NCBI RefSeq assembly: GCF_963921235.1
Contig: NC_086102.1
Span: 141,918,001 to 141,982,000, forward strand
From: Mobula hypostoma
Taxonomy: Eukaryota
Reading direction: 5' to 3'
DNA: 64,000 nt
This document shows, one piece after another, positions 1 to 64,000 of this stretch (position 1 is the first letter of the stretch; each line of letters begins with the position of its first letter). Made by a program: the position numbers and the translations under genes. The notes below the pieces were generated by a model. It had not been told where the DNA came from. It saw nothing but the letters and a program-made list of their open reading frames with translations, and ran no database searches.

Positions 1-579
1 TCCAAGGCTAGGGGCCTTGGACTAGTTGTCATAATAAGATAATGGGACATTTACTTAAAGTTGAGGTGCTGAAAATTTTCTTCTCACTGAAATAGGCAAA
101 TCAACAACCTAGTAAGGTCGTAGCAAAATTACTGTAGTGTGTGTGTCATCTCATAGAACTGGCTGAAATAATAATCTCAGATGTAACCTCCTTAAGCATT
201 AAGATTTCCCCAGAAGGAAGGAAATGGATAGATAGCGTTAGGGAGGTTTTTAATGTCATAAGAAGTATGGATAAGTTGGAGGCTCACAGTAATTTTCACA
301 GGGTAGAGGAGTCTAAAATTAAAGGACATAGATTTAGGATGAGAGGGGAAAGAGGGGTCCTGAGGAGCACATTTTTCACACAGAGCATGGTGGGTATATG
401 GACCAGACTACCAGAAGAATTTGTAATGGCTGGGAAAATTTCAACGTTTGAATGACATTTAGACAGGTACATGGATTGCAAATATGCACCAATGCAGGCA
501 AGTAGGACCTGCACAGGTGAGCAAATTGGTCAACACGGCTGAGTTGGGCTGAGGGGCCTGTTACTGTGCTGTATAACAT

Positions 580-2488
580 GACCCTAATACTGCTCGGAAA
601 GAACCTTCCAAACTCTCAACCTCCACCACGAAAAGGACAAGGGCAGCAACAGCATGGAAGTACCTCCACCTGGAAGTTGCCTCTAAGCCACACTCACACA
701 TTTGAAGATACGCAAATAGCTGAAGTTAAAATGGATATGTTAAAAGGTGTTATAAAAATATTTTTCACAACTTGAAAAATACTGGCAATGATAATATTCA
801 TAATTATTGACATTAAAAATAAACTTGCCTTCATCCATGCCTATTAATACATGTCAACAATTTTCTTAAAAGTCCTGAAAAAGGGCTCACATTTTTGACA
901 GAAGTTAAAACTTACCTCTTATCTAAAGGAGAAATCACAAATGGCCTATCAAAGTATTGCTTGGTTACAAACTATATACAAAAATTGTATGCATTCCACA
1001 TCTAATTTCCACTCACTTAGATATCCACTATATACCTACAGTGGTAGAAAGAAGAGCAGAAAGGATGCTGTAAGGGCATGAAAGGATGCAAAGCACAACT
1101 GATAATAGATTCTGTAATTCCAAATCAAGCCTGGAGGAAAAGCAGAAGTCTTTCATGTTGTTATATTTGATTCTGTCCCAGACACATGGTTAATAGGAGT
1201 TCTTTATATATATAACCTACACCCAATATTTGTTAAATTCCTATAACATCTGATGAAGCATTTTGTCTGTTAACAAGACAAAAAAAAAATACAACCACCA
1301 TTATCAAAATAAATTGAGGCATTTTCCAGGGTGATTCTGTAAGCCCACTATAGTTTTGTCTAGCTTTAAATCTGCTCTCTAATTTACTGAATCGGATGAA
1401 AATAGGGTACCAGATAAGAAATAGATTACACCATGACACATGGACGATTTGAAATTATATACTCCTTTATCAATAAAGTCAGATAAAACTTTTGAGGGTA
1501 TAGTTTCATCAATGAAAACAAGGTTCAGTATTTTATGTTAGCATATGCAATTTTGATAAGTAATCACACGACTAAACTTAAATGAATGCCAAACCCAGAT
1601 AAATGAAGAAAATATCACTATAGAAGAAAAAGATAACCAATGGAAGAGCATGACCCTCCACGGAACACATCCCCATGATCTGAGCAGACCAGTTGTCAAC
1701 AAGAAAGCATAAAATACTTGACTCTGTGTTGGAAACCTCTTCCCAGAAATAGAAGGATTTCTTGTGGCATTACAGGAGCAGTTTGATTACACAAATAATT
1801 ATCAAAAATACATAATAAAAGACCAAAGAATTCAAGACAACAGAAGCAGAAAATGCAAGGAGAAACCAGAAACAATCCAGCATATTACAAGATCCTGTAA
1901 CATTTTAACGCAATCAGATTATTCACACAGGGATAACCAAGAGGCAAACACAATTTACCAAAATCTTGCTTTAAAATACAAACTCATAAAGGACCCCACA
2001 CCTTACTATAAATCAAGCCTTATCCAGTCTTAGAGTCACAGGTCGATAAATTTTATTCCGACTGATTCGTTGTTACTGATAGGACAATCCATAATAACAG
2101 TGTGGATGTAATAATACAGGATAAACAAGCTAGAACACCATACAGTACTTAGCAGATATGGCCATTCCAAACACACATAACATGCAGAAATCAATAAGTG
2201 AAAAACACCAGAAATATGCTGAATGAAAAGAGGAAATTGAATGACTGTGGATCATGAGTATATATCCCATTAGTAATATCTTCAATTGGTATCTTCCCAA
2301 AGCCACTACAGAATTGCATTAAACAATTAGGGATAGATGACAATATCTACGAAAGCTTCAGAAAGCGACAATACTAAACACCACTAGAATAGTCCGAAAG
2401 TTCATAGCAATTGAGAAATGAGTGTGCTTGGCTATGCCCGTGCCTCAGCTTTTACCAGCTTGAGCTAAGAAAAAAAAATTAAAAATAA
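580..2488 (+). mobile_element. degraded R4/Dong-clade non-LTR retrotransposon (RT plus restriction-like endonuclease), copy A
   Basis: Broken frames give EEQKGCCKG..GCK.QLIIDSVI, FDSVP, GIFQGDSVSP, MDDLKLY, CRKC..ETIQHI..SC..HRxNQ, D.II.DK; A-rich 3' tail near 2470-2488. Confidence 0.75.
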
Positions 2489-3945
2489 GCAATATGTATC
2501 GAGACCATGTGATGAAGAGTGTTTGAATGTGAGTCCATAGGTTGTGGAAGCTGGTCAGTGATACAGCAAGTGAGTTGAGTGAAGTTATCCCCACTGGTGC
2601 TTGAAAGTTAATAACAGTTCCTGAACCTGCTGGTGTGAGTCCTGAGGTACCTGAATCTTCTTCCTGATAGCAGCAGTAACAAGAAAGCACGGCTTGGTTG
2701 GTAGGGGTCCTTGATGATTGATGTTGCTTTCCTATGACAAAGCTCCATGTATCTGTGCTCACTGGTGGGAAGAGCTTTACCTGTGATGGATTGGGCTGCA
2801 TTCATTACTTTTTGTAGTAGTTTACATTCAAGGATATTAGTGTTTCCATACAAAACCATTTTCAACAAGTCAAGATATTCTCCACCACATATCTAGAGAA
2901 ATTTGTCGAAGTTTTAGATGTCAAGCCGTATCTTCACAATCGAGTATTGCAGGAGGCTAGGCACACAGCTTTGTGGTGCACCGGTGATGCTGGAGATTGT
3001 GGAGGAGAAATTGTTGCCAATTCAAGCTGACTGGGGTCTACAAGTGAAGAAATCGAAGATCCAATTGCACAAGGAGGTGTTGAGGGCAAGGTCTTGAAGC
3101 TTATTGATTAGTTTTGAGGAGATGATGGTATTGAATGCTGAGCTGTAGTCAATAAAGAGCACCTGCTATATACATCTTTGCTGTCCAAATGTTGAAGGAT
3201 TGAGTGAAGTACTAAAGAAATGGAATCTGTTATGGACCTGTTGTGCCAATAGGCAAATTGAAGTGGATCCAAGTCGCTTCTCTGGCAGCAATTGAAATGT
3301 TTCATAATTAACTTCTCAAAATACTTTGATGCTGCAGATTTAAGTGCTTCTGGATGATAGTCATTGAGGCAGACTGCCATGTTCTTCTTAGGCACCAGTA
3401 TAATTAAAGCCTGCTTGAAGCAGATGGATACCTCAGACTGCAGAAGCGAATGGTTAAATATCTCAGTGAACACTCCAGCCAGTTCATCTGGCAAGGTGCC
3501 TCATCTGGGCCAGATGGTTTCTGTGGGTTCGTCCTCCCTGAGGGATTCTCTCATGTTGACCTCAGAGACTGAAATCACAGGGTCATCAGGAGTTGAGGGA
3601 TTTTGTGATGGTTCTTTCATATTTTGATGGTAAAAGTGAGTATTGAAGACATTGAGCTCATCTGGAAGTGAAGCCCTGTTGCCTGATTTCACTTTGTGAT
3701 AGTATTCAAGTCCCGCTGTTGAGGATCCTTCATTGACTCAGGTTGAGCATGGAATTGCCACTTCACTCGTGAGATGGCTTTCCAGAGATTGCACTTGGAC
3801 CTCTCGTAACTTTCTTGGTCACCAGACTTGAATACTTCTGATCTGGTCCTCAGTGGATTGTAGATCTCATGGTTCAGCCAGGGCTCCTGGTTGGGGAAGA
3901 TTCTCAATCGTTTTGTGGGGACACACTCATCGATAACTGTATTGA
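2489..3945 (-). mobile_element. degraded Rex1/Babar-clade LINE, copy A
   Basis: ORF 3108..3494 LAGVFTEIFN..VPKK..CLNDY..DLDPLQFAY; 3' part DP.QP...LLLSGRRFR..T.T.RFRN. Confidence 0.8.
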
Positions 3946-4479
3946 TAAACCACAAGCGTATCAGAAGCAATTATTGATTGATTGGCTTTTCTCACATCAG
4001 AAAAAGGAATTAAAAGCAATGGAATATCACAATGATGGTGAGGAAATTCAGAATGTGGAGGTAATTGAAATGCTAAGTGTATGTGTACAGTTCTTAATGA
4101 CAGGAGAGTGGAAAGCTTTGACTGTTTAACGTGTTCAACAAGCGAAGTGGAGCAAACAAACTGAATTCCGGAGGTAGGAAAACTGCAAGGAACCACAGCG
4201 AAAGGCAGTATTAACTCTCCCTTCGATGATCAAATGGGTTCTGAAAGGAGAGAAAACAGAGATTATTGAAAGTAAATCATGATTGACTTCTTTGGCTGAA
4301 GAAGAAGCTGATCAGTGCTGTGTAGAAGAAATTGTATAGATGGATTCCCAAAAGATGTTTGTCAGTTTCATAAGGTGTATCCTCAATTCAGACAGTTTGG
4401 AACAGAGAACCAAAATGCTACTTTAACCTAGGTGAATGGACCTGGGTGATATGCAGCTGCGAATGTTCCTGAACAACTT

Positions 4480-4715
4480 CATTTAAACAACAATTTAAAA
4501 AGCACAACTGTAACAATCCATGATACAACAAAAGTCTTTCTGTTTTTCTACAATGAATGAAAAAAAAGGATTTTGCTGCATTTTGCTGATGTTTAATGTT
4601 GTGTCACCAGAACAACAAGAAACTGCCTAGTGAGGACTTTCTACCCTGCATATAAATACCAACTTGTGTTAGGCAGCGAAACAGTCAGTTGATTACCAGA
4701 CTCACTGTGTTCAAA
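4480..4715 (+). promoter_or_regulatory. crystallin proximal promoter copy 1 (TATA box, putative Maf half-site and Sox-like sites)
   Basis: TATAAATA 4651-4658; AT-rich-preceded TGCTGA at 4584-4589 (large-Maf half-MARE-like); ACAAT/ACAAAAG Sox-like motifs. Block conserved in five copies. Binding is inferred from known c-Maf/Sox control of gamma-crystallins. Confidence 0.7.
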
Positions 4716-6412
4716 ATGGGAAAGGCAAGGGCTACTCAGTAAATGAACTAAATGAGAATCCTTCGTGAACACCTGAGCAACTAATAACACAGATATGTTT
4801 CTTCCCACAGATCATCTTCTACGAGGACAGGAACTTCCAGGGTCGGCACTATGAGTGCAGCTCCGACTCTGCCGACCTCTCCCCTTACTTCAGCCGCTGT
4901 AACTCCATCCGTGTCGAGAGTGACTGGTGGGTGTTGTACGAGAGACCCAACTACATGGGATACCAATATGTCCTGAGCAGGGGAGAGTATCCTGACTACC
5001 AGCGCTGGATGGGATTCAATGACACAATCAGGTCATGTCGCACCTACCCTTACGTAAGTTTCAAATTTTCAGGGGATTTGATTTATTTTCAGTTTGGCTC
5101 TGAAAATGGAGAATTTGCCTTGCTAGAGCCTAACTGTTATCAAAAAATGCCTGAATGTCTTAAATTGCAATGACATTTCAAGGTGGAGGAGGAGGTAGTG
5201 GTGAGTTTCTTAAGGAGCATTAAGGTGGACATGTTCCCAGGGCCTGATGGAATATATCCCTGGTAATTGAGAGAGGCAAGAGATGGGATAGTTGGAACCT
5301 TGATCAACATCTTTACGTCTTTTCTAGCTCTCTGGAGTATTACATTCAATTTTGGTCACACCGTTATCGGAATGATGTTGAATGTTTGGACAGGGTGCAG
5401 AGAAGGCTTTTCAGGATGCTGCCTGGTTTAGAGGGCATGTGCTGTAATGAGAGGTTGAGCAAACTCGAATTATTTTTCTCTGAAGCAGCGGAGTTCGAGG
5501 TTTATAAGATTATGAGAGGCATAGATGTAGTAGACGAACAGTATCTTTTCCCAGGGTTTAAATATCTCATACTAAAGGACATACATTTTAGGTGAGAGGG
5601 TGTATGTTCAAAGGAGATGTGAGGGAGAACTTTTTACACAGAATGAAGTGGGTGGTGGTATGAGCAGCCTAGGCTGTTATGAGAGGCAGGTATGTCAGGG
5701 ACTTTTAAGAGATGGCTACATAGGCACATTAATGTGAGGGAAATGGAAGGATATGGACATTGTTTAGGCAGAAGGGATTAGTTTAGATGGCCATTTAACT
5801 CAAATAGCCAACTAAATTTAAATTTACTAATTTAATTGTTTGGGCACAACATTGCGGGCCCAAGGACCTTTTCCTATGCTCTATGTTCTATGTCCTAAAT
5901 GCAGAATTTTTCCTATTTATTTTTACTGTCTTTTTATTTAACTTCCATTTGACCCAGCAGCAATGCTAGTTGGAAGCATATTTGAGGCATATAGTTAATG
6001 AAATGATCAAATTACATCTGACTCTATTTCCCATTGAAGTCGATCACCATTCTGTGAATAAGTTTTGAGATGTCATGTAAAATAGGTGAATACTCTATAA
6101 AACATCATGAATAAAACTCTGTGTTTCCTATTCCAGTACCGAGGTGGAAACTACAGAATGAGGATTTACGAAAGGCCTGACTTTGCAGGGCAGATGATGG
6201 AGTTCATGGACGACTGTTCCTCTGTCTACAATCGTTTCCGCTACCGTGACATCCACTCCTGTCAGGTGCTGGATGGTTACTGGATCTTCTATGAACATCC
6301 CAACTACAGAGGCCGACAGTACTTCCTGACACCTGGGGAATACAGGAGGTATAGTGACTGGGGTGGCTACAACTCAATGATCGGGTCCTTCAGGCGCATG
6401 AGGGACTTCTAA
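4716..6412 (+). CDS. gamma-crystallin copy 1 (elasmobranch gamma-S1/gamma-M-like), 175 aa; join(4716..4724,4811..5053,6137..6412)
   Basis: Exon 1 ATG GGA AAG (MGK); exon 2 [53 protein letters not shown]...SCRTYPY; exon 3 [18 protein letters not shown]...GSFRRMRDF*. Four Greek-key motifs, phase-0 introns (GC-AG 86 nt; GT-AG), TATAAATA at 4651, AATAAA at 6463. Confidence 0.96.
5170..5900 (+). mobile_element. CR1 3' fossil in intron 2 (paralogous pieces in intron 2 of all copies)
   Basis: [35 protein letters not shown] (ORF 5386..5595); ends in a ctatgttctatg tail. Confidence 0.8.
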
Positions 6413-6849
6413 AAGTTGCTCTTGAAAATCTAATTTTATCTTGTTGAAATACTTATGGAGGCAATAAAATACCTTTGATGACACTATCAGCTCATTTGGT
6501 TCATTTCTTCTGATCCCACTGGACAGAATCCGGGATAGTAATCATAATCTGAGGACCACATTAAATTGTTTTACCTCAGTTGGTTCCAGTTAACAGATAA
6601 CATTATGATGATTCATAAGAGGCTAAAAAATATAAAATTAATAGAAAGCTGTTCTCTGCCTCTTGTGTTATTGTGTTCATTGTGAGGTGCTGAGCTCCAT
6701 TTTTTATTTATTTCTAGTGAATTTATTGAGTACAAATATCTACCTTTATGAGTTCTATTCTTCTGAGGGTTTTGTGAAATGACTTCACAAGAAATGAAAC
6801 ACCAGAGTTAGAGACGTGGATTGAAAGTGCACAGAAAGCAATGCTTTTC

Positions 6850-7955
6850 AAAGGTTCAATAGTTCATTTTATTGTCAAAGTATGCATGCACAATACAGCT
6901 CTGATATTTGTCTTCTCCAGATAGGTAGAAAATACAAAAAAAACAGGGATCTTGTTAACGGAAAATACATTAACTCTCCCCACTGAGGAAAAAGAAAAAG
7001 AAACAAACCCCTACCCTTACACAAAAACTAACAGAATGCCCACGTGGAAAATGGCAGTTGGAACATCAAAAACCACAAACCCTTAATCCCCTCCCTTGCA
7101 CATAAAAACAGTGACAATAGCATCAAACCACTAACACCCTTACTCACAGAAAAAAAACAGTGACAATAAAATCAAATCCCCAACCCTCTCCTTTGCAAAA
7201 AAATCAGCGACTGTGACATCAAATCCCTCACCCACTCACATACAGAGAAAAACAAAAGAAAAACACCACATAGAAAAACACCAACAAGAACATCAGTCCC
7301 CAAATTCCAACAGCTTCCTCTCAGAAAAAGTAAAATTTTGACTGTCAGCCAATCAGAAACAAGAAAGAGATCACTGAAAACTGAAGGAGACCAATATAAC
7401 ATACAATCCAATAATCATATAAATCTCAGAATATTGAGGAAAGACCTGCCTTCAGCATTTGAGGAAAGCGGCTGCACGAACTCAGTCCTTCTGTGAAGAG
7501 CGACTGCAGTGCTGGGTCCGAATGCTGCTTGATCCAGCTACTGACCAACATTTGCTCTGTGGCCTCTATGGAGAGCATTCGGTGACCTCCTCTGCATTTG
7601 CCTTGATGCTTCCATCTTCCTCATGGTTCAAAATGGAGTCACTGATAAATGTGCCCCATCCTTGGTCTATTTGACGGAGCTTCTTGTGCTCTTGGTCCCC
7701 TTTTGGATCCTGTCTCTGGTCTTCCTGACGAGGCAGCTTATGCTTTCAGTCCTCTCCCGACACAGCAGAGCTCTAGATGATTCGACTGAATTCCGAACTG
7801 CACGTCACAGGCAATTTCTGTAACACAAAAAAAGACAAAAAGAACAAGCAGAAGATGTTGAGAAAGTGAAATAATTGAAGAAGTTGGTAATTTGGAAGAA
7901 GTCACCTGAGGAATTACAAACGTTTGTATTTGTTCATTACATCCTGACCAGAAGA
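6850..7955 (-). mobile_element. old ~1.1-kb non-autonomous LINE-like element downstream of the gene, with internal degenerate ~50-bp A/C-rich repeats (paralogues ~17230-18350 and ~46935-47815)
   Basis: Minus strand ends ...gacaataaaatgaactattgaaccttt; repeated aaaaacagtgacaataacatcaaaccc units at ~7060-7290; same sequence recurs at the same position in other units. Confidence 0.5.
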
Positions 7956-8374
7956 TTTACAAAACATTTTCCAAATTTAACTTTTTACTTTTACAAAACA
8001 TGAAGAATTCTACCAAATTTGAAACTAGTGTAAACAACAAGATGACATGGAGAGAAATCTGCTGGAGAATTTGAACATATCTATGATTCTGTGTGGGTCT
8101 GCATTGTGAAGGATGAAATTTGAGGTGACTGAGGACAAAAGGGAAAAGAGGGACATGAGGAGCTAGCTTTTCACACAGAGTGTAATGGGGTATATGGAAC
8201 AAGCTACCAAAAGAACTTGTAAAAGTTGGTACAATTTCAAAATTTAAAAGACATTTAGACAGGTACATGGATTGCAAATATGCACCAATGCATGTGAGAC
8301 TTGCACTGCTGAGTAAATTGGTCAACATGGCTGAGTTGGGCTGAAGGGCCTGTTACTGTGCTATATACCTCCAA

Positions 8375-9435
8375 GACCCTAATACTCCTTGGAGAGAACC
8401 TTTCAAACTCTCAAACTCCACCAGAGAAAAGGACAAGGATATCAATAGCATGGAAACACCTCCACCTGGAAGTTGCCTCCAAGCCACACTCACACAATTG
8501 AAGACATGGGAACACTTAAAGTTACATTGGATATGTTAAAAGAAGTTATAAAAATTACCCACAACTGGAAAAGTACCAACAGTGATAATATTCATAATTA
8601 TTGGTATAAAAATTTACTTGCCTTTATTCATACCTATTAAACACATGTCAACAATTTTCTTAACAATCTCAAAAAATGCCTGAAATTTTGATAGAAGTTA
8701 CAACTTATGTCTTAACTAAAGGAGAAAACACAAATGAACCATCAAAATATTGTTCTATTGCTGGGTTACAAATGATGTACAAAATCGTATGCATCCCACA
8801 ACTAATCACCACTCATTTAGATAACCACTATATACTTACTGAGGAGCAGAAAGGATGCTGTAAGGATGCAAAAGGATGTAAAGAACAACTGATAGTATAT
8901 TCTGTAATTCTAAATCAAAGTGAGAGAACACAGACATTTTTGATTTTGCTATACCAAAGAGCATTTGATTATGTCCCACACTCATAGTGAAAAGAAGTTC
9001 TTAAAATATGTAAACTACACCCAATACTTGTGAAATTTCTTCAACATCTGATGAAGCATTAATGTACCATAATCACTCTATCTATTAACAACCAAAAAAG
9101 AACCACCATTATCAAAATAAAGTGAGGCATTTTCCAGGACTTCACTGTAAGCCTACTATGGTTTTGTCTAGCTTTAAACCCACTCTCTAATTTACTGAAA
9201 TGGATGAAAATAGGACATCAAATCTGAAACAACCCAATAAATTACACCTTGACACGCATTCTATACATGGGCAATTTGAAATTATACACTCCTTCATCAG
9301 TAAAGCTAAAGCAATTAATTCAAACAGTAGAACAATTTTTGAAAGATGTAAAAATATACTTTGGACTGGATAAGTGCAGAACATTAAAGATAAAGAAAGG
9401 TGCAATAGAGCATATAGAACACAAAACCAACTGAC
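8375..9435 (+). mobile_element. R4/Dong-like fossil, copy B (3' truncated)
   Basis: ORF 8676..8987 TYVLTKG..PSKY..LTEEQKGCCKDAKGCKEQLIV..YQRAFDYVPHS; LYMGNLKLY..FGLDKC. Confidence 0.75.
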
Positions 9436-9454
9436 TGAGGTCAACCTGAGTATC

Positions 9455-12400
9455 CAATGACTCAAGGAAGTATTGAGGCCAAGGTCTTGAAGCTTATTGA
9501 TTCATTTTGAGGGGATGATAGTATTGAATGATGAGCTGCAGTCAATAAAGAGCATCCTGATGCATGCATCTTTGCTGTCCAGATGTTCCAGGATTGAGTT
9601 AACAGCCAATGGACTGGAGTCTGCTGTGGAGCTGTTATTCCAAAAGACAAATTGCAGCAGATCCAAATCACTTCTCAGGCAGTAACAAGAATGTTTCATA
9701 ATCAATCACTCAAAACACTTTATCATTCTCGATGTAGGTGCTACTGGATGATGGTCATTGAGGCACGTTACCATGTTCTTCTTAGACCACTGCATAATTG
9801 GATCCTGCTTGAAGTAGATGGGTACTTCAGACTGCTGAAGCAAGAGGTTAAATATCTCACACAGTGAACACCCAGCCAGTTGATCAGCACAGGTTTTCAG
9901 TACTTGGCCAGGTTCCCCATCTGGGCCAGAAGATCTCTGTGGTTAACTCTCCTGACGGATGCTGTCACGTTGGCCTCAGTGACTGAAAATACAGGGTTAT
10001 CGGGAGTTGTGGCAGTTTGTGATGGTTCTTACATGGAACATAGAAACATAGAAAACCTACAGCACAATACAGGCCCTTCAGCCCACAATGCTGTGCTGAA
10101 TATGTACTTAATTTAGAAGTTACCTAGGGTCACACATAGTCTCTATTTTTCGAAGCTCCACGTACCTCTCCAAGAGTCTCTTAAAAGACCCTATTGTGTC
10201 CGCCTCCACCACTGTTGCCAGCAGCCCTTTCCATGCACTCACCACTTACTGCATAAAGAACTAACCCTGACATCTCCTCTGTACCTACTCCCAAGCACCT
10301 TAAAACTGTGCCCTCTCGTGTTAGTCATTTTAGCCCCGGGAAAATGTCTCTAACTATCTGCACAATCAATGTCTCTCATCATCTTATACACCTCTATCGG
10401 GTCACCTCCCATCCTCCGTCTCTCCAAGGAGAAAAAGCTGAGTTCACTCAACCTATTCTCCCCAATCCAGGTAACATTCTTGTAAATCTTCTCTGCACCC
10501 TTTCTATAGATTCCACATCCTTCCTGTAGTGAGGTGACCAGAAATGAGCACAGTACTCCATGTAGGGTCTGACCAGGGTCCTATACAGCTGTGACATTAC
10601 CTCTTAGCTCTTGAAATCAATCCCACAGTGGATGAAGGCCAATACACTGTATGCCTTCTTAACCACGCAGTCAAACTGCGCAACAGTTTTGAGTGTCCTT
10701 TGCACACGGACTCAAAGATCCCTCTGATCCTCCACACTGCCAAGAGTCTTAACATTGATACCATATTCTGCCATCATACTTGACCTACCGAAATGAACCA
10801 CCTTACACTTGTCTGTGTTGAACTCCATCTGCTACTTCTCAGCCTAGTTTTGCATCCAATCAATGTCCCACTGTAACCTCTGATGGCCCTCCACACTATC
10901 CACAACACCCCCAACCTTTGTGTCATCAGCAAATTTACTAATTCTTCCCACCACTTCCTCAACCAGGTCATTTATAAAAATCACGAAGAGTAGGGGTCCC
11001 AGAACAGATCCCTGAGACACACCACTGGTCATCGACCTCCATCCAGAATCTGACGCATCTACAACCACAGTTTGCCTTCTGTGGGTAAGCCGTTTCCCGA
11101 TCCACAAAGCAAGGTCTTCTTGGATCCCATGCCTCCCTACTTTGTATGGGGTACCTTATCAAATGCCTTGCTGAAATCCATATATGCTATATCTACTGCT
11201 CTACCTTCATCAATGTGTTTAGTCACATCTTCAAAAAATTCAATCAGGCTCATAAGGCACGACCGGCCTTTGGCAAAACCATACTGACTATTCCAAATAA
11301 TATTATGCCTCTCAAAATGTTCATAAATCCTACCTCTCGGGATTTTCTCCATCAACTTACAACCTCTGAAGTAAGAGTCACTGGTCTATAATTTCCTGGA
11401 CTATCTCTACTCCCTTTCTTGAATAAGAGAACAACATCTGCAACCCACCGATCTCCGGAAAGTCTCATGTCCCCATTGATGATGCAAAGATCATCACCAG
11501 AGGCTCAACAATCTCCTCCTTCAGCTTCCACAGTAGCCTGGGGTATATCTCATCTGGTCCCGGTGACTTATCCAACTTGAAGATTTCCAAAAGCTCCAGC
11601 ACATCCTCTTTCTTAATTTCTATATGCTCAAGCTTTTCAGTCTGCTGTAAGTCATCCCTACAATCACTAAAGTCCTTTTCCATAGTGAATACTGAAGCAA
11701 AGTATTCATTAAGTACCTCTGCTATTTCCTCTGGTTCCATACACACTTTTCCACTGTCACACTTGATTGGTCCTATTTTCTCACATCTTATCCTCTTGCT
11801 CTACACATACTTGTAGAATGCTTTAAGGTTTTATTTCATCCTGCTCGCCAAGGCCTTCTCATGACCCCTTCTGGCTCTCCTAATTTCATTTTTAAGCTCC
11901 TTCCTGCTAGCCTTATAATTTTCTAGAACTCTCACATTACTTAGTTTTTTGAACCTTTCGTAAGCTCTTCCTTTCTTCTTGACTAGATTTTCAACCACCT
12001 TCGTACACCATGGTTCTTGTACCTACCATCATTTCCCTGTCTCATTGGAACGTACCTATGCAGAACCCCATGCAAATATCTCCTGAACATTTGCTACATT
12101 TCTGCCATACATTTCCATGAGAATATCTGTTCCCAACTTATTCTTCCAAGTTCCTGCCTGATAGCTTCATACTTCCCTTTACTCCAATTAAATATGTCCT
12201 AATTTGTCTGCTGCTATCCCTCTCCAATGCTATGGTAAAGGTGATAGAATTGTGATCACTATCTCCAAAATACTCTCCCACTGAGAGACCTGACACCTGA
12301 CCAGGTTCATTTCCCAATACCAAATCAAGTACAGCCTCTCCTCTTGTAGGCTTATCTTCCTGAACACACCTAACAAACTCCACACCAGCTAAACCTCTTG

Positions 12401-13765
12401 CTCTATGGAGATGTCGATCAGTATTGGGGAAATTAAAATCTCCCATCATGACAACCCTGTTATTATTGCACCGTTCCAGAATCTGTCTCCCTATCTGTTC
12501 CTCGATGCCCCTGTTACTACTGGGTGGTCTATAAAAAATACACAGTAGAGTTATTGACCCCTTCCTGTTTCTAACTTCCACCCACAGAGACTCAGTAGAC
12601 AATCCCTCCATGACTTCCTCCTTTTCTGCAGCTGTGACACTATCTCTGATCAGCAGTGCCACACCCCCACCTCTTTGGCCTCCCTCCCTCTCCTTTCTGA
12701 AACATCTAAAGCCTGGCCCTCTAAGTAGCCATTCCTGCCCCTGAGCCATCTAAGTCTTTTTAATGGTTACAACTTTATAGCTCCAAATACTGTTCCACGC
12801 TCGAAGCTCATCCGCTTTGTTTATGATACTCCTTGCATTAACATCTCGAACTATCAATCTAAGCGCATCCCTTCTCTATCACCTGCCTATCTTCCCTCTT
12901 ATACTGCCTACAAGATTTCTCTATTTGTGAGCCAAACACTTCTTCCTCCATCTCTTCAGTTTGGTTCCCACCTTCCAGCAATTCTAGTTTAAACTCTCCC
13001 TAATACTGTAGCATTAGCAAACATCCCCGCCAGGATATTCGTCCCCCTCAGATTCAAGTGCAAACCATCCTTATTGTACAGGTCATGCCTGCCCCAAAAG
13101 AGGTCCCAATGATTGAGAAATCTGAAACCCTGCTCCCTGTTCCAATCTCTCAGCCACGCATTATTCTTCCACCTCACTCTACTTCTATACTCACTGTCAC
13201 GTGGCACAGGCAGTAATCCTGAGATTACTACCTTTGAGGTGCTGCTTCTTAACTTCCTTCCTAACTTCCTATAGACTGTTTTCAGGACCTCCTCCCTTTT
13301 CCTACCTGTGTCGTTGGTACCAATATGTACCACGACCTCTGGCTGTTCACCTTTCCAATTCAGGATATTGTGGACATGATCAGAAACATCCCGGACCCCA
13401 GCACCTGGGAGGCAAACTACCATCCGTGTTCCTTTCCTGCGTCCACAGAATCATCTGACTGACCCCCTAACTATAGAGTGCCCTATCACTGCGGCCATCC
13501 TCTTCCTTTCACTTTGTAAGAAGTGATAGTATTCAAACTCTGTCATAGCTGTTGAGCATCGTTCATTGATTCAGGTTTAGCCTGGAATTACCACTTCATT
13601 CGTGAGATGGCTTTCCAGAAATTGTACTTGGACCTCTTGTAACGTTCTTGTTTGCCAAACATGAATGCCTCTGATCTGGCTCTCAGCAGACTGCGGATAT
13701 GAATCATCCAACACTTCTATATGGGGAAATCTCTGGCTGATTTTGTAGAAACACACACATCTGAG
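9455..13765 (-). mobile_element. Rex1/Babar fossil copy B, split by a CR1 insertion (pieces ~9455-10030 and ~13508-13765)
   Basis: [27 protein letters not shown] (9502..9705); sequence resumes after the CR1, collinear with copy A. Confidence 0.75.
10031..13510 (-). mobile_element. CR1 LINE, ~3.5 kb, with SGNH-esterase ORF1, APE endonuclease and RT (disrupted)
   Basis: ORF1 VVCLPGA..VVVHIGTND..WDLFWGR.DLY.KDGLHLN (12989..13423); APE GGGVALL..YRPP..MGDFNFP..LDLVL..SDHN (12138..12749); RT YMDFSKAFDKV, QGSVLGP, KFADDTK; (TTTCTATG)n-type tail at ~10031-10053. Confidence 0.92.
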
Positions 13766-14319
13766 ACCACTGACTTATCAGAGGCAATTATTGATTTATT
13801 GACCTTTTTCACATCAGAAAAATGAACTGAAAGGAATGGAATATCACAAGGGTAGTGAGGAAATCCAGAATGTGGAGGTAATTGAAATGCTGAGTGTATG
13901 TGTACAGTTCTTCAATGACAGGAGAGTGGAAGGCTTTGATTGTTCAACGTGTTCAACAAGAGAAGTGGAGCAAACATAATGAATGCGGGAGGTGGGAAAA
14001 CTACAAGGAACTACTGCAAAAGGCAATATTAACTCACACGGAGGATCAAATGGATTATGAAGGGAGAGGCAGCAGTAAATATTGAAGACAAATCATGTTT
14101 GACTCATCTGGCTGAATTTACTGATGAAAGAATGGAGGCGGCGATTAGTGTTGTGTAGAAGAACCTGTATAGATGGATTCTCAAAAAATGTTTGTCGGTT
14201 GAATAAGGTGTATCCTCAACTTAGGCAGTTTGGGAAAGAGAACCAAAATTCTACTTTGACCAAGGTGAATGGACCTGGGTGATACGTAGCTGTGAATGTT
14301 CCTGAACTGTTTGGTTTAA

Positions 14320-14549
14320 ACAACAATTAAAATGATAAGAAAGCACAACTGAATGAATCCACGATGCAACAAATGTCTTTCTGTTGTTTTTTGACAATAA
14401 ATGAAAAAAAAAGATTTTGCTGATGTTTAATGTTGTGTCATCAGAATAACAAGAAAATGCCTAGTGAGGCCTTTCTACCCTGCATATAAATACCAACTTG
14501 TGTTAGGCTGTGAAACATTCGGCTGGTTACCAGACTCACTGTGTTCAAA
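14320..14549 (+). promoter_or_regulatory. crystallin proximal promoter copy 2
   Basis: TATAAATA 14485-14492; ATTTTGCTGATG motif; paralogous to the copy 1 promoter. Confidence 0.7.
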
Positions 14550-16846
14550 ATGGGAAAGGCAAGGGCTACTCAGTAAATGAACTAAATGAGAATTCTTCAT
14601 GAACACCTGAGCAACTAATAACACAGATATGTTTCTTCCCACAGATCATCTTCTACGAGGACAGGAACTTCCAGGGTCGGCACTATGAGTGCAGCTCCGA
14701 CTGTGCCGACCTCTCCCCTTACTTCAGCCGCTGTAACTCCATCCGTGTCGAGAGTGACTGGTGGGTGTTGTACGAGAGACCCAACTACATGGGATACCAG
14801 TATGTCCTGAGCAGGGGAGAGTATCCTGACTACCAGCGCTGGATGGGATTCAATGACTGTGTCAAGTCCTGTCGCAGTTACCCACCTGTAAGTTTCAATT
14901 TTTTTTCAGGGCACTTGACTTTTTTCAGTTTGTCTCTATAGATGGAGAATTTGCCCAGAAAGTGCCTAATGGGTTTCAAATATGCCTGTGTGTATTAACA
15001 TTAGATTAGATTAGATTATGAGGACACTCAGTCTTCGTTTATTGTCATTTAGAAATTCATGCATTAAAAATGATACAATGTTCCTCCAGAGAGATATCAC
15101 AGAAACACAGGACAAACCAAGACTAAAACTGACAAAACCACATAATTATAACATATAGTTACAACAGTGCAAAGCAATACCATAATTTGATAAAGAGCAG
15201 ACCATGGGCACGGTAAAAAAAAGTCTCAAGTCGCGATAGCCCCATCATCTCACGCAGACTGTAGAAGGGAGAAACTCTCCCTGCCATGGACTCCAAGCAC
15301 CGCAAACTTGCCGATGCATTGGAAGCACCCGAACGCAGCCGACTCTGAGTCCGTCCGAAAACTTCAAGCCTCCGACACCAAGCACCGAGCATCATCTCTG
15401 CCGAGCGCTTCGACCCTGCCCCGGCCGCCGAGTAACAAGTAAAGCCGCGGACTCGGGGCCTTCCCCTCCAGAGATTCTCGATCACACAGTAGCAACGGCA
15501 GCGAAACAGGCATTTCAGAAGTTTCACCAGATGTTCCTCCGTGCTCTCACATCTGCCTCCGTCAAATCAGGATTGTGCACGGCACCCTGCTTGACAGATA
15601 ACAGACATCATCATCACTGGAGTGGCCGCTGCAAGCGGCGTCGCAGTGTCATCTTCTCCTCCCATCGGGCATTTCGATGTGAAATGGAAGTAGTGTTGAG
15701 TCTCTTAAAGAGCAATAAGGTGGATAAGTCTTCACATCTTTCCTACAAATCTGGAGTATTGCATGCAGTTTTACACTGTTATATGAATGATGGTGAGACT
15801 TTAAACGATGCAGAAAAGGCTTATCAGGATGCTGCCTGGATTAGAGAGATTGTGCTATAATGAGAGATCAGAAAAACTTGGGTTGTTTTCTTCTGGAGTG
15901 GTGGAGTTTCAGAGGGAGATCTGATAGAGATTTATGACAGGCATAGTTAGAGTAGAGAGACAGTATCTTTTACCGGGTTTAAAATATCTCATACCTGATG
16001 ACAAACATATAAGGTGAGAGGGTGTGAGTTCAAAGGAGATGTGAGGAGCAAGTTTTTTACACAGAGAGAGGTGGGTGTCTGGAATGGACTGCCCGGAGTG
16101 ATGATGGAGGAAGATACATTTGGAACTTTTAGGAGATGTTTGGATAAGCACATGAATGTGAGGGAAGTGGAAGGATATGGGCACTGTTTAAGCAGAAGGG
16201 ATTAGTTTAGTTGTCCGTTTAAGTTAAATAGCCAACTAACCCTTTACATTTTCTAATTTAATTAGTTGGGCACAACAGTGTGGACCAAAGAGTCTGTAAC
16301 TGTGCTCTACTGTTCTATGTTCTATGTTCTAAGTGCAGAATTTCTCATATTTATTTTTGCTGTTTTCTTCTTTAACTTCTGTTTGAACCAGCAGCAATGC
16401 CGGTTGGAGGCATCCTTGAGGCAAATAATTAATGAAATGATCAAATTACATCTGAATTTATTTCCCATTGAAGTCAATGTCTAGTTTGTAAAATAGTGCT
16501 CAGATGTAGTGTAGAATGAGTGAATGATTTACAAAAGACCACTACTAAAGTTCTGTGTTTCCTATTCCAGTACCGAGGTGGAAACTACAGGATGAGAATT
16601 TACGAGAGGCCTGACTTTGCAGGACAGATGATGGAATTCATGGACGAATGTTCCTCAGTCTACGATCGTTTCCGTTACCATGACATCCACTCCTGTCAGG
16701 TGATGGATGGTTACTGGATCTTCTATGAACATCCCAACTACAGAGGCCGACAGTACTTCCTGAGACCCGGGGAATACAGGAGATACAGTGACTGGGGTGG
16801 ATACAACTCAATGATCGGCTCCTTCAGGCGCATGAGGGACTTCTAA
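14550..16846 (+). CDS. gamma-crystallin copy 2, 175 aa; join(14550..14558,14645..14887,16571..16846)
   Basis: Same 9/243/276-nt exon structure, open frame, intact splice sites (AAG/gcaagg, cacag/ATC, CCT/gtaagt, ttccag/TAC), TATAAATA 14485, AATAAA 16897. Confidence 0.96.
15001..15662 (-). mobile_element. ~0.66-kb non-autonomous retroelement (SINE-like), copy A, in intron 2 of gene 2
   Basis: Reverse complement of the elements at 33442 and 54347; 5' ggaggagaagatg, 3' aatgacaataaa..cctcataatc(taatc)n; absent from paralogous introns. Confidence 0.85.
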
Positions 16847-18489
16847 AAGTTGCTATTGAAAATCTGATTTTGTCTTGTTAAAATATTTATGGAGGTAATA
16901 AAATACCTTTAATGACACAATCAGCTCATTTGGTTCATTTACCCTGATTCCACTGGAAGTCCCAGTATAACAGAAATCATAATCTGAGGTCCACATTAAA
17001 TTATTTTACCTGAGTTGGTTCCAGTTAACAGATAACATTATGATGATTCATCGGAGGCTGAAAAATCTAAAATGAACAGAAAGTTGTTCTTTGCCTTTGT
17101 GTCCATTGTGTGACATTGTGCTCCATTTCTGAACTTATTTCCAGTGAATTAAATTAGTTCAAATATCTATCTTTATGAGTTTCATGATTCTGATGGTTTA
17201 GTTAAGTGACTCGGATTGGAACAACACAGGAAGCAACGCTTTTCAAAGCTTCAAACGTTCATTTTATTGTTGAAGTATGGTTGCACAATACAACTCTGAT
17301 ATTCATCTTCTCCAGATAACCATGAAATACCAAAGAACCAAAGGTCATTTTGAAGGAAAAGACATCAACTCTCTGTATGTAACATGAAAAAAAAGCAATA
17401 CTCGCAAACCCAAACCCCCCACACCACCCCCCACACAAAAAAACTAACGGATCAGCCACATGGAAAATGGCAGCTGGAACATCAAAAACTGCAAACCCCC
17501 CAATCCTAGCCCTTGCAAAAAAAAAAACAGTGACAATGACATCAAACCCTTGACCCCCTCCCTCACAGAAAAACAGTGACAATAACATCAAAACCCCATC
17601 TCCAACTCTTGCAAAAAATCAGTAACAATCACATGAAAACCCTCAAACTCTCTCCCTCACAAAAAACTAACAGATTGCCCACACAGAAAATCACCAACAA
17701 GTACATCAGTACCTGAATCAAATCCCAACTGCTTCCTCTCAGAAAAAGTAAAATATCAACTGATAGGCAAAAAGAAAGAAAACTGACAACTGAAGGAGAC
17801 CTATATAACGTACGGTCCAATAATCACATAAATCTCCAAATATTAAAACATCCTCTCTTAAGCACTTTGAGGAGAGTGGCCACACAAACTCAGTCTTTCT
17901 GTGAAGAACGACCACAACTCTGGGTTTGAATGCCACTGATCCAGCTACTGACCGCTGTTGACCCTATGACATCCATTGAGTGTAAGCCCTGACCTCCGCA
18001 TTTGCCTCCATGCTTCAATCTTCCTGGATGGTTCGAAATGAAGTTGCTTGTGAACATACATGCCCCACCTTCGGTCTTTTCTATGAGGCTGCTTGTGCTT
18101 TTGGTTCTCTTTGGGATTCTTTCTCCAGATCTCTTGATGAGGCAGCTCATTCTCTCGGTCCTCTCCGGACACAGCTGAGTGCCAGATCATTTGATGGAAT
18201 TCCAAACTGCATGTCACAGGCAATTTCTGTAACGCAATGAAGATAAAAGGAGCACACAGAAGATGTGGAGAAAATGAAATAACTGAAAAGATTGGCTATT
18301 TTTGAGATGTCTCTTGGGGAATTGTTGTTCACAGATGCTTCCTTGACCAGAAGATTTACAAAATGTTTGACAAGTTTTATTTTTACATTTACAAAACATG
18401 ATGAATTCTGCCAGAGTTGAGACTGGTGTAAATAACATGATGACCTGGACAGAAACCTGCTAGATACTTTATACCTATCTATGACTCTG

Positions 18490-21400
18490 GGTTCCGGGGA
18501 CGTCATCGTTCAGAATGGCAGCTTAAATCAACAGCCCCTCCGGAAAAACGCATATTTTGCCCCGTTAATCCATCAAATACAAGATCTTTCGAAAATATCT
18601 GAATTGATAAGGGGGGCAAGAATGGGGAGAAAGAATGCGGAGCTGATGGAAGAGAGAGGTGCAGTGCATGGCCCTCCTACACCTACGCGTGGCGGCAAAG
18701 CTGAAAGTCCAAAACTATATAAAACAGCAACTCAATGATACCAAGTCAGAGCTCGCCAATGTCAATCAGAAAATAGCGGTGGCAGAGACTGGAATTGAAA
18801 AGGTGGAAGATCGCGTGCAAAACCTGGAACAGATACTAAGTAAGACGATAAAAATATTAAATCAACAGGAAAGTAAATTGCTTGGCCAGGAGGGAAGACT
18901 GCGACAGAAAAATATCGGGATTTATAATGTTTCCGAAGGAGCGGAGGGGTTGTCGATGATGGACTTTGTAGACAAGCTGCTGAGGGAAGTGCTGGAGCTT
19001 CCCCAGACTATGGAGATTGAAATTGAGAGGGCACATCGTTCGCTCGTCCGGCAGCCTCCCAGAGACGGATAAAGTAAACCGCGCTCAATTGTACTTAAAT
19101 TTCTTCGATTCAAGAGCAAGGTGGAGATTCTACAAAGGGCCTGGGGTAAGGAGAGGGTTTTTTGGAACGGGAAGTTAATATACTTAGATCATGATTACCT
19201 TCCGGTGGTCCTACAGAAACGGAAAAAGTATTCTGAAGCGAAACGAATATTAAAGCAAGAAAAGATTAAATTCCAAACCCCGTACCCTGCTAAACTGAAG
19301 GTATTTTACCAAGAAGGGATACGACTATACCAGACAGTGGAGTAGGCAATTACAGACATGAACAATAGAGGACTGCCCATTAGCCTGGTCAAACCAAGGG
19401 AAAGTCTGGCTGAGCAGTTATCCCGATCTGCTTGGGAAATAGAGAACCTATAAAGCAGGGGACGGGAGTAGGACGAGAGAAGGATATTAGGAAGAGACCG
19501 TCAGTTCCCCGAGAGCAGCCCTCACCTCCTCCAGAAGAGCCATAAGGTTTGGCTAACTTTAAAAGTGCTGATAAACTAAATGGAAGTAAAAATAGACAGT
19601 GATATACTTATCTCGAGAAATACATGTTATAATGTGGATTTTATATTACTCAATTTTTTAAAAGTCATTTATTCATTCCTTTTTCCCCACCTAAATGAGA
19701 AATGGGAGGAATACACAGGGAAATAATTTCTGTTTAATGGACATAGTTTTTTTTTACTTACTTTTATTGGTACTGCAGCGGGGGCCCTCAACCCACAGGT
19801 AGGAGGGGCTATCCCTTTTCTTCTAGCTCAACCCAGGGTCATCTAGAGACCCCAGCCTTGGAATCACACCTTCGTTACCTTTTTTTAATTATTCACGTTT
19901 CTTGGCTCTTATTTGTTCAGGGGGTAGATCGATTAAGTTATATTCTGCAAATTTCAATGATATACTAACAGATAAATACACATGGCTAAGGACAAAGTAA
20001 AATTCATTTCTTTTAATGTCAATGGGCTGTTCAATCCAGTCAAGCGCAGTAAAATTCTGTCAAAAATGAAAAAAAGAACAAGCCCATGTAGTATATTTAC
20101 AGGAAATTCACTAAGTGATAATGAGCATGGAAAATTAAAGAGAAAGGGGTTCACTAATTTGTTTTTCCCCTCATAAATCAGGACATAGAAGAGGAGTTGC
20201 TATTCTCATCTCAAGTAAGCTAAATTTTGAAAAAGTATTCAAAATGGGAGATAAGGAGGGCAGATATATTCTGGTAAGGGGGAATATAGATGGAAATACA
20301 GTTACTTTATTGAATATATGCGCACCCCCAGGAAGTGATATTAGTTTCTTCCAGAAAATTACTAATACTATGGTAATGGAAACAGAAGGTCTCTTGATAT
20401 GTGGGGGAGACTTAAATTTACAATTACAACTAAAGTTAGACTCTTCCAGTAGAAAAACTTATGAAACAAAGTCCTTACATAAGGAAGTTAACACTCTTTT
20501 TGAGGATGCTGGTCTAATTTATATATGGAGGGACCTTCTCCCCGACAGAAGGGATTACACTCATTATTCTGCCCCTCATTCCGTATATACAAGAGTAGAC
20601 TATTTCATAACATTTGGAAAAGATAGAGACAAAATAATCACCTGTGGAATTGGGACAACAGATGTAAGCGACCATGCACCTATATATTTATCTGTTGATT
20701 TTGACCTACAACCAAAGAATACTATTTGGAAACTAAATTCAAGTCTACTCAATGATCCCTATTTTAAGGAACAAATTAAAAAAGAAATTGGTCTTTACTT
20801 AGAATTCAATGATAATGGAGAGGTTTCACCTCCCATTTTATGGGATATTCTGAAGGCTGTCTTAAGAGGGAAAATTATAGCGATATCTTCATAAAAGAAA
20901 AAAAAAGGAATAAAACATTAGAGGAAATATAAAATAAGCTGAAGGAACTAGAAAAAAACACAAATTGAGTTTGGCACAGGATACACTAGACGAAATTTAA
21001 AAAATAGAAATGAAATTAACAGTTTGGCTACTCAAGAAATTAGAAAATAATTATTGTTTCTGAAACAGAGACACTATGAAAGTGGATCTAAATCTATGAA
21101 AATACTGGCGTGGAAACTGGAAAAAAAGATAGCAGAAAATACGATTCATAGAATAAGGGATCCAAGAACAAAAGTGATAAAAAAAAGCTAAGTGAAATTC
21201 AAGAAGCTTTTGAAATGTTTTACAAAATTCTATATTCCGAAGTTCCAGGAGGAAGCATAACCCAAATTGACACCTTCCTGAATTCTTTAGAGTTACCCAC
21301 TTAAGGAAAGAACAAAATAGAACAATGACGGCTGACATAACTGAAGCTGAACTAAAAACTGTAATTAGTAGGCTTAAATTAAGCAAGTCACCAGGATAAG

Positions 21401-23908
21401 TTGTTTACACGGCAGAGTGGTATAAAGAGTTTAGAAGTGAGTTAATTCCTATTTTACTGCCACACTGAACTGGGCCCTGAGAAAGGCGCAAATGCCACCC
21501 AGCTGGAAGGAGGCAATAATCTCAGCTATACCGAAAGAAGGCAAGGATAAAATGGAATCTGGGTCATTTAGACCAATATCTGTTCTTAATGTGGATTATA
21601 GAATATTTACTTCCACCATGGCCAAATGATTAGAAGAGTTTCTACCCACAGTGATACATAATGATCAGACAGGTTTTATACAACAACGCCAAACACAAGA
21701 CAATATACGAAGGACACTTCATATTATGGAACATATTTAAAAAAATGAAATTGAAGCAATAGTGATAAGCATGGATGCTAAAAAGGCATTTGATTCGGTT
21801 AATTGGAATATTCTTTACAGAGTTTTACATAGATTTGGTCTACATGACACAATTATTAAAACTATTCAGGCTCTATATGACAATGCTACTGCCAGGATTA
21901 AAATGAATAGATATTTATCTAATAGTTTTACCCTAGAAAGGGGCACAAGACAGGGTTGTGCATGGTCACTGCTACTCTTTGCATTATATCTGGAACCATT
22001 AGCTCAATACATCAGACAAAATGAAGATATCAGGGGAATTACTACTAAAGGGACAGAGCATAAATTGGCCTGTTATGCGGATGACATTTTGATCTATCTA
22101 GGGCAACCAACAGACTCTTTACCTAAATTGATGCAATCCTTTGAACAATATGGCCAATTATCAGGATACAAGATCAACATAGATAAAACCCACCTACTTT
22201 CATATAACTAAAGCCCACCAAGAGAAATTTTAAGTAGATATCCTTGGGCATGGCAAACAGAGTCTGTCAAATATTTGGGCATCACTATGCCAAAAGATTT
22301 GTCAAGATTATCAGAATGCAATTATCAGCCTATATATAAAAAAATAAGGAAGATATAACAAGATGGAACCTAATTCCTTTTCTTGGTCTCAGTTTAAGGA
22401 TTGCATCTATTAAAATGAATATACTGCGCAGACTACTATGTCTCTTTCAGACCCTACCAATAGAGATTAACCAAAATCAATTCAATGAATGGAACAAAAT
22501 GCTATCAAGATATATATGGCAAGGTAAAAGGCCTAGGGTTCATCTCAAAACTTTGCAATTATCCAAGGAAAAGGGGGGATGGGGCCTACCTTCTCTTAGA
22601 GATTACTATTTTGCAGCACAGTTGAGAGCAGTGATATGCTGGTCCAACCCATCATATGACGCACAATGGAAAAACATTGAGGAGAGGATACTTTCCATCC
22701 CCATACAGGCAATTTTGGCTAATAACAACCTACAAAGTTACATAAATAATATTGACAATCTGTGGGTGAATGAAGTCTTAAAATATGGAAAATTATTATA
22801 AAAGAATATAAACTAGAGAGAGACATTGCAATTCTTAAATGGTGTGCATATGACTCAGATTTTACGCTGAATAAACTGGATGCTAGATTTAAAACACTTA
22901 CTAGAAAAACAAGACTTTTACCGGTATTTACAGATGCAACCGTATGTTAATAGGACGGTTAAAAATGTAACCAAGGCAAGTACATGTCTGATAGAGCTAT
23001 TTAGAAAAGCATATAATTCAGACAACAGTATTAGAATAATTTTAAGCGTTTATAAGGGTTTGTCAAATCTTAAAACACACTCGACTTCATACGTTAAAAC
23101 AAAATGGGAGAAGGAAGGAGGGATAATAATATCTGAGGAAGACTGGACAATAATATGGAGGTATCAATGGAAGTGTACCAGTTCACAGAAATGGAGGGAG
23201 CTCGGGTGGAAAAACTTGATAAGATATTTTATTACACCCTCTCAGAAATCCCATTATAATAGTAATCCCCCTGCTTGCTGGAGAAATTGTGGAAATCAAA
23301 ATGCAAACCATTATCATATTTTCTGGGAATGCCCTGTTATCAAAGACTATTGGAGTGGGATACATAATGCCCTACGAGACATCTTTAAATGTGAAATACC
23401 CTTAGAGAGTAAGACCATATATTTTGGGTATATACTTCAAGAATGATTGAAAAGAGATAAATATTTAATGAATGTACTGCTGGTGGCTGGTAAAAAGACC
23501 CTTCCCAGGAAATGTTTATCTCAGGAGAGCCGAACTTTAAATGTATAGATGGAAATTACAATGGACATTTACAAAATGGAGAAGATAACAGCATCTGTTG
23601 AACATAAGTTGGAACAATTTTATTCATACTGGAAAAATGGTTTAACTATATACCACCTCATAGGCCTGATCTTATTCTCACAAGTCAATGAATATGTTGT
23701 TAAAAAAAATCACTCCCTACTTTGTACATAGTTTTCTTCTTTCGATTGTTCTATCTTTCCTTTCTATAAGTGTATACCTCAGATAAATATTATGTGGAGA
23801 TTTGTGACAAATATGTTTATATAATATATATGTACAGTATCTGAAACACATTTTATGGAAATGTTTGTTTGATGATGAAATTCAATAAAAAATAAATTAC
23901 AAAAAAAA
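18490..23908 (+). mobile_element. near full-length L1-clade LINE (ORF1 ~18620-19500, ORF2 ~19982-23660, both disrupted), 16-bp TSD
   Basis: ORF1 coiled coil, NIGIYNVSEG..IERAHR..YPAKLKV; ORF2 FISFNVNGL, GGDLN, RVDYF, SDHAP, DAKKAFD, RGTRQGC, YADD, CWRNCG..HIFWEC; aataaa plus A tail; TSD cctatctatga(c/t)tctg at 18474-18489 and 23909-23924. Confidence 0.95.
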
Positions 23909-24209
23909 CCTATCTATGATTCTGTATGAGTCCGCATTGTGAAGGATGCAATTTGAGTCAATTTAGGATGAGAGGGGAAAGAGAGGACTTGAGGAGCACA
24001 TTTTTCACACAGGCCATGGTGGGTATATGGAACAAGGTACCAGAGGAATTTGTAATGGTTGGTACAATTTCAAAGTTTAAAAGGCATTTAGACAGGTGCA
24101 CGGATTGCAAATATGCACCAATGCAGGCAAGTGGAACCTGCACTGGTTTACAAATTGGTCAACATGGCTGAGTTGGGCTGAAGGGCCTGTCACTGTGCTG
24201 TATAACTCC

Positions 24210-26850
24210 ATGACCCTAATACTCCTTGGAGAGAACCTTCCAAACTCTCAACCTCCACCAGCGAAAAGGACAAGGGCAGAAACAGCATGGAAACACCTCC
24301 ATCTGGAAGTTGCCTCCATGCCACACTCACTCGTGAAGATATGAAAATACCAGAAGTTACACTGGATATGTTTAACGTGGTTATAAATACAACCACAACT
24401 GGAAAAAATACCAGTAGTGATAATATTCATAAATATTGGTATAAAAATGTACTTGCCTTTACTCGTACCTATTAACGCATGTCAACAATTTTCTTAAAAT
24501 CCTGAAAAAGTGTCCGAATTTTTGACAGAAGTTACTACTTATCTCTTACCTAAAGGAGAAATCACACATGATCCATCAAAATATTTTCCTATTACTTGTT
24601 GACAAAGTATATACAAATTGTCACATCATGCATCTCACAACTAATTTCCACTCTTAGATAACCACTATATACTTAAAGAAGAGCAGAAAGGATGCAAAGA
24701 ACAACTGATAATAAATTCTGTAATTCCAAGTCAAGCTTGGAGGAAATGCAGAAAACTTCCATGTTGTTATTGAGACTACCAAAAGCATTTGATTTGGTCT
24801 CACAGTCATGTTTAATAGAAGTTCTTAAAATATATAAACCATACCCAATACTTGTGAAATTCTTTCAACATCTGATCAAGCATTGGTGTACTATCTTTTA
24901 ACAACCAAAAGATAACTACCACTGTTATCAAAATAATGCGAGTCATTTTCCAGCTTGACTCTAAGCCCACTAGGTTTTTGTCCAGCATTAAACCCTTCTC
25001 TAATTTACTGAATCTGATGAAAATAATTCAAATCAGAAACAACCGAATGAATTGTACCTTGACACACCTATACATGGACAATTTGAAATTATATACCCCT
25101 TCATCAGTAAAGCTAAAGCAATTAATTCAAAAGGTATAACTATTTTCGAATGATATAAACATGTACTTTGGACTAATAAGCGCAGAATGTTAAACATAAA
25201 GAAAGTTGCAATATTGCTAATAGAATATAAAACAGAGCAGCAGGATACAAGTGATGGATAACCATGAAATATGTAAGTATTTGGGATACCAACAAGCAAA
25301 CAAAACAGAACATTGCAAAATAAAGGGAAAACATTCAGCAGAATTTATTTCAAGGCTTAAGAAAATCTTTCAAACAGAGCTCAATAGTAAAATATAACAA
25401 GAGTAATAGATACTTTCACTACAGCCATATTGATGTATTGAATAAGAACTGAAATGAGAAACTTTAGAAAACACTATTGACCCTTGAACACACTAAGGAG
25501 AGAAAGAGGAAAAGGAATAACTGACATAAAAAGTTTACACAATAGTCAGTTAAAACTCCTAAGGATACAGTTTCATCAATGTAAACAGGATCCAACGTTC
25601 CATGCGAGCATATGTAATTCTCATAAGTACACACAAATGAACATAAATGAAGGAATTATCACTATAGAAGAAAAAGTTAACCAATGAAACAGCATGACCC
25701 TCCATGGAAGACCTCTCCATGATATGAGCAAAGTAGATGTCGACAAGGAAGCGTTGAATGCCTGACTCTGAGTTGGAGACTTCTTCCCAGAAACAGAAGG
25801 ATTCCTTGTGGAAATGCTGGACCAGGTGGTTAACACAAAAATTATCAAAAATACATAATAAAAAACAACAAATTCAAGACAATTAATGCAAAAAATGCCA
25901 GGAGAAACCAGAGGCAATCCAGCAAATTACAGGATCCTGTAGCAGTTTAACTCAACCTGATTACTTACACAGGCACAATCAAAAGGCAAATATAATTCAC
26001 TGAAATCTTGCGTTAGAGTACAAACTCATAAAAGACACCATACCTTGCTATAAATCTGGTCTTATCCAGTTTTAGAGTCAGAGTTTGACAAATTATATGC
26101 TGAACAATTTGTGATTAATGCTAGGACAATCTATAGTAACCATCCGGATATAATAATACAAGATAAACAAGCTCGAACAACTTGCTTACCAGATGTAGAT
26201 ATTCTAAACACACATAACCTACAGAAATCAATAAGTTTAAAACACCAGAGATATGCTGAATTAAAAGAGGAAATTGAATGCCTATGGACTATGAATAGGT
26301 TATTCATTATCCCATTTGTAATATAGAACATAGAACAGTACAGCACAGTACAGGCCCTTCAGCCCACAATGTTGTGCCGACCCTTAAACCCTGCATCCCA
26401 TATAACCCCCCACCTTAAATTCCTCCATATACCTGTCCAGTAGTCTCTTAAATTTCGCTAGTGTATCTGCTTCCACCACTGACTCAGGCAGTGCATTCCA
26501 CACACCAACCACTCTATGAGTAAAAAATCTTCCTCTAATATCCCCCTTGAACTTCCCACCCCTTACCTTAAAGCCATGTCCTCTTGTATTGAGCAGTGGT
26601 GCCCTGGGGGAGTGGCGCTGGCTGTCCACTCTATCCATTCCTCTTAATCTACAATTGGTACATCCCAAAGTCACCACAGAATTGCATTAAACAATTAGGG
26701 ATAGATGACAATATCTGTGATTGAAGTTCCAGAAAGTCACAGTACTAAACACCACTCGAATAGTCCGAAAATTCATAGCAATTAAGAAATGAGTGTGCAC
26801 AGCAATTCCTGTACCTCAGGTTTTACCAGCGTGAGCAGAAAAAAGAAAGT
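24210..26850 (+). mobile_element. R4/Dong-like fossil, copy C
   Basis: Collinear with copy A; HLYMDNLKLY, RTIYSNHPDIIIQDKQ..D..NTHN..RYAELKEEI (26111..26326). Confidence 0.75.
26325..26647 (-). mobile_element. 5'-truncated CR1 3' end inserted in R4 copy C
   Basis: TRGHGFKVRGGKFKGDIRGRFFTHRVVGVWNALP..FKRLLDRYM; (ttctatg)n tail; flanks rejoin to paralogous R4 sequence. Confidence 0.85.
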
Positions 26851-26864
26851 AATATTTAATAAAT

Positions 26865-28010
26865 AAGCAATAAACTTCAAGAACATGAGATGAAGAGTCC
26901 TTGAGAGCAAGTCCATAGGTTGTGGAGCAGTACAGAGACGTGACAAGTGATGTTATCCTCAGTGGTTCAAGAACCGGATGCTTTAGGATTAATAACTGTT
27001 CCTAAACATGGTGGTGTGAATCTTGAGGCTCCTGTAACTTCCTCTAGAGAACATCAGTACGAAGAGAGCATGACATGGGTGGTGGAAGGTCTCTGATCAT
27101 GGATGCTGCTTTCCTGTGACAGAGCTCTATGTAAATGTACTCATTGCTGGGGAGGGCTTTACCTGGGATGGACTGGCTCATATCCACTACTTTTTGTATG
27201 TTTATGTTCAAGAATATTGGTGTTTCCAACCCAGGCCATGATGCAACCAGTCAATCTATAGAAATTTGTAAGAGTTTCTGATGTCAAGCTGAATCCTTCC
27301 ATCAAGTATTGCAGGGGGCCAGGTGCACCTCTGATGATGGTGAAGGTGGAGGAGAATTTGTTGCCAGTCCAAACTGACTGGCAGTAATTGAAACGTTTCA
27401 TGATGATCATTCAAAACACTTCATCACAGTGGATGAAAGTGCTACTGGATGATAATCATTGAGGCAAGTTATTATGTTCTTCTTAGGCACTGGTATAACT
27501 GGTGGAACACTCTAGCCAGTTCATCAGCACAGGTTTTTAGTTCTTGGCCAGGTGCCCCATCTGGGCCAGATAATTTCCATGGCCTCACCCTCCTTAAGGA
27601 TGCTCCCACATTTGCCTCAGACACTGAAATCACAGGGTTGTCAGGACTTGAGGGAGTTCATGATTGTTCTTCCATATTTTGATGGACGAAAATTAGTACA
27701 GAAGACTTTGAGCTCATCAGGAATTGAAGCCCTGTTGCTTGATTTCACTTTATAAGAAGTGATAGCATTCAAGCACTGTCACAGCAGTTCAGCATCCTTC
27801 ATTGGTTTGAGTTTAGCCCAGAATTGCCACTTTGCTCGTGAGATGGCTTTCCGGAGACTGTACTTGGACCTCTTGTAACTTTCCTGGTTGCCAGACATGA
27901 ATGTCTCTGATCTGGCCCTCAACAGATTGCCAATCTCAGGGATTATCCAGCGCTTCTATTTGGGGACATCACTGAATGATTTTGTAGAGACACACTTGTC
28001 TAAGACTGTT
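26865..28010 (-). mobile_element. Rex1/Babar fossil copy C
   Basis: Collinear with copy A, with internal deletions. Confidence 0.7.
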
Positions 28011-28549
28011 TTTCATAAACCACCGGCTTATCAGAGGCAATTATTGATTTATTGACCTCTTTCACATCAGAAAAATGAACTAAAAGGAATGGGATATCAC
28101 AAGTGTAGTGAGGAAATCTGGAATGTGGAGGTAATTGAAATGCTGAGTGTATGTGTACAGTTCTTCACTGACAGGAGAGTGGAAGGCTTTGACTTCAATG
28201 CGTGCAACAAGAGAAGTGGGGAAAACATAATGAATGTCGGAGGTGGGAAAGCTACAAGGAACCACTGTGAAATGAGGATCAAGGGGGTTATGAAGGGAGA
28301 GGCAGCAAAGATTATTGAAGGTGAATCACATTTAACTCATCTGGCTGAATTCGCTGATGAAAGAGTAGAGGTGGCTGATCAGTGTTGTGTAGCAGAAACT
28401 GTACAGATGGAGTTTTAAAAGACACTTGTCAGTTTAACAAGATTACTCCTCAGTTTAGGCAGTTTGTGAAAGTAATTCAAAATTCTACCTGACCTAGGTG
28501 AATGGACCTGAATGAAATGTAGCTGTGATTGTTCCTGAACTATTTGGTT

Positions 28550-28786
28550 GAAACAATTAAAATGATAAGAAAGCACAACTGAAAGAATCCACGATGCAAC
28601 AAATGTCTTTCTGCTGTTTTTCTACAACAAAGAATAAAGGATTTTGCTACATTTTGCTGATGTTTTATGTTGCATCACCCGAGCAACAAGAAACTGCCTA
28701 GTGAGGCCTTTCTACGCTGCATATAAATACCAACTTGTGTTAGGCAGTGAAACATTCAGCTAGTTACCAGACTCACTGTGTTCAAT
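28550..28786 (+). promoter_or_regulatory. crystallin proximal promoter copy 3
   Basis: TATAAATA 28722-28729; ATTTTGCTGATG motif. Confidence 0.7.
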
Positions 28787-30508
28787 ATGGGAAAGGCAAG
28801 GACTACTCAGTAAATGAACTAAATGAGAATTCTTCATGAATACCTGAACAACTATTAACACAGATATGTTTCTTCCCACAGATCATCTTCTACGAGGACA
28901 GGAACTTCCAGGGTCGGCACTATGAGTGCAGCTCCGACTGTGCCGACCTCTCCCCTTACTTCAGCCGCTGTAACTCCATCCGTGTCGAGAGTGACTGGTG
29001 GGTGGTGTACGAGAGACCCAACTACATGGGATACCAGTATGTCCTGAGAAGGGGAGAGTATCCTGACTACCAGCGCTGGATGGGATTCAATGACTGTGTC
29101 AAATCCTGTCGCAGTTACCCATATGTAAGTTTCATTTTTTGTTCGGATGTTTTACTGTTTGGCTCTGAAAATGGAGAATTTGCCCAACAAGTACCTAATA
29201 TGTATCAAATATGTCTGAGTGCATTAGTATGCCCGGGTATTTCAATGTAAATGAGGAAATAGTGTTGAGTCTCTTAAAGACCATTCAAGTGGATATGTCT
29301 ACAGGGCCGAATGAAATATACCTCTGGTTATTGAGAGAGGCAAGACATTGGATAACTGGAACATTCACTAAAATCTTCACATCTTTTCCAACCATCTGGA
29401 TTTTTGCATGCAGTTTTGGTCACACCGTTATAGGAATGATATCAAGAGTTTGGAGAGGGTGCCGAGCAGGCTTTTCAGGATGATGCCCAGTTTAGCCCAG
29501 TTTAGACAGCATGTGCTATGACAAGAGGTTGGACAAGCCCGAGTTATTTTCTCTGGAGTGGTGGAGGCTAAGGGAAGGCCTGACAGAGCTTTGTAAGATT
29601 ATGAGGGGCGTAGATAGAGTAAACAAATGGGATCTTTTTCCCAGGGTTAAAATATCTCGTACCAGAGAACATACATATAAGGTGAGTGGGTGTGAGTTCA
29701 AAGAAGATGTGAGTGGCAAGCTTTTACACAGAGAGGGATGGGTACCTGGCAACCACTGACCGGGTTGGTGTTAGCAGACACAATAGGGGGATTTAAGAGA
29801 TGTTTAGTTACACACATGAATGTGAGGGAAGTGAAAGGGTATGGACATTGTTTAAGCAGAAGGGATTAGTTGAGTTGGCCATTTAATTTAAATAGCCAAC
29901 TAAATTTAGATTTACTAATTTAGTTGGTTTTGCACAACATTGTAGGCCAAAGGGCTTGTTCTTATGCTCTACCTGTTCTCTGTTTATGTTCTAAATGCAG
30001 AATTTCTCATATTTTTCCCTGAGTTTTCCTTTACCATATGTTAGAACCAGCAGCAATGCTGGTTGGAGGCATCTTTAAGACAAATAATAAGTGAAATGAT
30101 CAATTTGTATCTGACTTTAACGCCCGTTGAAGTCAATGTTCAGTTTATGAATTGATGTTCAGATGTCGTGTACAATGAGTGAATGATCTCTCAAATATCA
30201 TGAGTAAAACTGCTTTTTAAAATCTATTCCAGTACCGAGGCGGCACCTACAAAATGAGGATTTACGAAAGGCCTGACTTTGAGGGGCAGATGATGGAATT
30301 CATGGAAGACTGTCCCTCTGTCTACGATCGTTTCCATTACCGTGACATCCACTCCTGTCAGGTGATGGATGGCTACTGGATCTTCTATGAACATCCCAAC
30401 TACAGAGGCCGACAGTACTTCCTGAGACCCGGGGAATACAGGAGATACAGTGACTGGGGCGGCTACAACTCAACCATTGGGTCCTTCAGGCGCATGAGGG
30501 ACTTCTAA
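28787..30508 (+). CDS. gamma-crystallin copy 3, 175 aa; join(28787..28795,28882..29124,30233..30508)
   Basis: Same exon structure, open frame, intact splice sites, TATAAATA 28722, AATAAA 30559. Exon 3 is the most divergent of the intact copies ([18 protein letters not shown]...NSTIGSF). Confidence 0.96.
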
Positions 30509-31434
30509 AAGTCACTCTTGAAAATCTGATTTTATCTTGTTGAAATATTTATGGAGTTAATAAAATACCTTTGATGACACGATCAGCTCATTTAATTCAT
30601 TTACCCTGATTCCACTGAAAATCACTGTAAAACAGTAATTATAATCTGAGGTCCACATTAAATTGTTTTACCTGAGTTGGTTCCAGTTAACAGATAACAT
30701 TGTGATGATTCATCGGAGGCTGAAAAATATAAACTGAATAGGAAGTTGTCCTTCTCCTCTTGTTTTATTATGTCTATTGTGTGGCATTGAGCTCCATTTC
30801 TAAAATTTATTTCCCATGAATTTAATGAGTACAGATATCTATCTTTATGATTTCCATGATTCTGATGGTTTTGTGAAATGTCTTCACAAAAGTATTAATA
30901 ACATAAGTAGAGACATGAGTTAAAAAGCACAGAAAATGGCACTTTTCTAAGCTTCAAAGCTTCATTTTATTTTTAATGTATGCATGGACAGTACAACTCT
31001 GATGTTTGTCTTCTCCAGATAACCATGAAATACACAAAAACCATGGTAGTTTTATATGAAGTAAGTAACCACTGTAAAGATAAAGCTTCCCCCAGAGTGA
31101 AGGAAACTGCTGTAAGACACTTACAACATGAGATACCTGGATAAAGTGGAGGGTCGCAGTATCCTGCACATTGTAGAGGAGTATAAAATTAGAGGGCATA
31201 GTTTAGGATGAGAGAGGGCAGAGAAGACCTGAAGAGCTCACGTTTCACACAGAGCATAGTGGGTATGTGGAACAATCTATCAGAGGAATTTGTTAATTTC
31301 AATGTTTAAATGACATTTAGACAGGTACATGGATTGCAAATATGCATCAATGCAGGCAAGTAGGATTGATAAAGGTGAACAAATTGGTCAACATGCCTGA
31401 CATGGGCTGAAAAGCCTGTGCTGTATAACTCCAT

Positions 31435-34430
31435 GACCCAAGTACTCCCTGGAGAGAACCTTCCAAACTCTCAACCTCCACCAGCGAAAAGGATAAGGGT
31501 AGCAACAGCATGGAAACACCTCCACCTGGAAGTTACCTCCAAGCCAAACTATTTTCACAAGATATGAAAACACCTGAAGTTAAAATGGATATGTTAGATG
31601 CAGTTATAAAAATACCCACAACTGGAAAAGTACCACCAGTGATAATATTCATTATTATTGGTATAAAAAATTTACTTGCCTTCATCCATACTTATTAACA
31701 CATATCAATGGTTTTCTTAAAACTTCCCTCTTACGTAAAGAGGAAATCACAAATCACCCATCAAAATATTGTCCTGTTGTTTGTTTACAAATTCATATGC
31801 ATCTCAACTAATTGCCACTCACTTAGATAACCACTACGGCCTTTCAGAAGATCAGAAAGGATGCTGTCAGGGTACGAACGGATATAAAGAACAACTGGTA
31901 ATAGATTCTGTAATTCTAAATCCAGCCTGGAGGAAATTCAGAAATGTTTCATGTTGTTATCCAGACTACCAAAAAGCATTTGATTCTGTCCTACACTCAT
32001 GGTTAGTAGAAGTTCTTAATATATACAGCATAAACTACATCCAATATTTGTGAAAATCCTTCAGCATCTTATGAAGCATTTGGGTACTACGATCACCTTA
32101 TCTATTAATAACCGAAAAAAATACAACCACTGTATCAAAATAAAGTGAAGCATTTTCCAGGATGACTCTGTAAGCCAACTATAGTTTTGTCTAGCTCTAA
32201 TTTAATGAATTGGGTGAAAATATGGTATCAAATCCAAAACAACCAAACGAATTACACCATGATACACCTTCTATACATGCACAATTTGAAATTATACGCT
32301 CCTTCATCAGTAAATCCAAAACAATTAATTCAAATAAAATTAATTCAAATAGCAGAACTATTTTCAAAAGATATAAACGTGAACTTCGGACTAGATTAAT
32401 GCAGCGCATTAAACGTAAGGTAAAATGCAATAGAGCTAATAGAATACAAAACAGAGCAGCAGGATACAATACAACCAATGGATAATTATGAAATATGTAA
32501 GTATTTGGGATATCAACAAGCAAAGAGAACAGATCATAGTGAAATAAAGTGAAACATTCGATAAAATTTACCTCAAGACTTAAGAAAATCCTTTAGAGCT
32601 CAATAGTAAAATATAACAAAGGCAAAGAACACTTTCGCTGCAGCCATATTAATGTATTGTTTTGGCATAATATCTTGGTGTAAATCCGATCTGGATAATT
32701 TACCAAGAAAAACAAGAACTGAAATAAAACATCTTAGAAAACTCTATGTGCATCTGAGCGCACTTAGGCTAACACAGCCTAGGACTGAAGGAGGAAGAAG
32801 AATATCAGATGTAAAAACTTTACACAACAGATGGAATAAAACTACTAAGGATATAGTTTCATCAGTGAAAACAGGATTCAGTATTCTATGTGAGCATATG
32901 TAATTCTGATAAGAAGTACACACAACTAAACTTAAATGAATGCACAACCCAGATAAATTAAGAAATGTTCACTATAGAAGAGAAAGTTATCCATAGGAAG
33001 AGCATGATGCTCCATGGAAGACATCCCATGATCCGAGCAGACAAGATGTCGACAAGGAAGCGACAAATGCCTGGCTCTGCGTTGGAGACCTCTTTGCAGA
33101 ACTGGAAGGAGTCCTTGTGACAATACAGGACCAGGTAGTTAACACAAAAAATTAACAAACCAGCATAATAAAAGACTAACAAATTCAAGACAGTAAAAGC
33201 AGAAAATGCCAAGAGAAACCTAACAATCGAACATATTACAGGATCCTACAGCAATTTAACTCAATCTGATACCTTACACAGGCACAATCAAGTAGCAAAC
33301 ATCATTCACCAAAATATGAAAGACACCATACTTTACTTTAAATCAAGTCTTTTCCAGTTTCGGAGTCAGAGGTTGAAAAATTATATTCTGACCAATTTCT
33401 GACCAGATATAATAGTGCAGGGTAAACAAACTAGAAGAACTGGGAGGGAGGAGAAGATGGCGATGTGATGCAGCACGCACGGCCGTTCTGAATGAATATC
33501 AATTATGTGTAACTAGGGGGCCGTGCACAATCTGGATTTGATGGAGACGGCTGTGAGAAGCGCAGAGAAACATCTGGAGTAACTTCTGAAATGCCTGTTT
33601 CGCTGTCGCTGCTACTGTGCAATCGAGAATCTCCGGAGACAAAGGCCCCAAATCCTCGGCTTTGCGTATCGCCTGTTGCTGGGGCCGGAGTCGAAGCGCT
33701 CGGCAGAGATGGTGCTCGGTGCTCGGTGTCGGAGAGCTGGTCGGAGGCTTGGAGTTTCCGGACGGACTCGGAGTCGGACTGTAGTCAGATGCTTCCAGGA
33801 TGCTGCATCGGCAAGTTGGCGGCGCTGGAGGTTTACCATCTGCGTGAGATGATGGGACTTTCGAGAGACTTTGAGACTTTTACTGTACCTTCGTCTGTTC
33901 TTATCAAATTACAGTATTGCTTTGCACTGCTGTAACTATATGTTATAATTATGTGGTTTTTGTTAATTTTTAAGTCGGTTTGTCATGTGTTTTCATGATA
34001 TCATTCTGGAAAAACATTGTATCATTTCTTAATGCATGCATTACTAAATGACAATAAAAGGGGACTGCGTGTCCTCATAATCATAATCATAATCAACTTA
34101 CTTAGCAGATACAGATATTCCAAATACACATAACATACAGAAATCAATAGTGAAGTAAAACAGAAATATGCTGAATTAAAAGAGGAAGTTGAATGCCTAT
34201 GGATCATCAACAGTTCATACATTATCCCACTGGTAATATCTACAATTGGTATCATCGTAAGGTCACCACAGAATTGTATTAAACAACTTGGGCAAGACGG
34301 CAATATCTATGATGTTAATACTAAACCATAGAATAGTCCGGAAGTTCGCAGCAACTGAGAAATGATAGTGCTTGGAGAGTCCTTGTACCTCAGGTTTTAC
34401 CAGCTTGAGCTGAGAAAAAAAAGTAATGTT
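31435..34430 (+). mobile_element. R4/Dong-like fossil, copy D
   Basis: DQKGCCQG..KEQLVIDSVIL..DYQKAFDSV.HSWL (31769..32053); YCFGIISW..RLTQPR.EGGR (32652..32903). Confidence 0.75.
33442..34094 (+). mobile_element. ~0.65-kb non-autonomous retroelement, copy B
   Basis: Starts gggagggaggagaagatggcg, ends (taatca)n; 4-bp TSD aact (33438-33441, 34095-34098); flanks rejoin to R4 sequence. Confidence 0.85.
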
Positions 34431-34434
34431 TAAT

Positions 34435-35865
34435 AAATAATCAATAAATATCGAGATAATGAGATGAAGAGTCCTTGAAAGTGAGTCCATAGGTTGTGGA
34501 AACAGTTTGGTAGTTGCAGAGCCTGATGCTTGAGGATTAATACCTGTTTCTAAACCTGGGGTGTCCGTCCTGAGTCTCCTGTACCTTCTTTTTGAGAGCA
34601 GCAGTAAGAAGAGAGGTTGGTGGGGTCACTGGTGATGATGTTACTGTTCTGTGACAGAGCTCTGTGTGGATGTGCTTATTGGTGAAGAGAGCTCTACTAT
34701 GATGGACTGGCCTGTATCCAATACTTTTTGTAGGACCTTACATTCAAGGATATTGGTGTTTCCATACCAGGCTGTGATGTAGCCAGTCAATCTACAGAAA
34801 TTTGTCAGAGTCTCAGCTGTCAAGTTGAATCATTGTAATCGAGTATCGCAGGGCGGCTACGCACACAACTTTGTGGTGCACCTTTGATGATGGAGATTGT
34901 GGAGCAGAAATTGTTGCCAATCAAAACTGACTGGGATCTGCAAATGAGGAAACCAAGTGTCCAATTACGCAAGGAGGTATTGAGGCTAATGTCTTGGAGC
35001 TTATTGATTAGTTTTGTGGGGATGATAGTATTGAATGCTGATCTGTAGTCAATAAAGAGCATTCTGATGTATGCATCTTTGCTGTCCAGATGTTCCAGAA
35101 TTGAGTGAGGACCCAATGGATTGGAATCTATTGTGGCCTGTTGTTCTGAAAGACAAAGTGGAGCAGATCCAAGTCACTTCTCAGGCTGGTGTTGATATGC
35201 TTCATAATCAACCACTCTAAACACTTCATCACAGAGGATGTAAGTGCTACTGGGATGATGGTTACTGAGGCAGGTTACCATGTTCTTTTTATACACCAGT
35301 ATAATTGAATCCTGCTTGAAGCAGATGGGTACATCAGACTGCTGAAGCAAGAGGTTAAATATCTCATGGAACACCCAGCCAGTTGATCAGCTCAGGTTTT
35401 TAGTACTTGGCCAGGTGTCGCATCTGGGCCAAATGATGTCCATGCGTTCACCCTCCTGAGGATGCTCTCATGTTGGCTTCAGAGACCAAACACACAGGGT
35501 CATTGGGAATCGTGGGACTTCAGGATGGTTCTTCCTTATTTTGATGGTCAAAGCGAGCATACAATTCATTGAGCTCATCTGGAAGTGAAGCCTTGATTTC
35601 ACTTTGTAAGAAGTGATAGCATTCAAGCACTGCCACAGCTGTTGAGCATCTTTCATTGGTTTGAGTTTAGCCCAGAATCGCCACTTCGCTCATGGGATGG
35701 CTTTCCGGAGATTGCAGTTGGAACTCTTGGAACTTCCTTGGTTGCCAGACATGAATGTCTCTGATCTGTCCCTCAGCAGAGTTCAGATCAAGTGATTCAT
35801 CCAGCATTTCCATATGGGGAAATATCTGAATGATTTTGTGGTGACACAATCGTATGAGACTGCTT
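34435..35865 (-). mobile_element. Rex1/Babar fossil copy D
   Basis: ILEHLDSKDAYIRMLFIDYRSAFNTIIP..GAPQ.CV (34820..35116). Confidence 0.8.
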
Positions 35866-36409
35866 TTATAAACAACCAGCTTATCAGAGGCAATTATTGA
35901 TAGATCGATCTTTTTGACATCAGAAAAATGAATTGAAAGGAAGGGATATCACAAGTGTAGTGAGGAAATCCAGAATGTGGAGGCGACTGAAATGCTGAGT
36001 GTGTGTGTACAGTTCTTCACTGACAGGAGAGTGGAAGGCTTTGACTGTTCAACGTGTTCAACAAGAGAAGTGGAGCAAACATAATGAATGCAGGAGGTGG
36101 GAAAACTACAAGGAACCACAGTGAAAGACAATATTAACTCTCACTTGGAGGATCAAGGGGTTATGATGGGAGAGGCAGCAGATATTATTAAAGACAAATC
36201 ACAACTGAATTGGCTGAAGAAAAAATAGAGGTGACTGATCAGTGTTGTGTAGCAGAAGCTGTATAGATGGATTTTCAAAAGATGTTTGTCAGTTTAATGA
36301 AGTACGGCTTTACTTTTGGCAGTTCGGGAAAGAGAACCAAACTACTACTCAGACAAAGGTGAATAGACCTGGGTGATATGTAGCTATGAATGTTCCTGAA
36401 CTGTTTGGT

Positions 36410-36714
36410 TTAAACAACAATTAAAATGATAAGAAAGCACAACTGAAAGAATGCACAATGCAACAAATGTCTTTCTGTTGTTTTTCTACAATAAATGGAA
36501 AAAAGGATTTTGCTGCATTTTGCTGATGTTTAATGTTGTGTCATCAGAACAACAAGAAACTGCCTAGTGAGGCCTTTCTACCCTGTATATAAATACCAAC
36601 TTGTGTTAGGCAGTGAAACATTCAGCTGGTTACCAGACTCACTGTGTTCAAAATGGGGAAGGCAAGGGCTACTCAGTAAATGAACTAAATGAGAATTCTT
36701 CATGAACACCTGAG
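36410..36714 (+). pseudogene. gamma-crystallin 5' remnant (copy 4): promoter, exon 1 (36653..36661, MGK) and first ~53 nt of intron 1; exons 2-3 deleted
   Basis: Near-identical to the other promoters (TATAAATA 36588), ATG GGG AAG/gcaagg, then at ...gaacacctgag the sequence jumps into an R4-like fossil with no acceptor or exon 2. Confidence 0.9.
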
Positions 36715-39700
36715 AATTGTAAAATGCCCACAATTGTTGAAGTAGTCACTGTGATATTACATAATTATTGATATAAAATTTACTTACTTTCATTCGTAAC
36801 TATTAAAACATATCAACAATTTTCTAAAAATCCTGAAAACGTGTCCAAATTATTGACAGAAGGTAAAACAAGTCTCTTACTTAAAGGAGCAAGCTAAAAT
36901 GACCCTCAAAATGTTGTCCTAGCACTTGTTTACAAACTATATATAAAATTGTAACATTTAACATCTTGTAATTAATTGATACTCACATAAATAATCACAC
37001 AAGTATACCTACAGAAGAGCAGAAAGGATGCTGTAAGTGTATGAAAGGATGTAAATAACATCTGATAATAAATCCTGTAATTCTACTCAAGCACAGAGGA
37101 AAAGCAGAAGTCTTTCATGTTGTTATATTTGATTCTGTCCCACACTCATGGTTAATAGAAGTTTTAATATATATAAACTACACCCGATACTTCTGAAATT
37201 CCTGCAACATCTGATGAAGCTTTGGTGTGCTATAATCACCCTATCTATTTACAACCGAAAAAGAACCGTTTTTATCAAAATAAATGGAGACATCTTTCAG
37301 GGCATTTTTCTAAGCCGTTTATGGTTTTATCTAGGTTTAAACGGGCTCTCTAATTTACTGAATTGGATGAAAATAGGGTAGCAAATCAGGAAAAAACAAG
37401 TTATGCTTTAACACAGCTCTAGTACATGGATGATTTGTTGAAATTATACGCTCCATCATTAGTAAAGCTAAAGAAATTAAGTCAAATAGTAGAACTATTT
37501 TCAAAAGATATAAAGAAGAACTTTGGACTGGATAAATGCAGAACATTAATCATAAAGAAAGGTGCAAACAGAGCTGGCAGAATGGAAAACAGAGCAACAG
37601 GATACAGTACAACCGTTGGATGACTTTGAAACATCTAAGTATTACAGTGTGTTAAAGGGAAACCTTCCGAAAGAATTTACTTCATGGCTGAAGAACCTCT
37701 GCTAAGCAGAGCTCAACAGTAAAAAATACAACAAAGGCAATAAACACTTTTACTATGTCAATTTTAACATATTCTTTTGGCATAATATCTTGATCCAAAA
37801 CCCATTTGGAAAAATTACAAAGAAAAATAGGCACTGAAATGACAAATTTTGGAAAACACTGTGTACACTCAAACACACTTGTGGGACAGAATGAGGAAGA
37901 GGAATAACAGACATAAAACAGTCACAACAGTCAAATAAAACTTCGGAGGATATACTTTCATCAACAGAAACAGGATGCAGCACTCCACGTGAGCACATGC
38001 AATTCTGTTAAAAGATGTGTACCACTAAAATTAAGTGAAAGCACAACCCAGATAGAGGAAAAATTATCACTACAGAAGAAAATGTTAACCAGTGAAAAAA
38101 TATGGCCCTCCATGGAAGAAACCATAGAAACCATACCATAGAAACTACAGCACAGAAACAGGCCTTTTGGCCCTTCTTGGCTGTGCCGAACCATTTTCTG
38201 TCTAGTCCCACTGACCTGCACACGGACCATATCCCTCCATACACCTCCCATCCATGTATCTGTCCAATTTATTCTTAAATGTTAAAAGAGAACCCGCATT
38301 TACCACCTCGTCTGGCAGCTCATTCCGTACTCCCACCACTCTGTGTGAAGTAGCCCCCCCAATGTTCCTTTTAAAATTTTTCCCCCTCACCCTTAACCCA
38401 TGTCCTCTGGTTTTTTTCTCCCCTTGCCTCAGTGGAAAAAGCCTGCTTGCATTCACTCTATCTATACCCATCATAATTTTATATACCTCTATCAAATCTC
38501 TCCTCATTCTTCTACGCTCCAGTGAATAATGTCCCAACCTATTCAACCTTTCTCTGTAACTGAGTTTCTCAAGTCCCGGCAACATCCTTCTAAACCTTCT
38601 CTGCACTCTTTCAACCTTATTTATATCCTTCCTGTAATTTGGTGACCAAAACTGAACACAATACTCCAGATTCGGCCTCACCAATGCCTTATACAACCTC
38701 ATCATAACATCCCAGCTCTTATACTCAATACTTTGATTAATAAAGGCCAATGTACCAAAAGCTCTCTTTACGACCCTATCTACTTGTGACACCACTTTTA
38801 GGGAATTTTGTATCTGTATTCCCAGATCCCTCTGTTCCACTGCACTCCTCAGTGCCTTACCATTAACCCTGTATGTTCTACCTTGGTTTGTCCTTCCAAC
38901 GTGCAATACCTCACACTTGTCAGTATTAAACTCCATCTGCCATTTTTTAGCCCATTTTTCCAGCTGGTCCAAGTCCCTCTGCGGGCTCTGAAAACCTTCC
39001 TCACTGTCTACTACACCTCCAATCTTTGTATCATCAGCAAACTTGCTGATCCAATTTACCACTTTATCATCCAGATCATTGATATAGATGACAAATAACA
39101 ATGGGCCCAGCACTGATCTCTGTGGCACACCACTAGTCACAGGCCTCCACTCAGAGAAGCAATTCTCTACCACCACTCTCTGGCTTCTTCCATTGAGCCA
39201 ATGTCTAATCCAATTTACCACCTCTCCATGTATACCTAGCGATTGAATTTTCCTAACTAACCTCCCATGCGGGACCTTGTCAAAGGCCTTACTGAAGTCC
39301 ATGTAGACAATATCCACTGCCTTCCCTTCATCCACTTTCCTGGTAACCTCCTCGAAAAACTCCAATAGATTGGTCAAACATGACCTACCACGCACAAAGC
39401 CATGTTGACTCTCCTTAATAAGCCCCAGTCTATCCAAATGCTTGTAGATTCTGTCTCTTAGTACTCCCTCCAATAACATACCTACTACCGATGATAAACT
39501 TACTGGCCTATAATTTCCCAGATTACTTTTCGATCTTTTTTGAAACAACAGAACAACATGAGCCACTCTCCAATCCTCCGGCACCTCACCTGTAGACAGC
39601 GACATTTTAAATATTTCAGCCAGGGCTCTTGCAATTTCAACACTAGTCTCCTTCAAGGTCCGAGGGAACACCCTGTCAGGTCCCAGGGATTTATCCACTT

Positions 39701-40600
39701 TAATTTTCCTCAAGACAGCAAGGACCTCCTCCTTTTCGATCTGTACAGTTTCCATGATCTCACTACTTGTTTCCCTTAATTTCATAGACTTCATGCCAGT
39801 TTCCTTAGTAAACACAGACACAAAAACCCTTTTTAAGATCTCCCCCATTTCCTTTGGTTCCACACATAGCCGACCACTCTGATCTTCAAGAGGACCAATT
39901 TTATCTCTTACAATCCTTTTGCTCTTAATATACCTGTAAAAGCTCTTTGGATTATCCTTCACTTTGACTTCCAAGGCAACTTCATGTCTTCTTTTAGCCC
40001 TCCTGATTTCTTTCTTAAGTATTTTCTTGCACTTCTTATACTCCTGAAGCACCTTATTTACTCCCTGCTTCCTATACACATCATACAACTCCCTCTTCTT
40101 CTTTATCAGAGTTGCAATATCCCTTGAGAACCAAGGTTCCTTATTCCTATTCAACTTGTCTTTAATCCTGACAGGAACATATAAATTCTGCGCTCTCAAA
40201 ATTTCTGCTTTGAAGGCTTCCCACCTACCGATCACATCCATGCCAGAGAACAACCTGTCCCAATCCACGCTTTTCAGATCCTTTCTCATTTCTTCAAATT
40301 CGGCCTTCTTCCAGTTAAGAACCTCAACCCTAGGACCAGATCTATCCTTGTCCATCTGCATGATCTGAGGAGTTCCTTGAGGCATACACACAAGAAATTA
40401 TCAAAATACATAATAAAAGACCAGTAAATCACGACCATTAATGCAGAAAATGCCAAGAGAAAACAGAAACAAACTTAAAAGACACCACACCTTACTACAA
40501 TTACAAGCCTGATCCAGTTTTAGAGCCAGATTTGCACAAACTACGTTATGACAAGATTAAGTCTATCCATCCGTATATAATATTACAGGATAAATACTGA
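36715..40600 (+). mobile_element. R4/Dong-like fossil copy E, split by a young CR1 (pieces ~36715-38119 and ~40356-40600)
   Basis: IFQG..S.LWFYLGLN.LS.LLN, MDDL.KLYA..FGLDKC; flanks catggaaga|catctgcatgatctgag rejoin as in paralogues. Confidence 0.75.
38120..40355 (-). mobile_element. young 5'-truncated CR1 LINE with uninterrupted RT frame (ORF 38202..40391, 729 aa)
   Basis: NYRPVSL, QHGF..GRSCLTNL, YMDFSKAFDKVPH, GVPQRSVLGP, KFADDTK, RPNLEYCVQFWSP; (tttctatgg)n tail; endonuclease domain missing. Confidence 0.95.
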
Positions 40601-40778
40601 GCTATAGTCAATGAACAGCATCCTGACATCAATATTTGTGTTGCCCAGGTGTTCTAAAGCTGAGCAATTGTGATTGCATCTGCCGTAGACCTATAGTGGC
40701 GATTGGCAAATTCCAGTGGGTCCATATCCGTGTTGAGTTGAATCATTCACCTCTCAACACACTTCATCATTGTGGACG

Positions 40779-41451
40779 ACCCAGTGGGACAAGTGATCCC
40801 ATTTGTTAAGGTTGGTAAGCGTGCAGATTGCATCTGCCCAAGATTTCCTTCAGGGCTCCCCTCCACAGGCAAGCAGTGGAACATGAAGGCAGATCTCGGC
40901 AGACAGTTACCGTTCCCCATGGAAATCACCACCACATCTCACCATCTAGACTTATCACTGTGGTCCAGGGCTGCCAAGGCAGTTAGCCGTCCCATGGGAG
41001 GAAGGAGTGAAGGCTGCCCACGAACAGAAAAGGCTGAAATATTCTGACCTGGCAGCTGAATGTAAGGATCTACCCTGTGGAGGTGGGATGTTAGGGCTTC
41101 ATTGGCGTATCGACGACAAGGTTACTTGTAATATGGCAGTGACTGGAATGAGGTTCAGAAGGGCTATCAGAGCATTGGCTGAAGAGCCAGAAAAGGGCAG
41201 CTTTTGGCTGTGGCTGAGCAGGAAGGATGAAACTGGGGGACCGACTAACCCCATTGGAAGCTGCAGGGGGTGAGTAGGGAGACGTCTTTGTCACTGCTCC
41301 GCCACCAAGAGAGGTACCAGGGCTAAGAGAGTGAGACATCAGTGAGTGGTGGTCCCCGGCTGATGACCCTGCAGCTGACCTAAGGGCAAAGTTGGATGTG
41401 GGGCAGGCAGCCATGCCAAGCAGGAAACAACATATTCCTGTAAATCTCATT
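40779..41451 (+). mobile_element. Hero-clade (R2 group, REL endonuclease) retrotransposon 3' fragment
   Basis: WNMKADLGRQLPFPMEITTT..DLSLWS; AAHEQKRLKYSDLAAEC; PVEVGC.GF; AEE.EKGSFWLW; followed by 3' UTR. Confidence 0.7.
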
Positions 41452-44400
41452 GAAACTTCTGGGTATCTAGCGTCTACTATGAAAAGATAGGAAGAGTCCA
41501 GGGAAGACTGGAGGATGTCCAGGAAAGTCTGGATGACTGTAGGAGTGGGCAGTTAGTTACCCAACCCACTAGTTTCTTGTAGTGGAGACACCAATCAAAT
41601 GACTATGAAGCCAAATAAGAGAAGAGAATCCGAAGGCCGTCTGAGAGGCATAATGAAAGATGGGTCGAAAAGGATCGATTACACCACAACAGCCGGAACG
41701 AATATAGACAATGAGATAAGGATCCTTTGGAAGTGCACATGTGGGTGGGCAAATGTGTCGACACATAAAAGGACTACGAATCCATCGGGGGTGAATGAAG
41801 TGCAGCAAGAAAGGCCAACAGCAATCTTGCACTGCTGGACAGATCAGACAAGAGGAACTCAAAATAATGTAGAAAACAACCAGCTGAAGGATCCAACATT
41901 GCTGGAGGTGATTTGTTGGTAGGGGAAAAAGGCCCAATAATGAAGGTAACCCCCTATGTGTAGGCACACAAACAGAACTGACACCCACCCATCTGCGGAG
42001 CCACGCTGCAAAGCTGAGGGAAGAACCCGGGAAGAGTTACAAGATCAATAGGCAAGTGGCAGAGGCTGGACATGGATCTCAGTGTGATCCTAGAGCATGC
42101 GCTACTCAGCGAGTGGAAGATACGCTTAACTCATTTAGAGGCTTCCTCTATGAGGCATGTAAGGCTAGTCTTGGTGAAGTTGACGCGTCAAGCAATTCAC
42201 TGCTCCAAGAGAAAAGGGAAGAAGAGAGAAGGACGTAGAGCAGCCCGTACAAAGGCAGCACCAGCTGCGAAGAACTGGAAGAAAGCAACACAGGAGGAGA
42301 AAGTGGGTTTGAAGCTGTTGTGGAATGGAGCTATCCAGGCTGTGAAGGGCAGAGCACATTTAGAAGGATTAAGAAGGAGAGAGAGAGAGAGAGAGAGTGA
42401 GAGAGAGAAAGAGAGACAGAGTGAGGGAGAGTGTGAGAAAGAGAGAGAGAAAGTGTGAGAGAGAGAGAGTGTGAGTGAGTGAGAGAGAGACAGAGGGAGA
42501 TAGATTCTTCAAGAATCCCTTCAAGTACACCCAACAGCAGATGGAGGATAGAAAGAACAGGAAGCTGAAAGCCACCAAAGAGGAGCTGGTGCAGTACATC
42601 AGGGGCCAGTACAGTGATCCAGCAAGGAAAACCTCCCTTGGATTACTGTCTAGTTTGACCCCTCCACCAAGCTAAGTGAAGTCAGAGAAGTCATCAAAAA
42701 GGTCAGTGTTAGCACCAGGTCTAAATGGAATTCCTTACAGGCACTACATAATCTGCCCTTGTGTGCTGAAGATCATGTGGAACCATATGAGAACCTCTGG
42801 AAAATCAGCGCATCCCATCAGAGGGGCAAAGAACTGTGGTGGTGTTCATCCGCAAAGAGCAGAACTCCAGTTCCAACAACCAGTTCAGGACCATTGCACT
42901 GCTGAACGTCAAGGGAAAAATCTTCTTGGTTGTGGCTAAGAGGATGGCCAGCTACCTCATGGGCAATGGATACATTGACACGAGCTGCCAGAAGGCAGAA
43001 GTTCCAGGCTTCCCAGGATGTGTGGAGCATCCATCATTGAAATGGGACCAGATCCAATGAGCTAAGAGTGAGAAAGTTGACTGACACGTTGAGTGGCTGG
43101 ATTTTGGGAATGCATATGGATCTGTGACTCACCAGCTCATGAACTTTATGATGGAGTTCTTTTACACTTCTGATTATATTAGAGGCATGGTTTACGATTA
43201 CTTCAGTGACCTCCAGATGGGCTTTTCTTAAGATTTTACAACGGAGTTGTAGCATCTCGAAGTAGGCATTGCAATGGGGTGTCCCATCTCTCCCATCTTG
43301 TTTGTGGCAGCCTTCAAGATTGTCCTTATTGGAGCAAGGCAGGTGGTTGGAGGGATAAAGCTACAGTCAGGACAGAGATTTCCATTGAGAAGTGATGTCA
43401 CAAACATTCTTCAGGCAGCTGCATACACAAGAAGACTGCTGAAGAGGTTGGACAAGTATCATGGGCAAGTCACTAAGCCCATCCCTCTGAACAGGTGTCA
43501 AAGGTGACAAAATCACCTTCGTTTAGGGGGCGAGAAAGTCCCATTGTTGGCCAGGAATCCCATCCAAAGCCTTGGGAGGCAGTACACCACAGAGCTCTCT
43601 GATAGGCAGATGGGAAAAGTAGCGCAGAAACAGCTCGTAGAGGGCCTGGTCAGAATTGACCAGAGTCAACTACCCGGAAAGTATAAAGTTCACATTGTAC
43701 CAAAGGGTGATGTGGTCTCCTGAAAACGTGTAATATTCCCTAACTAACTGCCAGTAGGATGGATGGGATAGTCAGTTTGTACATCCAGAAATGGCTGGGG
43801 CTGCCTTGGTGTTTCTCGGACACTGACCTCTTTGGGAAGAACATGTTGCAGCTGCTATTGAGATCCATCAGCCTGGGGTATAAGCAGGAGAAAACGCTAC
43901 TGGTCATTGAGTTGAAGAGTCCACTGACCCACTGGTGAGGAATGCCAATGCCCCAATCCATACTGGCCGTAAATGGAGAGCTCAAGCTGAAGTAGACCAG
44001 GCTATCAGCAGGTTGCAACACCAAGAAATTGTCGGAAGAGTCCAGGCTGGACAAGCAGGACCTGGCTGGGGGAAGGCAGAACATGTGTGGTCCAAGGCCT
44101 TGAAGAAAGAGAGGAAAGCCATGGTAATGGAGGAGGTGATAAGGACAGAGCAGGAGCGTTATGGGGTGAAGGCAGTGGCACAGGGCCGCCAGGAAAGCTA
44201 GACAACATGGGAGGCACCTTCAACAGGTCATTCAGCTGGCCTGTCCTGTGGAAGATCCCACAAGCCAGACTCAGCTTCCTCATCAGGGTAACCTATGTCA
44301 CCTTGCCCTGCTCCTGAAATCTTCACCAGAGGTTCTGCAGTGAGGGTAGCTGCCCTCTGTGTCATACCACTAACGCCAACCTCCAACACATCCTGGCAGG

Positions 44401-44879
44401 ATACAAGTCAGTGCTGTCCCAAGGACACTACCGATGGCAGCACAACCAGGTCCTAAAGAAGCTGGTGGAGATCCTAGAATCCTGCAGGAAGGACGCGAGA
44501 AGCAGCCTTTCCCCAGCGGGCCAACAACTTGTCTGATTTGTTATCATTGGTAAGAGTGTTGAATGCATCTGCCCAAGATCTCGTTCAGGACTCCTCTCTA
44601 CAAGGCAGATCTCGACAGAGAGCTACGGTTTCCCATGGAAATCACCACCAAATCTCTCCGCTCAGATATAGTCCTGTGGTTCACATCTGCCAAGATAGTC
44701 CTCCTCATTGAGTTAGCCATCCCATGGGAGGAAGGAGTGAAGGCTGCCTAAGAGTGGAAGAGGCTGAAGTACTCAGACCAGGTAGCTGAGTGTAAGGAAA
44801 CTGGCTGGAGGACCATCAACTACCCTGTGGAGGTAGGAGGCAGGAATGTCAAGCAGGAAACAACATACTAAATTTCATT
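41452..44879 (+). mobile_element. Hero-clade retrotransposon, near full-length but degraded
   Basis: N-terminal KCTCG; FRTIALLNVKGKIF; QKA..PGFPGCVEH; MGCPISPILF; TGRKWRAQAEV; CPLC..LQHIL..YRW.HNQVL; SDIVLW..IEL.IPWEE; same 3' terminus as the preceding fragment (gcaggaaacaacata..taaat(c/t)tcatt). Confidence 0.75.
42374..42500. repeat. compound (GA)n/(GAGT)n microsatellite within the Hero element
   Basis: gagagagagagagagagtgagagagagaaagagagacagagtgaggg... Confidence 0.9.
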
Positions 44880-45510
44880 AAGTGCAACTGGACGATAGTC
44901 ATTGAGAGGCAGGTTAGCATGTTCTTCTACCAGTATAATTGAAGCCTGCTTGCAGAAGGTTGGTACCTCAGCCTGCTGCAGCGAGAGGTTAAAGATCTCA
45001 ATGAATACTCCAGCCAGTTGATCTTCACAGGTACTCAGCTGGGAACCCCAACTGGTGCTGATGATTTCCATGGGTTCACCCTCCTGACGGATGCTCTCAT
45101 GTTGGCCTCAGAGACTAAAATCACAGGGACATCATGAGTTGTGGGAGTTCGTGATGATTACTCTATGCTTTGATGGTCAACGTGAGCATAGAGGACATTG
45201 AGCTCACTTGAAAGCGAAGTCTTGTTGCCATCACTGTCGCTTGATTTCAGTTTGTAGGAAGTGTTAGCATTCAAGCCCTGCCACAGCTGACGAGCATCCT
45301 TCATTGGTTCAATTTTAGTTCAGAATTGCCACTTTGCTCCTGAGATGTCACTCCAAGATTGTACCCCGACCTCTTGTAACTTTCTCGGTCACCAGACTCG
45401 AATGCCTCCGATCTGGTCCTCAGCAGATCGCAGATCTCATGGTTCAGCCAGGGCTTCTGGTTGGGGAAGACACTTTATGATTTTGTGGGACACATTCGTT
45501 GAGGACTGAT
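44880..45510 (-). mobile_element. Rex1/Babar fossil copy E (other part at ~40600-40778)
   Basis: QLAGVFIEIFNLSLQQAEVP..LNDYRPVAL (44868..45071). Confidence 0.75.
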
Positions 45511-45585
45511 TTTATAAACCATCAGCTTATCAGAGGCAATTACTGATTGATTAGTCTTTCTTACATCAGAAAAATGAATTAAAAG

Positions 45586-45710
45586 GAAGTGTCCTGGCCC
45601 AAAACGTTGACTGTACTCTTTTCCATAGATGCTGTCTGGTTTGCTGAGTTCCCCCAGCATTTTGTGTGTGTTGCTTGGATTTCCAGCATCTGCAGATTTT
45701 CTTGTGTTTT
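45586..45710 (+). repeat. ~125-bp interspersed-repeat fragment resembling a Penelope-like element terminal repeat
   Basis: ggcccaaaacgttgactgtactcttttccatagatgctg..gctgagttcc..agcattttgtgtgtg..ttccagcatctgcag; unique in this window and located at a deletion junction. Family assignment is from recall only. Confidence 0.5.
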
Positions 45711-46750
45711 GTTATCAGGATTCTGCCTGGGTTAGAAGGCATCTGCTATAACGAGAAGTCGGACACACTTGAGTTGTCATCTCTGGAGGTTGAGGAGTGA
45801 ACTGAAAGAGATTTATAAGTTTATGACAAGCAGACATAGAGTATACAGAAAACATCTATTCCCACAGTTAAAATATCTAATACCAAAGAACGTGCATTTA
45901 AGGAGAGAAGGTGTAAGTTCAAAGGGGATGTGTGGGGCAAATTTTTTAAACAGAGAGTGGTGGGTGCTGGAATGCACAGCCCAGGTTGGTATCAGAAGCA
46001 GATACATTAGGGACTGCTAAGAGATGTTTAGATAGGTACATGAATGTCAGGAAAGTGGAAGGATATGGGCACTGTTTAAGCAGAAGTGATTAGTTTAGTT
46101 GGCCATTTACTTTAAATAGCCATCTAAATTTAAATGTACTAATTTATTTGGTTCTACACAGCACTGTGGCAAAAGAGCCTGTTCCTGTGCTCTTATACCC
46201 GATGTTCTAAATATAGAATTTCTTGTATTTTCCTTTAACTCCAATTTGAACCAGCAGCAATGCCAGCTGGAGGCATCATCAAGACAGATAATGTGAAATG
46301 ATCAAATTGCATCTGATTTTATTTCCCATTGAAGTCAATGTCCAGCTTATGAATTAGCATTGAGATGTAGTGAATAATGAGCAAACAATCTACTGAGCAT
46401 CATGACTAAAACTCTATGTTTCCTATTCCAGTACCGAGGTGGAAACAACAGTATGAGGATTTACGAGAGGCCTAACTTTGCAGGACAGATGATGGAATTC
46501 ATGGACGACTGTCCCTCTGTCTACGATTGTTTCTGTTACCGCGACATCCACTCTTGTCAGGTGATGGATGGTTTCTGGATCTTCTATGAACATTCCAACT
46601 ACGGAGGCCGACAGCACTTCTTGAGACCTGGGGATTACAGGAGGTACAGTGACTGGGGCGGCTACAGTTCAGGCACATGAGAGACTTCTAAAAGTTGCTC
46701 TTAAAGATCTGATTTTATCTTGTTCAAATATTTATGGAGGCAATAAAATA
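45711..46750 (+). pseudogene. gamma-crystallin 3' remnant (copy 5): distal intron 2 and exon 3 (46432..46691) with 16-nt frameshifting deletion
   Basis: Acceptor ttccag/TAC at 46432; about 10 non-synonymous changes versus intact copies; deletion of atgatcgggtccttca gives ...GGYSSGT* (stop 46680); AATAAA 46742. No promoter, exon 1 or exon 2 in its own unit. Confidence 0.9.
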
Positions 46751-49129
46751 CCTTTGATGACACTATCAACTCATTTGATTCATTTACCCTGATTCCACTG
46801 GAAATCACAGTTGAACAGTAATCGTAACCTAAGGACCACACTAAACTGTTCTAACATATTTGGTTCCAGTTGATAGATAACATTATGATGATTCCCAGGA
46901 GGCTGAAAAACACGAACTGTATTGAAAGTTGTTTGGAAAGTGGCAACTTTAACATCAAAAATCCCACATCCCCTTTCCCCACCCTCGCAAGAAAAACAGC
47001 GACAATAACATCAAACCCTTAATCTACCCCCACAGAAAAAATCAGTGACAATAACATCAACCCTTAAACCCCCCACAGCAAAAAACAGTGACAATAACAT
47101 CAAAACCCCCAACTCACCCTCTCACAAACAAAAACAGATCGCCCACACAGAAAAACATGATCAATAACATCAGTCCCCAAATCCCCACCACCTTCCTCTC
47201 AGAAAAAGTAACATATCACCCACCACCAATTGGCAACAAGAAAGAAAACACTGAAAACTGAAGGTGATCAATATAAAGTACAGTCCAATAATCAGATAAA
47301 TCTCGGAATATCTAAAACATCTTCCTTTCAGCATTTGAAAAGAGCGGCACACAAACTCAGACCTTCCATGAAGAGTGACTGCAACAATGTCGCCAGCACG
47401 TCGCCAGCTCTGCTACGGACTGTCGTCGACCCCATGGCCTTCATTGAGAGCAGCTGCTGACCTCCTCCAAATTCGGCCTCGTTACCTCAATCTTCCTCGA
47501 CACGAAGATGGAGTCATTCATAACCACGTGCACTGTGATTGGTCTTTTCATAAAGCTGCATGTGCTCTTGGTTCTCTTGGGGACCCTGTCTCTGATCTCC
47601 ATGAGGCAACTCATGCTCTTGGTCCTCTCCTGACACAGCAGAGCGCTAGATCATTTGATCAAATTGCAAACTGCACGTCGTATGTTCAGCAGCTTGTATA
47701 AAACGATCAAGACAAAAAAAACTTAGAGAAAGTGATATAATGGAAAAGATTGGCTATCTGGAGAAGATGCTACCCAAGGAATTAATATTTGCTGATGTCT
47801 TCTTGATCAGAAGATTTACAAGATATTTCAGAAATTTATTTTTTACTTTTACAAAACATGATGAATTCTACCTCAGTTGAAACCAGGGTAAACAACAAGA
47901 ATACATGGACAGAAAACTGCTGGAGAGCTTGAACATATCTAAGATTCTGCATTGTGAAAGATGGAATTTGAGTTGAAATTGGTGTGGAATGATTTAAAGC
48001 TGTAGGATCTTCTATTGAAAGTTAACAAAAAGAAATAAACATGAATTATTGAAACCTCAGTCAACACAGATCCTAAAGAATGTGGTAAGACTGAACTCTA
48101 AGTCTTGAAGAGGATGGTGATCTCTGGAATTGTCTATCCCAGAGGTTATAGAAATAGATCATTGGGATATTGAAAGAGGAAATGGAAACACTTTTGGAAA
48201 GTTGGGATATGGGGAAATAGCCCAGAGGACAGGTGCAGGTTCTGGTGGTGTAGCAATAACCTCATACAGCACATATACAATAACAGTATGAAAGAGATAC
48301 AGAAAGTAGTTTAACATAGAAGCACAATCTAAGTTGAAATTGAAGCTCATCAAATCCACATGTTTTTTGGTGGTTTTCAGTTAATCTGGAATTATATCAA
48401 AGCAGAGTGCTGTGAAGAGTTTTAATTCTGAAAGTGGAGCTAATAGATGTTAGAGAAAGGCTTTTTACTTTGGCAAAGAGCCGTAATTACCATTACTTTG
48501 GGAAGCCTTCCTCATGGCTTGTTGAGGGATACTAATGTAATGACAGAAGGACCTTTCCAGTTTTAAGTCACATTTCTGTGTTCTTTGGAATGGAGTGAAG
48601 GATGATCTTATTGAAACAAATAATGCCCTAAATCACACCACCAGGTTGATGTTGATCTCTCCACCACTAGGGGCCTTGGATAAGCTGTCATAGCTACAAG
48701 ATAATGGGGTAATTATTAAAAGTTGATTTAGTGACAGATTTCTTCTCTCTGAAATTGGCAAATCGGTGATTCAGTAAATTCATAGCTAAATAATTGTAGA
48801 GTATGTGTAACCTTATAGACCTGTCCAAAATAATAATCTCAGATGTCACCTCCCTAAACATAAAAAATTCCTCTGAATGTAGGAAACTGATGGATGACGT
48901 TACAGAGGTATTTAAAATTATGCTAATGATAAAATTATGCTAGGATAGGATGGAGGGTCACAGTATATTTTGTTGTGAAGAGGAGTCAAAAATGAGAGAG
49001 GAAAGAGAGGACTTGAGAAGCACATTTTTCACACAGAGCACGGTGGGCAAAATGGAACAAGCGACCAGAGGGATTTGTAAAGGCCAGTACAATTTCAATG
49101 TTTAAAAGACATTTAGATAGGTACATGGG

Positions 49130-49610
49130 AATCCTGCAGAAGGACTCCAAAGTCCCTTTGTGCCTCAGTTTTTGTATTTTCCCTTCATTTAGATGTCAAC
49201 CCTTTCATTTCTTCTGCCAAAGTGCATCACCATACACTTCCCGACACTGTATTCCATCTGCCATTTCCTTGCACATTCTCATAATGTCTGTCTTTCTATA
49301 GCCTCTCTACTTCCTTTAAATACCTTAAAAATACCTGCCACTGCACTTAACTTTATACTCTTTGTAAACTTTGCAACAGAGTCATCAATTCCATCATCCA
49401 AATCATTGACATATAACATTAAAAAAAAAATCAGTCCCAACACTGACCCATAATGGGACAACACTAGTCACTGGCAGCCAACCAGAAAAAGCTCCCTTTA
49501 TTCCCAATCTTTGCCTCCTGCCAATTAGCCACTGCTTTATCCATGCTAGAACCTTTCCTGAAATACCATGGGCTCCTAGTGGGTGAAGCAGCCTCATGTG
49601 TGGCACCTTG
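49130..49610 (-). mobile_element. CR1 RT fragment
   Basis: AHGISGKVLAWIKQWLIGRRQR..SGW.PVTS; GSVLG..YVNDLDDG..VAKF. Confidence 0.8.
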
Positions 49611-49649
49611 TCACCTTGTACAATTTTTGGTTCAAAGGCATTGGTTTTT

Positions 49650-51130
49650 CAATCCCTGGCCATGGAGCAGCCAGTCAATATACTCTCCACAACATATCTA
49701 TAGAAGTTGTCAAAGTTTTAGACGTCATGCTGAATCTTCGCAAACCTCTAAGTAGAGGTGCTGCTGTGTTTTCTTCGTAATTGCACAACACTGATCAGCC
49801 CACTCTATTCTTTCATCAGTCAATTCAGCCAGATGAGTCAAACGTGATTTACCTTCAGTATAATCTCTGCCGGGCAGAGTACAGGTTCTCTGAAATATCA
49901 ACACCAACGAACTTAAAGTTGTTGACCCTTTTGATCTCTGACCCATTGATGGGGACTGGCTCATGGCCTTCTGTTCCCCTCCTCCTGAAGACAATAATCA
50001 GCTCTTTGGTCTTGCTGACACTGAATAAGAGATTGTTATTGTGGTTCCACTCAGCCAGACTTTCAATCTCCTTCCTATTTTCTGATTTATCACCACCTTT
50101 GATTTGGTCTATTGCTGTGGTGTCATCAGCATGCGTCACTGTGGCATTGCAGCTGTGCTTAGCCTTTTAATCACCAGTGTAAAGTGAGTAGAGCACGGGG
50201 CTGGGCACACAGCCTTGCGGTGCATCTGTGTTGATGGAGATTAGGGTTGAAAATATGTTGCTAATTCAAACTGACCGGGGTCTGCAAGAGAGGGAAACAA
50301 GGATCTAATTACACAAAGAGGTACTGAGGTCAAGGGATTGCAGCATACTGATTAGCTTTGAGGAGACGATGGTATTGAATGCTGAGCTACAGTTAGTAAA
50401 GAGAATCCTGTTGTGCATGTCTTTGCTGTGCAGATGTTCCAAGAATCAGTTGTAGAGCCAATGAAATGCCATCTGCTGTTGACCTGTTGTGCTGGTAGGC
50501 AAACTGGAGCAGATTCAAGTCGCTTCTTAGGCAGGAGATGATGTTTCATCACCAACCTCACAAAACAATTCATCACTCTGAGTATAAGCGCTACTGGACA
50601 ATAGTCAATGACGCAGGTTAGTATGTTCTTCTTAGCCAGCAGTAGAATTGAAGAACGCTTGAAGCAGGAGGGCACTCAGATTGCTGAAGTGAGAGGTTAA
50701 AGATCTTAGTGAACACTCCAGCCATTTGATTAGCACAGGTCTCAGGTTTTTAACCATGAACCCCATCTGGGGTGGATGATTTCCATGGGTTCACCCTCTT
50801 GACGGTGCTTTCACATTGGGATCAGAGACTGAAATCACAGGATCATTGGGAGTTGTGAAAGTTCATGATGGTTCCTCCATATTTTGATGGTCAAGCCCTG
50901 TCACAGATGATGAGCATCCTTCATTGATTCAAGTTAAGTCCAAAATTGCTACTTTGCTTCTGAGATGGCTTTCCAGAGATCGTCCCTGGACTTCGTGTAA
51001 CTCTTTTTGTCACCAGACTTGAATGCCATTGATTTGGCCCTCAGCAGTTTGTAGATCTCATGGTTCATCTTGAACTCCTGTTTGGGGAAGACAATGAATG
51101 ATCTTCTGGGGACATACTCATCAATGACAC
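49650..51130 (-). mobile_element. Rex1/Babar fossil copy F
   Basis: ADDTTA..W..NNL.FSVSKTKELIIVFRR..INGS..VNNFKFVGV.ISENL (49855..50139). Confidence 0.8.
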
Positions 51131-51699
51131 ACGCATCAAGTTTTTATAAATCAACAGCTTATCAGAGATAATTATCCATTTATTGGCCTTTCTCGCATTA
51201 GAAAATTAATTACAAGGAATGGGATGTCACAAGGATGGTGAGGTAATCCAGAACTCAGTGGGAATTGAAATGCTGAGTGTATGTGTACAGTTCTTCAATG
51301 ACAGGAGAGTGGAAGGCTTTGACTGTTCAACATGTTCAACAAGCCACGTGAAACAAACACAATGAAAGCTGGAGGTGGGAAGACTACAAGGAACCACAGC
51401 GAAAGGCAATATTAACTCTCACTTGGAGGATCAAGTGGGTTATGAGGTTATGAAGGGTGAGTCAGCAGAGATTATTGAAGACAAATCACGTGTGTCTTAT
51501 TTGGTTGAAAGAATCGAGGTGACTGATCTGTGCTGTGGAGCAAAAGCAGTATAGATAGATTTTCAAATCAAACCTGGCAGAATAATAAGGTATGTCCTCA
51601 ATTTAGGCAGCTTGAGAAAGACAACCAAAATGCTACTTTTTCCCGGGTGAATGGACCTGGGTGATATGCAGCTGTGAACGTTCCTGAACTGTTTGATTG

Positions 51700-51940
51700 A
51701 AACAACAATTAAAATGATAAGAAAGCACAACTGAAAGAATCCACGATGCAACAAATGTCTTTCTGTTGTTTTTTGACAATAAATGAAAAAAAGGATTTTG
51801 TTACATTTTGCTGATGTTTAATGTTGTGTCACCAGAATAACAAGAAACTGCCTAGTGAGACCTTTCTACCCTGCATATAAATACCAACTCGTGTTAGACT
51901 GTGAAACATTCAGCTGGTTACCAGACTCACTGTGTTCAAA
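51700..51940 (+). promoter_or_regulatory. crystallin proximal promoter copy 6
   Basis: TATAAATA 51876-51883; ATTTTGCTGATG motif. Confidence 0.7.
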
Positions 51941-53439
51941 ATGGGAAAGGCAAGGGCTACTCAGTAAATGAACTAAATGAGAATTCTTCATGAACACCCA
52001 AGCAACTATTAACACAGATATGTTTCTTCCCACAGATCATCTTCTACGAGGACAGGAACTTCCAGGGTCGGCACTATGAGTGCAGCTCCGACTGTGCCGA
52101 CCTCTCCCCTTACTTCAGCCGCTGTAACTCCATCCGTGTCGAGAGTGACTGGTGGGTGTTGTACGAGAGACCCAACTACATGGGATACCAGTATGTCCTG
52201 AGCAGGGGAGAGTATCCTGACTACCAGCGCTGGATGGGATTCAATGACACAATCAGGTCCTGTCGCAGCTACCCATATGTAAGTTCAATTTTTTTTAGGG
52301 AATTTTATCCTTTGCAGTTCATCTCTTAAGATGGAGATTTTGCCTAGCAAGTGCCTAATGGATATTAAATACGCCCAAGTTTGTTAAAATACTAGGGGAT
52401 TTCTATGTAAAGGAGGAGGTAACATTGGATCTCTTAACAAGCATTAATATATCCCAGTTTATTGTGAGAGACCAGAGATGAGATTGTTGAGATCTTGACC
52501 AAAATCTTCATGTCTTTTCTCACCATCTGTTATATTGCAGTTTTCACTGGAGCAGCGGAGGTTGAGAAGAGAACTGATTGAGATTTATAAGTTGATGAAA
52601 GTCATATTTAGAGTAGACAGGTGGTGAAATTATCTAATACCAGAGGACATGCATTTAGGGTGAGATGATGTAAGTTCAAAGGAGATGTGAGGGGCAAACA
52701 TTTTTTACAGCGTGGTGGGTGCCTGGAATGCGCAGCCTGGGATGATGTTGGATGCAGATACATTACTAACTTATAAAAGATGTTTAGTCACATGGATGTG
52801 AGGGAAGTGGAAGGATATGGACATTGTTTAAGTCGAAGGGATCAGTTTAGTTATCTGTTTAATTTAAATAGCCAGCTAAATTTAAATTTATGAATTTAAT
52901 CCGCTGGGCACAACATTGTGGGCCAAAAGGCCTGTCCTGTGCTCTACTGTTTCTGTCCAGAATTTCTTATATTTTCCCCTTTGCTTTCCTTTAATTTATG
53001 TTAGAACCGACAGCAAAGCCATTTGTTGAGGCAGATAGTGAAATGATCAATTTGTATCTGACTTTATTTTCCATTGAAGTCAATGGCCAGTTTATGAACT
53101 GGTGTTCAATGCTTGAATGCTCTACAAAGCGTCATTACTAAAACTGTGTTTTTCCTATTCCAGTACCGAGGTGGAAACTACAGGATTAGGATTTACGAGA
53201 GGCCTGACTTTGCAGGGCAAATGATGGAATTCATGGATGACTGTCCCTCTGTCTACGATTGTTTCCGTTACCGTGACATCCACTCCTGTCAGGTGATGGA
53301 TGGTTATTGGATCTTCTATGAACATCCCAACTACAGAGGCCGACAGTACTTCCTGAGACCCGGGGAATACAGGAGATACAGTGACTGGGGTGGCTACAAC
53401 TCAATGATCGGGTCCTTCAGGCGCATGAGGGACTTCTAA
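51941..53439 (+). CDS. gamma-crystallin copy 6 (4th intact), 175 aa; join(51941..51949,52036..52278,53164..53439)
   Basis: Same exon structure, open frame, intact splice sites, TATAAATA 51876, AATAAA 53490. Confidence 0.96.
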
Positions 53440-54061
53440 AAGTGGCTCTTGAAAATCTGATTTTATCTTCTTGAAATATTTATGGAAGTAATAAAATACC
53501 TTTGATGACACTATTAGCTCATTTGATTCATTTACCCTGATTCCACTGGAAATTCACTGTGGAACAGTAATAATAATTTAAGGACCACATTGAATTATTT
53601 TATTACAATTGGTTCCAGTTAACAGATAACATTAGGATGATTCATAGGAGGCTGAAGAATATAAACTTAATAGAAAGTTGTTCTTTGCCTCTTGTATTAT
53701 TCTGTTCATTGTGAAGCTTTGAGCTCCATTTCTGAATTTATTTCTGGGGAATTTAATGAGTACAAATATCTATCTGTATCATTTCCATAATTCTGATAGT
53801 TCTGTGAAATGACTTCACTAAAGTATAAACAGCAGAAATAGAGACATGGAGTTAAACAGCACAGAAGCAGCACTTTCCCAAAACATGATGAATTCGACTG
53901 AAGCTGATACCAGTGTAAACAACAAGAAAACATGGACAGAAATCTGATGGATAGTTTAAGTGTATCTCTGATTCTGTTTGGAACCACATTGTGAAGGATG
54001 GAAGTTTGAGCTGAAATTGATGTGGAATGATTTGAAGCTGTAGAATCTTCCAAGGAGAGTT

Positions 54062-54205
54062 AGTAATAAAAGTCCCTTGTGAGTGTTGATTGTGAGGAAC
54101 CTCCTGCTTGAATCCTCAATCTCCATTTGCAGATAGGCATGTGACAAGTCAATCTTTCAAAACATCTTCCCACTTGCTAAAGATGCAAAAATATCTTCTA
54201 TTGGT
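54062..54205 (-). mobile_element. ~140-bp Ty3/Gypsy reverse-transcriptase fragment
   Basis: Minus strand reads PIEDIFASLASGKMF*KIDLSHAYLQMEIEDSSRRFLTINTHKGL, the Gypsy RT DL..AY.Q/TINTHKGL signature. Confidence 0.8.
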
Positions 54206-54346
54206 CTTCTGTTTTGGAAAATCAGAATATGGGGAAATGGTCCAGAAGAGGTCAGAAACAGGTTCTGGCAGTAAAGAAGTAAATTCTTAACACTTAATAC
54301 TACAAGACTATGAAAGACATACGGAAAGTGTATAATAGTTTAATAT

Positions 54347-55037
54347 CAGGTAAGAGGGCGGAGAAGATGGCGGCGGGACACAGCGCGCGCGGCCTCTCCG
54401 GTGAGATGATATTGTATTTGTTAAATAGGGGCTATGCACAATTCTGATTTGATGGAGACAGATGTGAGAAACACGGAGGAACATCTGGAGAAACTTCTGA
54501 AATGCCCGGTTCGCTGCCGCTGCTACTGTGCGATCGAGAATCTCCAGAAGGAAGGCCCCTAATCCTTGGCTTTTCCTACTGCTGGCGGCTAGGGCTGGGG
54601 TCAAAGCGCTCAGCAGAGATGGTGCTCGATGCTCGGTGTCAGAGGGCTGGTCGGAGGCTCGAAGTTTTCGGACGACTCAGAGTCAGACTGTGGTCAGGTG
54701 TTTCCAGGATGCTGCATCGGCAAGTTTGCAGCGCTGGAAGCTCATGGCAGGAAGAGAGTTTTCTTCCTTCTCCCATCTGCGTAGGATGATGGGACTTTCA
54801 AGAGACTTTGAACTTTTTTTACCGTGCCCATGGCCTGTTCTTCATCAAGTTACAGTATTGCTTGCACTGTTGTGACTATATGTTATAATTATGTGGTTTT
54901 TGTCAGTTTTTCAGTCTTGGTCTGTCCTGTGTTTCTATGATATCACACTGGAGGAACATTGTATCATTTCTTAATGCGTGCATTACTAAATGACAATAAA
55001 AGAGGACTGTGTGTCCTCATAATCTAATAATCTAATC
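54347..55037 (+). mobile_element. ~0.69-kb non-autonomous retroelement, copy C
   Basis: gagaagatggcggcg 5' end, (taatc)n tail, probable TSD taatat (54341-54346, 55038-55043); empty paralogous site near 48310. Confidence 0.85.
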
Positions 55038-55759
55038 TAATATAGGAAACACAATCTTCCTAATGGCTTGTTGAGGATGCTAATGTAAGGACAGAAGAGC
55101 CTTTCCAGATTTAAGTCACATTTTTGTTCTTTGGAGTAGAGTGAAACAAACCACATCACTGGGCTGATGTTGAGATCTTTCCACCACCGAGGGTCTTTGG
55201 TAAGTTGTGATAGCTAGGAGACAATGGGAAAATTATTTAAAGCTGAGGTATTGTGAAATTTCCTCTCACTGAATTTGGCAAATCAATGATCTATTACAGT
55301 CATAGCTAAATAACTGTAGTGTATGTGTAATCTCATAGAACTGCCTGAAATAATAATCTCAGATGTAACCTCCTTAAAAATAAAAATTCCCCAAGATGAA
55401 GGAAACTGATGTATGACATAATAGAGGTTTGGAAGATCATGAGAAGCATGGATAAGTTGGAGGTTTGCAGTATCCTGCGTATAACAGAGGAGACTAAAAT
55501 TAGAGGGCATAGATTTTGGATGAGAGGGGAAGGAGGGGACCTGAGGAGCACATTATTCACACAGAGTGTGGTGGGACCAAGCTACCAGAAGAATTTGTAA
55601 AGGTTGGTACAATTTAAAAGTTTAAAAGACATTTAGCCAGGTACATGGATTGCAAATATGCACCAATGCAGGCAAGTAGGACCTGCACAGGTGAGAAAAT
55701 TGGTCAACACGGCTGAATTGGTCTGAAGGCCCTGTTACTGTGCTGTACCCTTCCATGAC

Positions 55760-56785
55760 CCTATTACTCCACCAGAAGTTAAAGGACAAGGGCAGCAATA
55801 GCATGGAAACACCTCAACCTGGAAGCTGCCTCCACACCACACTCACACAACTGAAGATATGAAAACACCTGAAGTTACAATGGATATGTTAAAAGATATT
55901 TTATAAAATCCCCACAATTATTGAAGTAGTGACCATGATATTATTCATAATAATTGGTGTAAAGATTTATATGTCTTCAATAATACCAATTAACACATAT
56001 CAACAGTTTTGTTAAAAATCCTGGAAAAGTGTCCGGATTTTTGACAGAAGGCAAAATATGTCTCTTTCCTAAAGGAGAAAGCAAAGATGACCCATCAAAA
56101 TATCGCCCTCTCACCTGTTTATAAACTATATATAAATTTGGAACATCTAGCGTCTCGTAACTAATGACCACTCACATAGGTAATTACAACAAAAGAACAG
56201 AAAGGATGTTGTAAGGGTACAAAAGGATGTAAAGAAGGATGTAAATATCTAATCCTGTAATTCTAATCAAACATGGAGGAAAAGCAGATATTATCTTTCA
56301 TGTTGTTATATTGACTACCAAAAAGCATTTGATTCTGTCCCACACTCATGGTTAATAGAAGTTCTTAAGATATATAAGCTACACTCAATACTTGTGAACT
56401 TCCAACAACATCTGATGTATTGGTGCACTATAATCACCTGATCTATTAACAATCAAAAAAGACCGTTATTATCATAACAAACTGAGGCATTTTCCAGGTC
56501 ATCTCTCGAAGTTGACTATGGTTTTATCTAGGCTTAATTGGGCTCTCTAATTTATTGAATTGGGTGAAAATATGGTATGATATTAGAAGCAACCAAATGA
56601 ATTACATCTTCTGTACATGGATGGTTTGAAATTATATGCTTCATCATCAGTAAAGCTGAAACACTTAAGTCAAATAGTAGGACTATTTCTGAATGATACA
56701 AACAAGGACTTTGGAATGGATTCATGCATTACATTAATCATAAAGTAAGGTGCAATAGAACAGATAGGATATAAAACAGAGCATA
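55760..56785 (+). mobile_element. R4/Dong-like fossil copy F
   Basis: DPSKYRPLTCL.TIYK, YIDYQKAFDSVPHSWL; collinear with other copies. Confidence 0.75.
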
Positions 56786-57350
56786 AGACCATAGACCATA
56801 AGACATAGGAGCAGAATTAGGGCATTTGGCCCATCAAATCTGGTCCGCCATTCAATCGTAGCTGATCCTTTTTTCCCCTCCTCAGCCCCACTCCCCAACC
56901 TTCTCCCCGTAACCTTTGATGCCGTGTGCAATCAAGAACCTATCAATCTCTGCCTTAAATGCACTCAATGACCTGGCCTCCACAGCTGCCTGTGTTATAA
57001 ATTCCACTAATTCACCATCCCCTGGCTAAAGCAATTTCTCCATTTCTCTATTTTATATGGACGGCCCTCTATCCTGAGGCTGTGCCCTCTTATCCTAGAC
57101 TCCCTCATCATGGGAAACAACCTTTCCACATCTACTCTGTTTAGGCCTATCAACATTCAAAATTTCAACTTCAATGAGATCCCACTCATCCTTCTAAATT
57201 CCAGCGAGTACAGATCCAGAGCTATCAAACATTACTTGTATGATAAACCTTCCATTCCTGGATTCAACCTTGTGAATCTCCTCTGAACCCTCCGCAATGC
57301 CAGCACATCATTTCTTGGATAAGGAGCCCAAAACCGTTCATAATACTCAA
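56783..57350 (-). mobile_element. CR1-family 3' end
   Basis: (cttatggt)-type tail cataagaccatagaccataagacatagg; SRIRGHSLRI..; typical CR1 3' UTR. Confidence 0.75.
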
Positions 57351-58115
57351 CATCAGTGTGACCAAAGAGTTGATTGTGGACTTCAGAAATGGTAGGATGA
57401 GGCTACATGAACCAAATTTCATAGAGGGATCAGAAGTGGAGAGAGTGAGAGGTTTCATGCTCCTGGGTGTCAAGATCTTTGAGGATCTAACCTGGTCCCA
57501 ACATATCGATACAGTGATAAATAGGGAAAAATAGCGGTTGTATTTCATTTGGAGTTTGAAGAAATTTGGCATGTCACCTAAAACCTTGAAAACTTCTACA
57601 GATATACTGTGGAGAGCATTCTGACAGGCTACATCACTCTCTGGTATCGGGGGCGGGGGGGGCCGGTGTTTCTAATGCACAAGATCGAAAGAAGCTATAG
57701 AAGGCTGCAAAATTAGTCAGCTCCAGCTTGGGTTCAAGGCTCCATTGTATCTAAGACATCTTCAGGGAGTGGTGCCTCTGAAAGGTGGTGTCCATTATTA
57801 AGAGCCCCCTTCACCCAGGACTTTGCCCTCTTCTCATGGCTACCATTAGGAAGGAGGAACAGAAACCGGAAGGCATGCACTCAGTGATTCAGGAACAGCT
57901 TCTTCCACTCTGCCATCCAATTTCGAAATGGATATTGAACCCATAAACACTATCTCACTTTTATTTCTTGCACTATTTTTAATTTAACTATTTAATATCC
58001 ATATATATTCTTACTGCAATTGATTTATTTATTTTTTCTTTCTATAATATCATGTATTGCATTGTACTGCTGCTGCTAAGTGAACAAATTTTATGAGATC
58101 TGTCAATGATATTAT
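57350..58115 (+). mobile_element. Rex1/Babar 3' part, sense orientation
   Basis: TKELIVDFR..IEGSEVERV..LGVKI.EDLTWSQHI; FY..TVESIL.G.IT.WY; AT-rich 3' UTR. Confidence 0.8.
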
Positions 58116-58158
58116 TTGAGAAGTTAATTAATTGATTCTGAGTCAATTGAGAAATGAT

Positions 58159-59936
58159 TGTCACAACCATGGATTTGGCAGTGCAGTAGATACGGCAATT
58201 GCGTTTGTAAATATGCATGTGTCAGCTAATTATTATTTAATCATGATAGTTAACAAAGTTCACGTGCCAGTGATAATAACCCTGATTCTGATTTAACTCC
58301 ATACTTGTTGATGTAGTGCTTGTTGAGACTTGGACAGAGCACAGCAACCCTTCGCTGCCTGTCTGCTTTGGCCTTCCCTGAGATATTGGACTGTCAAGTC
58401 AAGCGACTCCGAAGGCTAGCGGTATTCATTTAATGTTAAGATGTTCTATTCAGCCGCAACGTGGGCTTCGTTTTCCATTTGAGAGTTTTAGTTAATGGCC
58501 CTGTTTGTCCTAGCGTTTATTGTTTATTTTTCCCTTTAACATTGTTCGCATTAAAGTCTGTGAACTCTCGACCTGCTTCACTGTCTCTCACTCCACACCT
58601 GGGCCATATCCGAACCTGGTAACAACTCCTCTCTTGTGACAGTTATCATGAGCACCTCTGAGGGAAGTCCTACTATGAGAGCAGAGAAATATGTGAGAGA
58701 CTGAACGCTGAAGGAATAGTTCCATCTGCTTTGACATCAATGATGATCTGATTGCACCTGAAACTCTGGCATTTCTTCATTGTGAATCCAGTACTTCCGA
58801 AAAGCTCCTTTATACTGTACCAATAAATAACTCAGACACGGGCCAAGAACATCCATCTTATTGTGGTCCACAGGTCTGTCTCTGTTGAATATAATGCAGT
58901 AACAAATGATTGTCTGACTCCAAAAAATAAAACAAAATGCTTGATGCTCTCTGCTTCATGTAGTAAGTAGATACATGCTTAGATAACCGTAACTTATGCA
59001 CAAAATACTCTTTGTACTGGTCATTTGAGCTAAATATTGATTGAAACCCATTGGCCTTCCACTCATCTCTAAGAGTGGTCAAGGCTCTAGCCGCAGTAGC
59101 TATGGGTGATGCACAACATATTGATTGTGGTTAAGGAGGTGTATTGAAAGGTAATCATTTCATGCTGATAAAAGACAAAGTATTCAACAATGAGAAACCC
59201 CTCACATGACTCCAATTGAAATTACATTTGAATCTTTTCAAAAACTGACCAGGTGGGCCATTGAGATGATATTTTGACAGTGCTTCACAGTGCTTCATTA
59301 TTCAGCAATTAGATTTGATCCCTGCCCCATCACAAGCCATCACTCTCTCACCTAACCCTGCCACCTTTAATGCCCTGTGAAAAGACGGGCTACCAGAGAA
59401 AGGACAAGCAAATGGTTCATCTCAGCATTCAGTCTCTCAAATATTTCTCTGCTCTCATAGTAGGACTTCCCTCAGAGGTGCTCATGATAACTGTCACAAG
59501 AGTGGAGTTGTTACCAGGTTTGGATATGGCCCAGGTGTGGAGTGAGAGACTCTGAAGCAGGTTGAGAGTTCACAGACTTTAATGCAAACAGTGTTAAAGG
59601 GAAAAATAAAACAATAAACACTAGGCCAAACAGGGCCATTAACTAAAACTCTCAAATGGAAAACGGAGCCTCCACTGGGGCTGAAAGGAACACCTGAACA
59701 TTAAACGAATACCACTAGTCTTCAGAGTCAGTTGACTCGACAGTCTAATTTCTCAGGGAAGGCCGAAACAAACAGGCAACGAAGCGTTGCTGTGCTCTGT
59801 CCAAGTCTCCACAAGCACTACGATGACAAGTATGGAGTTAAATACACTCACGATTAAATAATAATTAGCTGACACGTGCATATTCACAAGCAGATTTTGC
59901 CGTATCTACTGCACTGCCGAATCCATGGTTGTGAGA
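58159..59936. mobile_element. 1.78-kb element with long inverted LTR-like arms (58159-58711 and 59422-59936) and 5-bp TSD ATGAT
   Basis: Arms are reverse complements (roughly 85-90% by eye); termini TGTCACA...TGTGAGA; atgat at 58154-58158 and 59937-59941; non-coding 710-bp spacer. Confidence 0.8.
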
Positions 59937-59952
59937 ATGATTGTGTTTTAGC

Positions 59953-62180
59953 AAGCAATAAATATAGAGAACATGAGATGAAGAGTCCTTGAAATTGAGT
60001 CTATAGGTGGTGGGAACAGTACTGTGATGGGCTAGTGAAGTTAAGTGAAGTTATCCCCTCTGGTTCAAGAGCCTGATGCTTGCGGGGTAACAAGTGTTCT
60101 TAGATATGCTGGTGTAAGTCTTGAGGCTCCCATACCTTCTTCCTGGTGGCAAAGGTGAGAAGAGAGCATATCCTTGATGATGAGGGTTCCTGATGATGGA
60201 TGCTGCTTTGCTGCGACAACGCTCTGTGTAGATGTGCTGAATGGTGGGGAGGGCTTTACCCATAATGGACTGGGCCGTATCCATTACTTTTTGGAGTATT
60301 TTCCATCCAAAGGTATTGTGTTTTTCACTACCTGGCCATGATGCATCCAATCAATAGGCTCTCCACAACACATCTATAGAAGTTTGTCAAAGTTTTAGAT
60401 GTCATGCTGAACTTTCTCAAACCTCTAAAGTAGAGGAGCTGCCCTACTTTCTTTATTATTGCACGACATTGATCAGCCACCTGTATTCAGCCAGATGAGT
60501 CAAACATGATTTACCTTTAATAATCTCTGCTGGGCAGAGTGCAGGTCCTCTGAAATGATAACACAAAGGAATTTAAAGTTGCTGAGCCTCTCCATCTCTG
60601 ATCCCCCGATGAGGGCTGTCTCATGGCACTCCGGTTTCCTCCTCCTGAAGTCAGTAATCAGCTTCTTGGTCTTGCCTGTGGTGTATCTAGCTGATGGAGT
60701 TTAGGGAGGAGAATTTGTTGTCAATCCAAACTGACTGGGATCTGCAAGTGAGGAAGTTGAGGATCCAATTACACAAAGAGGCATTGAGACCAAAGCATTG
60801 AAGCTTACTGATTAGTTTTGAGGGGATGATGATATTGAATGCTGAGCTGTAGTCCATAAAGAGTATTCTGTTGTATGCACCTTTCCAGAATGGAGTGAAG
60901 AACCAGTGAAATGGAACCTGCTGTGGACCTCTTGTGCCAGTTGGCAAAATGGAGCAGATCCAGGTCACTTCTTGGGCAGGAGTGGAATCAGAATCAGAAT
61001 CAGATCAGGCTTGTTATCACCGATGTGTCATGAGATATGTTTACCTAGCAGCAGCAGTACAATGCAATACATGATAGTATAGAAAGAAAGAAATAAATCA
61101 GTAAATCAACTACAGTAAGTATATATTTATATGTATATTCAATAGTTAGATTACAAATAGTGCAAAACAGAATTAATATAAAAAATATTGAGGTAGTGTT
61201 CATAGGTTCAATGTCTATTTAGGAATTGTATGACAGAGGGGAAGAGGCTGTTCCTAACACACTGAGGGTGCGCCTCAGGCTTCTGTACCTTCTGCCTGAT
61301 GGTAACAATGAAAAGAGGGCACGTCCTGGGTGATTGTGGTCCTTAATAATGGACACCGTATTTCTGAGGCATCACTACTTAAAGATGTCTTGGATACGAT
61401 GGAGGTTAGCACTCAACATGGATCCGACTAATTTTGCAACTTTCTGCAGCTTCTTTTGCTCCTGTGTAGTAGCCCCCACCCACCCCACCCCCATACCAGA
61501 CAGTGATGCAGCCTGTCAGAATGCTCTCCACAGTATATCTATAGATATTTTTGAGTGTTTAAGGTCACACACCAAATCTCTTCCGACTCTTAAGGAAATA
61601 TATCTGCTGTCTTGCCTTCGTTATAGCTGCATCGATGTGTTGGGACCAGGTTAGAACCACAGAGATCTTGACAACCAGGAACATGAAACTACTCACTCTC
61701 TCCACTCCTGATCCCTCTGTGAGGATTGGTTCATGTTCCCTTGTCTTACGCTTCCTGAAGTCCACAATCAGCTCTTTCAACTTACTGAGGTTGAGTGCAA
61801 GGTTGTTGCTGTTACACCACTCAACTAGCTGGTATATCTCACTCCTGTATGCCCATTTTGATCTGGGATTCTACCAATAATGGCTGTGTCATCAGCAAAT
61901 TTCTAGATGGCTTTTGAGCTATACCTAGTCACACAATCATGGGTATAGAGGAAGTAGAGCAGTGGGCTAAGCACACACCGCTGAGGTGCACCTGTGTGGA
62001 TCATCAGTGATGAGGAGATATTATTATCAATCCAAACAGAATGTGGTCTTCTAGTTAAGAAGTTGCACATCCAATCGCAGAAGGAGGTGCAGAGGTCCAG
62101 TTTCTGCAACTTATCGATCAGGACTCTGGACCGATGGTGTTAAATGCTGAGATATAGTCAACAAACAACATCCTGGCATG
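59953..62180 (-). mobile_element. two nested or adjacent Rex1/Babar fragments (~59953-60985 unit fossil; ~60986-62180 younger copy with (gattct)n tail)
   Basis: [14 protein letters not shown]; TGAPQ.CVLSPLLY.LYTHDC; KELIVDFRK; aatcagaatcagaatcag at ~60986. Confidence 0.8.
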
Positions 62181-64000
62181 GCAGGAGTATGGGAACCAGA
62201 ATGATAGAGCTGAGGATGAGTCAACAGGTTTACAAGTAGATGATGGGTGTAACATGAATGTAAGGAAGGTCAAGCAAATGATTGGATACAAATGCAGACA
62301 GGGCAAAGAGTTAAATTGTACCACAGAGCCAAAATTCAAAAGGGCAAAGAATGCAGGACTGAAGGTGCTGTATTTAAATGCGCGTAGCATTTGGATAAGG
62401 TGAAAGAACTCATGGGGCAATTAGAGATTGTTGGCATGACATTGTGGCCATCATTGAGTTGTGGCTGAAAGAAGGCCATAGTTGGGGAGCCTAGCATCAA
62501 AGGATATACTTTATATTGAAAGGACAGGCAGGAAGGCATAGGCGGTGGTGTGGCTCTGTTTGAAAGAGATGGAATTATATCTTTAGGAAGAGGTGACATA
62601 GGGTCAGAGAATATTGTATCTTTGTGGGTGGAGTTAACAAATTGCAAGGGTAAAAAAAAAATTATGTGGTTCATATATAAGCCTCCAAGTAGTAGCCAAG
62701 ACGTGGGGTTGAGATTGCAAAGGGAACTGGAAAGGCATGTAATAAGGGTAATGACATAATTTTAATGGGGGACTTCAACATGCAAGGGGATTGGGAACAT
62801 GCAAGGTTGGTGTTGGATTGCAAGAGAGAGTGAATTTATTGAAAGCCTATGAGATGGCTTTTTAGAGCAGCTTGTGCTTGAGCCTACTTAGGGAAAGGTT
62901 ATTTTAGATTGGGTGTGTGTAATAACCCAGATCTTATTAGGGAACTGAATTGTAAAGGAACCTTTAGGAGGCAGTGAGCATAACATGATTGAATTCATAC
63001 TGCAATTTAAGAGGGAGAAGCGTAACTCACATGTATCAGTATCACAATGGAATAAAGGGAATTATAAAAGCATGAGAGCGGAGCTGGCCCAGGTGGATCA
63101 GAGGAGGATACTGGTGGGGATGATGGCAGAGCAGAGATGGCTGAAGTTTCTGAGAATAATTCACAAGCGCAGGATAGATATGTCCTACAGAGGAAGAAGT
63201 TTTCAAATGGCAGGGGAGGCAACCTTGGCTGACAAAGGAAGATAAGGACTGCATAAAAGCCAAGGAAAGGGCACATAAGGTAGCAAAAGTGAGTGGGAAG
63301 TTGGATGATTAGGAAGCTTTTAAAATACAACAAAAGACGACTAAAAAAGCTAAAAGAAGGGAAAAGCTGAAGTATGAGGGCAGACTAGCCAATAATATAA
63401 CGCAGAACACCAAAAGTTTTTTCAGTTATACAAAGAGTAAAAGGGAGGTAAGAGTTGATATTGAACCACTAGAAAATGATGCTATTGAGGTAGTAACGGA
63501 GGACAAAGAAATGGCAAATGAACTTAATGGGTACTTTGTATCTGTCTTCACTGTGGAAGACAACAACAGTGTGCCAGAGGTCCCTGAGTGTCAGGAAGCA
63601 GAAGTAAGTGCCATTGCTATTACAAAGGAAAAAGTGCTAGGCAAACTCAAAGGTCTTGAGGTGGATAAGTCACCTAGACCAAATGGACGACATCCCAGAG
63701 TCCTGAGAGAGGTGGCTGAAGAGAGAATGGATGCATTGGTCATGATCTTTCAAGAATCATTTGATTCTGGCATGGTCCCAGAGGACTGGAAGACTGCAAA
63801 TATCACTGCACTCTTTAGGAATGGGGGAAGCAAAAGAAAGGAAATTATAGGCCAGTTAGCCTAACCAGTGATTGGGAAAGTGTTGGAGTCTATTATTAAG
63901 GTACTTGGAGACTAATGATAAAATAAGTCAAAGTCAGCATGGTTTCTGTGAGGGAAAATCTTGCCTGACGAATCCGTTAAGATTTCTTCGAGGAAGTAAC
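62180..64000 (+). mobile_element. degraded CR1 ORF2 (APE and start of RT), runs off the window
   Basis: LKVLYLNARSI, GGGVAL, YKPP, MGDFN, ELNGYFVSVFTVED..DKSP.P.G.HPRVL.E..VPEDWK.AN. Confidence 0.85.

Follow-up and report, generated by a model that had tools for sequence, protein, structure and literature searches.

The fold-back element in the window, which is the whole 64,000-nucleotide stretch analyzed here (C18:141918001-141982000 of a 3.48-Gb genome, presumably that of a cartilaginous fish), consists, as we read it with good confidence, of two inverted chromodomain Gypsy LTRs around 807 bp of DNA from contig C45; it likely arose by a U-turn switch of the reverse transcriptase (RT) and was likely inserted by the integrase. 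The element itself is a dead, single-copy insertion. The recurrence, the rate, the capture of host DNA and the donor of such fold-back LTRs were established in the present analysis. A literature search, largely of papers outside subscription journals (subscription papers may describe such copies), gave no account of recurrent U3-U3 insertions.

Layout, captured DNA and parent family

Two inverted arms, 58159-58711 and 59422-59936, had been noticed in a sequence-only reading of this DNA, and BLAST bears them out (83% identity, with a 40-bp indel); 710 bp separate them, and the 5-bp TSD proposed at the outer ends is also present. The features are, in window positions:

58154..58158, no strand: left 5-bp TSD copy, identical to 59937-59941; the empty site fits the paralogous crystallin units
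58159..58624, plus strand: left LTR of the chromodomain Gypsy family, U3 end outward, with a later 40-bp insert (from family comparison)
58251..58290, plus strand: 40-bp insert of the left arm only, absent from the right arm and from family copies
58322..58332, plus strand: LTR bases 124-134, complement of the family primer-binding site; predicted, from sequence, as transcript start and self-primer
58625..58711, minus strand: inverted copy of the 87 host bases that adjoin the right LTR, ending in the 10-nt turn-point microhomology (58702-58711)
58712..59421, plus strand: spacer, host DNA copied from C45:47636357-47637053 (68 differences in 693)
59422..59508, plus strand: host DNA that continues the spacer in the donor and meets the terminal CA of the LTR without a primer-site remnant
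59509..59936, minus strand: right LTR, inverted, U3 end outward, 87-90% identical to family copies
59937..59941, no strand: right 5-bp TSD copy, identical to 58154-58158

The arms differ at 48 of 426 aligned LTR positions and at 3 of the 87 positions of the inner extension, and the terminal dinucleotide at the outer end of the right arm carries one substitution. Against family copies the left arm is 81% identical overall and 87-89% downstream of the 40-bp insert. Repeat depth at the insert is high, and it is likely a retroposon tail gained after integration. Inside the element there are no direct LTRs with a primer-binding site and a polypurine tract (PPT) but inverted LTRs around host DNA. 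The element has no ORF of at least 130 aa, and an Rfam search of window positions 57000-61000 gave no match. Folding prediction points to a strong hairpin (inner 961 nt, z -19); the dsRNA that the sequence-only reading expected of a transcript across the element is likewise a prediction from folding.

The paralogous units at the insertion site are beta/gamma-crystallin genes. The earlier reading held that the empty site can be seen in the window, and this is correct in that the rejoined site differs by no more than 3 substitutions from the 19-nt motif found in the paralogous units at 2408, 26779 and 34352 and, outside the window, in one more; what it missed is the loss at the right and the short remnant at the left. 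Just right of the insertion site the paralogous unit is without about 50 nt, and homology picks up again at 59953. On the left, 15 nt of the unit remain before another repeat begins.

The surroundings are repetitive as well. The window (1-64000), with L015 and L016, is a tandem array of ~8-kb beta/gamma-crystallin gene units that are 70-85% alike, and the array extends past both window ends. Another repeat brackets the fold-back in two copies of opposite orientation (57345-58096 and 61028-61796, 79%); since more copies are found in L016, these are likely independent insertions. A 731-aa open frame at 38202-40397, which we take to be a CR1-type LINE RT, is in part 96% identical to a piece that lies 9 kb from the C45 donor. 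The broken frames of one long LINE occupy 18647-23446, and its pieces are presumably ORF1-, endonuclease- and RT-like.

Whether the spacer has a single-copy donor had been posed as a check, and it has: only two places in the genome carry it, the window element and C45:47636357-47637053. Positions 58702-59508, the spacer together with the right 87-bp extension, match the donor without a break as an 807-bp copy, and the left extension must therefore be an inverted second copy of the 87 bases that adjoin the right LTR. The 10-nt inverted match is already present in the donor, its halves lying exactly at both sides of the turn, and random junctions in the donor's 20 kb reach such a match in a fraction of 2e-5 of 200,000 trials. 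Beyond these 10 nt the similarity continues, imperfectly, for a few bases more, at which the element has the short-arm version. At the other junction the host DNA joins the LTR exactly at its terminal CA, with no shared bases. In a second fold-back with host DNA, L003, 2-3 bases are common at the LTR end. At L012 2140-2191 the donor in the assembly has several changes where contigs of two other organisms carry the bases of the window element, so that the older state at these bases is the one retained in the captured copy.

Contigs of public DNA runs cross the joint between host DNA and LTR, which shows that the structure is not an assembly artefact but is real and old. In two labeled organisms these contigs reach 36 and 43 letters into the LTR. 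In a third labeled organism the contigs extend 29 letters past this joint and 20 past the fold-back joint, both below the 31-letter bridging rule of the tool. For run X9 only the LTR joint was seen and no contig over the right flank of the donor; this is a lead, not evidence.

The LTR unit of the arms is their outer 427 bp, and its first 16 bases have 1020 exact matches in the genome, where a first look gives about 4,000 candidates for the family. Family copies include solo LTRs with 5-bp TSDs, 5' LTRs followed by a common primer site and 3' LTRs that follow the PPT. It had also been asked whether the arm LTR flanks a gag-pol as direct repeats. It does in L048, a decayed full-length element (291-6840) with direct LTRs, Pfam matches to RVT_1, RT_RNaseH, rve and SH3_Tf2-1 in the order RT-RNase H-integrase, and an RT whose best PDB matches are Ty3 RT. 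A chromodomain (PF00385) is found at the integrase C-terminus with E-values of 2.5e-11 in L206 and 1.6e-6 in L048.

The primer-binding site of the family is complementary over 11 nt to LTR bases 124-134, which lie about 300 nt before the end of the LTR; it is exact in L010, L095, L098, L143, L144, L163 and others and decayed in many. The sequence-only reading noted that no TGG primer site lies beside the arms, which is true but uninformative, because the primer site of this family is complementary to its own LTR. Such complementarity is described as a mark of Tf1/sushi self-priming (PMC4600332, PMC10085805). The 5' end of the LTR fits the Sushi att motif, as given in the available text of PMC3601003, fully and the 3' end fits it at 6/7 positions. 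In a minimum-free-energy fold of the predicted 5' leader of L048, one decayed copy, the primer site does not pair with the 5' end, and the three-duplex pretzel is not recovered. Based on these sequence features the parent family appears to work like the Tf1/sushi chromoviruses and, on the features tested, to belong with them; a transcript start is predicted at LTR base 124.

Two defective forms of the family were also seen. In a non-autonomous derivative (L209, L223, L239, L244, L251, L264, L265) the LTR is followed by the first 75 internal bases, non-coding internal DNA, the PPT region and an LTR; its internal part has 361 first-look candidates, and 560 bp in L061 that seemed foreign are internal sequence of this derivative. 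Seven other copies (L204, L206, L207, L237, L238, L252, L262) have one common deletion against L048 (about 2970-4223), and since so many copies carry it, this pol-defective form was likely amplified in trans.

Recurrence and junctions of U3-outward fold-backs

Another check was whether the arm-spacer-arm architecture recurs. The window unit is single-copy, yet the mirror-ended layout with a U-turn junction is carried by 27 loci, or about 23 independent events if the four near-identical C12 copies are counted as one and likewise the pair L144/L145. The class was sampled by genome position and by junction patterns, so that the counts describe a sample and not a census, and the evidence for recurrence consists throughout of old genomic copies. 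Sampling from the U3 end covered 99 loci for the first 100 listed U3 matches, with the partner of L075 omitted, and 5 of the 99 have an inverted arm that ends in a second U3 terminus (5/80 on C1 and 0/19 on C2). The U3-outward layout thus recurs at about 5% of sampled family loci, a loose rate (95% interval 1.7-11%) given that the C2 sample alone is 0/19. Chance inverted neighbors are expected 0.08-0.34 times in 99 loci and would not have a common outer TSD. Sampling from the U5 end covered 70 loci (30 with 1.5-kb flanks and 40 with 4.5-5.4-kb flanks) and skipped four listed rows that were fetched otherwise, namely the fold-back L007, the two solos of L196 and the second LTR of L251; three of the 70 are U3-outward fold-backs and none is a U5-outward one. 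Extrapolating 5% to the 1020 anchors suggests about 50 fold-backs with an exact anchor genome-wide.

The TSDs could be scored at both ends in 18 of the 27 fold-backs: 10 are exact (one after a 1-base shift), 5 have one mismatch and 3 have two. For comparison, 25 solo loci on C1, a class limited to at most one mismatch, have 15 exact and 10 one-mismatch TSDs. The divergence of the arms is 5-11% outside CpG, within the range of 5'/3' LTR pairs. The window arms are not provably sisters: they take ranks 31 and 3 of 110 and share 2 rare variants, a number that ~13% of random pairs reach in this star-like family.

At least ten different junctions occur, with microhomologies of 2-13 nt. In the primer-site junction the primer site is turned onto LTR 134, with LTR 124-134 as the stem; 9/17 matches to this pattern are true, and the others are 7 ordinary 5' LTRs and 1 different fold-back. 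It is present in two LTR subfamilies, and in 3/3 elements checked both arms carry the same subfamily variant, which suggests that such elements arose repeatedly, each from a single template. L137 is exactly the product expected of plus-strand strong-stop DNA if the primer-site end pairs with its own LTR 124-134. In the gag/R junction, internal base 512 is turned onto LTR 168, and here 9/10 matches are true and one is unrelated. Where the match is imperfect, all 9 carry the bases of the LTR and not the internal ones, for which a matched search gave 0, so the short arm was likely the primer at 512/168; the window junction likewise keeps the short-arm version. Four further fold-backs (L007, L197, L198, L241) have the LTR plus 4-9 primer-site bases at the junction.

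Each long arm leads from U3 across the LTR and on into internal sequence (4 to about 2,450 bases of it) or, in the window element and L003, into host DNA; none among the fold-backs examined reaches the integrase. L197 has about 2.9 kb of gag-pol between its inverted LTRs and an exact TSD. The end points of the short arms are LTR 134, 168, about 250, 276-287 and 330, or a position 4 primer-site bases past the LTR. None of the 25 loci that lack host DNA has a short arm exceeding the LTR and primer site together, which is the length of plus-strand strong-stop DNA.

Several loci have more complex structures. L150, L151, L152 and L160 (C12, 10.5-11.2 Mb) are primer-site fold-backs in which the U3 end lies directly against internal base 5533 of another copy; they are near-identical local duplicates, the product of either nested insertion or auto-integration. 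In L165/L204 a second switch, after the U-turn, leads back into internal sequence. L174 and L114 are complex or internal inversions, with an inverted internal block before the 3' LTR and a short inversion inside the LTR. L196 was rejected as a fold-back, being two solo LTRs, each with its own TSD.

Proposed origin and alternatives

In the route that we propose, an LTR would once have stood at the C45 site, on an allele that is now absent, and its transcript would have read through into the flank; the template of the window element was likely such a read-through transcript. The plus strand would start at the polypurine tract and copy the LTR and 87 flank bases, and its 3' end would then pair with the inverted match ~710 nt further along a sense-strand template and run back to U3. 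This template may have been the growing strand itself (snap-back), another plus strand or RNA. Fill-in would give a linear DNA with two U3 att ends, and the integrase would insert this U3-U3 DNA into the crystallin cluster. For the class in general we envisage a plus-strand template switch during reverse transcription that would lead to two U3 ends and to integration. The second of the two alternatives in the sequence-only reading, an aberrant fold-back cDNA with two identical att ends and captured DNA, finds support in the donor, the turn-point microhomology and the many sister events.

The origin of the captured DNA leaves room for another possibility. There is no LTR-family sequence within 20 kb of the C45 donor, and its right flank is LTR-free in contigs of three labeled organisms; for this reason the source LTR insertion at C45 is assumed, not seen. 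The same observations would fit a direct RT jump from the LTR end onto a co-packaged host RNA, which would give the same fold-back product with no earlier C45 insertion, as would the bases common at the LTR end of L003. The window join, exactly at the LTR CA and with neither common bases nor a primer-site remnant, looks instead as an integration junction would, and other fold-backs that end at the LTR retain primer-site bases. We regard a direct jump as possible, though unlikely.

Another hypothesis is that two incomplete or broken cDNAs with intact U3 ends were joined tail to tail by microhomology-mediated repair of the host before integration. Such joining would yield two U3 ends and a TSD, and it is consistent with the range of junction microhomologies; it leaves unexplained the strong-stop limit on the short arm, the recurrent self-priming-stem junction and the absent U5-outward products, and we find it improbable.

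A non-autonomous Ginger-like or MITE-like DNA transposon with LTR-derived TIRs that moves as a unit was, as a Ginger-like or fold-back transposon, the first alternative of the sequence-only reading. For this speak nine loci with the same gag/R junction, 660-700 bp long and with different TSDs, and L144 and L145, which lie in unrelated flanks and have 98.6% identity over the 591 bp that begin at the LTR start. Yet the window unit is single-copy, the only second copy of its spacer is the donor, its arms are ordinary LTRs that flank gag-pol, the TSD is 5 bp, 8/9 gag/R copies are 9-15% apart, as much as arms within one element, and the loci have at least 10 different junctions. The identity of L144 and L145 stops at homology borders, and the rest of the L145 arm is at 87%, which fits gene conversion. 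Taken together this makes a mobile unit very improbable for the window element. The 98.6% identity between L144 996-1586 and L145/L047 (C91, 3.2 Mb apart) runs from the LTR start to a LINE insertion point and is likely the result of ectopic gene conversion, with movement as a unit the less likely origin.

Two independent LTR insertions with a local inversion and a chance 5-bp match, the case that the earlier reading named as fatal to its proposal, can practically be dismissed: chance inverted pairs do occur, as L196 exemplifies, and the window unit is indeed single-copy, but neither window arm has its own TSD, the common outer TSD restores the paralogous empty site, and the DNA between the arms comes from another contig, so that donor and TSD already refute it.

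Comparison with known systems

Retroviruses and LTR elements can take host DNA that lies immediately downstream of their LTR to a new site by read-through (3') transduction, and the classical products keep direct LTRs. The window element is similar in that LTR-downstream host DNA has moved and differs in that the product is closed by a U-turn. By this fold-back route single-copy host DNA is moved between contigs inside a long hairpin, as the window copy shows.

DIRS elements usually make no TSD. The window element resembles them in having inverted terminal repeats on a retroelement (PMC7192593), but DIRS, as described there, have a tyrosine recombinase and an internal complementary region, while the parent family here has a DDE (rve) integrase and a 5-bp TSD. 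The window element is neither a DIRS nor a Ginger.

With the self-priming chromoviral Ty3/Gypsy elements of the Tf1/sushi type (PMC4600332, PMC10085805) the parent family shares TG..CA LTRs, a 5-bp TSD, a PPT, the RT-RNase H-integrase-chromodomain order and an 11-nt primer site complementary to the LTR. Normal Tf1/sushi copies have direct LTRs, with U3 left and U5 right, whereas the window copy ends in U3 on both sides and encloses host DNA but no coding sequence. The fold-back junctions show that the integrase accepts two U3 ends at a measurable rate in a germ line, and they record, like a fossil map, the plus-strand intermediates of vertebrate self-priming retrotransposons. An annotation tool that relies on direct LTRs would likely overlook such copies or give them a wrong label.

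Like Ginger1 and Ginger2/Tdd, the window element has TIRs that start with TGT and the footprint of a Gypsy-type integrase (Bao et al., 2010, PMC2836005). Ginger TIRs are described there as 40-270 bp long, with TSDs that are mostly 4 bp with a target preference (of the CCGG type in Ginger1; 5 bp in TDD-4/5), and a transposase is encoded. The window arms, unlike these, are 515-553 bp long, with a 5-bp TSD, no ORF and no sign of movement as a unit. In the same source the Ginger1 TIRs are suggested to derive from two LTRs incidentally in opposite orientation, and the chain of events is called unclear. Fold-backs yield the opposite-LTR layout in one step; for the origin of Gingers they offer a concrete mechanism, one that can be counted, of the passage from LTR to TIR, which Bao et al. 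(2010) left open. One could go further and suppose, as a doubtful extension, that the U3-U3 fold-back may be a regular second output of self-priming chromoviruses at a few percent of loci, carrying kilobases of gag-pol or host DNA, and that it may provide a one-step route from a Gypsy retrotransposon to a Ginger-like TIR element, some of the fold-backs later moving as units.
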